From the NCBI GenBank assembly GCA_963787465.1, contig CAWBDD010000025.1, positions 4,306 through 68,305 on the forward strand: 64,000 nucleotides of DNA, written 5' to 3'. Under the pieces are notes generated by a model. It had not been told where the DNA came from and searched no databases. It saw nothing but the letters and a program-made list of their open reading frames with translations. Origin of the DNA: an uncultured Thermoplasmata archaeon. Its GTDB lineage: Archaea; Thermoplasmatota; Thermoplasmata; UBA10834. Positions 1-64,000 of the stretch are shown here, piece after piece. Made by a program: the position numbers and the translations under genes. How positions within the stretch are numbered: position 1 is the stretch's first letter; every line of letters begins with the position of its first letter.

Positions 1-732
1 CGAGAGGAAGATCGAGAAAGAGTACATCCCGGCACAGTACGCGGAGATTGCCAGTGAGTTGAAAGTGCCGTCCTGGAATTGTATCGTCACTACGTTCCCC
101 GCCGAGGACGACGGTATGCCGATGAGGTCCAATATGCCCGAGAACGGGGCAGCGAGCATGTAGTGGACGTACCAGTTGCCCGCAGACGAAACGCCACCCC
201 CGCTCAGAATGCCAGACAAGACCTGAGGCAGCGCCAAGAAGAGCGTGACCAGGCCTAGGAACACGAGAGAGAAAGTGGACTCGACCTTGAACCTGTCGAC
301 AACGAACGGATAGGTGACCATCACCGCTCCGAAGAAGATGGTAATCGTGTCCACGTCGCCAATCTCTGGCCGCGGTGACACCGCCAGGTTATACGCAAGG
401 ACCAGGACCACCACCACGGCACCGACCGCCATCACGGCGTACCTGCCGCCCACCATCTCAACTGTGCGGTCAACGATTGCGATGCCCACTGACCCCTTGT
501 CCTTGGCATCTGTCGGTACCGCCTGCCTGCGGTGCAACAACGCGATCAGAGCGCCTCCGATGAACAGCGACAGGACGCCGAAGCCGACCCAGGCATAGGA
601 GAACATAACGATGACGGAGAGGCCTTCGACAAATAGGACGATTGACAGAATCTGCAGAACCTTCCTTCGGGGCGTACCATCTGGCACCATCCGATCGAGC
701 CACTCCTTCAACGGTTCCAGGCTCAGCCTCAT
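1..732 (-). CDS. Archaeosortase/exosortase family membrane transpeptidase (ArtC-like), truncated by the window edge
   Basis: Not in the ORF track. Manual translation from ATG at 732 is open to base 1 (MRLSLEPLKEW...), multi-TM, ending ...NSLAISAYCAGMYSFSIFLS, which matches the catalytic C-(A/S)-G motif of the family. Confidence 0.8.
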   Translation of the reverse strand, partial: MRLSLEPLKEWLDRMVPDGTPRRKVLQILSIVLFVEGLSVIVMFSYAWVGFGVLSLFIGGALIALLHRRQAVPTDAKDKGSVGIAIVDRTVEMVGGRYAVMAVGAVVVVLVLAYNLAVSPRPEIGDVDTITIFFGAVMVTYPFVVDRFKVESTFSLVFLGLVTLFLALPQVLSGILSGGGVSSAGNWYVHYMLAAPFSGILDLIGIPSSSAGNVVTIQFQDGTFNSLAISAYCAGMYSFSIFLS

Positions 733-838
733 CGTCGTCGCGATAGAGCATCTCGGCCCAATAAACCTAACCACTTACCAGATGTACCCACGATTAGGTT
801 TTTAGCGGCGGACGCATTCTCCCGCCGAGAGGGCACGG

Positions 839-2128
839 TTGTCTTCCAGATTCACGGGGGGAATCCTTGGCTTCGCGCGCCAGGGCAAGGACGGCGCGCG
901 CGAGACCATCAAGTACTACTCCAAGTCGGGCCTGGACGAGCGGCGCTACATCCACGCATCCTTCTTCGTGGGGGTCAGCGGAGCAGTCCTCTGGTACATA
1001 CTCGCCCTCTACTGGGTCGCCCTCGGCTTCACTTCCCAGGAGATCGGGTGGATGTTCGCCGTCGGCTCCGCCACCAGCGGAGTCACCCTGGTCTTCAGCG
1101 GCTACCTCGCGGACAAGTTCGGCAGGAAGGGGCTCGCGCTCATGGGCCTCCTGGGCACGACCGCCGGGACGGCCATGTACATCGCCGACAAGAACTTCCT
1201 CCTCTTCGCGTGCATCAACGCCCTCATAAGCTTCAGCGGCTCCCTGACATGGCCGTCGATGATGGCGCTCTTCGCCGGCAAGGCCGAGCCATCCCGGCTC
1301 AAGTACCTCTTCGGCCTCCAGTCGTTCACCAGTCAGGCCGGCCAGACCATCGGGACCTTCGCGGGCATCGCCGCCCCGGGGCTGCTGCCGTTCGTGCTCG
1401 ACATCAACGACGTCGACTCCTTCAGGCTGGTGTTCCTCGTCGGGTCCATCCTCTCCGCCCTGCCCATCCTCTACGTCCTGAAGGTCTCCGAGCCGCCGCG
1501 CCATTCGGAGAAGCTGATGCTGGAGTTCGACAGGCCCACCCGCAGGATGCTCTACGCGTGGTGTGCCCAGAGCGCGTTCATCGGCCTGGGCGCGGCCCTC
1601 GTCATGCCCTGGATATCGATCATCTTCACCGAGGGCATGGGCGCGACGTACTGGGAGGTCAACCTGATGATCCTCCTCTCGAGCCTCGTGCTAGCCGCGG
1701 GCTTCTTCATAGTGCCCTTCTTCGCGGAGACGAGGAGCCCGGTCAAGATCATCGCCATATTCCAGATGACATCCATCCTGTTCCTCGTCGCGATCCCGTT
1801 CTCCGGTGGGCTGGCCGTGGCGGCCATCTTGTACGCCACGAGGTCGTTCTTCATGCTCGTCCCGACCCCGCTCGTGAACGGCTACGTGATGAACATCGTC
1901 ACCGAGCGGATACGCGCCTCGTTCGTCGGCCTGGGCCAGCTCGCCTGGACGGTGGCGTTCATGTGCTCCGAGGCGTTCTCCGGGTACCTCTGGGACGGCG
2001 ACTACACCAAACCGGAGCCGTTCTTCTACTGCGGCATATTCTACGTCATCGGCACGCTCGTGTTCTACATCTACTTCAGGAACGTGAAGGAGAGGCACGA
2101 GATGCCTGCGGGTGCCACGACGAAGTGA
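839..2128 (+). CDS. MFS transporter
   Basis: About 12 hydrophobic segments; motif A GYLADKFGRK. Confidence 0.9.
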   Translation: MSSRFTGGILGFARQGKDGARETIKYYSKSGLDERRYIHASFFVGVSGAVLWYILALYWVALGFTSQEIGWMFAVGSATSGVTLVFSGYLADKFGRKGLALMGLLGTTAGTAMYIADKNFLLFACINALISFSGSLTWPSMMALFAGKAEPSRLKYLFGLQSFTSQAGQTIGTFAGIAAPGLLPFVLDINDVDSFRLVFLVGSILSALPILYVLKVSEPPRHSEKLMLEFDRPTRRMLYAWCAQSAFIGLGAALVMPWISIIFTEGMGATYWEVNLMILLSSLVLAAGFFIVPFFAETRSPVKIIAIFQMTSILFLVAIPFSGGLAVAAILYATRSFFMLVPTPLVNGYVMNIVTERIRASFVGLGQLAWTVAFMCSEAFSGYLWDGDYTKPEPFFYCGIFYVIGTLVFYIYFRNVKERHEMPAGATTK

Positions 2129-2200
2129 GTTCCACAGCATTCGCTCTTCTGAGAAGGATGATGATGAGGCACATGGCCTCGAGAACTATGCGGGCCGCCC

Positions 2201-2344
2201 TCAGGCCGCCTTCCTTCTGGACCCCGCCTTCGCGGGCGTGGGCGACTTGCCTTTCAGCCTCAGGGCCTCTTCTAGGAGTTCGGACAACCACTCCTCGTCC
2301 CAGTTCCTGATCCTAGCGTCGAAGTACCCTGTGTCTCCTGCCAA
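2201..2344 (-). CDS. Small hypothetical protein, 47 aa (MAGDTGYFDARIRNWDEEWLSELLEEALRLKGKSPTPAKAGSRRKAA)
   Basis: TTG start preceded by GGAGG and an upstream GATATAT; fills an otherwise empty gap. Confidence 0.5.
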   Translation of the reverse strand: MAGDTGYFDARIRNWDEEWLSELLEEALRLKGKSPTPAKAGSRRKAA

Positions 2345-2478
2345 GACTTTCGCCCTCCTGCACAAGGTATAGGGCGACGGCCATATATCAAGCGTTTGAC
2401 TGAAATGTTGGGCGATTGACCGCAGAATGCCCGTATTTACACGATTTTGACCACCACCTGCACCGACCTATGCAAATT

Positions 2479-2487
2479 ATTTATAAA
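2479..2487 (+). promoter_or_regulatory. TATA box of the Lrp gene (probably a leaderless transcript)
   Basis: ATTTATAAA ends about 23 nt before the ATG at 2510. Confidence 0.65.
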
Positions 2488-2509
2488 CGCAAGTGGTTCC
2501 AACCGCTCG

Positions 2510-2986
2510 ATGAAGGAGAAGCAGAGGATTGCTGGCTCGGTCGAGCTGGACGACCTTGACATTGAAATCCTCAGAAGCCTGAACGACAACGCGAGGAAGA
2601 GCTTCAGGGACATAGCGAAGGAGCTCCGGGTCTCTCTCACGACCGTCTCCAACAGGGTCAAGGCGATGGAGCGCGAGGGCGTCATCCAGGGATACATCCC
2701 AGTCATCGAGTCGACCAAGCTCGGCTACGACATCATGGTCGTCATCGGGGTCAAGGTCGTCCACGGCCGGATCGTCGAGACGGAGAGGGACCTCGCCAAG
2801 GATTCCGCGGTCTTCGCTGTCTTCGACTCCACGGGCGACTGGGACGCCATCATCATGGCCCGGTTCAAGAGCAGGGTCGAGCTCAACCTCTTCGTGAAGA
2901 AGGTCCTGGACCACGAGAACGTCAACCGCACGTACACGCAGGTCGTCCTCAACGTGACAAAGGACGAGAAGCGCGTGCTCGTGTGA
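2510..2986 (+). CDS. Lrp/AsnC family transcriptional regulator
   Basis: LDDLDIEILRSLNDNARKSFRDIAKELRVS HTH followed by a RAM domain. Confidence 0.95.
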   Translation: MKEKQRIAGSVELDDLDIEILRSLNDNARKSFRDIAKELRVSLTTVSNRVKAMEREGVIQGYIPVIESTKLGYDIMVVIGVKVVHGRIVETERDLAKDSAVFAVFDSTGDWDAIIMARFKSRVELNLFVKKVLDHENVNRTYTQVVLNVTKDEKRVLV

Positions 2987-3042
2987 GCGTCCCACGGCGC
3001 AGTTTATCTAGCCGTTGGTGGATACGTCGTAACGGGCGCCAG

Positions 3043-4662
3043 ATGATGGTCCACAGGGAGATGGTGAAGGGGGCGCCCTCGTTGGCCGCGGGGGCCCTGT
3101 TGGGCGTTCTGATCGTTCTGTTCATCTCATCTCAGGCGGCGCCCTGCGCATCAGCGCTAGACGGCGCGCCGATAAGCGTCGCGTTCGAGTTCGTCCCCGC
3201 AGATGACGCCTACTTCCCCGGAGAGTCGTTCGAGGTCGAGTTCACCGTCGTGAACACCGTCGTCTCCGGGGACTACGTCTACGACTCGCTCGCGTACATG
3301 GAGAAGGCGGTCAACATCTCGGCGCACTTCTCGTGGATGGACGCGAGCGAATACGTCTGGAACAACGTCTCCGCGACCTCTTCCTGGCTCGAGCCGGACG
3401 GCGTCGGCACGGAGACCTACTCGCTGGAGGTCGCCATCCCCGCAGCGGTCGAGGCGCAGACCTACAGCTACTACTTCGAGCTCGAGTACCTCGCGCACAC
3501 GGCGTGGGGGAACATCACCTACTACTGGGGCGTCGGGACGACATACCACGACCTGGTCGTCACGCAGGACACGTCCACGGCGCCCGACTTCATCGCCCTC
3601 TTCGTCCCTGAATCGCTCACGCCCGGGGGAGAGGTGCGGATGGACGTGAACTTCACCAGCCCGGTCCCCGCGACCGCCGATGCGGACGACTGCTTCCCCG
3701 TCATGGCCCTGTGGATCGAGCCGCACTTCTCGTGGATGGCGCCCGGGGACATCGTCAGGACCAACGTCTCATCCGAGTCCGATTGGATCTGCCCCGACGG
3801 GACGGCATACCAGGTGTTCTCGGTGACGGTCCAGGCGCCCGACGACCTGGAGCCCGGGACGTACACGTGCTTCTTCAGGATCGGCTACGCGGAGGAGACC
3901 CCGTGGGGAGAGGTCGAGGCGACCATGGATGGCCCGGCCGAGACCCTCACGGTCGCGCCCGGGGGAGAGGTGGACACACCATCCTCGGACGGGCTCGCCC
4001 TCGCGATATCGGTCATAGCGCTCGCCGCGGTCGCCGGCACCGTCCTCGTGCTCTACAGGATGTCGTCCAAGGGCCGCCTCGCCCCGAATACGGCCGCGGG
4101 CACGTACCCCACCATCCGCCTGGCCCCGGGCCAGACGGTCCATGTCGAGCCCTCGTCGATCTACCTGGTCAAGGAGGACCGGCCGAGGATCGCCTTCGCC
4201 ATGTTCGGGGAGGCGGTCGCGGGCGGAGCCGCGGGGATGCTGGTCTCGCGTGAGCACCCGGACAGGCTGGGCGAGCTCTACGAGTTCAAGGCCGACACCT
4301 CGCTCTGGCTCACGAGGAGGGCTGGCAAGGACCACATCGACCCGACCGAGCTCAGCCTCCTGAGCCTCATGGTGGGCAAGTTCGTCGAGGCGAAGGGCAG
4401 GGCGGTCGTGCTCGTCGAGGGGGTCGAGTACCTCATCACCCAGAACGACTTCGAGGCCGTCCTCAGGTTCGTGAACCACATGCAGGAGTTCGTCTCCACG
4501 CACGACTGCTCCGTGGTCTTCGTCGTCGACCCGCGGGTCCTGAGCACGAGGGAGCTCGCGCTCCTCGAACGGTCCGCGAGGATCGTCGAGCCGGCAGCGG
4601 AGGCCGCGGCGGGGCCCGCGGACGCGGAGGCGCCCGGGAACGGCGCCGGGGAAGCGACCTGA
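3043..4662 (+). CDS. Membrane protein with duplicated extracellular beta domains and a C-terminal DUF835 domain
   Basis: Signal peptide; two copies of HFSWM...NVS..S.W..PDG; one TM helix; DUF835-like segment (YLVKEDRP...LWLT...VLVEGVEYLITQNDF). Confidence 0.8.
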   Translation: MMVHREMVKGAPSLAAGALLGVLIVLFISSQAAPCASALDGAPISVAFEFVPADDAYFPGESFEVEFTVVNTVVSGDYVYDSLAYMEKAVNISAHFSWMDASEYVWNNVSATSSWLEPDGVGTETYSLEVAIPAAVEAQTYSYYFELEYLAHTAWGNITYYWGVGTTYHDLVVTQDTSTAPDFIALFVPESLTPGGEVRMDVNFTSPVPATADADDCFPVMALWIEPHFSWMAPGDIVRTNVSSESDWICPDGTAYQVFSVTVQAPDDLEPGTYTCFFRIGYAEETPWGEVEATMDGPAETLTVAPGGEVDTPSSDGLALAISVIALAAVAGTVLVLYRMSSKGRLAPNTAAGTYPTIRLAPGQTVHVEPSSIYLVKEDRPRIAFAMFGEAVAGGAAGMLVSREHPDRLGELYEFKADTSLWLTRRAGKDHIDPTELSLLSLMVGKFVEAKGRAVVLVEGVEYLITQNDFEAVLRFVNHMQEFVSTHDCSVVFVVDPRVLSTRELALLERSARIVEPAAEAAAGPADAEAPGNGAGEAT

Positions 4663-4794
4663 CGGGCAAAGGCTAAATCCGTCGAAGTCAGTGCCCTCCC
4701 GGGGAGACGCCGGGAGCACCGGCCGTGCAACGTCGCCCATCGGGATGCAGGGCGCCCGCGCCGATACGCACGGACTTCATCACGATGAGCCCCG

Positions 4795-6273
4795 ATGCCG
4801 CGTTCTCCCAAGGGGGGAAGGGATACGGACTTTCTCGCACTAGCGGGAGGCACAAAGTTCCCAGCCCTCGGCTTCTTCCTGCTCATGCTGTTCTCCGGGC
4901 TCTCGTCCGGCGGGCTCGTCCACCTCCCCGATCCGTCCGATACCGTGGAGGACGTCCGACCGGGATGGGCACTCGTCGACGACATGCTCTCCGCGCGCTC
5001 GTTCCCCGTCGCCGTCGGGCTCGAGGACGGGCGCGTGCTCGTCACGGGCGGCCTCATCGACACTAGCGCCAACCGCCACCACAGAGGTGTACGACCCGGA
5101 GCTGGGCTCGTGGTCCTCCGGGCCGACCATGACATCCGCGAGGGTCGGGCACACGGCGACCCTCCTGCAGGACGGGACCGTGCTCGTCTGCGGCGGCGAG
5201 ACCGGAGACCGGGACGACGTCGCGGGCGGAGATCCTCGACGTCGCGACCGGCACCGCGCTCGCTCTCCCGAACATGTACTTCGCGCGGTCGGCGCATTCC
5301 TCGGCCCTGCTGCCGGACGGGAAGGTCCTCGTCACGGGAGGGACCGACTGGGTCTCGGGACCGTGGACGCAGGCGGAGGCCTACGACCCGTCATCCCACT
5401 CATGGCTCCCCGCTGGGAGCATGGCCCGGTCGAGGCTGTCCTTCGCACTCCTGCTCCTCGGGACGGGCGAGGTCCTCGCGGCGGGCGGCGACTCCGGGGG
5501 GACGAGCGAGCTGTACTCCCCGTCCACGGGCACGTGGCACGGCCTCGCCGGCATGCAGGCGAAGAGATACGTCCCATTCGTGCGCAGCGCTCGCCGGCGG
5601 GGAGGTCATCGCCGCCGGAGGGCTGGTCGACGGCGTCACCCTCTCGTCGTGCGAGCTGTACGACCCGATGCTCGAACGCGTGGTCCTCCGGGGCGGCATG
5701 ACCGTCCCGAGGGCGAGGTTCACGCTGTGCGCCCTGCCCGGCGGCGACCTGCTCGCGGCCGGCTCGTGGAGCGACGCCGGGTCCACGGCGACGAGCGAGG
5801 TCTTCGATGGCGACGCGCGCGAGTGGGAGCCCGCGCCCGACATGAACATCGCGCGCGGGGGGCACGCATGCGCGGCCATGGATGACGGGACGGTACTCGT
5901 CGCAGGAGGCGTGAGCGACGGGGTCCCGACCGACACGGCCGAGGTGTACGGTGCCGAGGGGACCGAGCCCACGCCACCCGAGGGCTGCATGGAGCCGGAG
6001 GACATCGTGCCCCTCGTCGTCGCGATCGCGCCCGAGCTCCCCGGGCACTCGGAGAACGGGTTCGTCGCGCAGCTCCTAGCGGCGCAGGCGGAGCTCGACG
6101 AGGGAGACCTCGTCGACTGCCTCCTGATCATGTACGGCTTCTATCATCACGTGCGCGGGTTCTGGAACAGCGGGCACATGAGCGACGCGGGCGCGACCGC
6201 CCTCTACGAGGCGTACGCGGAGGTCGTGTCGTGCCTCGGCTCGGAGCCGCTCCCGCCGTTCGTCGGGACGTAA
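4795..6273 (+). CDS. Secreted Kelch-repeat beta-propeller (about 7 blades) with a C-terminal helical FIMAH-like domain; several frameshifts
   Basis: Repeats of M..AR..H....L.DG.VLV.GG spread over the three + frames (ORFs at 4795, 5087 and 5274). Confidence 0.8.
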   Translation: MPRSPKGGRDTDFLALAGGTKFPALGFFLLMLFSGLSSGGLVHLPDPSDTVEDVRPGWALVDDMLSARSFPVAVGLEDGRVLVTGGLIDTSANRHHRGVRPGAGLVVLRADHDIREGRAHGDPPAGRDRARLRRRDRRPGRRRGRRSSTSRPAPRSLSRTCTSRGRRIPRPCCRTGRSSSREGPTGSRDRGRRRRPTTRHPTHGSPLGAWPGRGCPSHSCSSGRARSSRRAATPGGRASCTPRPRARGTASPACRRRDTSHSCAALAGGEVIAAGGLVDGVTLSSCELYDPMLERVVLRGGMTVPRARFTLCALPGGDLLAAGSWSDAGSTATSEVFDGDAREWEPAPDMNIARGGHACAAMDDGTVLVAGGVSDGVPTDTAEVYGAEGTEPTPPEGCMEPEDIVPLVVAIAPELPGHSENGFVAQLLAAQAELDEGDLVDCLLIMYGFYHHVRGFWNSGHMSDAGATALYEAYAEVVSCLGSEPLPPFVGT

Positions 6274-6424
6274 CGGCGCTACCGCCCGGACCGACGTACA
6301 GAAGTGTGTGTCTGACGCACTCTCGGACTGCCAGGGAATGCTGTCTGACGGAAATTCATTAAATACAATGATGTCTCTCCCGTAGCTCAAGCTCTTGGGA
6401 TGCTGAGCGAGAGGAGGTGACTAG

Positions 6425-7192
6425 ATTAGAATCAGCAAGAGGTTGCTAGCAACAGCTGTCGCTGGCGCGATACTGGTACTGTCCACAGTACTGGTCGTGT
6501 CGATGATTGGCGGCGATGACAAGCCTGACATCAACACCGACATACCGAGCGACGACGAGCAGCCCGACCAGAGCGACGATACGACGCCCACGTCCGATGA
6601 CGACTCCTCATCCGACGACACGACTGACGACGGCACCGACGACGGTTCGGACCTGCCGGTCGACGACGGAGAGGAGGGCGACGACGGCACGTCCGATGAC
6701 GACACGACGGACGACGACTCATCTGATGAAGAGACAGCGGATGACGATGAGACGTCCGACGACGATGACCAGGACGATGCCGACGACGGCGACGACGCCA
6801 CGGACGATGACGACGACTGCGACGACGATGACGATGGATCCGACGACGATTCCGATGACGGGTCCGACGGCAACGCCGGCAGGCACGGCAACGGGAAGAT
6901 GCACGCGTACCAGAGGCACGTCATGAACGCCGCGAAGCAGGTGGAGCTCAAGAACACCTTCGCGAGCGGACTGTCGACATCCATGGACCAACTACTGGTG
7001 AACATGGACAAGCAGGACGTGCAGCAGGACGACGCGGGCCAGCAGGGGCAGCAGGAGGACCAGGTCGATGACACGGTCCCGGCCCCGGCCCAGCCGGCCG
7101 AGCAGCAGCAGGGCGGCGACGACGCTCAGGGTCAGGATGCCGACGACGGCAGCGGCGATGACGATGGCAACTGCAACCGCAACGATCCTTGA
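6425..7192 (+). CDS. Membrane-anchored or secreted Asp-rich low-complexity protein
   Basis: N-terminal hydrophobic helix, long D/E/T tract, then a Q/D-rich tail. Start is ATT at 6425 or TTG at 6443. Confidence 0.7.
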   Translation: MRISKRLLATAVAGAILVLSTVLVVSMIGGDDKPDINTDIPSDDEQPDQSDDTTPTSDDDSSSDDTTDDGTDDGSDLPVDDGEEGDDGTSDDDTTDDDSSDEETADDDETSDDDDQDDADDGDDATDDDDDCDDDDDGSDDDSDDGSDGNAGRHGNGKMHAYQRHVMNAAKQVELKNTFASGLSTSMDQLLVNMDKQDVQQDDAGQQGQQEDQVDDTVPAPAQPAEQQQGGDDAQGQDADDGSGDDDGNCNRNDP

Positions 7193-7420
7193 CTTCACAA
7201 TGAGGTGACGGCGACACCGGAACGGTGACGGAACGAGAGCGCGCGGAAGTGACGGCGGCCCGGCCGCCAGGCGTGATCGCGAGCGACATGCCCTTCACGG
7301 ATCCGCGCTCGAAGACCCGAACCGGACCGGTCCCGCCCCCAACCTCCCCTTCTTCTCCATTTCTCGTTGTCGACGGGCGGAGCCCTCGCTGTCAGAAGGA
7401 TATGCGATCCGGGGCGGCCG

Positions 7421-9577
7421 TCACGGGACGGGCTGCTGGAGCGGCTGGGAGATCTGCTCCGGCTTGTAGACCTCGACTATGACCTTGCCGGCCTTCCAGA
7501 GGGTCGTGATGTAGTACTGGTACTCGCCCGGCTTGTGGAACGTGCAGCTCCAGTAGTCGCCCGGGGCGATCAGCATGCCGCTCTGGAAGACGCCGTCGTG
7601 GCGCTCCTGCCCGTCGCCGAACGTGCCGCTCCTGACGGCGACCCCGGGCGGCGGCGCCCACGTCCTGTTGATCCACACGACCTTGGTCCCCTCGACGATG
7701 CGGAGGGTCGGGGGCACCGGTCCCATGTTGGTGATGTCGATGTACGCCTCGAACCTCGGGGGAGGCGGCGGTGGCGGAGGCACGTGGTGCGCGCCCTGGA
7801 CGCCCTGGAGGTTGCCCAGCGTCTGCATCTGGAGCTGGCGCTGCCTCGCGGCGGCCGCTGCGGCCTTGCGGTTGCTGGACCTGGTGGCCGCGACGAGGAC
7901 CACGATCACGATGAATATCGAGAGTATTATGATGAAGAGCTCCAGCCCGATGTCCTCCAGGATGAAGTCCTGGACCTGCTCGATGAACTGCAGGAGGAAG
8001 TTGTCCGCGGGCGCCTCCTCGACGGAGACCTCCACCAGCTCGGACACATAGTCGGCGTCGTCCACCTGGGCATAGGCCCTGAGGTACATCGTCCCGTTCG
8101 ATGACGGGGACTCGATCCCGTCGAAGGTGAATGTCGACCAGGTCGTCCCGGTGAAGACCGTGGATATCTGGTCGAGCCCGCTCGGGGACGCACCCCATGC
8201 GATGTATGTCTCCTGGATCGTCCCTGGCTCGCCCCCGCTGACGACCCATGTGACCGAGAACGTCGAGTTGGGGTCGACGGTCTCAGGGAAGCTGGTGATC
8301 GTGACAGTCGGGTCGGAGACCTCCTCGACCGCGCCGAAAGCGTTGACGAGGCCCCAGCCGGTGACGGTGTCGTAGCCCGTGACGCCGATGTCCGTGGCCG
8401 TGCCGTTGAGCGCTGCCCCGACGTCCTCGGGGCTGAGCGCGGGGTTCATCGAGAGCATCAGGGCGACCACCCCCGCGACGTGCGGCGCGGCGGTCGACGT
8501 GCCCGAGAGGAGCTGGTACCCGCCGCCGCCCTGCGTCGAGTATATGTTGACGCCGGGGGCCACGAGGTCCAGGTTCGTCCCGTAGTTGCTGAAGCTGGCG
8601 CGCCGGTCCATGCTGTCCGTCGCTCCGACGGAGATCACAGCTGGGAACGCCGCCGGATAGCTGATCGTCGACTCGCCGCTGTTCCCTGACGCAGCTACCA
8701 TCACGACCCCGTGGTCGGATGCGTAGTCGACCGCGTTCGAGAGGGCGATGGATATGCCCTCCACTCCGAGGCTCATCGTGACGATGTCCGCGCCATTGTC
8801 CACGGCCCACCTCAGGCCGGCCGAGACCGTCGCGTCCGTGCCCTCGCCGGACTCGTTCATGACCTTCACGGCCATGAGCCTGACCTGGGCGAGCCCGGCC
8901 ATGCCCTCGGCGTTGTCCGCGACGGCACCCGCGACCCCGGCGACGTGCGTGCCGTGGTACGTGTAGACGTCCGAGACGAAGTTCCCGTCGTTGTCGTACC
9001 CGTCGACGTTGTCGTCCATCGGGTACCAGTTGTCATCGATGAAGTTGTATCCGTGATAGCCGTCGTCGTTGGACCACATGTTGTCGGCCAGGTCCGGGTG
9101 GTTCCAGTCGATCCCCGTGTCGAGCACGGCGACGACCACGTCCTCGGCCCCGGTCGTGATGTCCCAGGCCTCGAACGCGTCTATGTGCGAGAGGGCCCAC
9201 TGGTCATCGATGTCGGTGTCGTCCGGCGTGAGCGTTATCCGCGCATCGGACCCAGATGATACGCTGACGACCCCTGGAAGGAGGGAGAGTGCGCCCGCGA
9301 GCCCTGACACATCCGGCCCGGCGACGAGGGACACTATCCCCGTCGATTCGCTTGCGAACTCGACCTCGGAACCGAAGTCGCCCGCCAGTCCGACGACCGA
9401 CCAGAACGCCTCGGATGAGGATGTCTCCACGGTCAGGGTACCGGAGCCCTGGTCCAGGTGGACGTCGGCCGCGGATGCTGCCTGCCCACCGGCGGGCAAG
9501 CCCGCACTGGGTTGGGACATGCACACGAACAGGAAGACTGTGACCAGAACGATCGAATAGGGCGCAGAGCCGCGCAT
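7421..9577 (-). CDS. S8 subtilisin-like serine protease with TM anchor and C-terminal cupredoxin-like domain
   Basis: Catalytic triad motifs VLDTG, HGTHVAG and GTSTAAPHVAG; signal peptide; TM helix near the C-terminus. Confidence 0.93.
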   Translation of the reverse strand: MRGSAPYSIVLVTVFLFVCMSQPSAGLPAGGQAASAADVHLDQGSGTLTVETSSSEAFWSVVGLAGDFGSEVEFASESTGIVSLVAGPDVSGLAGALSLLPGVVSVSSGSDARITLTPDDTDIDDQWALSHIDAFEAWDITTGAEDVVVAVLDTGIDWNHPDLADNMWSNDDGYHGYNFIDDNWYPMDDNVDGYDNDGNFVSDVYTYHGTHVAGVAGAVADNAEGMAGLAQVRLMAVKVMNESGEGTDATVSAGLRWAVDNGADIVTMSLGVEGISIALSNAVDYASDHGVVMVAASGNSGESTISYPAAFPAVISVGATDSMDRRASFSNYGTNLDLVAPGVNIYSTQGGGGYQLLSGTSTAAPHVAGVVALMLSMNPALSPEDVGAALNGTATDIGVTGYDTVTGWGLVNAFGAVEEVSDPTVTITSFPETVDPNSTFSVTWVVSGGEPGTIQETYIAWGASPSGLDQISTVFTGTTWSTFTFDGIESPSSNGTMYLRAYAQVDDADYVSELVEVSVEEAPADNFLLQFIEQVQDFILEDIGLELFIIILSIFIVIVVLVAATRSSNRKAAAAAARQRQLQMQTLGNLQGVQGAHHVPPPPPPPPRFEAYIDITNMGPVPPTLRIVEGTKVVWINRTWAPPPGVAVRSGTFGDGQERHDGVFQSGMLIAPGDYWSCTFHKPGEYQYYITTLWKAGKVIVEVYKPEQISQPLQQPVP

Positions 9578-9788
9578 GCTGAACCTCTCGAACCTCTCCG
9601 ACGACTGCGTCCCAGACGGACCGCGGACATGCCTCAGGCAGTCGGGACCGTCATGACCTAGCTTCTAGAGGCGATAAATAGCTTGCCCCACCGTTATCCG
9701 AAGTGATATCCCGGTGCCAGCACGCCTGGCCATGGCACCCGACCGCTCGCAATAGCTTGAATTACCCGCCAAGCATCTCCAGGACCAG

Positions 9789-10583
9789 ATGGATGTCGTA
9801 GAAGCCCTCGTCCTCGGGATCGTCCAGGGCCTCACTGAATGGCTGCCCGTGTCGAGCTCCGGCCATCTCGTCATAGCGCAGGAGATGCTCGGGCTGCGGG
9901 CGGATGAGAACCTGCTCTTCGACCTCGTGGTCCACCTCGGGACGGTGCTGGCGGTCTGCGTCTACTTCAGGAAGGAGATAGCGGCCATCCTGAAGGCCCT
10001 CGCGACGCCCAGGTCGAAGAGGGGCGTGAGGGAGGAGGCGCTCAGGACCCTCGGACTGCTGGCACTGTTGGCCATGGTCCCTGCCTCGGTCGTGGGCATC
10101 GTGCTGACCGATTACATCGACGACGTGTTCACGCTCCCGATGGTGGGGGCGGCCCTGCTTGCGAACGCGGCGCTGCTCTTCACCGCGGAGAGGGCGGGGC
10201 GCAAGGGCACCAAGAAGGCGGCCGGGACCCTGGACGCCGTCGTCATCGGCATCTTCCAGGCGGTCGCCATACTGCCAGGCGTCTCCAGGAGCGGGTCGAC
10301 CATCTCCGGCGGGATGTTCAGGGGGCTCGAGCGGGAGGCCGCGGCCACATTCGCGTTCCTCGCGTCCGTGCCCCTCCTGCTCGGTGCGGCCGCCTACGGG
10401 TTCACGACCCTCGACACGGTCGACTTCGACGCGGTCAAGATGCTCGTCGGCGCGGGTGCGGCGTTCCTGGTCGGGATGATATCGATAGACTACCTGCTCA
10501 AGGCGGTCAAGACCAGCAGGCTCTGGATGTTCTCGGTCTACTGCGCGGCGCTTGGCGCGGCGGTGCTGCTCCTGACGGCCTGA
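9789..10583 (+). CDS. uppP: Undecaprenyl-diphosphate phosphatase (BacA/UppP family)
   Basis: Motifs QGLTEWLPVSSSGH and PGVSRSGSTI. Confidence 0.95.
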   Translation: MDVVEALVLGIVQGLTEWLPVSSSGHLVIAQEMLGLRADENLLFDLVVHLGTVLAVCVYFRKEIAAILKALATPRSKRGVREEALRTLGLLALLAMVPASVVGIVLTDYIDDVFTLPMVGAALLANAALLFTAERAGRKGTKKAAGTLDAVVIGIFQAVAILPGVSRSGSTISGGMFRGLEREAAATFAFLASVPLLLGAAAYGFTTLDTVDFDAVKMLVGAGAAFLVGMISIDYLLKAVKTSRLWMFSVYCAALGAAVLLLTA

Positions 10584-10590
10584 AGGGACC

Positions 10591-11325
10591 TCAGTCCTCG
10601 GTCTCGAGGGCCTTCTCGATCTCGAGGGCGGTCTTGATCTTCACGTCCTCGTCCTGCTTGCGCTTCCGCCTCTGCCGCGGGATCATCGCGAGGATGATGG
10701 CCACGACGACGACCGATGCGACGACGAGGAACGGCCAGTACGCCTCGAGTATGCCAGAGGGGGCGGCGTCGTGGACCTCCGGGTCGGTCCCGGCCACGTA
10801 CTCCTCGATGTTGGTGTACCCATCCTCGTCCAGGTCGCCCTGGTCGTCCTCGTCCAGGTCCCTGAAGTAGTAGTCCTCCCACCAGTCGGGGAGCTCGTCG
10901 AAGTCGGAGTCCAGGATGGCGTACACCGCCGTGAAGTCCACGTCCGAGTTGTTCCCGCCATCGGTGACGGTGAGCTTGATCGTGTACAGGCCCAGCTCCG
11001 CGAACTTGAACATGAACAGCTCGGCGTACTCGTAGACGACTACTCCGCCGTGCTCGATCTCCCAGGTGTGGTTGAGGATGATGCCCGACGGATCGCTCGA
11101 TTCGTTGCCGTTGACGGTCACCCATGTGCCGTTCGAGACCTGCTCCGGCAGGGACGTTATGTTCGCTATCGGGGGAGTGGTGTCTGCCATGATGGTCGCC
11201 CTGACGGGCTGCGCATCCGGGGTATCGGATGCCTGAAAGGCGAACGATGCCGACGACAGCGCGCACAGCGAGGCGAACACGGACAATATCGACACGAGAC
11301 GACAGGATGCTATGATGTTCTTCAC
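10591..11325 (-). CDS. Surface protein with PKD domain, Ca-binding DxDxD repeats and C-terminal TM anchor
   Basis: PKD-like SSDPSG...YTIKLTVTD; DSDFDELPDWWE and DLDEDGYTNIEEY..GTDP; TM helix followed by RRKRK. Confidence 0.8.
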   Translation of the reverse strand: MKNIIASCRLVSILSVFASLCALSSASFAFQASDTPDAQPVRATIMADTTPPIANITSLPEQVSNGTWVTVNGNESSDPSGIILNHTWEIEHGGVVVYEYAELFMFKFAELGLYTIKLTVTDGGNNSDVDFTAVYAILDSDFDELPDWWEDYYFRDLDEDDQGDLDEDGYTNIEEYVAGTDPEVHDAAPSGILEAYWPFLVVASVVVVAIILAMIPRQRRKRKQDEDVKIKTALEIEKALETED

Positions 11326-11511
11326 AGAGATGCCCTATCCGCTGAGACGACGGACCACCTAACATGTGGCCGGATGCTCTCCCTGCAGTATCGGAATCGA
11401 TACGATTTAACAGTTTCCGACACGACGGGACTATCGTTCTCACAAAGAAAACACGGACAACCGAAAGTACTTATTTCGACACCACGCATTCACACTCAGG
11501 TTCTGACGCCG

Positions 11512-12375
11512 ATGCCCAAGGAAGCCATGAAGCTATTCGGATGTCCCATATGCGGGTTCAGGGTATCCGGGGCCGAGGAGGCCTGCCCCAGATGCGGGAC
11601 CAAGTACGGCTCGGACACGAAGTTCGAGTGCCCGTTCTGCGGGGACCACGTCCCACGGGGCGCCAAGTCGTGCCCTTCATGCCACGTCATATTCAAGGAG
11701 TTCCACAAAGAGACCAAGAAGACCGTCAGCGAGCAGAGCATCGACGAGCTCCTCATGGAGATCATCGAGCTCGAGGCGCACCAGGTCAACAAGGAGGAGA
11801 AGAAGTACAGCTGCCCCCGGTGCTCCTGGATGCTCGACGGCACCGAGGACCGGTGCCCCAAGTGCGGCGCCGGCTTCGTCGACGAGGTCAGCTACCAATG
11901 CCCGATATGCGCGGCGACCGTACCCGAGGACTCCGACAGGTGCGCCGAGTGCGGGACGAGCTTCGCCGAGGACCAACCGGCCCTTCCATCGACCGAGCCG
12001 GAGACGGCGGCGCCGGCCCAGGTCTTCGACCCCGAGGAGTACCTTGGTGCGCCGAAGCCCATGGTCCCAGAGACCGTAGAAGAGGTCGCGCAACCCGAGC
12101 CAGCCCCCGTCGAGCAGCCGCCGGTGGTCGAGGAGCGTCCTCCGGAGCCGGTCGCAGAGCCAGAACCCGAGCCTCAGCCTACGCCCGAGCCGGTCCCTGA
12201 ACCGGTGGTGGAGACGCCGAAGGAGCCGGAGCCCGAACCGACCCCCGAGCCAGCCCCCGCGGCCGAGCCGCCCGCAGAGGAGCCGAAGGTCGAGGCCGAG
12301 GTGGAGAAGGCGACGCAGCCGCCGGCGCAGAGGAAGCTCAAGACGAGGAAGCTGAAGGCGAAGCCCCAGGAATGA
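11512..12375 (+). CDS. Multi zinc-ribbon protein with Pro/Glu-rich tail
   Basis: Eight CxxC motifs forming two double-zinc-ribbon pairs; PE-rich linker; basic C-terminus. Confidence 0.8.
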   Translation: MPKEAMKLFGCPICGFRVSGAEEACPRCGTKYGSDTKFECPFCGDHVPRGAKSCPSCHVIFKEFHKETKKTVSEQSIDELLMEIIELEAHQVNKEEKKYSCPRCSWMLDGTEDRCPKCGAGFVDEVSYQCPICAATVPEDSDRCAECGTSFAEDQPALPSTEPETAAPAQVFDPEEYLGAPKPMVPETVEEVAQPEPAPVEQPPVVEERPPEPVAEPEPEPQPTPEPVPEPVVETPKEPEPEPTPEPAPAAEPPAEEPKVEAEVEKATQPPAQRKLKTRKLKAKPQE

Positions 12376-12418
12376 GAGGCGAATTGATTATCTCCCATCC
12401 CACCGTTGACGGGGCCGC

Positions 12419-13141
12419 ATGATGTTCATCGATGCCAGAGAGGGCGTCTCCGGCGACATGTTGCTGGCCGCCATGCTCGGCATGCTGCCCGACCGCGAGA
12501 GGGCGGAGGCCGCAGCCGCCCTGACCCGAGCGTGCTCCAGGAGGGGCATCGAGATGAGCGTGTCCGAGGTCGAGGAGGACGGTGATCGCGGGCTCTCGAT
12601 CGCCTACGTATCGAGGTCTCCTGGGAGCGATGGTGCCTCGCGGGACGAGGCGTACGCGGCCCTCGCGGAGATCGAGGCCGAGGTCGGCTCGGGGTCCGCG
12701 GTCGGAAGGAGGATACTCGACACGATCATGGACGCGGAGGCGAAGGCGCACGGAGTCCCCGTGGACCAGGTCCACCTCCACGAGATCGCACGGCCGCAGG
12801 CGATGGTCAACATCGCCGGGATAGGGCTGGTCCACTCGCTCCTCGGACCCGAAGGGGGCGGCGGGTTCGTCTCCTCGACGATCACGACCGGGAGGGGGAT
12901 GGTGGTGGTCAGCCACGGGGCCGTGAGGATACCGGCGCCCGCGTGCAGGTTCCTTCTGGAGGGGATGAACCACACGCCCGGTGACAGCCCCGGCGAGAGG
13001 GCGACGCCAGTGGGCGTCGCGGCGGTCAAGGTGCTCGCGGGCTCCCAGGGAGAGGACGTCCCTGCCGGGAGACGGAGCGTCGGATTCGGGACGAAGCGGT
13101 TCGGCGGGAGGCTCGGAAGGGTCACGCTGGTCAGGGCCTGA
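12419..13141 (+). CDS. LarC/DUF111 family nickel-insertion protein, N-terminal domain only
   Basis: GVSGDMLLAA, EAKAHG...VHLHEI, SHG..RIPAPA, E.ATP.G and GFGTK motifs; only 240 aa. Confidence 0.8.
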   Translation: MMFIDAREGVSGDMLLAAMLGMLPDRERAEAAAALTRACSRRGIEMSVSEVEEDGDRGLSIAYVSRSPGSDGASRDEAYAALAEIEAEVGSGSAVGRRILDTIMDAEAKAHGVPVDQVHLHEIARPQAMVNIAGIGLVHSLLGPEGGGGFVSSTITTGRGMVVVSHGAVRIPAPACRFLLEGMNHTPGDSPGERATPVGVAAVKVLAGSQGEDVPAGRRSVGFGTKRFGGRLGRVTLVRA

Positions 13142-13258
13142 GGCATCGGACACCGTCCCCTGAACGCAAAGGCACAATGATTATCCCAGCAACGGCCCTA
13201 GGCGAATCCGTCAGGACGGCGCAGGCGACGGGTCCGGACGGGTGAGGAGGAGACCGAG

Positions 13259-13513
13259 ATGGCCGAGAAGCACCAGGGGTTCCCGCAGGCCAGCAGGACC
13301 CTCGACTGCATAGGGCTCTACTGCCCCGAACCGGTGTTCAGGACGAGGGAGGAGATCTCGTCGGTCGACGTCGGGCAGGTCCTCGAGGTCCTCGCCGACG
13401 ACCCCGCGTCGGAGTCTGACATACGCAGCTGGGCGAAGCACGCGGGCCACGAGCTGCTGTCGACCGAGAGGGTCGACGGCGGGCTCAGGTTCCTCGTGAG
13501 GCGCCTGGTGTGA
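13259..13513 (+). CDS. tusA: TusA/SirA family sulfur carrier
   Basis: LDCIGLYCPEP (CPxP motif) and LEVLADDP..ESDI. Confidence 0.92.
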   Translation: MAEKHQGFPQASRTLDCIGLYCPEPVFRTREEISSVDVGQVLEVLADDPASESDIRSWAKHAGHELLSTERVDGGLRFLVRRLV

Positions 13514-13526
13514 GGAGCACGAGACG

Positions 13527-13895
13527 ATGACGAAGAAGATACTCTATGTCCAGACCTCGGGGCCGGACGCGCCCGAGAGGCTCTATGCGCCCTTCGTCCT
13601 CGCGAGCACTGCGAGGGCGATGGGCATCGACGCGACCGTCTACTTCATCGCGAAGGGGATCCTCGGCGCCTTGAAGGGCGTCCCGGAGACGGTCAAGATG
13701 GGCAGCTTCCCGAGCCTCAAGGAGGTCATCGACCAGGCCTCGAAGGCAGGGGTCCAGATGATGGTCTGCGCCCAGAGCGCACAGCTCTGGGGGAAAAGGG
13801 CGCAGCCCGAGGAGTTCATCGAGGGGACGAAGGTCGTCGGCGCCGCGACCCTGAACGACCTCGCGCTGGAATACGACGCCGTGCTGACTTTCTGA
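13527..13895 (+). CDS. DsrE/DsrF family sulfur-relay protein
   Basis: DsrE-like pattern with a single Cys in VCAQS; ends ...VVGAATL...VLTF. Confidence 0.85.
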   Translation: MTKKILYVQTSGPDAPERLYAPFVLASTARAMGIDATVYFIAKGILGALKGVPETVKMGSFPSLKEVIDQASKAGVQMMVCAQSAQLWGKRAQPEEFIEGTKVVGAATLNDLALEYDAVLTF

Positions 13896-13908
13896 GGAGG
13901 TGTCCCCG

Positions 13909-15156
13909 ATGCAATCCCCCGGCAAGGCGAGAAGGGTCTACATGGACTACGGGGCGGCCTCCCCGGTCGACCCGAGGGTGGTCGACGCCATGCTCCCGTT
14001 CTTCACGGACGCTTTCGGCAACCCGTCGTCGCTCCATTCCTCCGGGAGGGAGCCCAAGAGGGCGGTCGACGACGCGAGGGCGAAGGTGGCGGCGCTGCTG
14101 AACGCCGGCAAGAGGGAGGAGGTCGTGTTCACGTCCGGTGGCACGGAGGCGAGCAACCTCGGCATCAAGGGCGTCGCCATGAGGCTCAGGAACGAGGGGG
14201 ACCACATCGTCACCTCGGCGATCGAGCACATCTCCGTGCTGAACATCATGAAGGCGCTCCAGAAGTCCGGGTTCGAGGTCACGCTCGTCCCCCCGACGAA
14301 GGAAGGCTTCGTCGACGTCGCCGCGCTGGAAGCGGCGGTGAGGAAGGGGACCGTGCTCGTCTCCGTCATGCTCGCGAACAACGAGATAGGCACCATACAG
14401 CCGATCGACGCGATCGGCAGGATGCTGGAGCAGAAGGACGTCTACTTCCACGTGGACGCCGTCGCGGCCGCTGGCAGGATACCGATCGATGTGCAGGCGT
14501 CGAAGGTGGACCTGATGTCCGTCTCGTCCAACGACATGTACGGCCCCAAGGGCGTCGGAGCGCTCTACGTCAGGGACGGCACCAGGATAGAGGCCGTCGG
14601 GCAGGGGGGCGGGCAGGAGCGCGGGCTGAGGTCCGGCTCCGAGAACGTCCCGGGCATAGTCGGCTTCGGGAGGGCCGCGGAGATCGCGAAGGCCGAGATG
14701 GCGTCGGAGGGCGAGAGGCTCACAGGGCTCAGGGACCGGCTGATATCGGGCATGTTGGGGGCGACCGATGATATCTTCCTCAACGGCCACCCGAGGACGC
14801 GGCTGCCGAACAACGCGAACTTCAGGTTCCGGTACGTCGAGGGCGAGTCGATGCTGCTCAACCTCGACATGGCGGGCATCTCCGTCTCGTCGAGCTCGCC
14901 CTGCACGTCGAAGAGCCTCCTCCCGTCGCACGTGCTGCTCGCATGCGATGTCCCGACGGAGGAGGCGCAGAGCGCGGTGCAGTTCACCCTCGGCCGCGGG
15001 AACACGGACGAGGACGTCGACTATGTCCTCGGGGTCGTGCCCGGGATCGTCAAGAAGCTGCGGGCGATGTCGCCCTTCAGCCCGGGGAACCTAGCGGAGA
15101 TGAGAGAGTCCGCGGGACACCGGGAGCGGGACCACCACCGCGATGCCCATATGTGA
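13909..15156 (+). CDS. iscS: IscS/NifS-like cysteine desulfurase homolog lacking the PLP lysine
   Basis: GNPSSLH, FTSGGTEASN, NNEIGTIQP and RSGSENV; Cys loop SSPCTS; SSNDMYGPKG in place of SxHKxxGPKG. Confidence 0.9.
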   Translation: MQSPGKARRVYMDYGAASPVDPRVVDAMLPFFTDAFGNPSSLHSSGREPKRAVDDARAKVAALLNAGKREEVVFTSGGTEASNLGIKGVAMRLRNEGDHIVTSAIEHISVLNIMKALQKSGFEVTLVPPTKEGFVDVAALEAAVRKGTVLVSVMLANNEIGTIQPIDAIGRMLEQKDVYFHVDAVAAAGRIPIDVQASKVDLMSVSSNDMYGPKGVGALYVRDGTRIEAVGQGGGQERGLRSGSENVPGIVGFGRAAEIAKAEMASEGERLTGLRDRLISGMLGATDDIFLNGHPRTRLPNNANFRFRYVEGESMLLNLDMAGISVSSSSPCTSKSLLPSHVLLACDVPTEEAQSAVQFTLGRGNTDEDVDYVLGVVPGIVKKLRAMSPFSPGNLAEMRESAGHRERDHHRDAHM

Positions 15157-15241
15157 GCGTCGTGCGCGTCCGCACGCGCACGTGCACCATATATAGCGAC
15201 GTGTGGGAAAACAGCACCAGTCAGGAGACTTTTTCACGAAA

Positions 15242-15251
15242 CTTATATATA
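15242..15251 (+). promoter_or_regulatory. TATA box upstream of the large surface protein
   Basis: CTTATATATA preceded by a purine-rich BRE-like GAAA, about 36 nt before the ATG at 15287. Confidence 0.65.
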
Positions 15252-15286
15252 TCGACCATCAAATAATGGCCTGGATGGGAAAGCCT

Positions 15287-17716
15287 ATGAAAAATAGGAT
15301 TCTAGGAATAGTGCTAGCCCTTTGCCTGTTGGCGGTAGCCTTCGTCGCTGTCCCTACGGACGCTGCGATCTACTACACGGGCAGTGTGCAGACGACTGAT
15401 GACACGGGCGACTCCCAGGACATGTACTACCGCGGCGACAGGGTCTATGTCGCCGTCGAGGCGTACTACATGGGAGAGCCCTCGACCGTCGATATACTCG
15501 TCGAACTTGTGAGCCAGTCGGGCACGACCGTCTCCTCGTTCTACGCGACCACGGATGACCCGGACGTAGGCGTCTACGACAGCTGGTCGGCGTTGCCGAC
15601 CCACTGGCTGACGACCAACAGCCTGAGCTTCGTGAGCGGCGTCGCCGTCGGCGATGTCGTGGTGAGCGCGTGGGACGGCTGGGACTACGTCGAGTTCGAC
15701 AGGGCCCAGATAATGGTCAAGGACGAGGGACTGACCGTCAGCCCCGACGCCTGGATGTTCTACCCCGGCGAGACCGTGACGATAACCTTGATCACGGCCG
15801 AGACGGTGGACTTCTATGTCGAGGTCGTCAACGAGACCTATGACGACATAGAGAACTGGACCAACGAGGAGGCAGTCGACGGCTACTGGAGCATCGTGTG
15901 GGTAATACCCTCCGACACCCCCGACGACGTGTACATGATAAACGTCAGGGAGGAGTCCAACCACGACATATGGTACACATACTGGATGAGCATCCAGATG
16001 TACGAGCTCCTCGTCGACGCGAACAGGTACAACGTCCTGCCGGGCGAGACGGTCGACATCTACTACGAGGTAGTGGAGATAGCGACCATGACCAGCTACG
16101 AGCTGGTCACGCTCGAGTGGCAGGCCGAGTGGCAGAACGAGTCGGGCAACTACACCTACGACGACGGGACGATGCCCGGCAGCGCAGGCACCTGGCAGTT
16201 CGATGTTCCGACGAACATAGCCCCCTACTCGTGGATCTATCTCACGTTCTGGGCGAACGACACCGACGACAGGGTCGCAGAGACATGGGTGACCCTGACG
16301 ATCGGCCCGCTCATGGCTGAGCTCACCCTGGACGACGGCCCCTATGTGCCGGGAGAGACGGTCAGCACCGAGGTCTATGTCAGCGTGTTCAACGACGACT
16401 ACTGGAGCTGGGACAACCTCCCGGGCGCCACGGTGGACGTATCGGTCTCGTTCAACGACACCGATATCCCTGAGTACGGCGTCAGCGGACTCGTCACCGA
16501 CGTGAGCGGCACGGTATCGCACGACTTCGACCTGTCGCAGAACGCCACGCAGGGCGCGTACATCGTGACGGTCACCGTCTCGAAGCTCGACTACGAGGTC
16601 GAGCTGATGGCGGTCTTCTCCGTCGGGTACACCGGCGAGCTCAGCGTGGAGTTCGACAAGGAGTACTACTACTCCGGGCAGATAGCGACCTTCGGCTTCA
16701 CGGCCTACTGGAACAACCAGGAGATCCAGAGCGAGTCGATATTCTACCTGGTCTACGACGACATCGGCCTCGTCTTCACGGACAACACGACGACGGGCAC
16801 TGGTGCGTACCAGATCAACAGCACCTATGTCGGCGGCCTGTGGATCGAGGCGGTCATGAACCTCGACGGGTACATGCTCAACGGATATGCAGCGACCGAT
16901 GTCGAGATGGCAGACGTCGTGCTCACGCCGTCGAGCAGCGAGTACAGGCCCGGGGACAACGTGGTCTTCACGTACAGCATCATAACGGAGATCTCGACCG
17001 CGGACCTGAGCTACAGCATCGTCGATGACATGGGCGTCGAGGTCCAGAGCGGAGACCTGTCGTTCGTGCAGATGGGGTCGTTCAACCTGACGGTGCCCGC
17101 CAAGCCGGCGGAGTCGTACACCGCGACGGTGACGATGAACGACAACCTCGGCCACATAGTGAGCGACACGGCGACGACCTGGCTGGCGACATACCACGAG
17201 ATCAACATCTGGCTGATCTCCAGCTCCGGGTTCACATCGAGGGCCTTCGAGCCTGGGACGACGCTGACCTTCGGGTACAGCATCGACTCCTACGCAGGGA
17301 CCGACCTCGAGGTGTACGAGATCCGGATCTACAACTACGGCGACGATGTCAACTTCAGGCTGCTCGTGACCGCCGCGGACGGAGAGTTCACCTACCAGAT
17401 CCCCGAGACCGCCCTCGACGGCGGGTACGGGGTCGAGTGCGACCTCTACGACCCGATCTCGAACACGTACTGGGACTACGACTACGTGTCCTACACGGTC
17501 ATGAAGGACCAGTCGACGTGGGACAAGTCGATCGGAGGACTCGACGTCTTCGAGGTCATGGTGCTCCTGTTGCTGGCGCTGATCATCGTGGTGCTCATAG
17601 TCATGCCCTTCGTCAAGGGCAGGATGGGCGCCCCGAAGAAGCCCAAGGCCGAGCCGGCGATGCAGATGCCCACGCCCGCGCCCCCGCCCGCAGAGGGGAA
17701 CCCCCCGAGCGGCTGA
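15287..17716 (+). CDS. Large acidic surface glycoprotein with about 7 Ig/MG-like repeats (S-layer candidate)
   Basis: Signal peptide; repeated Y.PG(E/D)TV motif; many NxS/T sequons; C-terminal TM and Pro-rich tail. Confidence 0.75.
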   Translation: MKNRILGIVLALCLLAVAFVAVPTDAAIYYTGSVQTTDDTGDSQDMYYRGDRVYVAVEAYYMGEPSTVDILVELVSQSGTTVSSFYATTDDPDVGVYDSWSALPTHWLTTNSLSFVSGVAVGDVVVSAWDGWDYVEFDRAQIMVKDEGLTVSPDAWMFYPGETVTITLITAETVDFYVEVVNETYDDIENWTNEEAVDGYWSIVWVIPSDTPDDVYMINVREESNHDIWYTYWMSIQMYELLVDANRYNVLPGETVDIYYEVVEIATMTSYELVTLEWQAEWQNESGNYTYDDGTMPGSAGTWQFDVPTNIAPYSWIYLTFWANDTDDRVAETWVTLTIGPLMAELTLDDGPYVPGETVSTEVYVSVFNDDYWSWDNLPGATVDVSVSFNDTDIPEYGVSGLVTDVSGTVSHDFDLSQNATQGAYIVTVTVSKLDYEVELMAVFSVGYTGELSVEFDKEYYYSGQIATFGFTAYWNNQEIQSESIFYLVYDDIGLVFTDNTTTGTGAYQINSTYVGGLWIEAVMNLDGYMLNGYAATDVEMADVVLTPSSSEYRPGDNVVFTYSIITEISTADLSYSIVDDMGVEVQSGDLSFVQMGSFNLTVPAKPAESYTATVTMNDNLGHIVSDTATTWLATYHEINIWLISSSGFTSRAFEPGTTLTFGYSIDSYAGTDLEVYEIRIYNYGDDVNFRLLVTAADGEFTYQIPETALDGGYGVECDLYDPISNTYWDYDYVSYTVMKDQSTWDKSIGGLDVFEVMVLLLLALIIVVLIVMPFVKGRMGAPKKPKAEPAMQMPTPAPPPAEGNPPSG

Positions 17717-17849
17717 GAGAGCGCAGGTCAGCCACGAAACGCTGAAACCCTTTAACTCCATCTTTTATCGACCCACTTATGGCTGAGGCCACGCCCCGGT
17801 CCCGCGCCGCGAGATAACGCTTATACCCCACCTCCCCGATAGACGGGCG

Positions 17850-19175
17850 ATGCCTGACAGGGATGTGGCAGTCATCGGCCTGGGATACGTCGGCATACCG
17901 CTCGCCGTGCTGCTCGCGGAGAAGGGGTTGGACGTCGTCGGGATGGACATCTCCAAGGAGAGGGTGGACGCCATCAACGCCGGGCGGCTCCCCCTCAAGG
18001 GGGACGAGCCCGGGCTCGCGCAGAAGCTCAAGAAGGTCGTCAGGGCGGACAAGCTCAGGGCGGCCGGATCGTACGGCGCACTGAAGGACCGCACGGTCGT
18101 GTTCGTCTGCGTCGACACGCCCTTGGACGACCAGCGCAGGCCTGACCAGAGCAGGCTGATGACCGCGGCCATCGGCATAGGCGAGAACATGCGCAGGGGC
18201 ACGCTCGTGGTCGTGGAATCGACCGTCGCCCCCGGCACGATGCTCAGCGTCGTCGCGCCCGCCCTCGAGCGCGTGAGCGGGATGACGCGCGGGAAGGATT
18301 TCAAGCTCGCCCACTGCCCGGAGAGGGTCATGCCGGGCAGGCTCATACACAACCTCACCACCTACGACCGCGTGCTCGGGGGGCTCGACGGGGCGAGCAT
18401 CTCCAGGGCCACGGCCGTCTACTCCAGGATCATGAAGGGGAAGCTGCACCCTACCAGCCTCACCGGCGCCGAGGTCGTCAAGACGGCCGAGAACGCCTAC
18501 AGGGACGTGCAGATCGCCTTCGCCAACGAGGTCGGGCTCATCTGCGAGAAGCTCGGCGTCGACGCCTTCGAGGTGCGCAGGCTCGTCAACACCTGCCCGT
18601 TCAGGGACATGCACATCCCGGGCGCGGGCGTGGGCGGGCACTGCCTGCCTAAGGACCCGTGGCTGCTGGCCTACGGCGGCAGGGCGGCCGAGCCGAGGCT
18701 CATACCCGCGGCGAGGGCCATCAACGACGGGATGCCTTTCCACATGCTGGACCTCGCGGAGGACGCTCTCAAGGAGGCGGGGATAAGGCGCAGGGACGCC
18801 GTCGTCGCGGTACTCGGCGCATCCTTCCTGCAGGACAGCGGCGACGCGAGGAACTCGCCGTCGGTGCCGGTCATCCAGGGCATGGGGACCGCGAAGGAGC
18901 TCAGGGTCCACGACCCGTACCTCGACGAGATGGCGGGGGTGGAGGTCACGCACGACCTCGAGGAGGCCCTCTCTGGTGCGGACATAGCCGTGTTCATGGT
19001 GTCGCACAAGGGGTACGCCGAGCTGACGCCCTCGAAGCTCAAGAGACTCATGCGGACCAAGGTCGTGGTCGACGGCAGGAACATCTTCGACGAGAAGGCG
19101 ATGGCGAAGGCGGGGTTCGTCTACAGGGGGCTCGGAAAGGGGCTCACCCGAGGAGCTCGCGGAGCCCGTCGCTGA
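17850..19175 (+). CDS. Nucleotide-sugar 6-dehydrogenase (UDP-GlcNAc/ManNAc dehydrogenase family)
   Basis: GLGYVG, ESTVAPG, CPERV.PG and GVGGHCLPKDP. Confidence 0.93.
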   Translation: MPDRDVAVIGLGYVGIPLAVLLAEKGLDVVGMDISKERVDAINAGRLPLKGDEPGLAQKLKKVVRADKLRAAGSYGALKDRTVVFVCVDTPLDDQRRPDQSRLMTAAIGIGENMRRGTLVVVESTVAPGTMLSVVAPALERVSGMTRGKDFKLAHCPERVMPGRLIHNLTTYDRVLGGLDGASISRATAVYSRIMKGKLHPTSLTGAEVVKTAENAYRDVQIAFANEVGLICEKLGVDAFEVRRLVNTCPFRDMHIPGAGVGGHCLPKDPWLLAYGGRAAEPRLIPAARAINDGMPFHMLDLAEDALKEAGIRRRDAVVAVLGASFLQDSGDARNSPSVPVIQGMGTAKELRVHDPYLDEMAGVEVTHDLEEALSGADIAVFMVSHKGYAELTPSKLKRLMRTKVVVDGRNIFDEKAMAKAGFVYRGLGKGLTRGARGARR

Positions 19176-20037
19176 GAGAGACCTTGGCCTCGAACCCGAT
19201 GAGGGTCCGTGCCTTCTTCATGTCCGCGCAGCTGTGCCTTATGTCGCCGGTCCGCGGCGGCCCGAACTCTGGCCTCAGGTCCTTCCCGGACACCGACACG
19301 ACGAGCTTGGCGAGGTCCAGGATGCTGGTCGAGGCGCCGCTGCCGCAGTTGAGCACCTCCCCCGACAGGTCCTTCCTCTCTGCGAGCATGCGCACCATCT
19401 GCGCCACGTCCCGGGCGTGTATGAAGTCGCGCGTCTGGAGACCGTCACCGTCGATCACCGGTGGCCTGCCTGCGCCGACCCTCTCGACGAACTTGGTGAT
19501 GACCCCGGAGTACGGGCTCTTCGGGTCGGCCCTGACCGAGTAGAAGTTGAAAGGTCGGACGACCACAGCCTGGAGTGGCGTTGAGGCCGCGTACGAGAGT
19601 GCGAACCGCTCCCCCGCGAGCTTGCTCGAGCCGTAGTTGCTCATGGGCTCCGTCGGGTGCCTCTCGTCGATCGGGACGTACTTGGGGTCGCCCAGCACGG
19701 CGGCGCTGCTGATGTACACGAACCTGGAGACGCCAGCCCCGAGCGACTCGTGAAGGAGGTTGACCGTGCCGATGACGTTCGTCTCGGCGTCGGCGACAGG
19801 GTCCTCGAAGGACCTCACCACGCTCACCTGGGCGGCGCAGTGGACGACGCAGTCGACGCCTTTGAGAGCCCGCTTGACGTCCGCCGGCCTCCTGATGTCG
19901 CCCTCGAGCGTGACCTCCCTGACGCCAGGGTATGGCGACGGCCTGAGGTCCAGCCCGACGACCTCGTGGTCGCCGGCCATGAGCTCGCACACGAATGAAC
20001 CGAGCTGGCCAGCGCTGCCTGTCACGAGGACCTTCAT
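19144..20037 (-). CDS. NAD-dependent epimerase/dehydratase (extended SDR)
   Basis: TGSAGQLG, YGSSK and DG.QTRDFIH..D. Confidence 0.92.
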   Translation of the reverse strand: MKVLVTGSAGQLGSFVCELMAGDHEVVGLDLRPSPYPGVREVTLEGDIRRPADVKRALKGVDCVVHCAAQVSVVRSFEDPVADAETNVIGTVNLLHESLGAGVSRFVYISSAAVLGDPKYVPIDERHPTEPMSNYGSSKLAGERFALSYAASTPLQAVVVRPFNFYSVRADPKSPYSGVITKFVERVGAGRPPVIDGDGLQTRDFIHARDVAQMVRMLAERKDLSGEVLNCGSGASTSILDLAKLVVSVSGKDLRPEFGPPRTGDIRHSCADMKKARTLIGFEAKVSLSDGLRELLG

Positions 20038-20081
20038 CGGGGGACAATCGAGCAGGTGGGATATCTAGGTTCTCAGCCCGC

Positions 20082-21059
20082 TCACGCGATGTTCTCCCTC
20101 TGCCCCGACCGCATGGACGCGAGCGCCGCCTCGGCTATCCTGAGCGTGTGGACCGCGTCCTCGCCCGAGACCAGGGGACGGGTCCCCTTCTCGACCGCGG
20201 AGACGAAGTCCCTCAGCTCCCGCTTCAGCGGCTCCTCCTTCTTGAGCGCGATGCGCCGCATGTCGAACTCCAGCGGCACGTTGTACAGGTTCCCCTTGTC
20301 TATCGACTGGAACGACGAGGAGCAGACCAGCGCGCTCTGGTCCATGTAGTCGACCTCGACGAAGTTCTTGCTGCATGTGAGCGCGAGTTTCCTGACCTTC
20401 ATGGGCGTGAGCCAGTTGACCTCGATGAACCCCGTGGTCCCGCCCTCGAAGTCGATGAGTATGTTCGCGTGGTCCTCGTACTTCATGTCCTTGCCCCGGC
20501 CGCCGAGGGTGTAGACCGACTTCGCCCGCCTGGCGACGACATGCTGCACGACGTCTATGTCGTGGATCCCCAGGTCCATCACGACCCCGACGTCCCTGAT
20601 CCTGTTCGGCATGGACGAGACGCGCCTGGTCGCGGCCGTTATGAGCTCCCCGAACTCGCCTCCCTCGACCGCCTTCTTGGCGAATGCGACCGTCGGGTTG
20701 TGCCTCTCGGTGAAACCGCCAGCCAATACCCGCCCCTTCGCCTTGGCCAGGTCGACGAGCCCTCTGAGGTCATCGGAGTTGCCCGTCATCGGCTTCTCGA
20801 GGAGCACGTGCTTCCCGGCGCGGAGCGCGTCCGTGGCGACCTGCAGGTGTGTTGTCGTCGGTGTGACTATGACGACGGCGTCCACATCCGTCGCGAGGAG
20901 CGTGTGGTGGTCCGTGAACGACGGGACCGAGTGCTTCGCCGCGACCGACCTGGCCAGATCTGGGACCGTGTCCGCGATGCCGGCGAGCATGCCCATCTCT
21001 CCGAGGATGCGCACGTGGTTCTGACCCATGGAGCCTACGCCTATGACCCCGATCTTCAT
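20082..21059 (-). CDS. Gfo/Idh/MocA oxidoreductase (probable UDP-HexNAc(A) 3-dehydrogenase)
   Basis: GVGSMGQNH, LEKP and DLGIHDID; neighbouring nucleotide-sugar genes. Confidence 0.85.
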   Translation of the reverse strand: MKIGVIGVGSMGQNHVRILGEMGMLAGIADTVPDLARSVAAKHSVPSFTDHHTLLATDVDAVVIVTPTTTHLQVATDALRAGKHVLLEKPMTGNSDDLRGLVDLAKAKGRVLAGGFTERHNPTVAFAKKAVEGGEFGELITAATRRVSSMPNRIRDVGVVMDLGIHDIDVVQHVVARRAKSVYTLGGRGKDMKYEDHANILIDFEGGTTGFIEVNWLTPMKVRKLALTCSKNFVEVDYMDQSALVCSSSFQSIDKGNLYNVPLEFDMRRIALKKEEPLKRELRDFVSAVEKGTRPLVSGEDAVHTLRIAEAALASMRSGQRENIA

Positions 21060-21148
21060 GCGTGCGAAATCACGCTCGGCTGTAATAACTGTTGGGTACG
21101 CCTCCAAAGGCTTATCACCGTGTGGGCCGATGCGCACCCGGTCATCCC

Positions 21149-21328
21149 ATGAAGAGGAAGCTGATGGAGATACTGGCATGCCCAGTGTGCAAGCAGCATC
21201 CGCTCGAGCTGAAGGCCGTTAAGGAGGACGAGAGGGAGGTCCTCGAAGGGTCGATCAGGTGCTCGAAGTGCAAGGTGGACTATCCCATCGAGGACGGCAT
21301 ACCGAACATGCTGCCGCCAGAGGGATGA
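21149..21328 (+). CDS. Trm112-like methyltransferase activator
   Basis: MKRKLMEILACPVCK...CSKC...YPIEDGIPNMLPP. Confidence 0.9.
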   Translation: MKRKLMEILACPVCKQHPLELKAVKEDEREVLEGSIRCSKCKVDYPIEDGIPNMLPPEG

Positions 21329-21332
21329 GGCA

Positions 21333-21794
21333 CTAGTAATCGTCCTTGGCGGGCGGCTGGGACTCGAGAAGCCACTTCAGCAGTTCCATGCTCTTGCACG
21401 CCGACTGCTCCAGGCTCTTCCCCAGGGAGTCCTTCTCGTCCGCGCGCAGCGCGAGGTTCTGTGGCAGGTCGTACTCGAAGTCGAAGGTTATGAGCACCCT
21501 GCCGCCGACGTCCTTGAACTCCCAGGTGACCTTGGTCCTGATGCCACGGCTCGACTTCATGACGATCTTCTTGTTCTTCTGGAACTCGACGATGTCTATG
21601 GCGGTGTTCAGCTCAACCTTCCCGAGGACCATGACGCCGTCGAAGGAGGAGCCTGGCCCGTACTGCACGACGGAGACTGGCTTGAGCGACACGTAGACAG
21701 GGAAGTAGTTCTGGAAGTTCTTCCAGTCGGCGACGTACTCGAACGCATCGGACAACGTGCACTTGGCCGCAGTTCGCTGCTTACAGACCTGCAT
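21333..21794 (-). CDS. SRPBCC/START-like ligand-binding protein
   Basis: AFEYVADWKNFQNYFP motif; about 150 aa; C-terminal helix. Confidence 0.75.
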   Translation of the reverse strand: MQVCKQRTAAKCTLSDAFEYVADWKNFQNYFPVYVSLKPVSVVQYGPGSSFDGVMVLGKVELNTAIDIVEFQKNKKIVMKSSRGIRTKVTWEFKDVGGRVLITFDFEYDLPQNLALRADEKDSLGKSLEQSACKSMELLKWLLESQPPAKDDY

Positions 21795-22048
21795 CGGGCT
21801 TCCAGGACGGATACAAACACGGGGGCTATTAAGCCTTGGCGGAGTCCGTAGCGGGGGCTGGGAGACACGGTGCGGGGGAGTGCGCATACCGCGCATGACG
21901 GTGTGAAGATGCGGACGATCCGGCCAGCCCGGAGTCGCGTCCGGGGCACAGAATCGGACATCGCCAGCGAACCCGTGCAACAGATTGATATCGGGGAGCC
22001 GCTTACACAGTTCACCATAGCGTGGCAGAGTCTAGCAGGGTGATGTTG

Positions 22049-23620
22049 ATGAAGGTGCTCGTCGCGGACGATATCTCGAAGAACGGCGTCGAGATGCTTA
22101 AGGCGAAAGGCTACAAGGTCGATGTCAGGACAGGGCTCAAGGAGGACGAGCTCGTCAAGACGATAAAGGACTACGACGTCATGCTCGTCAGGAGCGCGAC
22201 CAAGGTCACGAGGAAGATCATCGAGGCGTCCAAGCTCAAGGTCATAGGCAGGGCCGGCATCGGGGTCGACAACATCGACGTCGACGCCGCCACCGAGAGG
22301 GGCATACTGGTCATGAACGCACCCTCGGGGAACGTCATCTCCACGGCGGAGCTGACCGTCGGACTCATCTTCGCGCTGGCAAGGCGCATCCCGCAGGCCG
22401 ACGCATCCATGAAGAGGGGCGAGTGGAAGCGCAAGGAGATGAAGGGGGCGCAGGTCTCCGGGAAGACCCTCGGGATCATAGGCCTGGGAAGGGTCGGGGC
22501 CGAGGTCACGAAGAGGGCCTCCGCGCTCGGCATGAAGGTCATCGCCTACGACCCCCTGGTGGCACCAGAGGTCGGCGTGAAGCTGCACGTGCGCCTCGTC
22601 ACGCTCGACAGGGTGCTCGAGGAGTCTGACTTCGTCACCGTGCACACGCCGCTCACGCCGCAGACGAAGGACATCGTCGGAAGGAACGAGCTCGTGAAGA
22701 TGAAGAAGGGTGCGGTCATCATCAACTGCGCCAGGGGAGGCGTCGTCAACGAGGACGCGCTCTACGAGGCGCTCTCGGAGAACAGGATCGCGGGCGCTGC
22801 CCTGGACGTGTTCACGAGCGAGCCACCGACCGGGTCCAAGCTGCTCGCGCTCCCGAACATCATACTCACGCCGCACCTCGGTGCGACGACCAGCGAGGCG
22901 CAGGAGGACGTCGGCTCTGAGATCGCGGAGCAGGTCGTGGCGTACCTCAAGGACAACATAATCAGGAACGCCGTGAACCTCCCGGCGAAGCTGGACCCGG
23001 AACTGATCCCGTACATGCCCCTGGCGGAGAAGCTCGGGACCCTCGCGTGCCAGCTCGGGAAGTGCGCTGCGGGGAAGGTCGAGGTGTCGTGCAGGGGCGA
23101 CATCGCGCAGAGGGATACCAGGATCATCGTCGCCAGCGTGGTCACGGGGCTCCTCCGGCCGATGTCCGAGGAGTACAACGTGAACTACATCAACGCCCTC
23201 GCGATGGCCAAGGCGCGCGGACTCGAGATAGTCTCATCGACCTCCGACGACGCTGGCCAGTTCAAGAACCTCATACGGGTGACTCTCAGGACCGACGGGG
23301 TGTCGACCTCGGCGGCCGGGGCGCTCCTCCAGGACAAGGGTCCGAGGATCGTGGAGATCGACGGCAGCCTCGGTCGACATCGAGCCCGAGGGGAACTTCC
23401 TGCTCATCGCGCACATGGACAAGCCCGGCATGATAGGCAAGGTCGGGACCGTGCTCGGGCGGCAACGACGTCAACATCGCCAGCATGGAGGTCGCGCGAG
23501 CAGAAGGTGCGCGGACCTGCCATGATGATACTCCACCTCGACGACGACCTCCCGCCCGCGGTGCTGGAGAAGGTCCGGAAGATATCGGACCTCACATCCG
23601 CAACGTCGATAAGGCTTTAA
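22049..23620 (+). CDS. serA: D-3-phosphoglycerate dehydrogenase with ASB and ACT domains; apparent indels in the ACT region
   Basis: GRAGIGVDNID, GLGRVG and TPHLGATT. The ACT motif DKPGMIGKVG...NIA lies in shifted frames at about 23372-23500. Confidence 0.93.
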   Translation: MKVLVADDISKNGVEMLKAKGYKVDVRTGLKEDELVKTIKDYDVMLVRSATKVTRKIIEASKLKVIGRAGIGVDNIDVDAATERGILVMNAPSGNVISTAELTVGLIFALARRIPQADASMKRGEWKRKEMKGAQVSGKTLGIIGLGRVGAEVTKRASALGMKVIAYDPLVAPEVGVKLHVRLVTLDRVLEESDFVTVHTPLTPQTKDIVGRNELVKMKKGAVIINCARGGVVNEDALYEALSENRIAGAALDVFTSEPPTGSKLLALPNIILTPHLGATTSEAQEDVGSEIAEQVVAYLKDNIIRNAVNLPAKLDPELIPYMPLAEKLGTLACQLGKCAAGKVEVSCRGDIAQRDTRIIVASVVTGLLRPMSEEYNVNYINALAMAKARGLEIVSSTSDDAGQFKNLIRVTLRTDGVSTSAAGALLQDKGPRIVEIDGSLGRHRARGELPAHRAHGQARHDRQGRDRARAATTSTSPAWRSREQKVRGPAMMILHLDDDLPPAVLEKVRKISDLTSATSIRL

Positions 23621-23666
23621 ATCCGACAGCGACATTGCCAGTACTGGCAATCGCCCTGTCGGAGAC

Positions 23667-24239
23667 TTGGGAGCATTTCGAAGGATCATCGAGATCAGGG
23701 AGGGGCGCATAGACGACCTCGGCGCCGTGGTCGACCTGTGGGAGGAGCTCGTCGAGCATCACGGGAGGCTGTCCCCTCAATTCGCCCCTGCGGCCGACAG
23801 CCGCGAGAAGTGGTCCAAGTACCTGGCCAAGAAGTTCTCGGAGAAGAGCACTAAGCTCATCGTCGCGCAGGAGGACGGCGAGATCGTCGGCTTCATGCTC
23901 TGCCTGCTCTCCCCGAACGCCCCCATCTTCAAGGAGAGGACGCTCGGCCTCATCTCCGACGTGTATGTCAGGAAGGAGAGGAGGCAGAAGGGCGTCGCGA
24001 AGGAGATGCTGAAGGTCGGCCTCAGATGGTTCATGAAGAACAAGGTCAAGAGCGTGCAGCTCTCCGTCGCCGCCGCCAACTTCGAGGCGAGGGCGGTCTG
24101 GGGACAGCTCGGGTTCAAGCCGCACATGATCCAGAAGCGTCTCGATATGGACGCCTACCATGCGTCGAGGCTCCTCGCCCAGGGACCGAAGAGGATCCGC
24201 AGGAAGATCGTGAAGAAGAGGACCGGACCCAAGGCCTGA
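23667..24239 (+). CDS. GNAT family acetyltransferase
   Basis: VYVRKERRQKGVA motif A; N.EARAVWGQLGF. Confidence 0.9.
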   Translation: MGAFRRIIEIREGRIDDLGAVVDLWEELVEHHGRLSPQFAPAADSREKWSKYLAKKFSEKSTKLIVAQEDGEIVGFMLCLLSPNAPIFKERTLGLISDVYVRKERRQKGVAKEMLKVGLRWFMKNKVKSVQLSVAAANFEARAVWGQLGFKPHMIQKRLDMDAYHASRLLAQGPKRIRRKIVKKRTGPKA

Positions 24240-24281
24240 GCCCTGGGAAAGGGAAGGCGAGGGGACTCGATGTCCCCAGCC

Positions 24282-25433
24282 TCATGCCAGCGCTTTCTTG
24301 ATGCGCTCGAGCCCGACCTCGATGCTCTTCTTGTCCGTGGCGTACGAGAACCTCAGGTGCTGCTCGCCGGATGCGCCGAACGCGGCGCCACCAGTGCAGG
24401 CGACCTCGGCCTTGTCCATCAGGTGAAGGGCCATCTCCTCGGACTTCATCTTGCCCTCGTACCTCGGGAAGACGTAGAATGCGCCCTTGGGGATGTCGCA
24501 CTTCAGCTGCGGGATCTCCTTGATGATCTTCATGACGAGGTCCCTGCGCTCCTGGAACTCCTTGACCATCGCCCTCATCGGCTCCTGCGGACCCGTGAAC
24601 GCCGCGAGCGCACCGTACTGCGCGAAGGAGCAGGCGTGCGTTATCGAGTGCTGCTGGACCTTGTTGATGCCCTTGAAGATCGGCTTCGGGGCGATCAGCC
24701 AGCCCATGCGCCAGCCGGTCATCGCGTACGTCTTCGAGAAGCCGCTGATCGTGATGGTCCTGTCGAACATCCCCGGCTCCGCGGCGATGGAGTGGTGCTT
24801 CAGGCCGTCGAAGATGATCTTCTCATAGACCTCGTCCGTGAGCACGAGCAGGTCGTGGTCCTTGGCCAGGTCCGCGATCCCCTTGATGTCCCCCTTGGTC
24901 GCGACCGACCCGCACGGGTTGGACGGCGAGTTCATGAGTATCATCTTGGTCTTCGGGGTGATGAGCTCGGCGATCCTCTCCGGGACCATCCTCCACTCGT
25001 CCTCCTCGCGCGTCACGCACGGGACGGCCTTCCCGCTCGCGAGCTGGACGCAGGGTTCGTATGTGACCCAGGACGGGTCGGGGAGGATGACCTCGTCACC
25101 CGCGTCGATCGTCGCCAGGATGGTCTCGAAGATGGCCTGCTTCGTGGGCGTGACGATGACATCGGACGCGGAGCAAGGGATACCGTTGTCCCTCTTGGAC
25201 GCCACGGCGATGGCCTCTCTCAGCTCGGGGAGTCCAGGGGCATTGAGGTACCTCGTCTTGCCCTCGTCCAGCGCCTTCTTCGCCGCTTCGACGATGTGCT
25301 TGGGTGTGTCAAAATCCGGCTCTCCGACGGTGAAGGAGATGATCTTCTTGCCCTCGGCCTTCTTCTTGCCGGCCAGCTCCTTCATCTTCATCGTGCCTGA
25401 CTCCTGCACGCGCATTACCCGTTCCGACAGCAT
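24282..25433 (-). CDS. Class I/II PLP aminotransferase (aspartate/aromatic)
   Basis: GEPDF, NSPSNP.G, DEVY and SGFSKTYAMTGWRMG. Confidence 0.95.
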   Translation of the reverse strand: MLSERVMRVQESGTMKMKELAGKKKAEGKKIISFTVGEPDFDTPKHIVEAAKKALDEGKTRYLNAPGLPELREAIAVASKRDNGIPCSASDVIVTPTKQAIFETILATIDAGDEVILPDPSWVTYEPCVQLASGKAVPCVTREEDEWRMVPERIAELITPKTKMILMNSPSNPCGSVATKGDIKGIADLAKDHDLLVLTDEVYEKIIFDGLKHHSIAAEPGMFDRTITISGFSKTYAMTGWRMGWLIAPKPIFKGINKVQQHSITHACSFAQYGALAAFTGPQEPMRAMVKEFQERRDLVMKIIKEIPQLKCDIPKGAFYVFPRYEGKMKSEEMALHLMDKAEVACTGGAAFGASGEQHLRFSYATDKKSIEVGLERIKKALA

Positions 25434-25561
25434 TTCGGTCGCCTCGTGAAGGGTCAGGCGGCCCACAAATATAAAGCATTGGTGTCCATCTTTCGGCAGA
25501 CCGCCGCGCGAGTAGCCGATACGACAAAACCCTATTATCCCGCGACGACCTTCGAAGCGCC

Positions 25562-26569
25562 ATGGCCCTCAGGACCGGCAAGCTCCCGCCCGAAGTGCTC
25601 AAGCGGATGCTCAGGAACACGGGGGCGAAGGACCCGAGGGTCGTGCTCGGCCCGCGCGTCGGCGAGGACGCGGCCGTCGTCAAGGTGGGGCGGCACCTGC
25701 TCGTCCTGAAGACGGACCCCGTCACCTACGCGTCGGACCTCATCGGGTGGTACGCGGTGCACGTCAACGCGAACGATGTCGCGACGCGCGGGGCGACGCC
25801 CGCATGGTTCCAGGCGACCGTCCTGCTCCCCGAGGGGACCGAGGAGTCGGAGGTCGAGGACATCTTCAAGCAGATATCGAAGGCGACGCGACAGCTCGGC
25901 ATCGCAGTCACGGGCGGCCACACCGAGGTGACGCCTGGGATATCGTCCCCGATAGTCGTCGGCGACATGCACGGGACCCTCGACGGGAAGAAGCCCGTGC
26001 TCACATCCGGAGCGCGCGCAGGCGACTTCGTGGTCCTTACGAAGGGCGCTGGCATCGAGGGCACGGCGGTCATCGCGAGGGAGAAGAGGGCGGAGCTGCT
26101 GAGGGTCTTCGAGAAGCGCATGGTGGACAGGGCCGCCGACTTCCTCTTCGACCCAGGGCTGTCCATAGTCCCGGAGGCGAAGATCGCACTCAGGTTCAAG
26201 GTCACATCCATGCACGACCCGACGGAGGGCGGCGTCGCGATGGGCGTCCGCGAGGTCGCGGACGCGTCCGGGAGATCGATCGACCTGCTCGTCGACAATG
26301 TGAACGTCTTCCCGGAGACCAGGCGGATCTGCAGGAAGTACGGCATCGACCCGCTCGGGCTCCTCGGGTCAGGCGCGCTGCTCGCGACCTTCTCCCCCGA
26401 GGACGCGGAGGCATACGCCGACGCGTGCGAGAGGAAGGGCATCGAGGCGCGAGTGGTCGGGCGCGTCGTCAAGGGCAAAGGGCGCTCGATGGCGATCTCC
26501 GGCGGAAGGGCTATTCCTCTTTCGTCTTCCGAGCGCGACGAGGTTTTGAAGGTGCTTTCTCGGCCTTAG
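25562..26569 (+). CDS. AIR synthase-related (PurM/HypE/ThiL superfamily) protein
   Basis: GEDAAV, TDPVT, NANDVA, GGHTE and MHDPTEGG. Confidence 0.85.
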   Translation: MALRTGKLPPEVLKRMLRNTGAKDPRVVLGPRVGEDAAVVKVGRHLLVLKTDPVTYASDLIGWYAVHVNANDVATRGATPAWFQATVLLPEGTEESEVEDIFKQISKATRQLGIAVTGGHTEVTPGISSPIVVGDMHGTLDGKKPVLTSGARAGDFVVLTKGAGIEGTAVIAREKRAELLRVFEKRMVDRAADFLFDPGLSIVPEAKIALRFKVTSMHDPTEGGVAMGVREVADASGRSIDLLVDNVNVFPETRRICRKYGIDPLGLLGSGALLATFSPEDAEAYADACERKGIEARVVGRVVKGKGRSMAISGGRAIPLSSSERDEVLKVLSRP

Positions 26570-27326
26570 CCGTGGCCTTCTTCTCGGGCTTGGCCTCCGT
26601 CTTCGACTCAGCCTTGGGCTCAGCCTTCATCTCCGTCACAGGGGCGAGTCTCTCGGCCATGTCCACCGCGCAGAGGCACTTCGCCGTGACGGTCCACACC
26701 TTGAGCATCCTCTGGCCCAGCGAGATCTTGGTCGCGTTGAGCTTCGAGAGGTCCGACCTGAATGTGCCCTTGGAGAACCCGCCTATGATGACGACAACGC
26801 GCTCCGCCTTGATGGATGCGAGCTTCTCGGGAAGGTAGGACTGCGAGCCGTCGGCGTCCATGACTATGACCGCGTCCGGTTTGAGGGCGCTGACGATCGT
26901 GGCGAGGGGGACCTTCTCCCTGAGCTCGAGCAGGGCGTTCTCCCTGGAAGGGACGACCCTCTGCTCGAACAGGTTCTCGATGAGCCCGACGAACCTCGGG
27001 TAGTGCGGCGGGAGCCTCGTCTGCGGGTTGACGGCGATGACGTCGTCGTTCCTCGTGTGGACGAAGACCTTCAGCCTGCCCGACGCGTTCAGGTCCGAGT
27101 CCATGCAGAGCATCAGGAAGAAGTGGACGATGTCCGGCCGGCCCCTCCGCTCGGACTCCTTGAGCTTGTCGAAGGCGGGGTGGTGGTGCGACGCGTCGAG
27201 GAGGATCTTCTCCGGCGGTTTCCCGCGTGCGCGCGCGTTGTTGATGATGCAGCGCTCCTTGAGCAGTTCGGTCGGCACGAGTTCGAGTTCTGCGTCTGCC
27301 AGCACGAAGAAGTACTGTGTCGTCAC
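26511..27326 (-). CDS. nep1: 16S rRNA pseudouridine N1-methyltransferase Nep1/Emg1
   Basis: LDASHHH, RGRPDIVH, RLP..Y.RF.GL and IGGF..G. Confidence 0.92.
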   Translation of the reverse strand: MTTQYFFVLADAELELVPTELLKERCIINNARARGKPPEKILLDASHHHPAFDKLKESERRGRPDIVHFFLMLCMDSDLNASGRLKVFVHTRNDDVIAVNPQTRLPPHYPRFVGLIENLFEQRVVPSRENALLELREKVPLATIVSALKPDAVIVMDADGSQSYLPEKLASIKAERVVVIIGGFSKGTFRSDLSKLNATKISLGQRMLKVWTVTAKCLCAVDMAERLAPVTEMKAEPKAESKTEAKPEKKATAKAEKAPSKPRRARKTKEE

Positions 27327-28393
27327 GTTAAGACCTCTTGCAGGACGTTATGGTCCCGCGCATACGCGACCTCCTGTGCGATGCGCCGGCCGGTTGAAAG
27401 GCCGGGTTCCACAAGGTCGGAGTACGGCGAGCCTGAGATGAACGGGTTCGTGCCCGCGACTATCCTCGAGGATATCTCGAAGGCCTTGATCTTGAGGTCG
27501 TCGGTGACGATGCACTCGAGGCAGAACGGCCCCATCATCCCCCCGAAGAGCTGCAGCGATCGTTCGACCGCGCGCTCGCCCAGCTCCAGCAGCTTCGGAA
27601 GGAGCGACTCGCGCACGACGACGGGGATGTTCCCCGTGACGACGAAGGTCGGGTAGTGGCCCAGCTTCTTCAGCTCCTCGAGCGAGCCCAGCTTGTATAT
27701 CTCGTCGATGTTGCTCTCGTCGCGCCTGTCGACGCTGAGCATCTCGAGCACGCCCTTGCTGAGCTTGTAGCCCTCGGTCCTGATCGGTGAGTAGAAGTAG
27801 TGTATGTAGTACCTGGTCCCCAGGATGTACTCCTGGATGGAGTACTTCTGCGCCTGGTCGATCCCGAGCTTGAAGTCGGGGTAGTCCTTCGCGATGAAGA
27901 ACCCCCTGCCGCCCTTCGCCCCGTCGTACTTGACCAGGACGGGCTTGTCTATGAGCTTGGGGTCGTCGATCTTCCTCGGCATCTCGAGCCCCGCGGACTC
28001 GAGCCAGGTGCGCTCCATGTCCCTGTTGCTCTCCCACTCGAGCACGCGCCTGTTCCCGAATGTGGGGACCTCGAGCTGCTCGAAGTTCTTCGGGGTCATG
28101 TACTCGACGAACGAACCGTGCGGGACGATGATGACGTTCTTCTCGATGAGCTCTTCCGTGCGGTTCAGGAGCTGCGTGTAGGAGTCGATATGGAAGAACT
28201 CGTCCGGCTTACCCTTCGGGAAGGCGTCGTAGAACTTGGTCTTCTGCCCGACGGTTATGCCCAGCGTCTTGAACCCTTCCTTGCGGGCGCCGTCGAAGAT
28301 CTGAAGCGAGGTGTGAGAGCATGCCGTCGCGATGGTCAGCTTGCTCTTGTCGTATCCCTCGATGATGTGGTTGATCTTCTCTCTTGAGACCAT
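27323..28393 (-). CDS. purP: FAICAR synthetase PurP (ATP-grasp)
   Basis: SHTSLQIFDGARKEGF, PHGSFVEY, GAKGGRG and FEISSRIVAGTN. Confidence 0.92.
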   Translation of the reverse strand: MVSREKINHIIEGYDKSKLTIATACSHTSLQIFDGARKEGFKTLGITVGQKTKFYDAFPKGKPDEFFHIDSYTQLLNRTEELIEKNVIIVPHGSFVEYMTPKNFEQLEVPTFGNRRVLEWESNRDMERTWLESAGLEMPRKIDDPKLIDKPVLVKYDGAKGGRGFFIAKDYPDFKLGIDQAQKYSIQEYILGTRYYIHYFYSPIRTEGYKLSKGVLEMLSVDRRDESNIDEIYKLGSLEELKKLGHYPTFVVTGNIPVVVRESLLPKLLELGERAVERSLQLFGGMMGPFCLECIVTDDLKIKAFEISSRIVAGTNPFISGSPYSDLVEPGLSTGRRIAQEVAYARDHNVLQEVLT

Positions 28394-28560
28394 TGTCGCC
28401 AATACCTCGTTATCTGATTTAAAATTTGCCGTCCACCCAATCATCTTGACATGTCAGCAGCCAGATGCCTGTCATCCCGGCGCACGGAGGCCTGCCCTGT
28501 GAAACTGTTAAGAACGGGCAAAACATGCCTGAGTCCTGACCCGGCGGAGTTCATAGGACC

Positions 28561-29802
28561 ATGTCCTCGGACAAGCAGGCTGAGAAGAGGGGGAGACGGG
28601 GCAAGTTCCTCGCAGGCATCAGCACGAACGTGCTCGTCCTCGGGGTCGTGAGCTTCCTCACGGACACGAGCAGCGAGATGCTCTACCCGATACTGCCGCT
28701 GTTCCTCGTCTCGATCGGGGCCACCGGCGCCATGATCGGCCTGATCGAGGGCGCCTCGGAGACGACCGCGTCGCTCCTCAAAGTGTACTCCGGCTGGACC
28801 TCGGACAAGCGGATGAGGAGGAAGCCCTTCGTCCTGGGAGGCTACGGCCTCAGCTCGCTGACCAAGCCGTTCTTCATCATCGCGACCGCCCCGTGGCACG
28901 TCCTCGGGATAAGGGTCACCGAGCGCATCGGGAAGGGCATCAGGAGCGCCCCCAGGGACGCGCTGATCGCCGACTCGGTCGACGCGAAGGTCCGCGGCAA
29001 GGCCTTCGGGCTGCACAAGATGTTCGACTCGATGGGGGCCGTCGCGGGCCCTCTCATCGCCCTCGGGATCATACTGCTGACTGCCGCCAGCCTCGAGGCC
29101 CTCGACGACGCGACCTACAGGACCATCTTCATCGTGGCGACGGTCCCGGCGTTCGCAGCCGTCGCGGTCATAATCCTCTTCCTGAGGGAGAAGGAAGGCA
29201 CGGGCGGGAAGGTGAAGGGGCGTTTCATGGTGGAGGCGCGCCGGCTCGAGAGGCCGTTCTGGCTCCTGATGATCGTGGTCATAGCGTTCTACGTCGGGGA
29301 GGTCAGCTACGCGTTCTTCATCCTGAGGGGGCAGGACGTCGGCCTCTCCGTCGTCACCGTCCTGCTGCTCTACACCATGTTCAACCTCGTGTTCGCGCTC
29401 ACCGCGATGCCCGCGGGGGTGCTCTCGGACCGCATCGGGAGGAAGCCCGTCGTGCTGTTGTCGTTCGCGATCTTCGCCCTCTCGTGCGGGGTGATGGGCG
29501 CGGCCGACGCGGTCCTTCCAGTGGTGGTCGGGTTCGCCCTGTTCGGCCTCTACAAGGGGTCCTCCGAGGGCGTCCTGAAGGCGTACGTGGTCGACTTCGT
29601 ACCCGCGGAGCTGCGCGGGACGGCGCTGGGGGTCTTCCACACGGCGGTCGGCCTGGTCATGCTCCCGGGAGGGATAGTCGCGGGGCTGCTCTGGGACTCG
29701 GTGGGTCCATGGGCCACGTTCTCCTTCGGCGGGGTCATGGCCCTCGCAGCGGCCGGCCTGCTCATGGTGCTGGGCAGGGAGAGGGCGCGCCCGACAGCTT
29801 GA
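28561..29802 (+). CDS. MFS transporter
   Basis: SFLTDTSSEM, GKGIRSAPRDALIA and GVLSDRIGRK. Confidence 0.92.
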   Translation: MSSDKQAEKRGRRGKFLAGISTNVLVLGVVSFLTDTSSEMLYPILPLFLVSIGATGAMIGLIEGASETTASLLKVYSGWTSDKRMRRKPFVLGGYGLSSLTKPFFIIATAPWHVLGIRVTERIGKGIRSAPRDALIADSVDAKVRGKAFGLHKMFDSMGAVAGPLIALGIILLTAASLEALDDATYRTIFIVATVPAFAAVAVIILFLREKEGTGGKVKGRFMVEARRLERPFWLLMIVVIAFYVGEVSYAFFILRGQDVGLSVVTVLLLYTMFNLVFALTAMPAGVLSDRIGRKPVVLLSFAIFALSCGVMGAADAVLPVVVGFALFGLYKGSSEGVLKAYVVDFVPAELRGTALGVFHTAVGLVMLPGGIVAGLLWDSVGPWATFSFGGVMALAAAGLLMVLGRERARPTA

Positions 29803-29839
29803 AGAAGGCGCGCGCGTTCAAGACCTGACAGGTGACCGC

Positions 29840-30781
29840 ATGAAGGTGACGAAGGGCGTGGCCTACGGACTGATGGCGGTGGCGGCCGTGCTCTGGGCCA
29901 CCTCCGGGACGCTCACCTCCTTGGCAATCGACGCGGGCGCGACCGCGAACCAGGTCGCGGTGTTCGCCGCCGTCTTCAGCGTGATGGTGCTCCTGCCGGC
30001 CGTCCACCTGCTCGACCGGCCGTCCCTCAGGCTGCGGAGGAAGGACTTCCCCGCCATGCTCCTGTTCGCGGTCGTGACCGGCTCCCTGTTCTCTCTCGCC
30101 TGGTACCACTGCGTCGACCTCACATCGGTCACGACCGCGGTGATCCTGCTCTACTCGTACCCGAGCATCGTGACCGTCGCCTCGGTGTTCCTCCTGAAGG
30201 AGAAGCTCACGCCCGCGAAGGCGATCGCGCTGCCGCTCACATTCCTCGGCTGCCTGCTCGTGTCGGGCGCGTACGACCTCGAGCTCGTCAGGCTCAACCT
30301 CGTAGGCATCGGCCTCGGACTGTACACAGGGATCGCCGCCGCCGTCTACTACCTCTGGACCAAGAGATGGCTCGCCGTGTACCCATCCAACACCGTCGCG
30401 CTCTACCTGGCCATCCTGACGGTCCCGGGGGTCGTGCTGCTCGCGGACCCGCTGACTATCATGGACGCGCCCCTCGGGACGGACGCGTGGGGGCTCATAT
30501 TCCTGATAGGCCTCCTGCCCGGCACCGTCGGCTTCGTCATCTCGATGGTCGCCCTCAAGCACATAGAGGCGAGCAAGGCCAGCATCGTCGCGAGCATCGA
30601 GCCCGTCGCGGGGGTCATGCTGGCGGTCGCGGTCATCGCCGAACGCCTAGAGTGGCTGCAGGTGGCAGGGGTCGTGCTGGTGGTCGCCGGGGTCCTCATG
30701 CTGCGCATAGCCCACAGGGACAAGGACGACATCCCGGAGACTCCCCCGGGCAGGACGGCCGAGCCTGAGCACCGCCCTTAG
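29840..30781 (+). CDS. EamA/DMT family transporter
   Basis: About 10 TM in two repeats; SIEPVAG motif. Confidence 0.9.
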   Translation: MKVTKGVAYGLMAVAAVLWATSGTLTSLAIDAGATANQVAVFAAVFSVMVLLPAVHLLDRPSLRLRRKDFPAMLLFAVVTGSLFSLAWYHCVDLTSVTTAVILLYSYPSIVTVASVFLLKEKLTPAKAIALPLTFLGCLLVSGAYDLELVRLNLVGIGLGLYTGIAAAVYYLWTKRWLAVYPSNTVALYLAILTVPGVVLLADPLTIMDAPLGTDAWGLIFLIGLLPGTVGFVISMVALKHIEASKASIVASIEPVAGVMLAVAVIAERLEWLQVAGVVLVVAGVLMLRIAHRDKDDIPETPPGRTAEPEHRP

Positions 30782-30831
30782 GAGGGAAACGGCAAATAAC
30801 CCCCTGGCCAATGGGTGGCCGTGGGGAAGGC

Positions 30832-31587
30832 ATGATAATCGCAAGGGTCTCAAGCGGCATCCCGGGCCTGGATGCGGTCCTGCAGGGTGGCATCCCGACG
30901 AACTCGACGATCGCGCTCAGGGCAGAGCCCTCGAACCACACCGAATGCTTCCTCCAGCAGTTCGTCGTCGAGGGGCTCAGGCACGGGTTCCCCGCGCTCT
31001 ACTGCTGCCTGTCGCGCCCGGTCGCGAGCGTGGTGAACAGCATGAGGCACCAGGGCTTCGACGTCCTGGAGCAGGTCGCCAACGACCAGCTGATCTTCCT
31101 CGACTGCTACTCGCTCCACGCGCGGACATCCGGCATGGGCGTCGACCCCCAGATACGGAAGAAGATCGTCGCCGTCACGGAGGTCGACGACGAGAGGATG
31201 CTACAGGAGGGGCTGGCCGAGGCCGTCGCCCGCATATCGAACCTGAAGGGGCTCAGGGCCGTGTGCGAGAGCGTCCCCGGGACTCTGACCTCGAAGCAGC
31301 CGGTCCAGGTCATGCGCTGGGGGAGGCGCGCTTTCGCCGACCTGAGGGAGTTCGACACCATCAGCATCCACGCGTTCCCGGTCGGCATCCGCGAGGAACT
31401 GTTCAAGCTCATGGCCCACGATTTCGACGGCGTGATGGAGATCAGGTCCGAGCACTCGCCCGGGAGGATGAAGTACCTCTTCGGGGTGCCCAAGATGAGG
31501 ATGACGGACGTGCCCCCGAAGCTGTACGACCTCGAGATCGAGGACAACCTCCTCACCCTGAAGACGCAGTTCGAGAAGATCGCCTGA
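30832..31587 (+). CDS. KaiC/RAD55-like RecA-fold protein with degenerate Walker A
   Basis: SSGIPGLDAVLQGGIP start, FLDCYS, DGVMEI...KMR; the P-loop position reads AEPSNHT. Confidence 0.8.
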   Translation: MIIARVSSGIPGLDAVLQGGIPTNSTIALRAEPSNHTECFLQQFVVEGLRHGFPALYCCLSRPVASVVNSMRHQGFDVLEQVANDQLIFLDCYSLHARTSGMGVDPQIRKKIVAVTEVDDERMLQEGLAEAVARISNLKGLRAVCESVPGTLTSKQPVQVMRWGRRAFADLREFDTISIHAFPVGIREELFKLMAHDFDGVMEIRSEHSPGRMKYLFGVPKMRMTDVPPKLYDLEIEDNLLTLKTQFEKIA

Positions 31588-31596
31588 AGGGCGCCG

Positions 31597-32121
31597 TCAC
31601 ACGACCGTCGGCTCGAAGAAGTCGCGGAAGAGGAAGTACACGATGAAGGCGCGGGCTATCCCCGCGAACACGTTCGTTATGACGAATCCGCGCCAGGTCA
31701 TCAGCTTCCCCTCCTTGTTCAGGATCGAGAAGACGTAGAGGGTCACAGTGTCTGGGAAGAACGGGATGCACAGTATGGCGAACATCGCAGGGTAGCCGTA
31801 CTTCCTGACGACGATCTCGCTCTTGTCGAGCATCCACTTGAACCAGTTCCAGTGGGCGTACTTCATTATCACCTGCTCGACCTTGAACCCGATGAAGAAG
31901 ACGACGAGGGCGCCCGTGCCCTTGCCCAGGCCCATGACCAGCGCCTTGACGTAGATCGAGACGACTGGATCCCCGAAGAGGAATATCTCGACCGGTATCG
32001 GGAGTATGACCGCCGCGGCCACGCAGTACGCGTAGAGGACGGCGACGTACGTAACAGGGTCGAGCTGGTTGTCCTGCAGCCAGTCGATCAGAGGCTGCAG
32101 GATGACGCCTAGTTCGGACAT
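31597..32121 (-). CDS. DedA/VTT (SNARE-associated) family membrane protein
   Basis: LPIPVE, G...GALVVFFIG and KYG....F...CIPFFPD. Confidence 0.7.
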   Translation of the reverse strand: MSELGVILQPLIDWLQDNQLDPVTYVAVLYAYCVAAAVILPIPVEIFLFGDPVVSIYVKALVMGLGKGTGALVVFFIGFKVEQVIMKYAHWNWFKWMLDKSEIVVRKYGYPAMFAILCIPFFPDTVTLYVFSILNKEGKLMTWRGFVITNVFAGIARAFIVYFLFRDFFEPTVV

Positions 32122-32290
32122 GAAGTGTACGGCCTCCGGAGAGCGCATACGCTACTTGAAAATTGCCCCGGAGTCCCCCGCGGGCGGGTGCGCGCGGGGG
32201 AGGGCAAATCGGGCATAGCCAGAAAAATAAAAGCCGTGTCGAATAAATACCAAAGCCTTATATTCATGTAACAGTATCACCAATTACGGG

Positions 32291-32905
32291 ATGTACATGC
32301 CCAAGGCTGAAGGGAAAGAAGGCGACTGGTTCGCAGAGCTCGATGAGGAACTCGAGAAGAAGATGCTCCAGATCACCGACAACATCGCTGAGCAGAGCAC
32401 TCAGAAGGTGACGGTGAACAAGAGCCTCCTCGAGGATTTCTACAGGGTACAGATGAGGTTCAACAAGATCAACGTGCACTTCACGCTGTCACCCGAGTCC
32501 ACGGCATTCCTCAAGTTCACGGACCCGGAGCACTGGGCCCTCAAGCAGGAGATAGACTTCGACTTCGGGCGCCTCGACAGCATCTCCCTCGGCGACCGCT
32601 CCCAGGGCAGGGTCGGCGACGCGCTCAAGGCATGGTACTACAGCATCGACAGCCAGGTCCACCTCAGGATCGTCTTCGAGTTCTGCGAGGGCGAGCACTA
32701 CTACAAGTACGCCGGCTGGAAGAGGATCTTCAGCCAGTACGTGCTCATCGACGTTCCCGTTGCGAAGTTCGACGAGAAGAGGTACCACGAGGTCCTGGCC
32801 GATGTGGTCAAGGCCTGGTACGAGAGCCACCTGAGACGGGACAGGGAGATCGTCCTGAAGCACCTCAGGGACAAGTACGAGAAGGGCGAGACCTTCACGC
32901 AGTGA
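32291..32905 (+). CDS. Hypothetical soluble protein
   Basis: 204-aa ORF with host-like codon use and an AT-rich upstream region; no motif recognised. Confidence 0.7.
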   Translation: MYMPKAEGKEGDWFAELDEELEKKMLQITDNIAEQSTQKVTVNKSLLEDFYRVQMRFNKINVHFTLSPESTAFLKFTDPEHWALKQEIDFDFGRLDSISLGDRSQGRVGDALKAWYYSIDSQVHLRIVFEFCEGEHYYKYAGWKRIFSQYVLIDVPVAKFDEKRYHEVLADVVKAWYESHLRRDREIVLKHLRDKYEKGETFTQ

Positions 32906-32909
32906 TTGC

Positions 32910-34193
32910 CTAGGTCGCCTGTGTCGGGCGGTCCTGCAGTCCCTCCGCCGAGAAGTAGTACTCCATTAAGCACTGATACCAGCGTGAGCCGTCGACAAGG
33001 TCGAGACCGACCTCGTTGTACACGAACTGCTTCGCCCATTCCCAAGCCGCGGAGTTGTAGTTCGCTAGGCAGGGCGGGAAGTATATGTTCAGTCCTGTGG
33101 GCGCATCGCCCAGCTTCTGGCTGCTGCCTTCGTTCACCAGGGCCGCATCGAAGGCTTCCATGAAGGTGTCGATCGCAGCGTCCAGCTCACCGTCCAGCCC
33201 CCTCAGGTCCGCGAAGAGGGTGTACGCGGAAGGCACGAACTCCCAGCCGCCGAAGCTCTGCCGGAGGGTGACGAACGAATGGGTCCAGGCGGCGTGGACG
33301 GCGCCGACATTGTCGGCCACGAGCGGTTCGAGCACCTCGGTCATCCGGGAGAAGGCCGCGCCCAACTCCTCCATCCGGGACATGTCGAACGCGGAGAAGG
33401 TCATGCAATCCTGGTCGTAGGGGTACATGTGCTCGTAGAGGGTCTTCGAGCTGTAGTACTCCATGTACATGTCGACCATGTCGTAGGCCAGGTCGCGCGG
33501 GGACATCCACGGCTCGGCAACCAGTGCCTGGAGGATCATGTCGTAGGGCAGACCGTCGTCAGGCACGAACAGCTCGGAGGCGGCGAACCAGTCGACGGTG
33601 TCCCTCAGCTCGTACGCGATCTCCATCGTCGCGACGTCGCACGCGTCCATGGCGAGCAGGTCCACCCCGACGCCGCCGTTCTTGGCAGTCGCCCTCCTTA
33701 TGGTGTCCGCCATGGAGTCGACTGACATTATGCAGTTGCCGTCAGTCTCGTCCCTGCACAGGCCACGCCAAGCGTATCCGTGGTCCTGCATGACCAGCAT
33801 GGTCTTCTTGGCGGGGTAGTTTGCTAGGCCGTAATCGAGGAACCTCTCGAGTGTGGCCGGGTCGGACGAGTTCAGCTCATCCCAGGTCTCCACCGTGAAG
33901 GACTCCCCGTCGTGTATGTCGTAGATCCACGTCCCGCTGACGGACAGGAGGTCCATGAAGACGACCAGGTTGATCTCATCGTCGCACGTGAGTGCTGGCT
34001 TCCAGGTCTCCATGGCGAACTCGGCGCACGGCTCGAGGTCGTTGTCCGAGTCCCAGTAGACCAGCAACGTCCATTCCTTGAGGTCGTCGACCTCCTCGTC
34101 CCCCAATCCCACGAACGACGCAGACGAGCTCGGAAGCGCCAAGACTGCGACCGCGACGATGCACACCAAGACCATACCGTGGCTGCGGCTCAA
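32910..34193 (-). CDS. Clostripain (C11) family cysteine peptidase, secreted
   Basis: WTLLVYWDSDNDLE; QDHG and MDAC dyad motifs; signal peptide. Confidence 0.9.
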   Translation of the reverse strand: MSRSHGMVLVCIVAVAVLALPSSSASFVGLGDEEVDDLKEWTLLVYWDSDNDLEPCAEFAMETWKPALTCDDEINLVVFMDLLSVSGTWIYDIHDGESFTVETWDELNSSDPATLERFLDYGLANYPAKKTMLVMQDHGYAWRGLCRDETDGNCIMSVDSMADTIRRATAKNGGVGVDLLAMDACDVATMEIAYELRDTVDWFAASELFVPDDGLPYDMILQALVAEPWMSPRDLAYDMVDMYMEYYSSKTLYEHMYPYDQDCMTFSAFDMSRMEELGAAFSRMTEVLEPLVADNVGAVHAAWTHSFVTLRQSFGGWEFVPSAYTLFADLRGLDGELDAAIDTFMEAFDAALVNEGSSQKLGDAPTGLNIYFPPCLANYNSAAWEWAKQFVYNEVGLDLVDGSRWYQCLMEYYFSAEGLQDRPTQAT

Positions 34194-34327
34194 TGCCCCT
34201 ACCCCCTTGGCTGATGCTCCAGGTAACCGCTCCCGCGGCTATAAACACTCCATCCCGTGGATGCTTGCCAGTACCCACAATTGTGCATCGGGGGCGAGAC
34301 TCTGGGCGGGTGCTGATGGCGCATGCC

Positions 34328-35608
34328 TCACGCGGAGATGACCATCCCGGACTGCGTCCCTGGTGGCCAGCCATAGTACTCCAGCAGGCACTGGTTCCAC
34401 GAAGACTCCGCGATCAGGTCGAGTCCTATCCCGGTGTACGGGTAGCTCCGGGCCCACTCCCAAGCCTGGCATTCGTATATGCTGTAGTTGGGCGGGAAGT
34501 GGATGCACGTCCCCTGAGGGATGTCCTTGAACCTCGAGCTGCTCCCCTCGTTCAGGAGGGCGGCGGCGTACGCCTCCTCGAAGTCCTCTATGGCGAGGTC
34601 CAGCTGCGCATCGATTCCCTTCATCCCGTCCAGCATCGTCCAGACGTCCGGCAGGTACTCGATCCCTCCGATGTTGGCCCACATGCTGATCAGGGCGCTC
34701 TCCCTGGCCAGCTTGATCTCGATCGCGTGGTCCGCCACGAGAGGCTCGAGCACGGAAGTCAGCGCGATGAAGCTGTCGCCGAGCGCCTGCACCTTGGACA
34801 TGTCGTACGCCGAGAAGCCCACGAAGTCCTGGTCGTAGGGGTTCATGTGCAGGTACTCCGTCTTCGAACTGTAGTACTCCATGTACTGGTCGACCATCAG
34901 GCACGAGAGCCTCTCGGCCGATATGGTCGGCTCGTCCATCAGAGTGTCGATCAGGGCATAGTACGCCAACCCGTCGAGGGGGACGACGTACTGAGAGGCG
35001 GCGAAGTAGGGCACCGCGTCCCTGAGTTCGTAAAGGACCTCGATCGTAGCCATGCTGCAGGCGTCCATGGAGAGCAGGTCCACTCCCACCCCTCCGTTTG
35101 CCGCCCTCACGTCCTTCAGGACCTGTGCGATCGGGTGCAGCGTCATGATGGTCTCGCCGCTCGTGTCGTCCCTGCACAGGCCGCGCCAGGAGAACCCGTG
35201 GTCCTGCATGACCAGCATGGTCTTCTCCGCCGGATAGTTGGCCAGCCCGGACGTCAGGAACTCCTCGAGCACGGCTGGGTCGGACATGTCCCGCTCCCCC
35301 AGGCTGGCGACCGTCTCGTACCCGCCCGGGTGGAACTCGTACATCCAGGTACCCTCGACGGACAGGAGGTCGACCAGGGCGACTATGTTGATGTGCTCGT
35401 CCGAGGTCATGGCGCTCTGCCATATCCCCATGCAGAACTCCGTGCACGGCTCGAGGTTGTTGTCCCCGTCCCAGAATATCAGGATAGTCCAGTCCTTGCC
35501 CTCATCTGAGGACACGCTCTGACCGCATACTCCCGCGGCAGGCACGAGCACACACATAGCCAACCCGATCGACAGGAGGGCTTTCGCAGAACGTCCGCTG
35601 AGCATCAA
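34328..35608 (-). CDS. Clostripain (C11) family cysteine peptidase, tandem paralog
   Basis: WTILIFWDGDNNLE; QDHG and MDAC; long stretches shared with the neighbouring gene. Confidence 0.9.
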   Translation of the reverse strand: MMLSGRSAKALLSIGLAMCVLVPAAGVCGQSVSSDEGKDWTILIFWDGDNNLEPCTEFCMGIWQSAMTSDEHINIVALVDLLSVEGTWMYEFHPGGYETVASLGERDMSDPAVLEEFLTSGLANYPAEKTMLVMQDHGFSWRGLCRDDTSGETIMTLHPIAQVLKDVRAANGGVGVDLLSMDACSMATIEVLYELRDAVPYFAASQYVVPLDGLAYYALIDTLMDEPTISAERLSCLMVDQYMEYYSSKTEYLHMNPYDQDFVGFSAYDMSKVQALGDSFIALTSVLEPLVADHAIEIKLARESALISMWANIGGIEYLPDVWTMLDGMKGIDAQLDLAIEDFEEAYAAALLNEGSSSRFKDIPQGTCIHFPPNYSIYECQAWEWARSYPYTGIGLDLIAESSWNQCLLEYYGWPPGTQSGMVISA

Positions 35609-35784
35609 ACTCCCCCTCGTTCCCCATCACCCCGATGCCGCCGCCCCGCTTTAACGGTTGCCGTGTCAGTAGCGGTCCCGGACCCCTGTAATGGGCATCG
35701 GGTGGCCCGTGTCTCGGGCCCCCGGCAGCAGGGGGATGGCAAACGAATTAACCCGGCGCAGCGATTGGGCCGCGGGATGCTCAG

Positions 35785-36552
35785 GTGGGCGGGCGCAAGT
35801 CATTCGACCGCGTCGCGGAGATCTACGACGACACGAGGGGGCTCCCTCCCGACATCATGACCTCGGTCCTCGACGCGATGGAGGAGGTAGTGCGCAAGGA
35901 CAGGAAGGTGCTCGACGCCGGGACCGGCACGGGCAGGTTCTCCGTCCCCCTCCAGGCGAGGGGGTTCGACGTCATCGGAATCGACATATCGATGCGCATG
36001 CTGGAGAAGGCGAGGGCGAAGGGCGCCACCGGCCTGATGAGGGGGGACCTGTGCGCCCTCCCGTTCAGGGACCGCTCGTTCGGCGCCGCCGTGAGCGTCC
36101 ACGTCATGCACCTCATCTCCACGTGGAGATGCGCCCTGGGCGAGGTGGCCAGGGTGACCGACAGGATGTTCGTCTCGGTCTCCACCGTGAGGGACGACGA
36201 CTCACCGTACGAGCGGCTGAGGACGCGTTACGACAAGGCGTGCGCGGACCGCGGGCACGCGGTCATGCATCCGGGGCTCAGGGAGCGCGAGCTGTCCAAC
36301 TTCCTGGCGCCCGATGAGGCAAGGCGCATAGCGACCAACATCCATGTGTTCGAGACCGCCAATGTCCTCGAGAGGTTCGGCAGCAGGATCTTCTCCGACC
36401 AGTGGGATGTCCCGGAGGAGGTGCACTCGGCGGCTGTCGACGAGCTCAGGAAGGAGTACGCCGGCGTCCCGACGCTCGAGAACAGGGAGGAGATCTCCCT
36501 CCTGGTATGGGACATGGACCGGGTCAGGGAGTTCCTCTCGGCCGACGGCTGA
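35785..36552 (+). CDS. Class I SAM-dependent methyltransferase
   Basis: VLDAGTGTG, GIDIS..ML and LPF.D.SF. Confidence 0.9.
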   Translation: MGGRKSFDRVAEIYDDTRGLPPDIMTSVLDAMEEVVRKDRKVLDAGTGTGRFSVPLQARGFDVIGIDISMRMLEKARAKGATGLMRGDLCALPFRDRSFGAAVSVHVMHLISTWRCALGEVARVTDRMFVSVSTVRDDDSPYERLRTRYDKACADRGHAVMHPGLRERELSNFLAPDEARRIATNIHVFETANVLERFGSRIFSDQWDVPEEVHSAAVDELRKEYAGVPTLENREEISLLVWDMDRVREFLSADG

Positions 36553-36655
36553 CAAAGCACTTTCGGCTGCCTGTGGTCCAGAGATTTATATGCCGACGTG
36601 GGGTTCACGTCCCTAGCAGCACAGAAGGGAAACGGCTGCTCAAAGGGGGATTATA

Positions 36656-37975
36656 GTGCAGATAGAGAATCTAGCGCCCCATGTTCAGGAGATCGCCAGG
36701 GCGCTCGGGGACAAGTTGTCGGAAGAGGAGATCGTCGAGGAACTCCGCAAGTGCGTGGACGTCTACAAGCTCAGCATACCCGTGGCCAAGAGGACCATAG
36801 TCAAGAGGCACGGGGGGGACCCTGAGGGGTTCTCTGCAGGGTTCCAGAGGAAGCTCGCGGAGCTCAGGCCGAGCGAGCCCAACGTGGACTTCGTCGCGAG
36901 GGTCCTGTCGGCCACGGAGAAGGAGATCACCGCCAAGGGCGAGAAGAAGAGGATCATCTACGGGCTGATCGGGGACGACTCGACCACGCTGCCATACACC
37001 GCGTGGGAGATCGAGGGGCTGCAGCTCGCCAAGGGTGAGGTCATCTCGGTCAGAGGGGCCTACACCAAGGAGTACCAGGGGAGGGTCCAGGTCAACTTCG
37101 GCAACCGCGTCACGATCAAGAAGGAGGACCCTTCGACGATAACGGACGTGCAGGTCGCTTCGGGGCCGCCCAAGGTCGTCACCGTGGGGCAGCTCAGGGA
37201 GAGCATGGGGTTCGTCGAGGTCAAGGGGCGCATCCTCTCGGTCGAGGAGCGGGAGGTCCCCGTCCAGGGCCAGCAGAAGAGGATATTCTCAGGGGTCATG
37301 GCCGACGAGACTGGCAAGGTCCCGTTCACGGCGTGGTCCGACTTCAAGCTCAAGCAGGACGAGGTCGTCAGGGTGTCCCGGGGGGTCGTGAAGTCCTACC
37401 GGGGCGTGCCGCAGCTCAGCTTCGACGAGCGCGCGGAGGTCATAAGGGTCAAGGAGAAGTTCCCCAGCGCCGAGGAGCTCAAGAGGACCGGCGCGAAGAT
37501 GATAGGCGAGGTCGCCCAGGCCGGAGGCGCGAGCGATGTCACCGTCAAGGGGATAATAATAGAGGTGCGGGACGGTTCCGGCCTCATCATGCGCTGCCCG
37601 GAGTGCAAGCGCGCCCTCCAGAAGGGCACGTGCAAGATACACGGCCGCGTCGACGGGACGCCCGACCTGCGGGTCAAGGCGACCCTCGACGACGGGAGCG
37701 GGGCGGTCGGCGTCGTGTTCGGGAGGGACATCACCGAGAGGCTGCTCGAGACGACCCTCGACGAGTGCATCCAGAAGGCGAAGCAGTCCATGAACTTCGA
37801 CTACCTCAAGGATGTCATGGACGAGAGGCTCACCTTCAAGGCCATGACCGCGACCGGGAACATCACGGCTGACACGTACGGCCTTTCGATGATCGTAAGG
37901 GACGCGGCCTACCACAAGGAGGACATCCGGCCCGAGGTCGAGAAACTCCTGGTGGAACTGGAGGGAGCCGAATGA
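36656..37975 (+). CDS. rpa: Replication protein A large subunit (OB folds plus Zn finger)
   Basis: Repeated D.TG...FTAW OB folds; CPEC...C..H zinc finger; DLRVKATLDDGSG. Confidence 0.9.
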   Translation: MQIENLAPHVQEIARALGDKLSEEEIVEELRKCVDVYKLSIPVAKRTIVKRHGGDPEGFSAGFQRKLAELRPSEPNVDFVARVLSATEKEITAKGEKKRIIYGLIGDDSTTLPYTAWEIEGLQLAKGEVISVRGAYTKEYQGRVQVNFGNRVTIKKEDPSTITDVQVASGPPKVVTVGQLRESMGFVEVKGRILSVEEREVPVQGQQKRIFSGVMADETGKVPFTAWSDFKLKQDEVVRVSRGVVKSYRGVPQLSFDERAEVIRVKEKFPSAEELKRTGAKMIGEVAQAGGASDVTVKGIIIEVRDGSGLIMRCPECKRALQKGTCKIHGRVDGTPDLRVKATLDDGSGAVGVVFGRDITERLLETTLDECIQKAKQSMNFDYLKDVMDERLTFKAMTATGNITADTYGLSMIVRDAAYHKEDIRPEVEKLLVELEGAE

Positions 37976-38892
37976 ACCTCCGCGAGGTCGCATGGCGCGT
38001 CTTCGCCGAGGAGTACAACTCATCGACGCTGGAGCACACGGGCGAGGGGGAGAAGCCCGTGTCGTACATCGTCACCCCTCTGGGGGCGAAGGTCAACAGG
38101 ATGCTCGTCGTCGGCGTGGTGACCGACATCGAGGACATGGGAGAGCCGGGGAAGCCCAGATTCAGGGCCAGGGTCACGGACCCCACCGGCACGTTCTACA
38201 TCTCCGCAGGGGAGTTCCAGCCGGCCGCCGCCGCGGCGCTCTCCAAGATCGAGCCGCCCGCGTTCGCGGCGATCGTCGGGAAGAGCAGGGCGTACACCCC
38301 CGAGGAGGGCGTGAAGTACCTGAGCATCAGGCCCGAGCGCATCGCGGTCGTGGACGCCGAGGCGAGGGACATGTGGGTCCTGGAGACCGCCAAGAGCACG
38401 CTGAGGCGGGCGGAGGCGCTCAAGGACGCGACGAAGATGGCGCAGCCGACCGTCTCCGAGCTCGTCAAGCTCGGGCACCCGGAGAACCTCGCTGACGGCG
38501 TCGTGCGCGCGCTCGAGCACTACAGGGACGTGGACATCGACAGGTTCAGGAGGAGCGCCGCGGACGCACTGAGGACCATCCTGCCGGACATCGGGCCCCG
38601 GAGGGCCGATGCACCCGAGAGGCAGGCGCCTGCGGCCAAGGGCCGGCCCGAGGACAAGGCAGTCAAGGGCGAGGAGCAGATGCACGAGGTCAAGGTCGGC
38701 GCCGACGAGGAGGAGGTCGTCCTCAAGATCATAGAGTCGCTGGACAAGGGCAAGGGCGCGCCCTGGGACGCGCTCGTCCAGGCCGCAACCGGGAAGAAGA
38801 TCGACAAGATCCGCCTGGAGGAGGTCGTCGCGAGCCTGCTCGACAAGGGGGACGTCTACGAGCCCGAGCTCGGGATGATGAAACGGATCTGA
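37972..38892 (+). CDS. RPA-associated protein (RPA32-like OB fold plus winged helix)
   Basis: REVAWRVFAEE, TPLGAKVNR and DPTGTF; C-terminal LL.KG.VYEP; overlaps the rpa stop. Confidence 0.88.
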   Translation: MNLREVAWRVFAEEYNSSTLEHTGEGEKPVSYIVTPLGAKVNRMLVVGVVTDIEDMGEPGKPRFRARVTDPTGTFYISAGEFQPAAAAALSKIEPPAFAAIVGKSRAYTPEEGVKYLSIRPERIAVVDAEARDMWVLETAKSTLRRAEALKDATKMAQPTVSELVKLGHPENLADGVVRALEHYRDVDIDRFRRSAADALRTILPDIGPRRADAPERQAPAAKGRPEDKAVKGEEQMHEVKVGADEEEVVLKIIESLDKGKGAPWDALVQAATGKKIDKIRLEEVVASLLDKGDVYEPELGMMKRI

Positions 38893-39052
38893 GAGGAGTA
38901 TGAAGGGGTTCGCCGGGATCCGCTCGGCCCGGTAGAAGTCGCCCCTCGACACCGCGACGAGGGTCGGGCCTATGACCGTCGGGACGGTGAACAGCCCGCG
39001 AGAATAGGGTTGAAGGGGGTTAGGGGTTTGGACCGCGACGGACCGTGCAGGT

Positions 39053-39547
39053 TCAGTCGAAGTCCTTCTTGGACACGGCGACCAGTACCAGACCGACGAA
39101 CGCCAGTATGCTCCCGATCATGTACGGCCCGAAGCAGAACAGGCCGAGGACGCCGCCCAGGATGACGATGCCGAACTTCTTCCTCTGGATCCCGAAGACC
39201 CCACCCAGCAAGGCTATGAGTCCAAGGATCAGGAAGATGGCGCCGCAGATGGTCAGCAGGTCATCGAGCGTGTCGAGTGCCCCTCCCAGGCCCGTTATGC
39301 CGTAGTCCTCCAAGTCGTTGACGTCCACGGCCATGATCATCGCACCCATCGCGAGCCCGATGATGCCCGCCACGAGGATGAATACCCCGCCAAGCAGCGA
39401 CACCATGCCCTTCTCGTGCTTCACAGGCGCGGCCGCCACCCTGTAGTCACGTCCGCAGTATTGGCAGACATTCGCGTCGAACGCTATGGAGCGCCCGCAC
39501 GACACACAGTTCCTTGTTTGAGTGTTCCCAACCGGAGCTGAAGACAT
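39053..39547 (-). CDS. Zinc-ribbon plus Gly-rich multi-TM membrane protein
   Basis: CVSCGR...CQYCG followed by 3-4 TM helices. Confidence 0.8.
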   Translation of the reverse strand: MSSAPVGNTQTRNCVSCGRSIAFDANVCQYCGRDYRVAAAPVKHEKGMVSLLGGVFILVAGIIGLAMGAMIMAVDVNDLEDYGITGLGGALDTLDDLLTICGAIFLILGLIALLGGVFGIQRKKFGIVILGGVLGLFCFGPYMIGSILAFVGLVLVAVSKKDFD

Positions 39548-39667
39548 AGTTCACCTTACCGTTTCAGAAGCGGGGGTGTTTCCCCGCGCCCTGGTAATGT
39601 AAACTGTTTGAATATATATATTGTTTACGATGATTTACTGGCTGAAGGGCCTGAGCTCCCTTTTCGG

Positions 39668-40174
39668 TCAGTCGAACTCGTCCCTTGACATGGCCACCAG
39701 TATGAGGCCGACCAGTGCCAGGACGGAGCCTATCACGAACCCTATCCCGAGGAGGCCGAATATTCCTCCGATGATGGCCAGGGCGAAGTGCTTCCTCATG
39801 ATCCCGAAGAACCCGCCGAGCAGGGCGATGACCCCGAACACGATCACGATTATCCCGCAGGTCCCGAGCACCGCCTCGACATCGTCCCAGGTCATGTCCT
39901 CTGGCAATGTGCCCGTACTCTGCATGTCTGCCTGGCCGATCGTGAGGACCAGCAGCCCCATGAACAGCGCTGTCAGTGCTGCAATCACGATCAGGATCCC
40001 GCCGACTACGGGCTTCAGACTCTTCGGCTTGGATGGCGCGAACGCCGGGACGCGATAGTCGCGCCCGCAGTACGGGCACACGTTCGCCGCGAAGTCTATG
40101 GCCCTGCCGCACGAGACGCATTGGCGTGTGAATTGCGTCGGCGACGGCGCGGATGTCGGAATCGAGCTCTCCAT
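39668..40174 (-). CDS. Zinc-ribbon plus Gly-rich multi-TM membrane protein, tandem paralog
   Basis: CVSCGR...CPYCG; colinear similarity to 39053-39547. Confidence 0.8.
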   Translation of the reverse strand: MESSIPTSAPSPTQFTRQCVSCGRAIDFAANVCPYCGRDYRVPAFAPSKPKSLKPVVGGILIVIAALTALFMGLLVLTIGQADMQSTGTLPEDMTWDDVEAVLGTCGIIVIVFGVIALLGGFFGIMRKHFALAIIGGIFGLLGIGFVIGSVLALVGLILVAMSRDEFD

Positions 40175-40240
40175 GACGTTCCATTCCCCTTCTAGGCCAG
40201 TCTGGCCGAGATCGACGTCGCGAACCGCCTTGTCGATATA

Positions 40241-40820
40241 TCATGGTTGCTGAGGTTTTCCCGACACGGGCGCTGGACCCGCGAGCGAAGGCTTCTTCCT
40301 GACCGGCCCATCCTGTATGGCGAAGATCATGTGCGCGAACATCAAGGAGAGGGCCATTCCGGCCACCAGCCCGGTCACCAGCCTCAGGGGGTTGTTCGAC
40401 ACGTACTCGGTCACAAGCTGCAGCCCGCCGTCTATCGCCATCGGGACGAGCCCGATGAGCACGAGGACCGGGTGTATCCTGATGGCGATGAACGTGCGCG
40501 ACGCCGAACCCCGCGGCCAGGCCCAGGAACAGGCCCAGGTCCCGCACGCAGAACGGCATCTGGTTGCCGTTGAGGAAGAGGCTCCTGTTGGCCATCTGGT
40601 GGCACTCACCGTCGCCGATCCAGTAGACGGCATGGGGCAGCGGGCCGATGGAATCGAACTGATCATCGTTGTCGTGCGTGCCCACGGTCCCGCTCAGGTC
40701 CGTCAGCGTGCCGTGCGGCACCATCAGCGGAGCCGTGACCACGAGCGCGGCCCAGAATGTCGTCGCCGCGAATACGGTCAGCACGACCTTGCTCGTTATC
40801 CTTGGAAGACGGAACCTCAA
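40241..40820 (-). CDS. DUF2085 family membrane protein (one frameshift near 40496)
   Basis: CHQ..RS...G.QMPFC.R in the 5' frame; PMAIDGGLQ...SNNPLRLVTG in the next frame. Confidence 0.8.
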
Positions 40821-40834
40821 GCCAGCCCCTCACA

Positions 40835-41656
40835 TCACTTCTTCGAGAACGCCACCGAGGCGTACCCCACGACATCGCGCATGGGCCTCACGTCGCCGGA
40901 CGTGGCGTACTTCAGGACCTCCACCTCGGCGCCTCTGCATGCGGTCATGGTCGCCATAACCGGCCCGTACCCGCACATGGAGATGTTCTCGGCCCTGACG
41001 ACGTCGAACAGCCGCTTCGGGTCCATCGTCCGTATGGTCTCAAGGGCGAGCCCGTCCTTCGCCCTCGCGGTGGCCGCGGTGACGTAGTGGGAGAGGTCGG
41101 TCGACGCTATGACGACGGCGTCCCTCCCCTTGAGCGCGTCGCGGACGACCTCGCCCACGGACTTGGCGGCGTCATAGTCCTGGAAGCCCATGCAGATCGG
41201 GACGAACCTGAAATCGTCCGTCAGGGACTGGATGAACGGGAGCTGGACCTCGATCGAGTGTTCGTGCAAGTGGGCCGTCGCGTCGTCGTCCACCAGGTCC
41301 CTGTGGACCGCCTTCGCGACCTCATGGTCCACCTTCGCGACACCCATGGGCGTCTGAAAATCCTCCATCGTCACCGCGATGCCTGACCCTTGCCCCGTGT
41401 GGTTCGGCCCTATGATGACGAACGTGGCCGGCACGCCGTCGTCGGCGATCCTCGAGTAGAGGTGCGCCGCGACCGGACCTGAGAACATGTAGCCCGCGTG
41501 CGGCGCGATCCCGCCGACGATCCGCCTCGGGCCCTTCCCCTTCACTTCGGGGACCTTCCCAGGTCCCAGAGGCCCGGTGAAACACCGTCCGACTTCCTCC
41601 CGGAGACCGCGCTCATCGCCAGAGTAGAACTGACCTGCAACAGCCGCGTGACGCAT
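40835..41656 (-). CDS. MEMO1 family / AmmeMemoRadiSam protein B
   Basis: AVAGQFY, PHAGY.FSG, GPNHTG, EHSIEVQLPF and STDLSHY. Confidence 0.93.
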   Translation of the reverse strand: MRHAAVAGQFYSGDERGLREEVGRCFTGPLGPGKVPEVKGKGPRRIVGGIAPHAGYMFSGPVAAHLYSRIADDGVPATFVIIGPNHTGQGSGIAVTMEDFQTPMGVAKVDHEVAKAVHRDLVDDDATAHLHEHSIEVQLPFIQSLTDDFRFVPICMGFQDYDAAKSVGEVVRDALKGRDAVVIASTDLSHYVTAATARAKDGLALETIRTMDPKRLFDVVRAENISMCGYGPVMATMTACRGAEVEVLKYATSGDVRPMRDVVGYASVAFSKK

Positions 41657-41725
41657 GGCCTCCTCACGCCCTGGTGAAGATAGCTTCCGCTTGGTTCTAG
41701 AACTTGTCGGTCGGCCCGTAGCTGC

Positions 41726-42367
41726 TCAGAGCGACGCCTCGAAATCCTCGACGGTCATCTTGAAGTCTTCGTCGGAGGCGATCTGGCCCCTCGCCTTCTG
41801 GATCTCCCTCGTGAGGAGCCAATACACGGTGGCGAGGGCGCGTCTGCCCTTGTTGTTCGACGGGACCACCAGGTCGACGAACCTGGTCTCGTTGTTGGCG
41901 TCGCATATGCCGACGATCGGTATGCCGACGTTCAGGGCCTCCCTGAGGGCCTGCTCGTCCGCTGCCGGGTCCGTAACCAAGAGGATTTCGGGCTCGATGA
42001 ACTTCGGAAGGATCGGGTTGGTGAGCGAACCGGGTATGAACCTGCCCGCGATCACAGTCGCCCCAAGGGTCTTCGCGAAGATCTTCGCGGGCTTCTGGCC
42101 GTACTGCCTCGCGGAGACCACGAGGATCTTCGACGGGTCGTACTTGGCGAGAAGCTTCGAAGCGACGCGGATGCGCTCGTCCGTCTTCTTGACATCGAGG
42201 ACGTAGAGACCGTCGCTCCTGACCTTGAAGATGAACTCCTTCATGTCCGCGCTCTTCTGCTGTGTCCCGATGTGAACGCCAGATGTCAGGTAGACATCCT
42301 CGGGGATGAGAAGCCGCGATTCTGGTTCTTCCTGTTCGACCTCTGTCTCGACAACCGCCTCGTCCAT
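41726..42367 (-). CDS. rps2: 30S ribosomal protein S2 (archaeal uS2)
   Basis: [24 protein letters not shown] and [10 protein letters not shown]. Confidence 0.97.
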
Positions 42368-42380
42368 CGTGATTCCTCGT

Positions 42381-42554
42381 TCAGCTCTCTCTCTTGACAG
42401 TCATTGGGATGACCCCGCGCTCGTACTCGGTCATGGCGATCACGATGGGATCGATGACCTGGTCCTCGAGCTGCACCAGCACCGGCGAGCCCATGCTTAT
42501 CTGCAGAGCACGCGCGCCGATTATCCTCGCCCTCTCGAATCTGGTGTACTTCAA
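42381..42554 (-). CDS. rpoK: RNA polymerase subunit K (Rpo6), 57 aa
   Basis: Manual translation [26 protein letters not shown]...IPMTVKRES; below the ORF-track cutoff; directly upstream of rps2. Confidence 0.95.
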
Positions 42555-42595
42555 GGTCGCATCCTCTATGGGGGTATCCCCTAAAATGTGACCCC

Positions 42596-42604
42596 TTTAT
42601 ATAC
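42596..42604 (-). promoter_or_regulatory. TATA box of the rpoK-rps2 operon
   Basis: Minus-strand GTATATAAA about 40 nt upstream of the rpoK start. Confidence 0.65.
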
Positions 42605-42685
42605 GTTTGGGGTGGGCAGGGGCCGCAGGCCTCGGCCGATGGACGGACACGCACGTACCACTAGTCGTCCGACCGATGTCGACGG

Positions 42686-43060
42686 CTACGCCGTGCCCCT
42701 GGACTTGCGCAGGGACAGGAAGAGTATGAATATGCCGATCCAGACGATGAACGCGACGGCCAGCAACGGGAAGCTCCCCGGGTACTGCCTGTTCAGGAGC
42801 CACATCGCCCCAACGATGAACATGGTGGCACCCCAGAACACGTAGAAGGGCGAGTTCATCCTCGTCGGCCTCCCCCCGACCTCTCCAGGGCGCATGACTG
42901 CGCCGAGGACTAGGTAGAAACCGCCCGCACCGAGCAGGAACACTGGCACGAACAGCCACCAGTCGTCCGTCATCCATGAGATCAGGAGCGAGAGGGCGAA
43001 GACTATCAGGAGCGCACCGATGGATGCGGTCTCGAAGCCGCTCTGACGCTGACCGTTCAT
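42686..43060 (-). CDS. Small 4-TM hypothetical membrane protein
   Basis: Four hydrophobic segments in 124 aa. Confidence 0.7.
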   Translation of the reverse strand: MNGQRQSGFETASIGALLIVFALSLLISWMTDDWWLFVPVFLLGAGGFYLVLGAVMRPGEVGGRPTRMNSPFYVFWGATMFIVGAMWLLNRQYPGSFPLLAVAFIVWIGIFILFLSLRKSRGTA

Positions 43061-43291
43061 CTCTTGTCCACCCAGCTGTTGTCATGGAGTCGGGGGCTTA
43101 AGTGCTTTGCCAGGGGATTCCGAGTGTGCAGCACCTGATGGACGCGCGGAAGGGGCTCGGAGGGGTGAATCCTTCCGGTTATCGTACCCATGTGTTCGAA
43201 ATCGGCAACTATTCCGGGTTCTTATTGCCGTGAAACCACAATCGATTTATCAATCATGAGCTTACGGGTCAAACAAGGGAGTGATATTAGC

Positions 43292-44638
43292 ATGGCAAAG
43301 GTCCCGAACATCAAGGTAGAGCCTCCGGGCCCGGAGGCCAAGAAGGCCGTCGCCAAGGACGACAAGTTCCTCGTCAAGGCGACGAAGAGCGCACCACTGG
43401 TCTTCAAGAAGGCCGAGAACGCCGTCATCGAGGACATCGATGGGAACACGTACATTGACTTCTACGCTGGCGTCGGCGTGCTGAACGTCGGCGCGAGGCA
43501 CCCGAAGGTCGTCGCAGCTATCCACGACCAGGTCGAGAAGTACACGCACGTGGCGGGCACGGACTTCTACTGCAAGCTCCAGAACGAGCTCGCCGAGAGG
43601 CTGGCCAAGTCCACCCCCGGCAAGAACGAGAAGATGGTGTTCTTCGCGAACACGGGCGCCGAGTCCTACGAGTCGGCGATCAAGATTGCGAAGAGGGCCA
43701 CGGGCAAGCAGTGCCTCATGGACTTCCTTGGAGCGTTCCACGGCAGGACCACCGGCGCGATGAGCATGACCGCCTCGAAGTGGGTCCAGAGGGAGGGCTA
43801 CACCGCCACCCTCATGCCTGGCGTCGTTCCACGTGCCCTACGCGTACTGCTACAGGTGCATCTACAACCTCGAGTACCCAAGAGCTGTGGGATGTACTGC
43901 GCCAAGGTCATCGAGGACGTCTACTTCGAGAACCAGATCCCGCCGAACGACCTCGCCGCGATAAGCATGGAGGTCGTCCAGGGAGAGGGCGGATATGTCG
44001 TGCCTCCGAAGGAGTTCGTCAAGATGGTCTTCGACCTCACGAGGAAGTACAAGTGCCTGTTCATCGACGACGAGGTCCAGAGCGGCATGGGCAGGACCGG
44101 CAAGATGTGGGCATGCGAGCACTTCGATGTCGCGCCTGACATCATCTGCAGCGCCAAGTCGCTCGGCGGCGGGCTGCCGATATCCGCGACGATCGTGGAT
44201 GCCAAGCTCAACTTCGACAGGTACGGCCGCCACTCGAACACCTTCGGCGGCGCATCGCTCTCGCACGCGTCGGCACTCGCGACCCTCGACGTCATGAAGG
44301 AGGAGAAGCTCCTGGAGAGGGGGACGAAGCTCGGTGCCTCGATGAAGAAGCGCCTGATCGAGATGCAGGACAAGTACGAGATCATCGGCGACACGAGAGG
44401 CCTCGGCATGATGCTGGCCCACGAGTTCGTCCAGGACAGGAAGTCCAAGAAGAACGCGGCCAAGAGCAGGGACGCGATCTCGGACATGGCCTTCAAGAAG
44501 GGGCTGGTCCTGCTGCCATGCGGCAAGTCCAACATCAGGTACATCCCGCCGCTGACCATCCCTGAGGACCAGGTCGCGACCGCGATGGACATCCTCGAGG
44601 ACTGCATCAAGGTCGTCAACAAGAACAGGGCCGAGTGA
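43292..44638 (+). CDS. Class III PLP aminotransferase (4-aminobutyrate/ornithine type); compensating frameshift pair
   Basis: DIDGNTYIDF, GAFHGRT, DDEVQSGMGRTG and SAKSLGGG. The segment HVPYAYCYRC..NLEYP is out of frame at about 43828-43880. Confidence 0.92.
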   Translation: MAKVPNIKVEPPGPEAKKAVAKDDKFLVKATKSAPLVFKKAENAVIEDIDGNTYIDFYAGVGVLNVGARHPKVVAAIHDQVEKYTHVAGTDFYCKLQNELAERLAKSTPGKNEKMVFFANTGAESYESAIKIAKRATGKQCLMDFLGAFHGRTTGAMSMTASKWVQREGYTATLMPGVVPRALRVLLQVHLQPRVPKSCGMYCAKVIEDVYFENQIPPNDLAAISMEVVQGEGGYVVPPKEFVKMVFDLTRKYKCLFIDDEVQSGMGRTGKMWACEHFDVAPDIICSAKSLGGGLPISATIVDAKLNFDRYGRHSNTFGGASLSHASALATLDVMKEEKLLERGTKLGASMKKRLIEMQDKYEIIGDTRGLGMMLAHEFVQDRKSKKNAAKSRDAISDMAFKKGLVLLPCGKSNIRYIPPLTIPEDQVATAMDILEDCIKVVNKNRAE

Positions 44639-44664
44639 AGGCGAAACCCCAACAATCGATTTCA

Positions 44665-44705
44665 AGGCCCCGGCAAGAGCCGGGGCCTACCCTTCTCATT
44701 TCCTC
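44665..44705 (+). terminator. Hairpin plus pyrimidine tract after the aminotransferase gene
   Basis: Perfect 10-bp stem AGGCCCCGGC-AAGA-GCCGGGGCCT, then a C/T-rich run. Confidence 0.6.
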
Positions 44706-44860
44706 CACCGTCAGCCACGGCATCCCACCGGAGCAGGTGAAAGTGATCCACCTCACGCGGTCCCCCCCGAAGAGGGAGGAGCGCCACGAGACCGAGGCGC
44801 GGCGAAATCCCGACAGTTGGCTCGAAAGTTATTTCATTGGCGACCTTCTCCACCATACTC

Positions 44861-45826
44861 ATGGGGAACCTGAACGTCGCCGTCCTCGGGGCGCCCGATT
44901 ACGCGAAGGGCCTGGGTAAGAAGTCCACCTCCTCCGACTTCACGTTCTATGATGTGAAGCAAGGCGAGAACACGGTCACCTTCGCCGAGCCGACGAAGTA
45001 CCCTGACAAGGTCGCCTCGCTCTTCTACGTGGCATCCATGGCGGACACCGCACTGGTTGTCGTCGACACCATCGACTACGTGCTGGGGGAGATCATCGTC
45101 ATGCTCGACGCGCTCGGGCTCAAGGACGGGAGCATCATCCTCAGGAACTACATCACCGAGGAACAGATCAGACCCCTCCTCAAGGGCACGGCCGCGGAGG
45201 GATATGCGATCATCCAGGACGACCTGAACGCCATCAGGGGAGCGTACCTCGACCGCGCGGCCATCGTCGGCAAGGCGGGACCAGAGGACCTAGATGCCGG
45301 CAAAGGGACGGTGCCCATCGACCATCACTTCGACGTGCGTGGCGTCGGGACGGTAGCCCTGGCGACGGTCGTGCGCGGGTCCATCCGGAAGCACGACGAG
45401 GTCAGGGTGCTCCCAGGCGACAAGACGGCTGAGATAAGGTCCATCCAGAAGCATGACGACGATGCCGACTGGGCGGTCCGAGGCGACAGAGTCGGGTTGG
45501 CGCTCAAGAACATCTCGAACGAGGACCTGGACAGGGGGATCGTGCTCACGAACGACGACGGGGTCACCTGCTCCAGCAAGCTGACCGGGACCATCCATCT
45601 CTCCAAGTACTTCCGCGCGCCGCTCAAGCAGGGGACCGTCATACACCTCGGCCATTGGATGCAGCTCGTGCCGGCGAGGATGGACACCGCGGAACCAGTG
45701 GACGGCGGGATCAAGGCCTCGCTGACCCTGGAGAAACCCCTCGTCCACGGCAAGGGCGAATCCGCCGTGGTCACATACCTCGAGGGCGGGAAGCTCAGGG
45801 TCGCGGGAAGGATCGGGCTGGCCTGA
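44861..45826 (+). CDS. Archaeal SelB-like (aSelBL) EF-Tu domain II/III protein with degenerate G domain
   Basis: LGKKSTSSDFTFYD, IDHHFDVRGVGTV, IRSIQKHD and GDRVGLALK; no canonical P-loop. Confidence 0.85.
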   Translation: MGNLNVAVLGAPDYAKGLGKKSTSSDFTFYDVKQGENTVTFAEPTKYPDKVASLFYVASMADTALVVVDTIDYVLGEIIVMLDALGLKDGSIILRNYITEEQIRPLLKGTAAEGYAIIQDDLNAIRGAYLDRAAIVGKAGPEDLDAGKGTVPIDHHFDVRGVGTVALATVVRGSIRKHDEVRVLPGDKTAEIRSIQKHDDDADWAVRGDRVGLALKNISNEDLDRGIVLTNDDGVTCSSKLTGTIHLSKYFRAPLKQGTVIHLGHWMQLVPARMDTAEPVDGGIKASLTLEKPLVHGKGESAVVTYLEGGKLRVAGRIGLA

Positions 45827-45853
45827 TACGGGCCCTCTGAGTCTAGCCTCCGA

Positions 45854-46909
45854 TCACATCTTGGCCGCATACTTCTCGATTATGCTCAGGGCTATCTCCG
45901 TGACCCACTGGTCCGTGACGGGTTCGGGCCTCTCCGACCTGTGCCAGTATCCGTCCTTGGAGCGGCATCCGACCAGCCATGCGACGGGCTTCTCCATCCT
46001 CGGATCGTCTGCGCTGTAACCGTGGGTCGTGAGAATGTCGAGGGCGAGCAGGCCGGAGCCGTGGTATGTCGGGTACTTCAGCCGAGTCCAGTTGGTCTCC
46101 GACCGGTAGTACGCGGAGTGGTAGTTGCGCTGGAAGAACCGGTCCAGGAAGAAATCCAGGCCTCGGCGCCCGTTCGCAGAACGCGCGAAATTCACGTCCT
46201 GGACCATGCCGCGCATGACCATCATGGTCGTCCAGATGCAGCTCGGGACGTGATGGTGCGCCGCTGGATCGTATCGCGGCATCCGCCCACTCTCGACGAG
46301 CGCGATGAATGAGTCGACCTTCATGCCCCTGTACTCTGGAAGGTATCGCACATCCTCGAGGTACGGGATGACCCACCCACCGTCGGGGCGCTGGCGAGCG
46401 GCGAGCCAGTCGAATATCCTTCGCACCCGGGGGTCGTCGTTGACGCCCAGGCGCATTATGCATCTCAGCGCAAGGCCGTTGTGCTGGGGCGATGGGATCG
46501 TGGGATAGGTCGGACCAGGGATGTACCCTTCCTCCGATTGCCAGCCCAGGATGCGTTCGACGGTGGTCATCACCCTATCGTCGTCCTTGGTGGTGCAGCA
46601 CTCACCGAGCTCGTAGAGGTTCCTGAGCATCGTCGTGTACGTCCATCCCACAGGCGGCCCAGGGCCGGCGTCTTCAGCGATCTTCCTCTGCCGGGGTATG
46701 GGCCAAGTCCCGTCCTCCTGCAGGGTTTCGAGCAACCTCACGGTGGGCGGGTAGTGCCTGCACTCCTCTATGGTCCTCTCGAGGACCGGGTCCCGCTCAT
46801 CCATTTTCAGGACGTCTGACAGCAACCAGTACCTTACAGGTGGCACGGCGGACCTGAGCAGTCTAGCCGAAGACTCCTCCACTATCTGCTCAAGTTCTGA
46901 TCTCCTCAT
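45854..46909 (-). CDS. Prenyltransferase/squalene-cyclase-like alpha/alpha toroid protein
   Basis: QW-like repeats LQEDGTW, QRPDGGW and RSKDGYW; DDPR motifs. Confidence 0.65.
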   Translation of the reverse strand: MRRSELEQIVEESSARLLRSAVPPVRYWLLSDVLKMDERDPVLERTIEECRHYPPTVRLLETLQEDGTWPIPRQRKIAEDAGPGPPVGWTYTTMLRNLYELGECCTTKDDDRVMTTVERILGWQSEEGYIPGPTYPTIPSPQHNGLALRCIMRLGVNDDPRVRRIFDWLAARQRPDGGWVIPYLEDVRYLPEYRGMKVDSFIALVESGRMPRYDPAAHHHVPSCIWTTMMVMRGMVQDVNFARSANGRRGLDFFLDRFFQRNYHSAYYRSETNWTRLKYPTYHGSGLLALDILTTHGYSADDPRMEKPVAWLVGCRSKDGYWHRSERPEPVTDQWVTEIALSIIEKYAAKM

Positions 46910-47089
46910 GTGCAAAACGCTACGTCTGTATGTGGTAGAAATCAGTATTGGACGGGAACGACCCCTCCACCGACCTCTCCGGTGAGCCGTCAGCTTGCCA
47001 AAAATCATGGACAAGATTCATTACCTGCCGGCAGAATAGAACCTGGTCCAGGCGATAGTGGGTTCTTGCAGAAAGCTCACGCAGCCGAT

Positions 47090-48478
47090 ATGGAGTCCGG
47101 TCCTGTGGAGGACATCTGTCTTCTTGCAGTCGGTGACGACCCGGGATTCACGGAGACCCTGGCGTCAATCGCGGCTGAAGAGAGGAGGGTCAGGTTGCTC
47201 CTTGCGGGAACGATAGAGGAGGCGGCTGGGTCCGGGAAGCTCCTCGAGTGCGACATGGTTGTCGTCGATTCCAGAGGCACGCCTGAGGCGGCAGTGCGCT
47301 ACGCAATAGGGGCGTCGGCTGTCGGATTCATCAGGCCGACCATCGTCCTGACGGACATCGGTGTTTCTGAGCTTCAGACAGAGTTCGAGGTCGTCACCGA
47401 CTTGGGCAAGATCGGCGAGGCGCTCGGGAGAGCGGTCGCGAGGAGGGAGATGGAACACACCATCGCCGAGTCGGAGAAGATGTACAGGGACCTGTTCGAG
47501 AACTTGGGCGACGCGGTCTTCATACACAGGCCTGGCGGGAGGTTCTTTGCGGTCAACAAGGAGGCGTGCGAAAGCCTCGGATACACGAGAGAGGAACTGC
47601 TCGCGATGGGGCCTGATGACATCGACAGCCCGGAGCCGCCCTCGATGGTCCATCACCGGACCTCCGAACTCATGAAGCATGGCGAGGTGAAGTTCGAGGT
47701 CGTGCACGTCAAGAAGGACGGGACCAGGTTCCCCGTGGAGATCAAGCTCCGCTCGTTCGAACACATGGGCGGGCCGGCGATCATAGCAACCGTCCGAGAC
47801 ATCACGGAAAGGAAGCGGGCCGAGGAGGCGCTCATGCACGCCAACTCCAAGCTGGGACTGCTCGGAGCGATCACCAGGCACGACATCTCGAACAAACTCG
47901 TCGCGATATACGGTTATCTCGAGGTTCTGAAGCAGAACGGCGATGCATCGCTGAGGAGCAAATACGTCCAGAAGGCCATGGAGGCGGCCTCGGTCATCGC
48001 CGAACAGGTCAGCTTCGCTGGCGACTACCAGAAGACGGGGACGAAGGAGCCGGTCTGGGTCGACGTCGCGGCGGCGGTGGAGAGGGTCTCCACGGGGTTC
48101 GAGGCACTGACGGTCGCGACAGCGCCCGCCCTTAGAGGGCTCGAGATCCTCGCGGACCCGATGCTGGAGAAGGTGTTCTGGAACCTCATGGACAATGCGC
48201 AGAGGCACGGAGACGGCGCGACCAAGATGATGTTCTCGGCTGAGCGGAGAGGTTCTTCCCTCGTCATGGTCGTGGAGGACGACGGCGTGGGGATACTCGA
48301 CGAGGAGAAGGAGAGGATATTCGAGGCTGGGTACGGCCGTCACACGGGCATGGGCCTCTTCCTGATAAAGGAGATACTGGGGATCACGGACATCACGATC
48401 TCCGAGAACGGCGGCCCGGGCAGGGGAGCCCGGTTCGAGATCGTGGTTCCCGCTGGGAAGTACAGGCCGACTGGATAG
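47090..48478 (+). CDS. PAS-domain sensor histidine kinase with N-terminal receiver-like domain
   Basis: PAS/PAC (KKDGTRFPVE...RDITERK); H-box RHDISN; N-box NLMDNA; G-boxes DDGVG and GMGL. Confidence 0.92.
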   Translation: MESGPVEDICLLAVGDDPGFTETLASIAAEERRVRLLLAGTIEEAAGSGKLLECDMVVVDSRGTPEAAVRYAIGASAVGFIRPTIVLTDIGVSELQTEFEVVTDLGKIGEALGRAVARREMEHTIAESEKMYRDLFENLGDAVFIHRPGGRFFAVNKEACESLGYTREELLAMGPDDIDSPEPPSMVHHRTSELMKHGEVKFEVVHVKKDGTRFPVEIKLRSFEHMGGPAIIATVRDITERKRAEEALMHANSKLGLLGAITRHDISNKLVAIYGYLEVLKQNGDASLRSKYVQKAMEAASVIAEQVSFAGDYQKTGTKEPVWVDVAAAVERVSTGFEALTVATAPALRGLEILADPMLEKVFWNLMDNAQRHGDGATKMMFSAERRGSSLVMVVEDDGVGILDEEKERIFEAGYGRHTGMGLFLIKEILGITDITISENGGPGRGARFEIVVPAGKYRPTG

Positions 48479-48590
48479 ACCGACTGGCGCAGCGCCACTG
48501 CACGCGACGAGGCAACGGGGACCGCCTCGATTCTACCGACGCCTTTATTTATGCCCGGCCTTATGCTCGCGGTGACATAACGGTGGTACC

Positions 48591-49547
48591 ATGAACAAGA
48601 AGATGATGATGGTCGCGGCGGTCATCGCTGCCGCGCTGATTGTCGGCGGGACGGTCGGATACCTACTCCTCAAGGACGATGAGCCCCAGACGCTCAAGCT
48701 CGCGACGACGACGAGCACGTACGACTCCGGGCTCCTGGACTACATACTCCCGGTCTTCGAAGAGGAGAACGACTGCACCGTCGACGTCATCGCCGTCGGC
48801 TCCGGCGCCGCAATGACGCTCGGCCAGAACGGGGATGTCGACGTGCTGCTTGTGCACTCCCCAGCCGCTGAGGTCGCATTCGTGGAGGCCGGTTACGGCG
48901 AGAGCAGGAGCCTCGTCATGTACAACAACTTCGTGGTCGTCGGGCCGACCGAGGACCCGATCGACACGTTGTCCTCGACGAACGCCTCCGTCGCGTTCCA
49001 GAAGATATACGACAACGGCACGGCCGGCAACGCGACATTCATATCGAGGGCGGACAACTCCGGGACCTACACCAAGGAGCTCAGCATCTGGGCTTTGCTC
49101 GGGTTCAACAAGACGGAGGTCTTGGCCTTCCCCGAGTCATGGTACATACAGTCCGGTCAGGGCATGGGCGCGGTGCTGGACATGGCGGAGGAGATGGATG
49201 CGTACACCCTGTCCGACGACGCCACTTACTACCAGAGGGTCTCCGAGGACCTGATACCGCACCTGAACATGACCTTCTCGGGCGACAGCGTGCTCTTCAA
49301 CCAGTACAGCGTTATCCCCGTCAACTCCACGATGTGGCCGCACGTGAACCACACGCTCGCGCTCGACTTCGCCGAGTGGCTCGTGTCCGATGACGGGCAG
49401 GACCTGATCGCCAGCTACGAGAAGTACGACATGCAGCTGTTCTTCCCGAACGCCGTGGGATACGTCCCGAGCACGGAGTCGCTGCTCAGCGTCCAGGCCT
49501 TCGACGAGGCCTGCGCGGCGGCCCCCGTGGAGAGGACCGGAAGATAG
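48591..49547 (+). CDS. tupA: Tungstate ABC transporter substrate-binding protein
   Basis: ATTTSTYDSGLL signature, DVLLVH and FISRADNSGT. Confidence 0.92.
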   Translation: MNKKMMMVAAVIAAALIVGGTVGYLLLKDDEPQTLKLATTTSTYDSGLLDYILPVFEEENDCTVDVIAVGSGAAMTLGQNGDVDVLLVHSPAAEVAFVEAGYGESRSLVMYNNFVVVGPTEDPIDTLSSTNASVAFQKIYDNGTAGNATFISRADNSGTYTKELSIWALLGFNKTEVLAFPESWYIQSGQGMGAVLDMAEEMDAYTLSDDATYYQRVSEDLIPHLNMTFSGDSVLFNQYSVIPVNSTMWPHVNHTLALDFAEWLVSDDGQDLIASYEKYDMQLFFPNAVGYVPSTESLLSVQAFDEACAAAPVERTGR

Positions 49548-49574
49548 GCCTCGTGCAGGAGCTGGAGATGAGGA

Positions 49575-50228
49575 ATGGTCGGAACCGCTAGCGAACTCAT
49601 AGAGGTGACCATCCTCTCCCTCTACGTATCGGGGATGGCCACCATCCTCGGTTCGGCGATAGGGATACCCCTGGGCGCGCTGATAGGCCTGAAGGAGTTC
49701 GGCGGCAAGGGGGCGGTCAAGACCATAACCTACACCCTCTACGGGTTCCCCCCTGTCCTCTCCGGCCTCTTCATCTACTACATCTTCTCGCGGGCTGGAC
49801 CGCTCGGCGATTTCGGCATACTGTTCACGCCGACGGCCATGATACTGGCTGAGACGCTGCTGGTGATACCCCTGGTGACTGGAATCACCATCACATCCGT
49901 GGTCGAGGTGGACAAGGCCATCAAGGACACGGTCAAGGCCCTCGGGGCGACCCCGAAGCAGTCCGTCCTCACGGTCATGAGGGAGGCGTGGGTCGGCCTC
50001 GTGATGGCGTGCATGGTCGGGTTCGGGAGGGTGATCGCCGAGGTGGGCGCGGCGTACCTCGTCGGGGGCAACATCGACGGGAAGACGCGCGTGCTCACCA
50101 CGACGATCATGCTCGAGACCAGGATGGGCCACTTCGAATGGGCCATGGCCCTGGGCGCCGTCCTGCTGACCGTCGCGCTGGTGGTGTTCTTCTTCCTCAG
50201 GATGCTGCAGGAGAAGGAGATGCTATGA
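49575..50228 (+). CDS. tupB: Tungstate ABC transporter permease
   Basis: GFGRVIAEVGA...GGNI...TRVLTT. Confidence 0.92.
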   Translation: MVGTASELIEVTILSLYVSGMATILGSAIGIPLGALIGLKEFGGKGAVKTITYTLYGFPPVLSGLFIYYIFSRAGPLGDFGILFTPTAMILAETLLVIPLVTGITITSVVEVDKAIKDTVKALGATPKQSVLTVMREAWVGLVMACMVGFGRVIAEVGAAYLVGGNIDGKTRVLTTTIMLETRMGHFEWAMALGAVLLTVALVVFFFLRMLQEKEML

Positions 50229-50962
50229 CCGACGCCATCTCCCTCAAGGGCGTGTCCAAGAGGTACAAGGACGTCGACGCCCTGAAGAAGGTCTCCCTGA
50301 CGGTGACTGAGGGGGAGGTCTTCGGGATAGTCGGACCAAGCGGAGCCGGCAAGAGCACGATGCTCCGCATCATGGACCTAATCGAACCGCCGACCGAGGG
50401 CGAGCTCTTCATACGCGGCGAGAGGATGGCGTTCTCCGGGAGGAAGGCCGACCTCGCGAGGAGGGCGATCGGAATGGTCCTCCAGAAGCCCGTCGTGCTG
50501 AACAGGAGCGTTGCGAACAACCTCGCGTACGCCCTCATGATAAGAGGCTGGGACGAGGGGAAGGCCGAGGAGAAGGTCTATGCCGAACTCAAGAGGCTCG
50601 GCCTCCAAGGCAGGCGCAGGAAGAATGCCAGGATCCTCTCCGGAGGGGAGATGCAGAGGTTGTGCTTCGCCCGCGCGACCATACACGATCCCGGGATACT
50701 GCTCCTCGACGAATTCGCCGCCAACCTCGACCCTGCGAATGTCGCCCTGCTCGAGGAACAGGTCAAGGACTACATGGCGCAGGACCGGGCGCGGACGGCT
50801 GTCGTAGTCACGCACAACATGTTCCAGGCTAGGCGTATGTGTGACCGCGTCGCGCTGATGTGGGGCGGAGAAATCGTCGAGGTGGCAAACAAGGTCGATT
50901 TCTTCGAGAGGCCGAAAGACCAGAGGACATCCGCGTTCGTGAAGGGCGAGTCCGTCTACTGA
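50225..50962 (+). CDS. tupC: Tungstate ABC transporter ATPase
   Basis: GPSGAGKS, LSGGE and LLLDE; start overlaps the permease stop. Confidence 0.9.
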   Translation: MTDAISLKGVSKRYKDVDALKKVSLTVTEGEVFGIVGPSGAGKSTMLRIMDLIEPPTEGELFIRGERMAFSGRKADLARRAIGMVLQKPVVLNRSVANNLAYALMIRGWDEGKAEEKVYAELKRLGLQGRRRKNARILSGGEMQRLCFARATIHDPGILLLDEFAANLDPANVALLEEQVKDYMAQDRARTAVVVTHNMFQARRMCDRVALMWGGEIVEVANKVDFFERPKDQRTSAFVKGESVY

Positions 50963-51015
50963 GTGGGACAACACTTATCGTCGCCCGACGGATTGCACTC
51001 ATTGGAGGAGAGTCC

Positions 51016-51228
51016 GTGAAGACCAGCGCGAGGAACCAGTTCGAAGGCAAGATAGTGTCCGTGGAGAAGGGGGCCGTCGGCGCCGTCGTGAAGGTGATGC
51101 TCGATAAGCCGGTGCTGGTCACCGCGTTCATCACCAAGGAATCGGTCGAGGACCTGGACCTCAAGAAGGGGGACAGGGCGGTCGCGATTGTGAAGTCTAC
51201 CGAGGTCATGATAGCCAAGGATATCTGA
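51016..51228 (+). CDS. TOBE/Mop molybdate-tungstate binding protein
   Basis: SARNQFEG...ITKESVEDLDL...KSTEVMI; GGAGG before a GTG start. Confidence 0.9.
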   Translation: MKTSARNQFEGKIVSVEKGAVGAVVKVMLDKPVLVTAFITKESVEDLDLKKGDRAVAIVKSTEVMIAKDI

Positions 51229-51242
51229 CCCAGAAATCGCCC

Positions 51243-52448
51243 CTAGAGCAGGAACACGCGGACCTGCTCGTCCTTCTCGACGAGGTCCACGTCCGCAGGT
51301 ATCATCACATAGCCGTCGGCATAGGCCATGCTCGTTATCGCACCGGACTCCTTGAACGCCGGGTGGGCGACGTCGCCTTCGAGCCTGACAGTGAGGAACT
51401 GCGTCCGCCCGGTCGTGGAGACGACCCGCTTCGACATGCGCGCGAGGACCGATGCCGGTTCCCTGCTCGGCAGTCGGGCCATTCTCCGGACGGTCGGGAC
51501 GAGGAGCATGTAGGCGTTGGACAGGCACGACGTCGGGTAGCCAGGCATCCCGAACAGTAACCGTTTTCCGACGGTCCCGAAGAGCGTCGGTTTCCCTGGC
51601 TTCACGGCTATGCCGTGGAACAGCACCTCGCCCCTGCGCTCAAGCAGGTCGAGCATTATGTCCCTCTCGCCGACCGAGCTCCCGCCCGAGAAGACAAGTA
51701 TGTCGCAGTCCGAGTTGCCGTCCACCACGCGCTCCAGGTCCTTCATCTCGTCCTTGGCGATCGGCAGGATCCTCGGGTCCCCGCCGTTCGACCGCACGGC
51801 CGCAGCGACCGTGTACGAGTTGATGTTGTAGACCTGACCCGGTTTGAGCTTCGTCCCGAGCTCCGCGATCTCGTCCCCCGTCGTCACGATCGCGACGCGG
51901 GGTCTCCTGAAGACGGAGACTGAACATGCCCCCACCGCGGCGAGGGCCCCGATCTTGCTCGGGTTGAGGAGGTCTCCGTGCGACACGAGCCTCGCGCCAG
52001 GCACGATGTCCTCCCCCTTCTTCGAGGTGTTCTTCCCTGGATGCACGGACTCGCTGACGGAGACCTCGATTCCCTCTATCTCCGTGTCCTCGACCATGAC
52101 CACAGCGTCGGCGCCCTTCGGCAGCATCGCGCCCGTGGCGATCTCCGCACACACGCCCTTGCCGACGGCCTTCTTGGGGACGGATCCGGCGTACAGCTTC
52201 TCGTGCAGCGTGAGCGTGACAGGGTGGTTCCTCGACGCGCCGAACGTGTCTCGCGCCCTGACGGCGTAGCCGTCCATCGCGGCGCGGGAGAACGGCGGGA
52301 CGCTCGTCCTCGATATCACATCTGAGGCGCAGACGCGCTCCGATGCGTCCGCGAGCCGGAGCTTCTCCACTTCCTCGACCTGGACGATCCTGGAATCGAC
52401 GATCCTGAGCGCCTCGTCGAGCTGTATGAGCTTCTTGATCGGCCTCAC
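51243..52448 (-). CDS. moeA: Molybdopterin molybdo/tungstotransferase MoeA
   Basis: AAMDGYAV, TGDE, SGGSSVGERD, KPGKP and GMPGYP. Confidence 0.95.
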   Translation of the reverse strand: MRPIKKLIQLDEALRIVDSRIVQVEEVEKLRLADASERVCASDVISRTSVPPFSRAAMDGYAVRARDTFGASRNHPVTLTLHEKLYAGSVPKKAVGKGVCAEIATGAMLPKGADAVVMVEDTEIEGIEVSVSESVHPGKNTSKKGEDIVPGARLVSHGDLLNPSKIGALAAVGACSVSVFRRPRVAIVTTGDEIAELGTKLKPGQVYNINSYTVAAAVRSNGGDPRILPIAKDEMKDLERVVDGNSDCDILVFSGGSSVGERDIMLDLLERRGEVLFHGIAVKPGKPTLFGTVGKRLLFGMPGYPTSCLSNAYMLLVPTVRRMARLPSREPASVLARMSKRVVSTTGRTQFLTVRLEGDVAHPAFKESGAITSMAYADGYVMIPADVDLVEKDEQVRVFLL

Positions 52449-52948
52449 CTGTTCGCCTCCCAGACGAGGTGACCCAGCTCCGGCGCGATCAGCTTCCCGA
52501 CGGCCAGCGCGACGGCGTTCCTCGAACCCGGGAGACAGAAGACTGGTTTGCCCTCCGACACGTATGCCTTCGCCCGGGACAGCATGGCCGCGCTCCCGAT
52601 CTCCTGGTAGCTGAGCGCCCTGAACAGCTCACCGAACCCGGGGAGCTCCTTCTCTTGATACTCCTCGACAGCCTCGAGAGTGACATCCCGCTTCGCCACC
52701 CCGGTGCCGCCGTTCACGATGACGGCGCGCACTCTCGGATCCTCCATGAGCTCGCGCAGGGCCATCTGGATCCCGGAGCCATCGTCCTTGACGATGACCT
52801 TCCGGAGGCATCTGTGCCCGAAGGAAGACATGATCTCGATTATCGTCTTGCCCGAGAGGTCGTCCGCCTCGGTCCTCGTGTCGCTGACGGTGATGACTGC
52901 GAAATCCACGCTCTTCGGGGCCTTCTCCCTGTGCTCATCCACACCCAT
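52445..52948 (-). CDS. moaB: Molybdopterin adenylyltransferase MoaB/MogA
   Basis: ITVSD, GGTG...RDVT.EA, PGFGELFR and LPGS. Confidence 0.93.
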   Translation of the reverse strand: MGVDEHREKAPKSVDFAVITVSDTRTEADDLSGKTIIEIMSSFGHRCLRKVIVKDDGSGIQMALRELMEDPRVRAVIVNGGTGVAKRDVTLEAVEEYQEKELPGFGELFRALSYQEIGSAAMLSRAKAYVSEGKPVFCLPGSRNAVALAVGKLIAPELGHLVWEANR

Positions 52949-52952
52949 CTCG

Positions 52953-53390
52953 TCATCCTCCCTTCTTCTTGCTGACGACCCTGACATCAGCGATCCTCGT
53001 GTGCGGGTACTGGCCGGATTCATCCTTCTCGAGGTACTTGACCATGTCCCACGCATTCAACAGCGCGACGGTGACTCCGACAAGGGCCTCCATCTCGACC
53101 CCGGTCCGGTAATCCGCCTTCACGGTGCACCTGCACCTGAGCCTGTCGCCCTCAGGGAGGACCTCGACCTCTGCGGACGTGAGCGGTATCTGATGGCAAA
53201 GCGGAATGGTGGAGGATGTCGACTTGGCTGCCTGGATCCCGGCCAGTTTCGAGGCCGTGACGACGTCGCCCTTCTTGATGGTGCCCGACGCGATGGCCTT
53301 GACCGTCGATGTCTTCAAGACCAGCAATCCCTCGGCCGTCGCTTCGCGCCTCACGACATCCTTGTCGCCGACATCCACCATCTTGGCCAT
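52953..53390 (-). CDS. moaC: cPMP synthase MoaC
   Basis: MVDVGDK, IPLCH, TGVEMEAL and WDMVK. Confidence 0.95.
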   Translation of the reverse strand: MAKMVDVGDKDVVRREATAEGLLVLKTSTVKAIASGTIKKGDVVTASKLAGIQAAKSTSSTIPLCHQIPLTSAEVEVLPEGDRLRCRCTVKADYRTGVEMEALVGVTVALLNAWDMVKYLEKDESGQYPHTRIADVRVVSKKKGG

Positions 53391-53395
53391 GCGAC

Positions 53396-53815
53396 TCACA
53401 TCCCCAGTCCGACCCAACGGCTCTCTTCGGGCCCGAACTCCTTCTTCCATATGGGGGTCGACTTCTTCAGCTCATCGATTATGAACCTGCACGCGTCGAA
53501 CGCCCCCTCCCTGTGGGCGGCGCTCACCGCGATCACCAAGATGACATCCCCGACCTTCAGAGACCCGGTGCGGTGGGCCACCGAGATCCCCTTGACCGGG
53601 AACCTCTCCGCCGCCAAGGTGCATATGCGCTCCAGGTCCGTCCGGGCCAGCTCCTCGGACGATTCGACCTCGATGCGCTCGACGGCGGATCCGTCCGAGG
53701 ACGACCTCACGGTCCCTATGAAGCAGACGATGCCGCCAGCTTCGTCCGAGCGGACCGCGGCCAGCACCTCGTCCACCGAGACGGGCCCACTCATGATCCT
53801 GACGATCGGCATCAT
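53396..53815 (-). CDS. moaE: Molybdopterin synthase catalytic subunit MoaE
   Basis: FIGTVR, HRTG.L, SAAHR..AF and PIWKKE. Confidence 0.95.
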   Translation of the reverse strand: MMPIVRIMSGPVSVDEVLAAVRSDEAGGIVCFIGTVRSSSDGSAVERIEVESSEELARTDLERICTLAAERFPVKGISVAHRTGSLKVGDVILVIAVSAAHREGAFDACRFIIDELKKSTPIWKKEFGPEESRWVGLGM

Positions 53816-53822
53816 GGCACGG

Positions 53823-54785
53823 TCACCTCCAGTACGGCCGCCTCTTGGAGACGGCTTCCATGAACAGCGATTTCAGCTCCTCGTCGGATGCCCCGCTCCT
53901 CATCGGCGAGAGCACGTCGACCTCGCCGGACGCGTCCAGCAGGCATGGTTTCAGCTTCCCGTCGCTGGACATCCTGAGGCGGGTGCAATGGGCGCAGAAC
54001 TCGGTGTTGTGCATCGGCCGGACGACCTCGACAACGACCCTCCGCCCGTCCGACAGGATGGTGTAGCGCCTCCGCCTATGGAGCTCGTTGAAATCGACCT
54101 GTAGCGCCTGTTCGGAGAGACGCCTCTCGACATCTGCCAGCGAGTAGAAGCGCTTCGAGAAGCTCCTGTCCTTCGACCCCTCCTTGCTGGCCTCGTACTC
54201 GATGAGCTGCAGGATCGCCCCGGCATCGGCGCAGAACCGGGTCATGTCGTCGATGGCGTGCTCGTTGACGTCCTTGAACACCACCATGTTGACCTTGACC
54301 GGGTTCAGTCCGGCCGAGACGGCCTTTGATATCCCGCCGACGATTGAGTCCACGGAACCGGCCCCACAGAGCCGTCTGTAGACGGCTGGGTCGCGACTGT
54401 GCAGGCTCACATTGACCCGTGCGAGACCAGCGGACCTGAGGTCGTCGGCGACACCGGCGAGCTTCTGGCCGTTGGTCGTCAGGGACACCTCCCTTACCAG
54501 CGCTGAGACCCTTCGGATAATATCGGCGATGTCGGATCTCATGAGGGGTTCGCCGCCTGTGAGTTTGACCTTCTGAATCCCGATGCCCGTGGAAATCCTG
54601 ACGAGCCTCTCGATCTCCCCCGGGGTCATCTCCTCGTATGAGCGGCTCTGACCCTCCTTGTGGCAGTGGTCGCAATTGAGGTCACAACTCTGCGTGACGG
54701 AGACCCTGAGGCTTCTCACAGGCCGACCGTATCCATCAGTCAGTGGACCATTCTCTGCGTTGACACGCCCGCTCGTGCTCGACAT
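53823..54785 (-). CDS. moaA: GTP 3',8-cyclase MoaA (radical SAM)
   Basis: CDLNCDHC, TGGEP and the second cluster FCAHCTRLR...KPCL. Confidence 0.95.
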   Translation of the reverse strand: MSSTSGRVNAENGPLTDGYGRPVRSLRVSVTQSCDLNCDHCHKEGQSRSYEEMTPGEIERLVRISTGIGIQKVKLTGGEPLMRSDIADIIRRVSALVREVSLTTNGQKLAGVADDLRSAGLARVNVSLHSRDPAVYRRLCGAGSVDSIVGGISKAVSAGLNPVKVNMVVFKDVNEHAIDDMTRFCADAGAILQLIEYEASKEGSKDRSFSKRFYSLADVERRLSEQALQVDFNELHRRRRYTILSDGRRVVVEVVRPMHNTEFCAHCTRLRMSSDGKLKPCLLDASGEVDVLSPMRSGASDEELKSLFMEAVSKRRPYWR

Positions 54786-54854
54786 GTCCAAAGTGGCATA
54801 TCGCGTGGCGACTATAAACATTGCTGGCGGTCGCCACTGAACATGCGCACGCAG

Positions 54855-55469
54855 TCAGAGGGAATAGACTGTGGGAGCCACATACCAGTTCGACTCGACC
54901 TCCAATACTACGATGGTATCTTCGTCGACGAAGGAGGCCCATGCCCCATCTACGACGGTGTAGTTTACCTCGAGCAGACAGCAATCCTCCGATTCGACAC
55001 CGAATACGCTCTCCAGCTGGTTCACATACTCGTCGAGGTCCGCAATCATCTCCTGGGGAAGCTCGGTGCGATACCTCGAATCGATCGATTGGATGATGAC
55101 CGTAGGCGTCCCTTCCAAGGCGATCTCGGCTGCGATGGACTCGGCTTGGGCATCGAGGTATTCTTCGCCCAGGAATCGGCCCAGGGTATAGTCCAGGGCC
55201 GTGCGGATGTCGCCTTCACCGAGGGCATCCACATAGGAACGGAACACATCCTCAGGGGACCCAGTGTCATTGGGAGCGAGGTAGATGAAATAGGTGAGGC
55301 CTCCTGCGACGACCAGGGCGACGACCGTCACCGCGAGCGCCCATAGCTTGCCCTTTCTCGGTCGGCGACGACACTGACCAGCCGGCGCAGACCTTATCTG
55401 ATCTTCTTCGGTCAATGCAACTTTCCGGGCATATCTGACTGGCTGCCCCTCCGTCGAACCTTCGGCCAT
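54855..55469 (-). CDS. Single-TM hypothetical protein with an NTF2-like extracellular domain
   Basis: Basic N-terminus, one TM, SPEDVFRSYVDAL..GD...A, terminal LEVESNWYV. Confidence 0.6.
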   Translation of the reverse strand: MAEGSTEGQPVRYARKVALTEEDQIRSAPAGQCRRRPRKGKLWALAVTVVALVVAGGLTYFIYLAPNDTGSPEDVFRSYVDALGEGDIRTALDYTLGRFLGEEYLDAQAESIAAEIALEGTPTVIIQSIDSRYRTELPQEMIADLDEYVNQLESVFGVESEDCCLLEVNYTVVDGAWASFVDEDTIVVLEVESNWYVAPTVYSL

Positions 55470-55822
55470 TTCCCCTCGACCAAGGACATGAAGTATGGAA
55501 CCGGGATATCATACTATCTGACCACTACTCTTTGGCGGGGCGCATGTCGGTTTTGGAGACCGAGAGGGCCATACTGGGTGGTGGCAGAAGCTCTATCAGC
55601 CATCAGGTTCGAGAGGACCAGCTCGTGCCGCGGTCGCCAAGAACCCATGGAAACGATTGATTGCATTGACAGGGGTCACTTGCCCGCTCCCAATCAGCCG
55701 TGACCAGCGAAGTCGCACCAGATTGCGACCGAATTAGCACACGGATAGGACCCGATATAACCGCGAAACACCATCACCCCGCCGTGGGGCGGCCTTTTGG
55801 CCTATTCCACAGGGGAAAGAGC

Positions 55823-56992
55823 ATGAAAGGGGAATCAAGAAGGGGACTAGCTAGTGCGGTAGCCGTCGCGTGTCTGGTTCTGCCCGCGTTCTTCATGGTT
55901 GGTGCCTCGAAGAACGTCTCGGCCGAGACGACCGCGACATGGACCATCGGTCTGTACATCGATGCGGACAACGACTTCGACACATACTGGGAAGGACTCA
56001 GCCTGATCTATCTGAAGAACATCCCTGAGAGTGCCCAGGTCAACATAGTTGCGTTCGTTGACAGGGAGAGCTATCCAGGGACGGAACTCTGGGAGATAGA
56101 AGGGAGCACCGCCCAGATCGTCGAGACCTTCCCTGAGATGAACTTCGGTGACGGGGCGACCCTCAGCTGGATGATAAGCCAGACCGCGACACGCTACCCG
56201 GCGGAGCACCTGCTGATAGGCGCCTGGGACCACGGCAGCGCGTGGAACGGCTTCTGCGGGGACTACACCTCGGACGACTGGATGTACCTTGACGAGCTCA
56301 GATCGGCGATAACGACCGCGGGTGTGCACATAGACATCCTGTCGTTCGACTGCTGCTCGATGGCGAGCATCGAGACCCTGTACGCGGTGTCCCTGACCGG
56401 GCTGGTGGACATAGTGGTCGCGTCACTCGAGACTGTGGCGGGAGACGGCTTCCCGTACGACTTCATGTTCACGCCCGTCGCCCTGGACCCACTGAGGACG
56501 CCTGACCAGGTGGCGAGCGACATGATAGACGGGTGGGCCCAGTACTACGACCCGAGGCCCGAGTACTACTACGCGACCCTGAGCGCTGTCAGCATCAGCA
56601 GTCTCGCGCAGTCCATGACCACGATCGATGCGTGGTGCGACGCCATACATGCGAACCTTGGCGCATACTACCGCGCGTACAAGACGGTCATCCGCGACAC
56701 CTACTCGGTCTTCTGGACCAAGTACCAGGTGGACATGGTCGACCTCGGGAACGTCCTGCTCGCGAACACGAAGATCACGAACCCGGCCCTCAGGGCGTTG
56801 ACCCAGAGCATGATCGCCGCAGTGGAGAACGCGGTCCTGTACCTGGACAACACTGACAGCACGATGATGTGCGGCGGGCTCACCCTCTGGTGGGGGACCG
56901 ACTGGGAATGGAGCTCGTGGTCCTACGTGTATGCTGGCCTGGACTTCGCCGTAGACACGGGATGGTACGATTTCCTGGTGGACTTCAACTAA
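55823..56992 (+). CDS. Clostripain (C11) family cysteine peptidase, secreted
   Basis: WTIGLYIDADND; WDHG and FDCC dyad motifs; signal peptide. Confidence 0.88.
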   Translation: MKGESRRGLASAVAVACLVLPAFFMVGASKNVSAETTATWTIGLYIDADNDFDTYWEGLSLIYLKNIPESAQVNIVAFVDRESYPGTELWEIEGSTAQIVETFPEMNFGDGATLSWMISQTATRYPAEHLLIGAWDHGSAWNGFCGDYTSDDWMYLDELRSAITTAGVHIDILSFDCCSMASIETLYAVSLTGLVDIVVASLETVAGDGFPYDFMFTPVALDPLRTPDQVASDMIDGWAQYYDPRPEYYYATLSAVSISSLAQSMTTIDAWCDAIHANLGAYYRAYKTVIRDTYSVFWTKYQVDMVDLGNVLLANTKITNPALRALTQSMIAAVENAVLYLDNTDSTMMCGGLTLWWGTDWEWSSWSYVYAGLDFAVDTGWYDFLVDFN

Positions 56993-57015
56993 GAGCGCAA
57001 ACCCCAGCACTTCAC

Positions 57016-57050
57016 GGGGGGCAGCCCCCTCCCAATCATTTTTTCTGTCT
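57016..57050 (+). terminator. Short hairpin plus T-run after the clostripain gene
   Basis: GGGGG-GCAG-CCCCC followed by TTTTTT. Confidence 0.55.
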
Positions 57051-57224
57051 CTTGATTCGGCCCGTTCATCCTGTGGGGCAGGCCCACTTCGACTTACGAG
57101 CAGGAAGCGAATGAGCCACACGTTGCAGGGTAGTCCCTGATTGATTCGGTTGATATACGGAGAACACCATTCAGGGGCTGCGGGGACATCGCGCGGGCGA
57201 GTCACTGCAGGGGAAAGATTGGGC

Positions 57225-58385
57225 ATGATGAAGAGATGGAACTATGTTTTGAGCATGGCAGTGGTGGCGGTCCTGCTGGTGCCAGGCATGTTGCTGTTGG
57301 CACCGACAAGCAGGGCGGAAACGACGGCGTCGTGGACGTTCGCGATCTACGTCGCGGGGGACAACTCCCTCGAGAACTACTGGGATTCGACAACCCTACC
57401 GTTCTTGCAGGCTGTCCCGGCCAGTGACCAGGTGAACTTGGTCGCCATGGTAGACCTGAAGGGGACTTCCACAATTGAAATAGTGAAGGTCTCCGGAACG
57501 ACTGTGACGACGGTGGAGACCTATGGTGAGATGGACACCGGGAACCCGGCGACTCTCACATGGTGGATCGACCGCGCAACGACCCTCTGGCCGTCCACCT
57601 ACTTCGGGCTCATGCTGTGGGACCACGGCTACGGATGGCACTACATCTGCTCGGACGATACGTCCGCGAGCTCCATAGACATGCCGGAACTGCAGGGTGC
57701 AATCGCGAACGCGGGGAACATGATCAACGTCCTCGAGCTCGACGCGTGCAACATGGCGATGGTTGAGGTGGCGTACCAGGTGTCGCTGACGAACCTCGTT
57801 CAGTACATGGTGGCCTCCGAGGAGTACATGGCTGGAGACGGCCTCCCGCTGACCGCGGCTCTGACCCCGCTCGTGAACAACCCGTCGATGCTTCCCAGGG
57901 ACCTGTCCATCGTGATGGTAGACGCATACGGGGCTGCCTACACCAACACCAACGGCGGTAAGATGACTCTCTCGTCCATCGATGTCCCGCAGCTGAAGGC
58001 AACCATCGGCACGTTCACGACATGGACGGCGAGGATGTCGTACCTGCTGCCTACCTACAAGACATACTACGCTGCAGCGGTGAAAGCGACGCACTACATG
58101 ACCGCGTATCCCAGTTTCCTTGACCTCTACGATCTGGGATACCATCTGCTGGGCACGAAGGGAGTGACTGACACCACGCTAAGGACGGCGACGGCGAACA
58201 TGCAGTCGGCACTGCAGTCGTACATGGTCAAGGTCTGGGGCGGACCGAAGATGACGGACTGCAAGGGGATCTCGTTCTACTGGGCGACCTACAACGACTG
58301 GTACTACGACGAGACAGCCTACAGGCAGACTGCCTTCGCGGCGGACACCGGATGGGGCAACTTCCTCGATGCGTACAACGTGTAG
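57225..58385 (+). CDS. Clostripain (C11) family cysteine peptidase, tandem paralog
   Basis: WTFAIYVAGDNSLE; WDHG and LDAC; FA.DTGW..FL C-terminus shared with the neighbour. Confidence 0.9.
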   Translation: MMKRWNYVLSMAVVAVLLVPGMLLLAPTSRAETTASWTFAIYVAGDNSLENYWDSTTLPFLQAVPASDQVNLVAMVDLKGTSTIEIVKVSGTTVTTVETYGEMDTGNPATLTWWIDRATTLWPSTYFGLMLWDHGYGWHYICSDDTSASSIDMPELQGAIANAGNMINVLELDACNMAMVEVAYQVSLTNLVQYMVASEEYMAGDGLPLTAALTPLVNNPSMLPRDLSIVMVDAYGAAYTNTNGGKMTLSSIDVPQLKATIGTFTTWTARMSYLLPTYKTYYAAAVKATHYMTAYPSFLDLYDLGYHLLGTKGVTDTTLRTATANMQSALQSYMVKVWGGPKMTDCKGISFYWATYNDWYYDETAYRQTAFAADTGWGNFLDAYNV

Positions 58386-58405
58386 ATGTCAAACCCATAC
58401 AACGC

Positions 58406-58450
58406 TGGAGAGGTGGCAATTCGCCCCCTCTCCATTCATTTCTATCCCTT
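58406..58450 (+). terminator. Hairpin plus pyrimidine tract
   Basis: TGGAGAGGTGGC-AATTC-GCCCCCTCTCCA followed by TTCATTTCT. Confidence 0.55.
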
Positions 58451-58594
58451 GGATTCGTACGTACTCAGCGACTACTGCCCTCCATGCACAGTGAACCGGG
58501 AACTTGAGCGGGCTCGCGCCGACTGAACATGGTCGTGGCATGCGTCCGCTCAGGATATGCGCAGATTACTGACCAAGTGTCCTGATTCCCGGAC

Positions 58595-59353
58595 TCATAT
58601 CGTGACCGAGAGTGTCACGTTGCCGCCTGGGTCCACGGACGATATCCCTTCGTATGCGATTTCGTATGTCGAGTGCACGACGACGTGGCAGTCGTATGGT
58701 CCGAGCGGGTCCGATTCCAAGACGACGTAGACAGGAATCGTCAGATTGAGTGAGGATAGCGCCCCAAGACGACCCGAGACCTCCGTGCATTGACCGACCT
58801 GAACGTAGTAGTCAGTGAAGTCGTCGCCGTCGTTGTACAGGCTCAGCTCCACCGTGCCAACCTGGACTGGGTCGAACAGGTCCAGCATGTTGGGATGCAC
58901 GCAGTACACGTCCCAATCTCTGGTCGCGTCCTCGCCTTGGTATGTGTGGATGCGGCATTCCATGGCGTAGTGGCTGTCGGAGACCATGGCAAAATCGAAG
59001 AGATCGTAGAACATGTGGTCGACGTCTCCCCCTGTCAAATATCCACTCGCGTACACTCTGACCCCTATCTTGACATTCGAGGATACGTCGTTCCTCCATC
59101 CGTAGGCCAGCGTGATCACTACTGAATCACCCGGGTCGACATATCCCACCTCGGAATCAAGTTCCTCTCCGAGTGAGGACTGCATTATGAATTTGCAGAA
59201 GCACGTGTCCGCGTCTTCTGGTCCCTCGTGATAGAATGAGCACGTGACGGTGGCTCCGTGGGAGTTTTCGAGCCATCCTGCGGCAAGCACAGCGACCGCA
59301 ACAATGATTGCACCGGTCGCGGCAGCGGCGATGATCTGCAGTCTGCTGTTCAT
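58595..59353 (-). CDS. Membrane-anchored beta-rich hypothetical protein
   Basis: N-terminal TM; two VDPG(D/G).V.(I/L) motifs suggest Ig-like domains. Confidence 0.6.
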   Translation of the reverse strand: MNSRLQIIAAAATGAIIVAVAVLAAGWLENSHGATVTCSFYHEGPEDADTCFCKFIMQSSLGEELDSEVGYVDPGDSVVITLAYGWRNDVSSNVKIGVRVYASGYLTGGDVDHMFYDLFDFAMVSDSHYAMECRIHTYQGEDATRDWDVYCVHPNMLDLFDPVQVGTVELSLYNDGDDFTDYYVQVGQCTEVSGRLGALSSLNLTIPVYVVLESDPLGPYDCHVVVHSTYEIAYEGISSVDPGGNVTLSVTI

Positions 59354-59424
59354 TTCCTCAACATTCGTAGGGGAACGCCAGCCGCGTAATAACATTACCG
59401 GCTGGACCCCTGTGAAAAGTGGAG

Positions 59425-59498
59425 CGGGCCCGGTGGGATTCGAACCCACGTCATCGGCTTCGAAGGCCAAGAGGATGTCCTAGCTACCCCACGGACCC
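59425..59498 (-). tRNA. tRNA-Arg (anticodon UCG), intronless
   Basis: Acceptor stem GGGTCCG/CGGGCCC; anticodon arm TTGGC-CTTCGAA-GCCGA; T arm GTGGG-TTCGAAT-CCCAC. Confidence 0.96.
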
Positions 59499-59545
59499 TG
59501 ACTGGTGATTGGACGGACGGATAATATGCTTTCCATGCACTGGTT

Positions 59546-59650
59546 TCAGTGCCGATGGATGATGAGCCTCAGCAGGACGTATATCACTATGAACAGCACG
59601 ATCGCGAGGCCTAACAGGCCCCACTGGTCTTCCAGAGCGAACCCGGCCAT
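59546..59650 (-). CDS. 34-aa single-TM microprotein (MAGFALEDQWGLLGLAIVLFIVIYVLLRLIIHRH)
   Basis: Clean hydrophobic helix with a basic tail; TTAAAT about 30 nt upstream. Confidence 0.55.
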   Translation of the reverse strand: MAGFALEDQWGLLGLAIVLFIVIYVLLRLIIHRH

Positions 59651-59680
59651 GGCGTAGCATGAATCGACCTCCGGCTGGAT

Positions 59681-60190
59681 TTAACTTGGCCCATTCCCAG
59701 CCTTCAATCGCGCCCTCACATGCGGAACCAGCCCGCCGCTGTCCAGTATCTCCCTCGCCCTCGCAGGAATCGGTTCGAGCTTCGCCTTCTGGCCCCCACC
59801 CGCCTTCGTCATCACCCCGCCCGACGTGTCCACCGTGGCGCGGTCGCCATCGGAGAACATGCCCACCGCATCAGGAGAGATGACCACTGGAAGGCCGAGG
59901 TTGATCGCGTTCCTGTAGAATATCCTGGCGAACGACCGCGCGACGACGGCCGACACGCCCGCCTCCTTCAGCGCGATGACCGCCTGCTCGCGGCTGGATC
60001 CGCATCCGAAGTTCCTGCCCGCGACGAGCAGGTCCCCCTTCCTCACCTGCTTCGCGAAGTCCCTGTTGACGCCCTCCATGGCGTGGGCAGCGAGGTGCTT
60101 CGCATCGTACCTGTCGAGGTACCTCCCAGGGATGATCAGGTCCGTGTTGACGTCGTCCCCGAAAAGCCAGACCCGGCCCTCAGAGCTCAA
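59681..60190 (-). CDS. leuD: Isopropylmalate/homoaconitate dehydratase small subunit
   Basis: GDDVNTDLIIPGRY, NFGCGSSREQA and SFARIFYRN. Confidence 0.9.
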   Translation of the reverse strand: MSSEGRVWLFGDDVNTDLIIPGRYLDRYDAKHLAAHAMEGVNRDFAKQVRKGDLLVAGRNFGCGSSREQAVIALKEAGVSAVVARSFARIFYRNAINLGLPVVISPDAVGMFSDGDRATVDTSGGVMTKAGGGQKAKLEPIPARAREILDSGGLVPHVRARLKAGNGPS

Positions 60191-61451
60191 ACGTCAGCAC
60201 CTCCCTTGGATCGGATATCTCCCCGGTGACCGCGCTGGCAGCGACGGTCGCCGGGCTGGCGATGTAGACCTCCGCCTCGTCGGAGCCCATCCTGCCCTTG
60301 AAGTTCCTGTTGCTCGAGGATATGCAGACCTCGCCAGGCGCGAGGACGCCGCCGTGGGCTCCCAGGCACGGACCGCATCCTGGCGGGAGGATGGTCCCGC
60401 CGGCTGAGAGTATCGTCTGGATGACCCCCATGTTCATGGCATCCTCCATGACCTCGCGGGACGCCGGTGCGACCAGGAGCCTGCACCAGGGAGCGACCTT
60501 CTTCCCCTTCACGACCCAGGACACGGCCACAAGGTCCTCGAGGCGCCCGTTCGTGCAAGTGCCTATGAAGGCCTGGTCGATCCTCTTGCCGCGCAGCTTC
60601 TCGACGCTCAACGCACGCTCGATCCTGTCCGGTCCGGAGACGAGGGGTGGGATCGACGACACCTCGAGTTCGACCTTCTTGGAGAAGTCCGCATCCTTGT
60701 CGGACCGAACCGGGCCGCATTCCGGTGGGACGCAGCCAGCGTAGTAGACGAGGGCTATGGAATCCGCGGGGACGATGGCGGCCTTGGCGCCCATCTCTGC
60801 GGCCATGTTGCACAGCACCATCCGTCCGGCGAGGGACGTGTCCAGCATGTGCATGCCCGTGAACTCGACGCATGAATAATCGGCCCCAGAGGGGCCGAAC
60901 TCAGCGGCCAGGTGGAGCGCGATGTCCTTGACGAAGCAGCCCGGCTGGAGATGACCCTCGATCCGGATCTGGATCGTCTCAGGGACGCGCATCCAGAGCG
61001 CGCCAGTGGCCCATATCCCGGCCATCTCGGTGGCGCCGATCCCGGCGCCGAACGCCCCGACCGCGCCCGCCGTCGTCGTATGCGAGTCGCTGCCGAGGAC
61101 GAGATGGCCAGGCATCGCGAGCTTCTTCTCGACCATCAGCTGGTGGCAGACCCCCTCGCCGACGTCGTACAGCTTCTTGACACCATACTCCTTGGCGAGC
61201 TGGCGTATCTTGGCGTGGACCACCGCGGTCTCCACGGTGTTCGCCGGCCCCCTGTGGTCCAGCACCATGACCATGCGGTCAGGGTCCCAGGGCCTCGTCC
61301 CGCCCATCTCGACGAACGCCTTGTTCACAAGGAACGTGTTCTCGTGGGACATCACGAGGTCCGGCCTCGCCTCGATCACTTCGCCCGCCCTCGCGTCCGG
61401 CATCCCGGCTGCACGGGACAGTATCTTCTCGGCTATCGTCCTTCCAGCCAC
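60180..61451 (-). CDS. leuC: Isopropylmalate/homoaconitate dehydratase large subunit
   Basis: DSHT, IGTCTNGR, CGPCLG and NRNF.GRMG. LeuC versus HacA cannot be resolved by eye. Confidence 0.9.
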   Translation of the reverse strand: MAGRTIAEKILSRAAGMPDARAGEVIEARPDLVMSHENTFLVNKAFVEMGGTRPWDPDRMVMVLDHRGPANTVETAVVHAKIRQLAKEYGVKKLYDVGEGVCHQLMVEKKLAMPGHLVLGSDSHTTTAGAVGAFGAGIGATEMAGIWATGALWMRVPETIQIRIEGHLQPGCFVKDIALHLAAEFGPSGADYSCVEFTGMHMLDTSLAGRMVLCNMAAEMGAKAAIVPADSIALVYYAGCVPPECGPVRSDKDADFSKKVELEVSSIPPLVSGPDRIERALSVEKLRGKRIDQAFIGTCTNGRLEDLVAVSWVVKGKKVAPWCRLLVAPASREVMEDAMNMGVIQTILSAGGTILPPGCGPCLGAHGGVLAPGEVCISSSNRNFKGRMGSDEAEVYIASPATVAASAVTGEISDPREVLTFEL

Positions 61452-61607
61452 GCCACGGAGAACCTCCCAGGCTTATTTCAAGATAGCGCGTGCACGGACC
61501 GTCCCGAGGGCGTTGGTACTCAACTGACGGTAGATGAACTGAAGGGCAATCCATTTCCCGATAGGTCGAAAAGCTATTTCCATACAGGAGCTAATCCACG
61601 GCATGCC

Positions 61608-63453
61608 ATGGACAAGATCCTCAGCGCTCAGCCGGGCTCGAAGGTGCTGCTACTCGGGAACGAGGCCATCGTCAGAGCATGCCTTGAGTCGGGCGTGTCC
61701 GTGGCCACGACATACCCAGGGACCCCCGCGTCGGAGATAGGGGACAACCTCGCACGCGTCGCCAAGGACGCTGGCTTCTACTTCGAGTACTCGGTCAACG
61801 AGATGGTCGCTGCCGAGGTCGCCATGGGCGCGGCTGCCTCAGGCGTCCGGGCGATCGTCAGCATGAAGCACGTCGGGGTCAACGTCGCCGCCGACGCGCT
61901 CCTCACGTTCGCGTACACGGGCACGCGTGGCGGGTTCGTCCTCGTCACCGCCGACGACCCGTCGTGTCACTCCAGCCAGAACGAGCAGGACAACAGGTAC
62001 TACGCCCTGCTCGGCAACCTGCCGCTCCTCGAACCCTCCGACCCGCAGGAGTGCTACGAGATGACCAAGAAGGCGTTCGAGCTCTCGGAGGCGCTCGAGC
62101 TCCCAGTCATCCTCAGGACCACGACCAGGATATCGCACGCGCGCGGGCCCGTCACTGTGGGGCAGGTCGTCAAGGGACCGGAGAAGAAGGAGTTCGTGAA
62201 GGACCCGAAGAGGTTCGTCACGGTCCCCGCGGTCGCGAGGATGCGCCACATCTGGCTCCTGGACCAGATGAAGCTGGCGGAGCAGCGGTCCGAGGGGTCT
62301 GAGTTCAACAGGGTCATCGGGATCGGAGGCGGGGGGAAGCTTGGGATAATCACATCATCCGCCGGCGCGAGCTACGCCGTCGACGCCGCGAAGGAGCTCG
62401 GCCTGCAGGCCGACGTGCTCAAGCTCGGGTTCTCGCACCCCGTGCCATCCAAGATGCTCGCCGATTTCCTCACGGCGCACCCGACCGTCGCCGTCGTCGA
62501 GGAGCTCGAACCCATACTGGAGATGCAGGCGCGCGCGCTCGCGCAACGGATGAGCATACCGGTGAAGGTCGTCGGCAAGGCCGACGGCGTGTTCCCGTAC
62601 CACCATGAGTACGACCAGGCATTGGTGGCGACAGGACTGGCGAAGGCCTTCGGACTGAATGCACCCGAACCCATCAAGGGACCCGACACAGGCGACCTGC
62701 CTGTGAGGCCTCCTGTACTCTGCGCGGGCTGCCCGCACAGCGCGACCTATTTCGCTGTCAACAAGGCCACCAACAAGAAGGTCATCTACGCCTCGGACAT
62801 CGGCTGCTACACGCTCGGGGTCGCCCCGCCGTACAACGCGGCCGACTTCCTCGTGTGCATGGGCTCGAGTGTCGGCAGCGCGGGCGGACTGGCCAAGGTC
62901 AACGACCTCCCGGTGATCGCGTTCATGGGGGACTCGACCTTCTTCCACGCAGGCGTCCCTGGCCTGATCAACGCCGTGCACCATGGGCACAGGTTCCTCC
63001 TCATGATCCTCGACAACCGGACCACCGCCATGACGGGACATCAGCCACACCCAGGCTCGCTCAAGGACCCGAGCGGGGCGGAGGTGACCGCGGTGTCCAT
63101 CGAGGACTGTGGTCAGGGGCTGCGGCGTGAAGTGGCTCAAGGTCGTCGACCCTTACGAGGTCAAGGCGACGACCGAGGCCGTGAAGGAGGCGCTCTCGCA
63201 CCCGGGCGTCTCCGTGATAATAGCCAGGCGTGAGTGCGCGCTCATCGCCCCCAGGGACGAGAAGGGCGCGATCGCGAGGAAACACCGCATCGACCAGGAG
63301 GCGTGCAAGAAGTGCAGGACATGCGTCGACAGGTTCCAGTGCCCCGCTATCTCGAGCCAGGACAAGGTCCAGACGATTGATGAGGCGCTCTGCGCGGGAT
63401 GCGGCGTCTGCGCCCAGGTCTGCCCCTACAAGGCGATCAAGGAGGTGCAGTGA
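61608..63453 (+). CDS. iorA: Indolepyruvate:ferredoxin oxidoreductase alpha subunit (extra T near 63108)
   Basis: LLGNEAI, YPGTPASE, CAGCPH and GDSTFFHAG; the C-terminal 2x[4Fe-4S] ferredoxin domain continues in the 63109 frame. Confidence 0.93.
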
Positions 63454-64000
63454 TGGTCGACGTCTACCTCGTCGGCGTGGGCGGCCAGGGCATCATCACG
63501 GCCTCGAAGGTCATAGGGGAGGCGGCGGTCATCGCTGGCCAGAACGTTCTCCTGAGCGAGACCCACGGGATGGCCCAGCGGGGCGGGTCCGTCGTGTGCA
63601 CTGCCAGGATAGGGGACTTCTCGAGCCCGCTGATCCCGGACGGGAAGGCGGACTTCATCTTGTCGCTGGAGCTGCTCGAGACCCTCAGGGCACTCCCGAA
63701 GGCGTCGCCGAGCACCGTGGTGCTCGCGTCCAAGGAGAGGATGGTCCCTCAGAGCGTGTCGACCCAGAAGCTGAAGTACCCCACCGAGGACGAGGTGCGC
63801 GCGAGGTTCGCGGGCGCCTCCAAGAGGTTCGTAGCGGTGGACGCGAGGAGGGTCGCCGAGGAGGCCGGCGTCCCGATGTCCTCGAACATAGTCATGGTCG
63901 GGGCGCTCGCCGGCTGCGGCGTGACGGGGCTGTCCAGGGAGCACTTTGAGAAGGCCATCGAGGCGGGCATCTCGAGGCGGACGAAGGAGAACCTGGTCGC
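63453..64000 (+). CDS. iorB: Indolepyruvate:ferredoxin oxidoreductase beta subunit, truncated by the window edge
   Basis: MVDVYLVGVGGQGII...SETHGMAQRGGSV; start overlaps the iorA stop. Confidence 0.93.
   Translation, partial: MVDVYLVGVGGQGIITASKVIGEAAVIAGQNVLLSETHGMAQRGGSVVCTARIGDFSSPLIPDGKADFILSLELLETLRALPKASPSTVVLASKERMVPQSVSTQKLKYPTEDEVRARFAGASKRFVAVDARRVAEEAGVPMSSNIVMVGALAGCGVTGLSREHFEKAIEAGISRRTKENLV

Follow-up and report, generated by a model that had tools for sequence, protein, structure and literature searches.

A tusA-dsrE-iscS trio with a lysine-less IscS in an uncultured Thermoplasmata archaeon: a candidate cysteine-independent persulfide relay

Introduction

Where do "dead" desulfurase look-alikes obtain their sulfur, and where do they send it? 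A three-gene locus (tusA-dsrE-iscS) of an uncultured Thermoplasmata archaeon, whose IscS has lost the lysine that binds PLP, raises this question and offers a natural test case for it. The IscS of Archaeoglobus fulgidus is described, in the passages available from PMC8918507 and PMC7585200, as inactive, PMP-bound and the source of a Cys ligand for the [2Fe-2S] cluster of IscU. How this IscS-IscU pair builds clusters without cysteine desulfuration is put as an open question in reviews (PMC8918507, in the part available), and the literature passages on A. fulgidus IscS that we saw make no mention of TusA or DsrE. The window analysed here (i.e. the whole 64,000-nucleotide stretch of DNA) amounts to a natural dissection: a relay trio minus the scaffold gene, in a genome that retains a working-looking cysteine-fed iscS-iscU, with the acceptor-facing loop changed. 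It permits a test of whether the lysine-less IscS serves IscU alone or adapts persulfide for a wider set of partners.

Organization of the locus

The trio is arranged head to tail with gaps of 13 nt each (13514-13526 and 13896-13908), and a GGAGG or GGAG motif stands ahead of each start (tusA, dsrE and iscS). The features used below are the following:

12419-13141, + strand: LarC N-terminal-half gene (larC1, nickel-insertion protein family); PF01969, 5.5e-34
13259-13513, + strand: tusA, 84 aa; PF01206, 2.8e-23
13527-13895, + strand: dsrE, 122 aa; PF02635, 1.2e-21
13900/13909-15156, + strand: lysine-less IscS/NifS-type gene; PF00266 (Aminotran_5), 4.3e-73
14464-14466, + strand: GCG, coding for Ala189 where DAxQ has its Gln (within DAVAAAG, 14455-14475)
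14530-14535, + strand: AAC GAC, coding for Asn211-Asp212 where the PLP Schiff-base motif has His-Lys (SSNDMYGPKG)
14890-14979, + strand: cysteine-loop region, residues 331-360, with Cys335 (TGC, 14902-14904) in SSSSPCTSK

The likely start of iscS is the ATG at 13909 rather than the GTG at 13900 that gives the longest ORF; IscS residue numbers are counted from GTG 13900. Direct reading of the window thus bears out what the earlier note had described from the letters, namely three co-oriented genes with 13-nt gaps and SD-like motifs, and an IscS with ND for HK, Ala for the DAxQ Gln and a retained loop Cys.

The trio is under purifying selection (dN/dS 0.13-0.33 across tusA, dsrE and iscS in 15 pairwise comparisons; 0.21-0.33 for iscS alone), and the iscS frame is open and full length. 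Its neighbours encode a subtilase, BacA, a PKD protein, a zinc-ribbon protein, LarC1 and a surface protein. One contig from an RNA library spans 13052-13260 with 0 mismatches, running from larC1 through the spacer to the start of tusA, and gives a weak hint of transcription (its cover is partial and DNA carry-over is possible). The hairpin right 3' of the iscS stop (15157-15185) folds no better than shuffled sequences (z = -0.97), and a scan of the + strand for sigma-70 promoters and terminators, with models that do not cover archaeal promoters, returned nothing.

The lysine-less IscS and its family

The best solved relative of the protein is the A. fulgidus IscS (4eb5/4hvk; phmmer, 2.1e-133 over residues 13-393), with which it shares the SSND motif. 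It falls within an 86-row lysine-less clade in the FastTree phylogeny (support 99) and within a 35-row clade, all lysine-less, in the IQ-TREE quick run (99 SH-aLRT); a cluster look-up places a protein from Odinarchaeum among the nearest lysine-less representatives. Judged by its sequence, the window IscS is therefore a member of an already-known type, the A. fulgidus-type lysine-less IscS, and both the suggested kinship with the Lys-to-Asp protein and the tree that had been called for point the same way. Its top NCBIfam matches are the NifS and IscS models (496.8 against a cut-off of 530.75 for NifS; 433 against 548; 421.7 against 643.2 for IscS); as it scores under all NCBIfam desulfurase equivalog cut-offs and the catalytic Lys is absent, it does not qualify as a canonical desulfurase.

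The ND pair is found in 80/80 related loci, a count whose sampling is biased (NDMYGPKG was one pattern of the scan that gathered the loci) and whose members are not independent, since there are kin among them. Cys335 is kept in the same 80/80 loci, across phyla, and is invariant in alignment A4 (37 rows). In a lysine-blind scan, whose patterns avoided the lysine motif and which gathered 76 lysine-bearing and 4 lysine-less loci, position 189 is Ala in 4/4 lysine-less and Gln in 76/76 lysine-bearing genes. Three pocket residues (Gln, His and Lys) are altered together, and the changes are fixed in every clade member examined. The GGTEASN segment, His110, Asp186, Ser209 and Arg367 of TLGR, which we take to be cofactor-pocket residues with roles as in E. 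coli IscS, are retained. The same AAC GAC at 14530-14535 stands in contigs from two other studies, with no alternative letter listed. Since ND occurs in all related loci and the codons are identical in those two studies, a sequencing error is rejected, as the earlier note had argued from the number of residues changed.

Linkage to TusA and DsrE

Where 400 bp or more of upstream flank is available, tusA lies upstream of the lysine-less gene in 17/17 Thermoplasmata and 59/62 other loci, i.e. in 76/79. The lysine-blind scan gave the same picture: tusA is present at 3/3 assessable lysine-less loci (the fourth begins at a contig end), whereas neither tusA nor dsrE was found in the fetched flanks of the lysine-bearing loci (0/76, of which 70 have at least 400 bp upstream); for tusA, 3/3 against 0/70 corresponds to a Fisher p of 1.6e-5, a value inflated by kinship. 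The kin also carry second IscS loci (n = 20), of which 19 have the Lys and the remaining one, L118, has Glu in its stead. At the 19 Lys-bearing loci iscU follows in 19/19, a divergent SufS-like gene is present in 18/19, and tusA or dsrE in 0/19. Among the kin examined, tusA and dsrE thus accompany the lysine-less paralogue only. Other substitutions and a different gene order come with the same link, as exemplified by L118 (tusA-dsrE-iscS-iscU, with Lys to Glu) and L189 (iscS-iscU-dsrE-tusA, with NQ, from a second lysine-less clade).

These counts correct the picture of the trio as a local oddity: it belongs to a module that is widespread in archaea and usually reads tusA-(dsrE)-iscS(no Lys)-iscU. 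The linkage whose absence from relatives had been set as a possible refutation is conserved, and the locus survey agrees with the earlier note in making TusA and DsrE the conserved partners of the lysine-less IscS. In the freely accessible papers that we searched (supplements, such as those of the MIS phylogenomics, aside), we found no statement of this link. Its specificity for the lysine-less IscS singles out candidates for the sulfur donor, and brings the question posed in the reviews within reach of experiments on purified proteins.

TusA (PF01206, 82 bits against a cut-off of 28.6) has the CPEP cysteine Cys22 (13322-13324), invariant in the 37 rows of alignment A2, and a second cysteine, Cys17 (13307-13309), conserved in at least 90% of them; the other TusA of the genome lacks Cys17. 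Among solved structures it comes closest to that of E. coli TusA (1dcj/3lvj, 1.2e-12), and its score of 64 falls short of the 78 set for the E. coli TusA equivalog. DsrE (PF02635, 77.5 bits against 22.7) has a sole cysteine, Cys81 (13767-13769), in VCAQS, invariant in 37 rows. Its sole solved relative is Sulfolobus solfataricus 3mc3 (1.4e-15, with VCVQS aligned), which suggests a DsrE3-like protein, an assignment made from this nearest structure. A complex prediction for IscS, TusA and DsrE scored DsrE as partner at 0.02 (mark 0.32), which counts neither way.

Absence of an adjacent IscU and other sulfur genes

Within the Thermoplasmata subclade iscU is adjacent in 0/18 loci, against 56/59 other lysine-less loci (those outside the subclade with enough downstream flank); the module without its usual adjacent iscU is thus a feature of this subclade. 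No IscU is encoded in the 64-kb window, as had been noted before, and both NifU_N matches of the genome fall outside it, on contigs C22 and C4 (the window is on C25). Furthermore, ten substitutions separate the IscU-less Thermoplasmata subclade from the IscU-linked clade as fixed differences, and 7/10 are around the cysteine loop (G332S, A334P, T339S, H353T, H357Q, G358S and S359A), a clustering which suggests that the acceptor may no longer be IscU.

The search for a canonical iscS and iscU found both, as a lysine-bearing iscS-iscU pair on C22; the match on C4 is a second, IscU-like gene, and a SufS-like gene is also present. No SufBD turned up, from which nothing follows, as the genome is only 68% complete. 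A full-length lysine-less copy occurs in 20/24 family genomes and an intact lysine-bearing copy in 22/24 (a further one, in G001, is split in two by a stop). G041 yielded no full-length IscS/SufS-like gene besides the lysine-less one. That the module replaces all desulfurases was rejected as a general rule, as 4/5 other module genomes hold another strong Aminotran_5 gene.

Proposed relay

We reason that the trio may work as a cysteine-independent persulfide relay, in which sulfur would pass from DsrE/TusA to Cys335 of the lysine-less IscS and on to a scaffold in trans; pairing with an IscU in trans is our leading reading, in which our confidence is about evenly divided. DsrE (through Cys81) and TusA (through Cys22, aided by Cys17) would pick up sulfane sulfur and hand it to the mobile-loop Cys335 of the IscS-derived protein, which should be unable to form a persulfide from cysteine because its PLP lysine is Asp. 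The Cys335 protein would then act as an adaptor that brings persulfide to the iron-sulfur scaffold, and it might also ligate the cluster there. Since iscU is not adjacent in the Thermoplasmata family, the acceptor would be reached in trans, the candidates being the canonical IscU (C22) and the IscU-like protein (C4). What we infer is which way the sulfur flows, where an anaerobe would find its sulfane sulfur and which acceptor receives it.

The earlier suggestion that the protein accepts or scaffolds sulfur rather than extracting it from cysteine fits better than cysteine desulfuration, given the A. fulgidus type and the TusA/DsrE partners. The case that had been named as refuting, i.e. a protein that simply pairs with an IscU encoded elsewhere and whose linkage is not conserved, came about by half: the linkage is conserved, and the canonical pair and the C4 gene do exist. 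In favour of the relay we count the kinship with the A. fulgidus protein, the tusA/dsrE linkage specific to lysine-less genes and its recurrence at L118 and L189, the low dN/dS, the invariance of the carrier cysteines and Cys335 over 37 rows, and a nearest solved TusA that is the E. coli protein docking on IscS (3lvj); against its ending at IscU we count the absence of iscU beside 18/18 Thermoplasmata loci and the loop changes. Nor is it obvious why IscU would need another supply of sulfur, because a complete iscS(Lys)-iscU pair and a SufS-like gene are present.

Alternative explanations and the nickel-pincer context

The relay chemistry could be the same yet uncoupled from IscU, delivering persulfide to [4Fe-4S] sulfur insertases (LarE and tRNA thiolases), a reading that we regard as possible if rather doubtful. 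It draws on the absence of adjacent iscU, on the diverged cysteine loop and on larC1, which lies 117 nt ahead of tusA and is joined to its start by the RNA-library contig. The PF01969 match of larC1 covers model positions 2-223 of 375, and TIGR00299, with 89.8 bits, stays just under its cut-off of 90. Also present in the genome are a CxxC...C-type LarE, LarA and an ORF after LarE that we read, from its own sequence, as a putative LarB; LarE is found in 17/17 and LarC in 16/17 genomes of genera g1-g3. Two metagenome loci (L186 and L196) show larC-larE-iscS(Lys) as overlapping genes, and the [4Fe-4S] LarE of T. maritima is reported, in the portion seen of PMC9283937, to use the sulfane sulfur of an IscS persulfide but not Na2S. 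On the other side, genus g4 yielded LarE in 0/7 and LarC in 0/7 genomes and yet has the lysine-less IscS in 5/7; the trio is seen in five loci assigned to g4 (L022 and L024-L027, an assignment for which L025 = G011 is the one case verified by coordinates), with LarC1 at none of them. Moreover, no LarC was detected beside the 62 other lysine-less loci, and the larC1 adjacency, seen upstream in 12/18 Thermoplasmata loci by phmmer (11 by BLASTP with half-length coverage), is one event within a syntenic family. The larC1 gene stands outside the conserved trio, with which it may be co-transcribed. The idea that the trio feeds nickel-pincer synthesis has in its favour that larC1 is upstream and LarE, the putative LarB and LarA are in the genome; a role dedicated to this synthesis is weakened, since g4 keeps the trio and neither LarE nor LarC was found there. 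A broader scheme, which we consider unlikely, would free the lysine-less IscS from IscU as a second, desulfurase-independent sulfur hub working in parallel to the cysteine-fed iscS-iscU: Cys335 would be loaded by the DsrE3-like protein and the two-cysteine TusA from polysulfide or thiosulfate, and the reshaped loop would serve several acceptors (LarE-type [4Fe-4S] insertases, tRNA thiolases and IscU-type scaffolds in trans).

As a non-catalytic decoy or regulator the protein would bind TusA, DsrE or IscU and tune the sulfur of the lysine-bearing IscS while carrying none. Competition of TusA and IscU for IscS steers sulfur flux in E. coli (PMC11302665, in the part available), and the family keeps both paralogues at the frequencies given above, but a pure decoy would not need the Cys335 that is invariant across phyla, and in G041 there is no other full-length IscS/SufS-like gene to tune among those found; we hold this to be distinctly improbable. 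Another PLP/PMP activity, on a non-cysteine substrate or with a non-covalently held cofactor, whose product TusA/DsrE would accept, seems very improbable: although the rest of what is presumably the cofactor pocket is kept, Gln, His and Lys changed together and the changes are fixed in all clade members examined. The A. fulgidus IscS speaks on both sides here, as it still binds PMP but has no desulfurase activity, its D199K variant being PMP-bound as well (PMC8918507, as far as seen). That the gene is misassembled or a pseudogene in decay, an idea for which we found no point in favour, has a negligible probability in view of the ND conservation, the codons shared with two other studies, the open full-length frame and the iscS dN/dS.

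Comparison with known systems

Like the window protein, the A. fulgidus IscS (4HVK; 4EB5/4EB7 with IscU; D199K, 4R5F) has SSND-YGPKG, an Ala at the Gln position of DAxQ and the cysteine of the loop. It was crystallised with IscU, whereas the window IscS has no adjacent iscU, and the loops differ (SSSSPCTSK in the window against GSAC; TEEAQS against HEEAHG). IscS1 of Methanosarcina acetivorans (MA0808, isc1 cluster), another close known system, is IscU-linked, unlike the window IscS. In comparison with the E. coli IscS-TusA pair (3LVJ), the window TusA keeps the CPEP cysteine and has a second conserved one, Cys17, where E. coli TusA has Ala in the alignment. In E. coli an active IscS passes sulfur to TusA; in the window, where IscS cannot make the persulfide, the flow would be reversed.

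As with the putatively DsrE3-like protein of the window, a DsrE3-type protein is paired with TusA in the DsrE3A-TusA system of Metallosphaera cuprina and in the sHdr-associated TusA/DsrE3 cascade, for which a preferred transfer direction from DsrE3 to TusA is described (PMC4175335; 10.1101/2023.12.18.572138; both seen in part). Those cascades feed dissimilatory sulfur oxidation via sHdr, whereas the window trio has no neighbouring shdr genes. The archaeal MIS (MisS-MisU) is defined, in the part seen of PMC13066941, as a desulfurase plus a scaffold. The window locus differs in having neither a predicted active desulfurase nor a scaffold; it resembles MIS in having an IscS-type protein without chaperone or carrier genes, and the plain iscS-iscU pair is also present in the genome.

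Gene anatomy of the trio

The earlier note had read a tusA-dsrE-iscS operon with a lysine-less IscS in this window (positions 4306-68305 of contig C25, from a Thermoplasmata genome of 1.62 Mb and 68% completeness), and inspection of the ORFs, motifs and Pfam matches confirmed this reading. The three genes lie head-to-tail:

13259-13513, plus strand, tusA (Pfam TusA, 2.8e-23)
13527-13895, plus strand, dsrE (Pfam DsrE, 1.2e-21)
13900-15156, plus strand, IscS homologue (longest ORF from GTG 13900, likely start ATG 13909; Pfam Aminotran_5, 4.3e-73)

Taking ATG 13909 as the IscS start, the gaps on both sides of dsrE measure 13 nt, and a GGAGG or GGAG motif is found 5' of every start codon. The IscS homologue (residues counted from GTG 13900) carries the motif SSNDMYGPKG, in which N211-D212 (AAC GAC, 14530-14535) replace the His-Lys pair, together with DAVAAAG (Ala189) and SSSSPCTSK (Cys335); its top NCBIfam matches were the NifS and IscS models, yet under every curated cut-off.

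The AAC GAC codons are not a base error, as had been argued from the sequence: contigs of two other studies cover 14530-14535 with no differing letter listed (X2 record 13, 842 nt; X4 record 30, 151 nt and zero differences), and Asn-Asp (ND) is present in 80/80 related loci, retrieved with scan patterns that included NDMYGPKG. Since, moreover, every gene of the trio has a dN/dS of 0.13-0.33 versus five relatives, both sequencing error and gene decay were rejected. The trio proteins show the highest mean identity of the neighbourhood (73-75%, versus 54% for LarC1, the LarC N-half encoded 5' of tusA, and 42% for the downstream surface protein), and the trio is a real operon under selection.

Downstream, an A+T-rich spacer (15160-15290) separates the IscS gene from that of the surface protein (15203-17716; 837 aa; MG2 domain, alpha-2-macroglobulin bait-region domain, membrane-anchored at its C-terminus), which is kept in 18/18 related loci at an identity of only 42%.

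Lysine-less IscS clades

The closest solved relative of the homologue is Archaeoglobus fulgidus IscS (4eb5/4eb7/4hvk; E 2.1e-133), with which it shares the SSND-YGPKG motif, so that its earlier assignment to the A. fulgidus type with a Lys-to-Asp change stands. According to PMC8918507, A. fulgidus IscS is a paralogue without activity that has Asp199 at the lysine position, binds PMP and is thought to donate one Cys ligand to the IscU [2Fe-2S] cluster; the sulfur source of this IscS-IscU cluster is posed there as an open question. Methanosarcina acetivorans IscS1 is likewise reported to lack the PLP lysine (PMC7585200), and the Lys-to-Asp change was thus already known.

Among the nearest 150 representatives (50%-identity clusters of 1.84 billion proteins) the lysine is kept in 137 and absent in 13. 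The ND sequences fall within one clade holding lysine-less rows exclusively (SH-like support 99 in both FastTree, 139 rows, and IQ-TREE quick, 67 rows; root not inferred), which also contains NE, NS, SA, GP and SD variants. A second, smaller lysine-less clade was seen in the 67-row IQ-TREE; its members are P0141, P0160, P0195, P0218, P0223, P0251 and the metagenomic locus L189 (motifs NQ, QG, QQ, HT, HR, RS). Two lysine-less loci in records labelled Acidobacteriota (L076 and L081; Acidiferrales, Acidoferrum) nest among Bathyarchaeia sequences, with distances of 0.04-0.07 substitutions per site, a placement that could reflect binning contamination or recent transfer.

Linkage to tusA and dsrE

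Conservation of the linkage among kin, which the earlier note proposed to check, was surveyed in 80 lysine-less loci, counting those with enough flank. The tusA gene lies just 5' of the lysine-less iscS in 17/17 Thermoplasmata loci and 59/62 others, and dsrE 5' of it in 16/17 and 32/62, respectively. As the patterns of this survey included NDMYGPKG, and were thereby biased, a control scan of metagenome contigs was run with patterns placed outside the lysine motif. It yielded 80 loci, 76 with the lysine and four without: neither tusA nor dsrE occurs in the fetched flanks of the 76 lysine-bearing loci (at least 400 bp upstream in 70), 50 of which have iscU, while tusA accompanies three of the four lysine-less loci and the fourth begins at a contig end (Fisher p = 1.6e-5 for the tusA link, optimistic through relatedness of the loci). 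An iscU is present at all four lysine-less loci, whose IscS has Ala in place of the DAxQ Gln.

The link recurs under other lysine substitutions and other gene orders. In L118 (2280-4726; G028, of another Thermoplasmata family) the order is tusA-dsrE-iscS-iscU with a Lys-to-Glu change (LPSNEIYGPKG, DATSALG), and this IscS is the sole strong homologue found in that genome (E <= 1e-30); in L189 (1603-4161), the only sampled locus of the second lysine-less clade, it is iscS(NQ)-iscU-dsrE-tusA. TusA Cys22 and DsrE Cys81 are invariant in 37-row alignments. At least 90% of the 37 rows of linked TusA have a second cysteine, Cys17, which is absent from the other TusA of the window's genome and aligns with Ala in Escherichia coli TusA. 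The nearest solved structures are E. coli TusA, the one that docks on IscS, and Sulfolobus solfataricus 3mc3 for DsrE. The lysine-less IscS belongs to a widespread TusA/DsrE-linked module, of which we found no description in the literature searched.

Lysine-bearing paralogues and IscU

Full-length lysine-less copies (68-83% identical) occur in 20 of the 24 other family genomes, with fragments in one more, and none above 60% identity was found in 16 genomes outside the family. An intact lysine-bearing paralogue (~52% identical) is present in 22/24; in the remaining two it is split (G001) or was not found. The G001 copy (window's genus; C1:148522-149683) appears as two pieces that overlap, carries an in-frame TAG and may be broken.

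A second IscS locus was fetched from 20 kin, and the lysine is present in 19, the exception being L118. An iscU follows each of these 19, upstream of 18 there is also a divergent SufS-like gene, and tusA/dsrE were found at none. Five family genomes have a single strong IscU, placed directly after the lysine-bearing IscS and far from the lysine-less gene (1.17 Mb versus 1.73 Mb in G010). The proposed search of the window's genome for iscU and a canonical iscS recovered the same pair of lysine-bearing IscS and IscU, on contig C22; a second, three-cysteine IscU-like gene lies on contig C4 (NifU_N match C4:10180-10539).

Next to the lysine-less gene, by contrast, iscU is found 3' in 0/18 Thermoplasmata loci versus 56/59 others (loci with enough flank). 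These Thermoplasmata sequences form a subclade (support 100 in both trees; 19 rows in FastTree, 9 in IQ-TREE quick) that adjoins a single representative of unknown context (P0121). Considering that it is surrounded in the unrooted trees by the IscU-linked clade and by the branch of L118, itself IscU-linked, loss of the iscU adjacency appears the more economical reading. Ten positions are fixed differently between the 19 IscU-less sequences and 62 others, seven of them (G332S, A334P, T339S, H353T, H357Q, G358S, S359A) within residues 331-360, i.e. the cysteine loop plus the following segment, where ~0.7 would be expected by chance per 30-residue stretch (our own arithmetic). Such loop-focused changes would fit an altered partner, of whatever identity, at the sulfur-handling face. 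The operon presents the known A. fulgidus type of lysine-less IscS in a new form, one that lacks the adjacent iscU.

Proposed sulfur route

Most likely, judging from gene linkage and conserved residues, sulfur would pass from DsrE/TusA to Cys335 and on to a scaffold in trans. DsrE and TusA would be loaded with sulfane sulfur either by donors of the polysulfide or thiosulfate type (which their relatives were shown to use in vitro) or by the cell's active desulfurases. TusA would then dock on the IscS homologue and hand sulfur to Cys335, a step suggested by the gene linkage, by the invariance of the cysteines and by the precedent of IscS-TusA in E. coli; Cys17 might, speculatively, act as a resolving thiol that frees sulfide. 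The published A. fulgidus work and the usual iscU neighbour suggest that the loaded protein would serve an iron-sulfur scaffold, here in trans, although the Cys335 sulfur may also go to other acceptors. Through the trio, the open question on sulfur supply becomes directly testable by experiment.

The main rival, which we do not favour as the leading reading, is that the trio supplies sulfur to LarE for the nickel-pincer cofactor, whose synthesis was among the targets suggested in the earlier note. Directly 5' of tusA lies a gene (12419-13141) for the N-terminal half of a nickel-insertion protein of LarC type, an RNA-library contig runs with zero mismatches from larC1 through the spacer to the tusA start, and the genome encodes LarA and a LarE with a CxxC...C motif, followed by an ORF read as LarB. 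LarE of this type from Thermotoga maritima accepts sulfane sulfur from IscS persulfide, not sulfide (PMC9283937), and two metagenome loci (L186, L196) have overlapping larC-larE-iscS(Lys) genes, an arrangement hinting that LarE draws its sulfur in vivo from IscS-type proteins. However, the larC1 adjacency amounts to one historical event, because the whole region is syntenic across the family. LarE is present in 17/17 and LarC in 16/17 genomes of genera g1-g3, but neither was found in the seven genomes of g4 (two of them single-contig), five of which keep the lysine-less IscS; the trio is intact in g4 locus L025 (G011 by coordinates). This distribution among the genera speaks against a role dedicated to the nickel-pincer cofactor.

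Other Lar, TusA and DsrE loci

In L186 (1982-5161) and L196 (1981-5164) a 410-aa larC, a PP-loop gene of 266-269 aa (identified as larE from sequence reading) and iscS(Lys) form a tight operon, with a divergent gene, read as larB-like, upstream. LarC homologues cover the N-terminal half only (~1-235 of 375 Pfam model positions) in the window copy and in 16/16 family f1 and 3/3 family f2 matches; as each of these genomes gives a single, N-terminal match, the CTP-binding C-terminal half was not found in them. The match in G034 (another family) is also N-terminal (1-200), and the more distant G031 has a full-length gene. Several LarC matches contain one or two in-frame TGA.

The C4 locus (L098, 1849-7205) is a second iron-sulfur maturation cluster; by sequence reading alone, its ORFs include the three-cysteine IscU-like gene mentioned above, a NifX-like one and two for P-loop ATPases that have ferredoxin domains. 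Its Pfam-assigned genes are:

L098 5940-6812, Nbp35/ApbC-type ATPase
L098 6819-7205, another DsrE, adjoining the ATPase

On C22 (L099, 1775-5268) the second TusA, without Cys17, precedes three DsrE-like genes whose set resembles TusBCD/DsrEFH and adjoins a DUF5591-TGT-PUA protein of archaeosine-synthase-like architecture.
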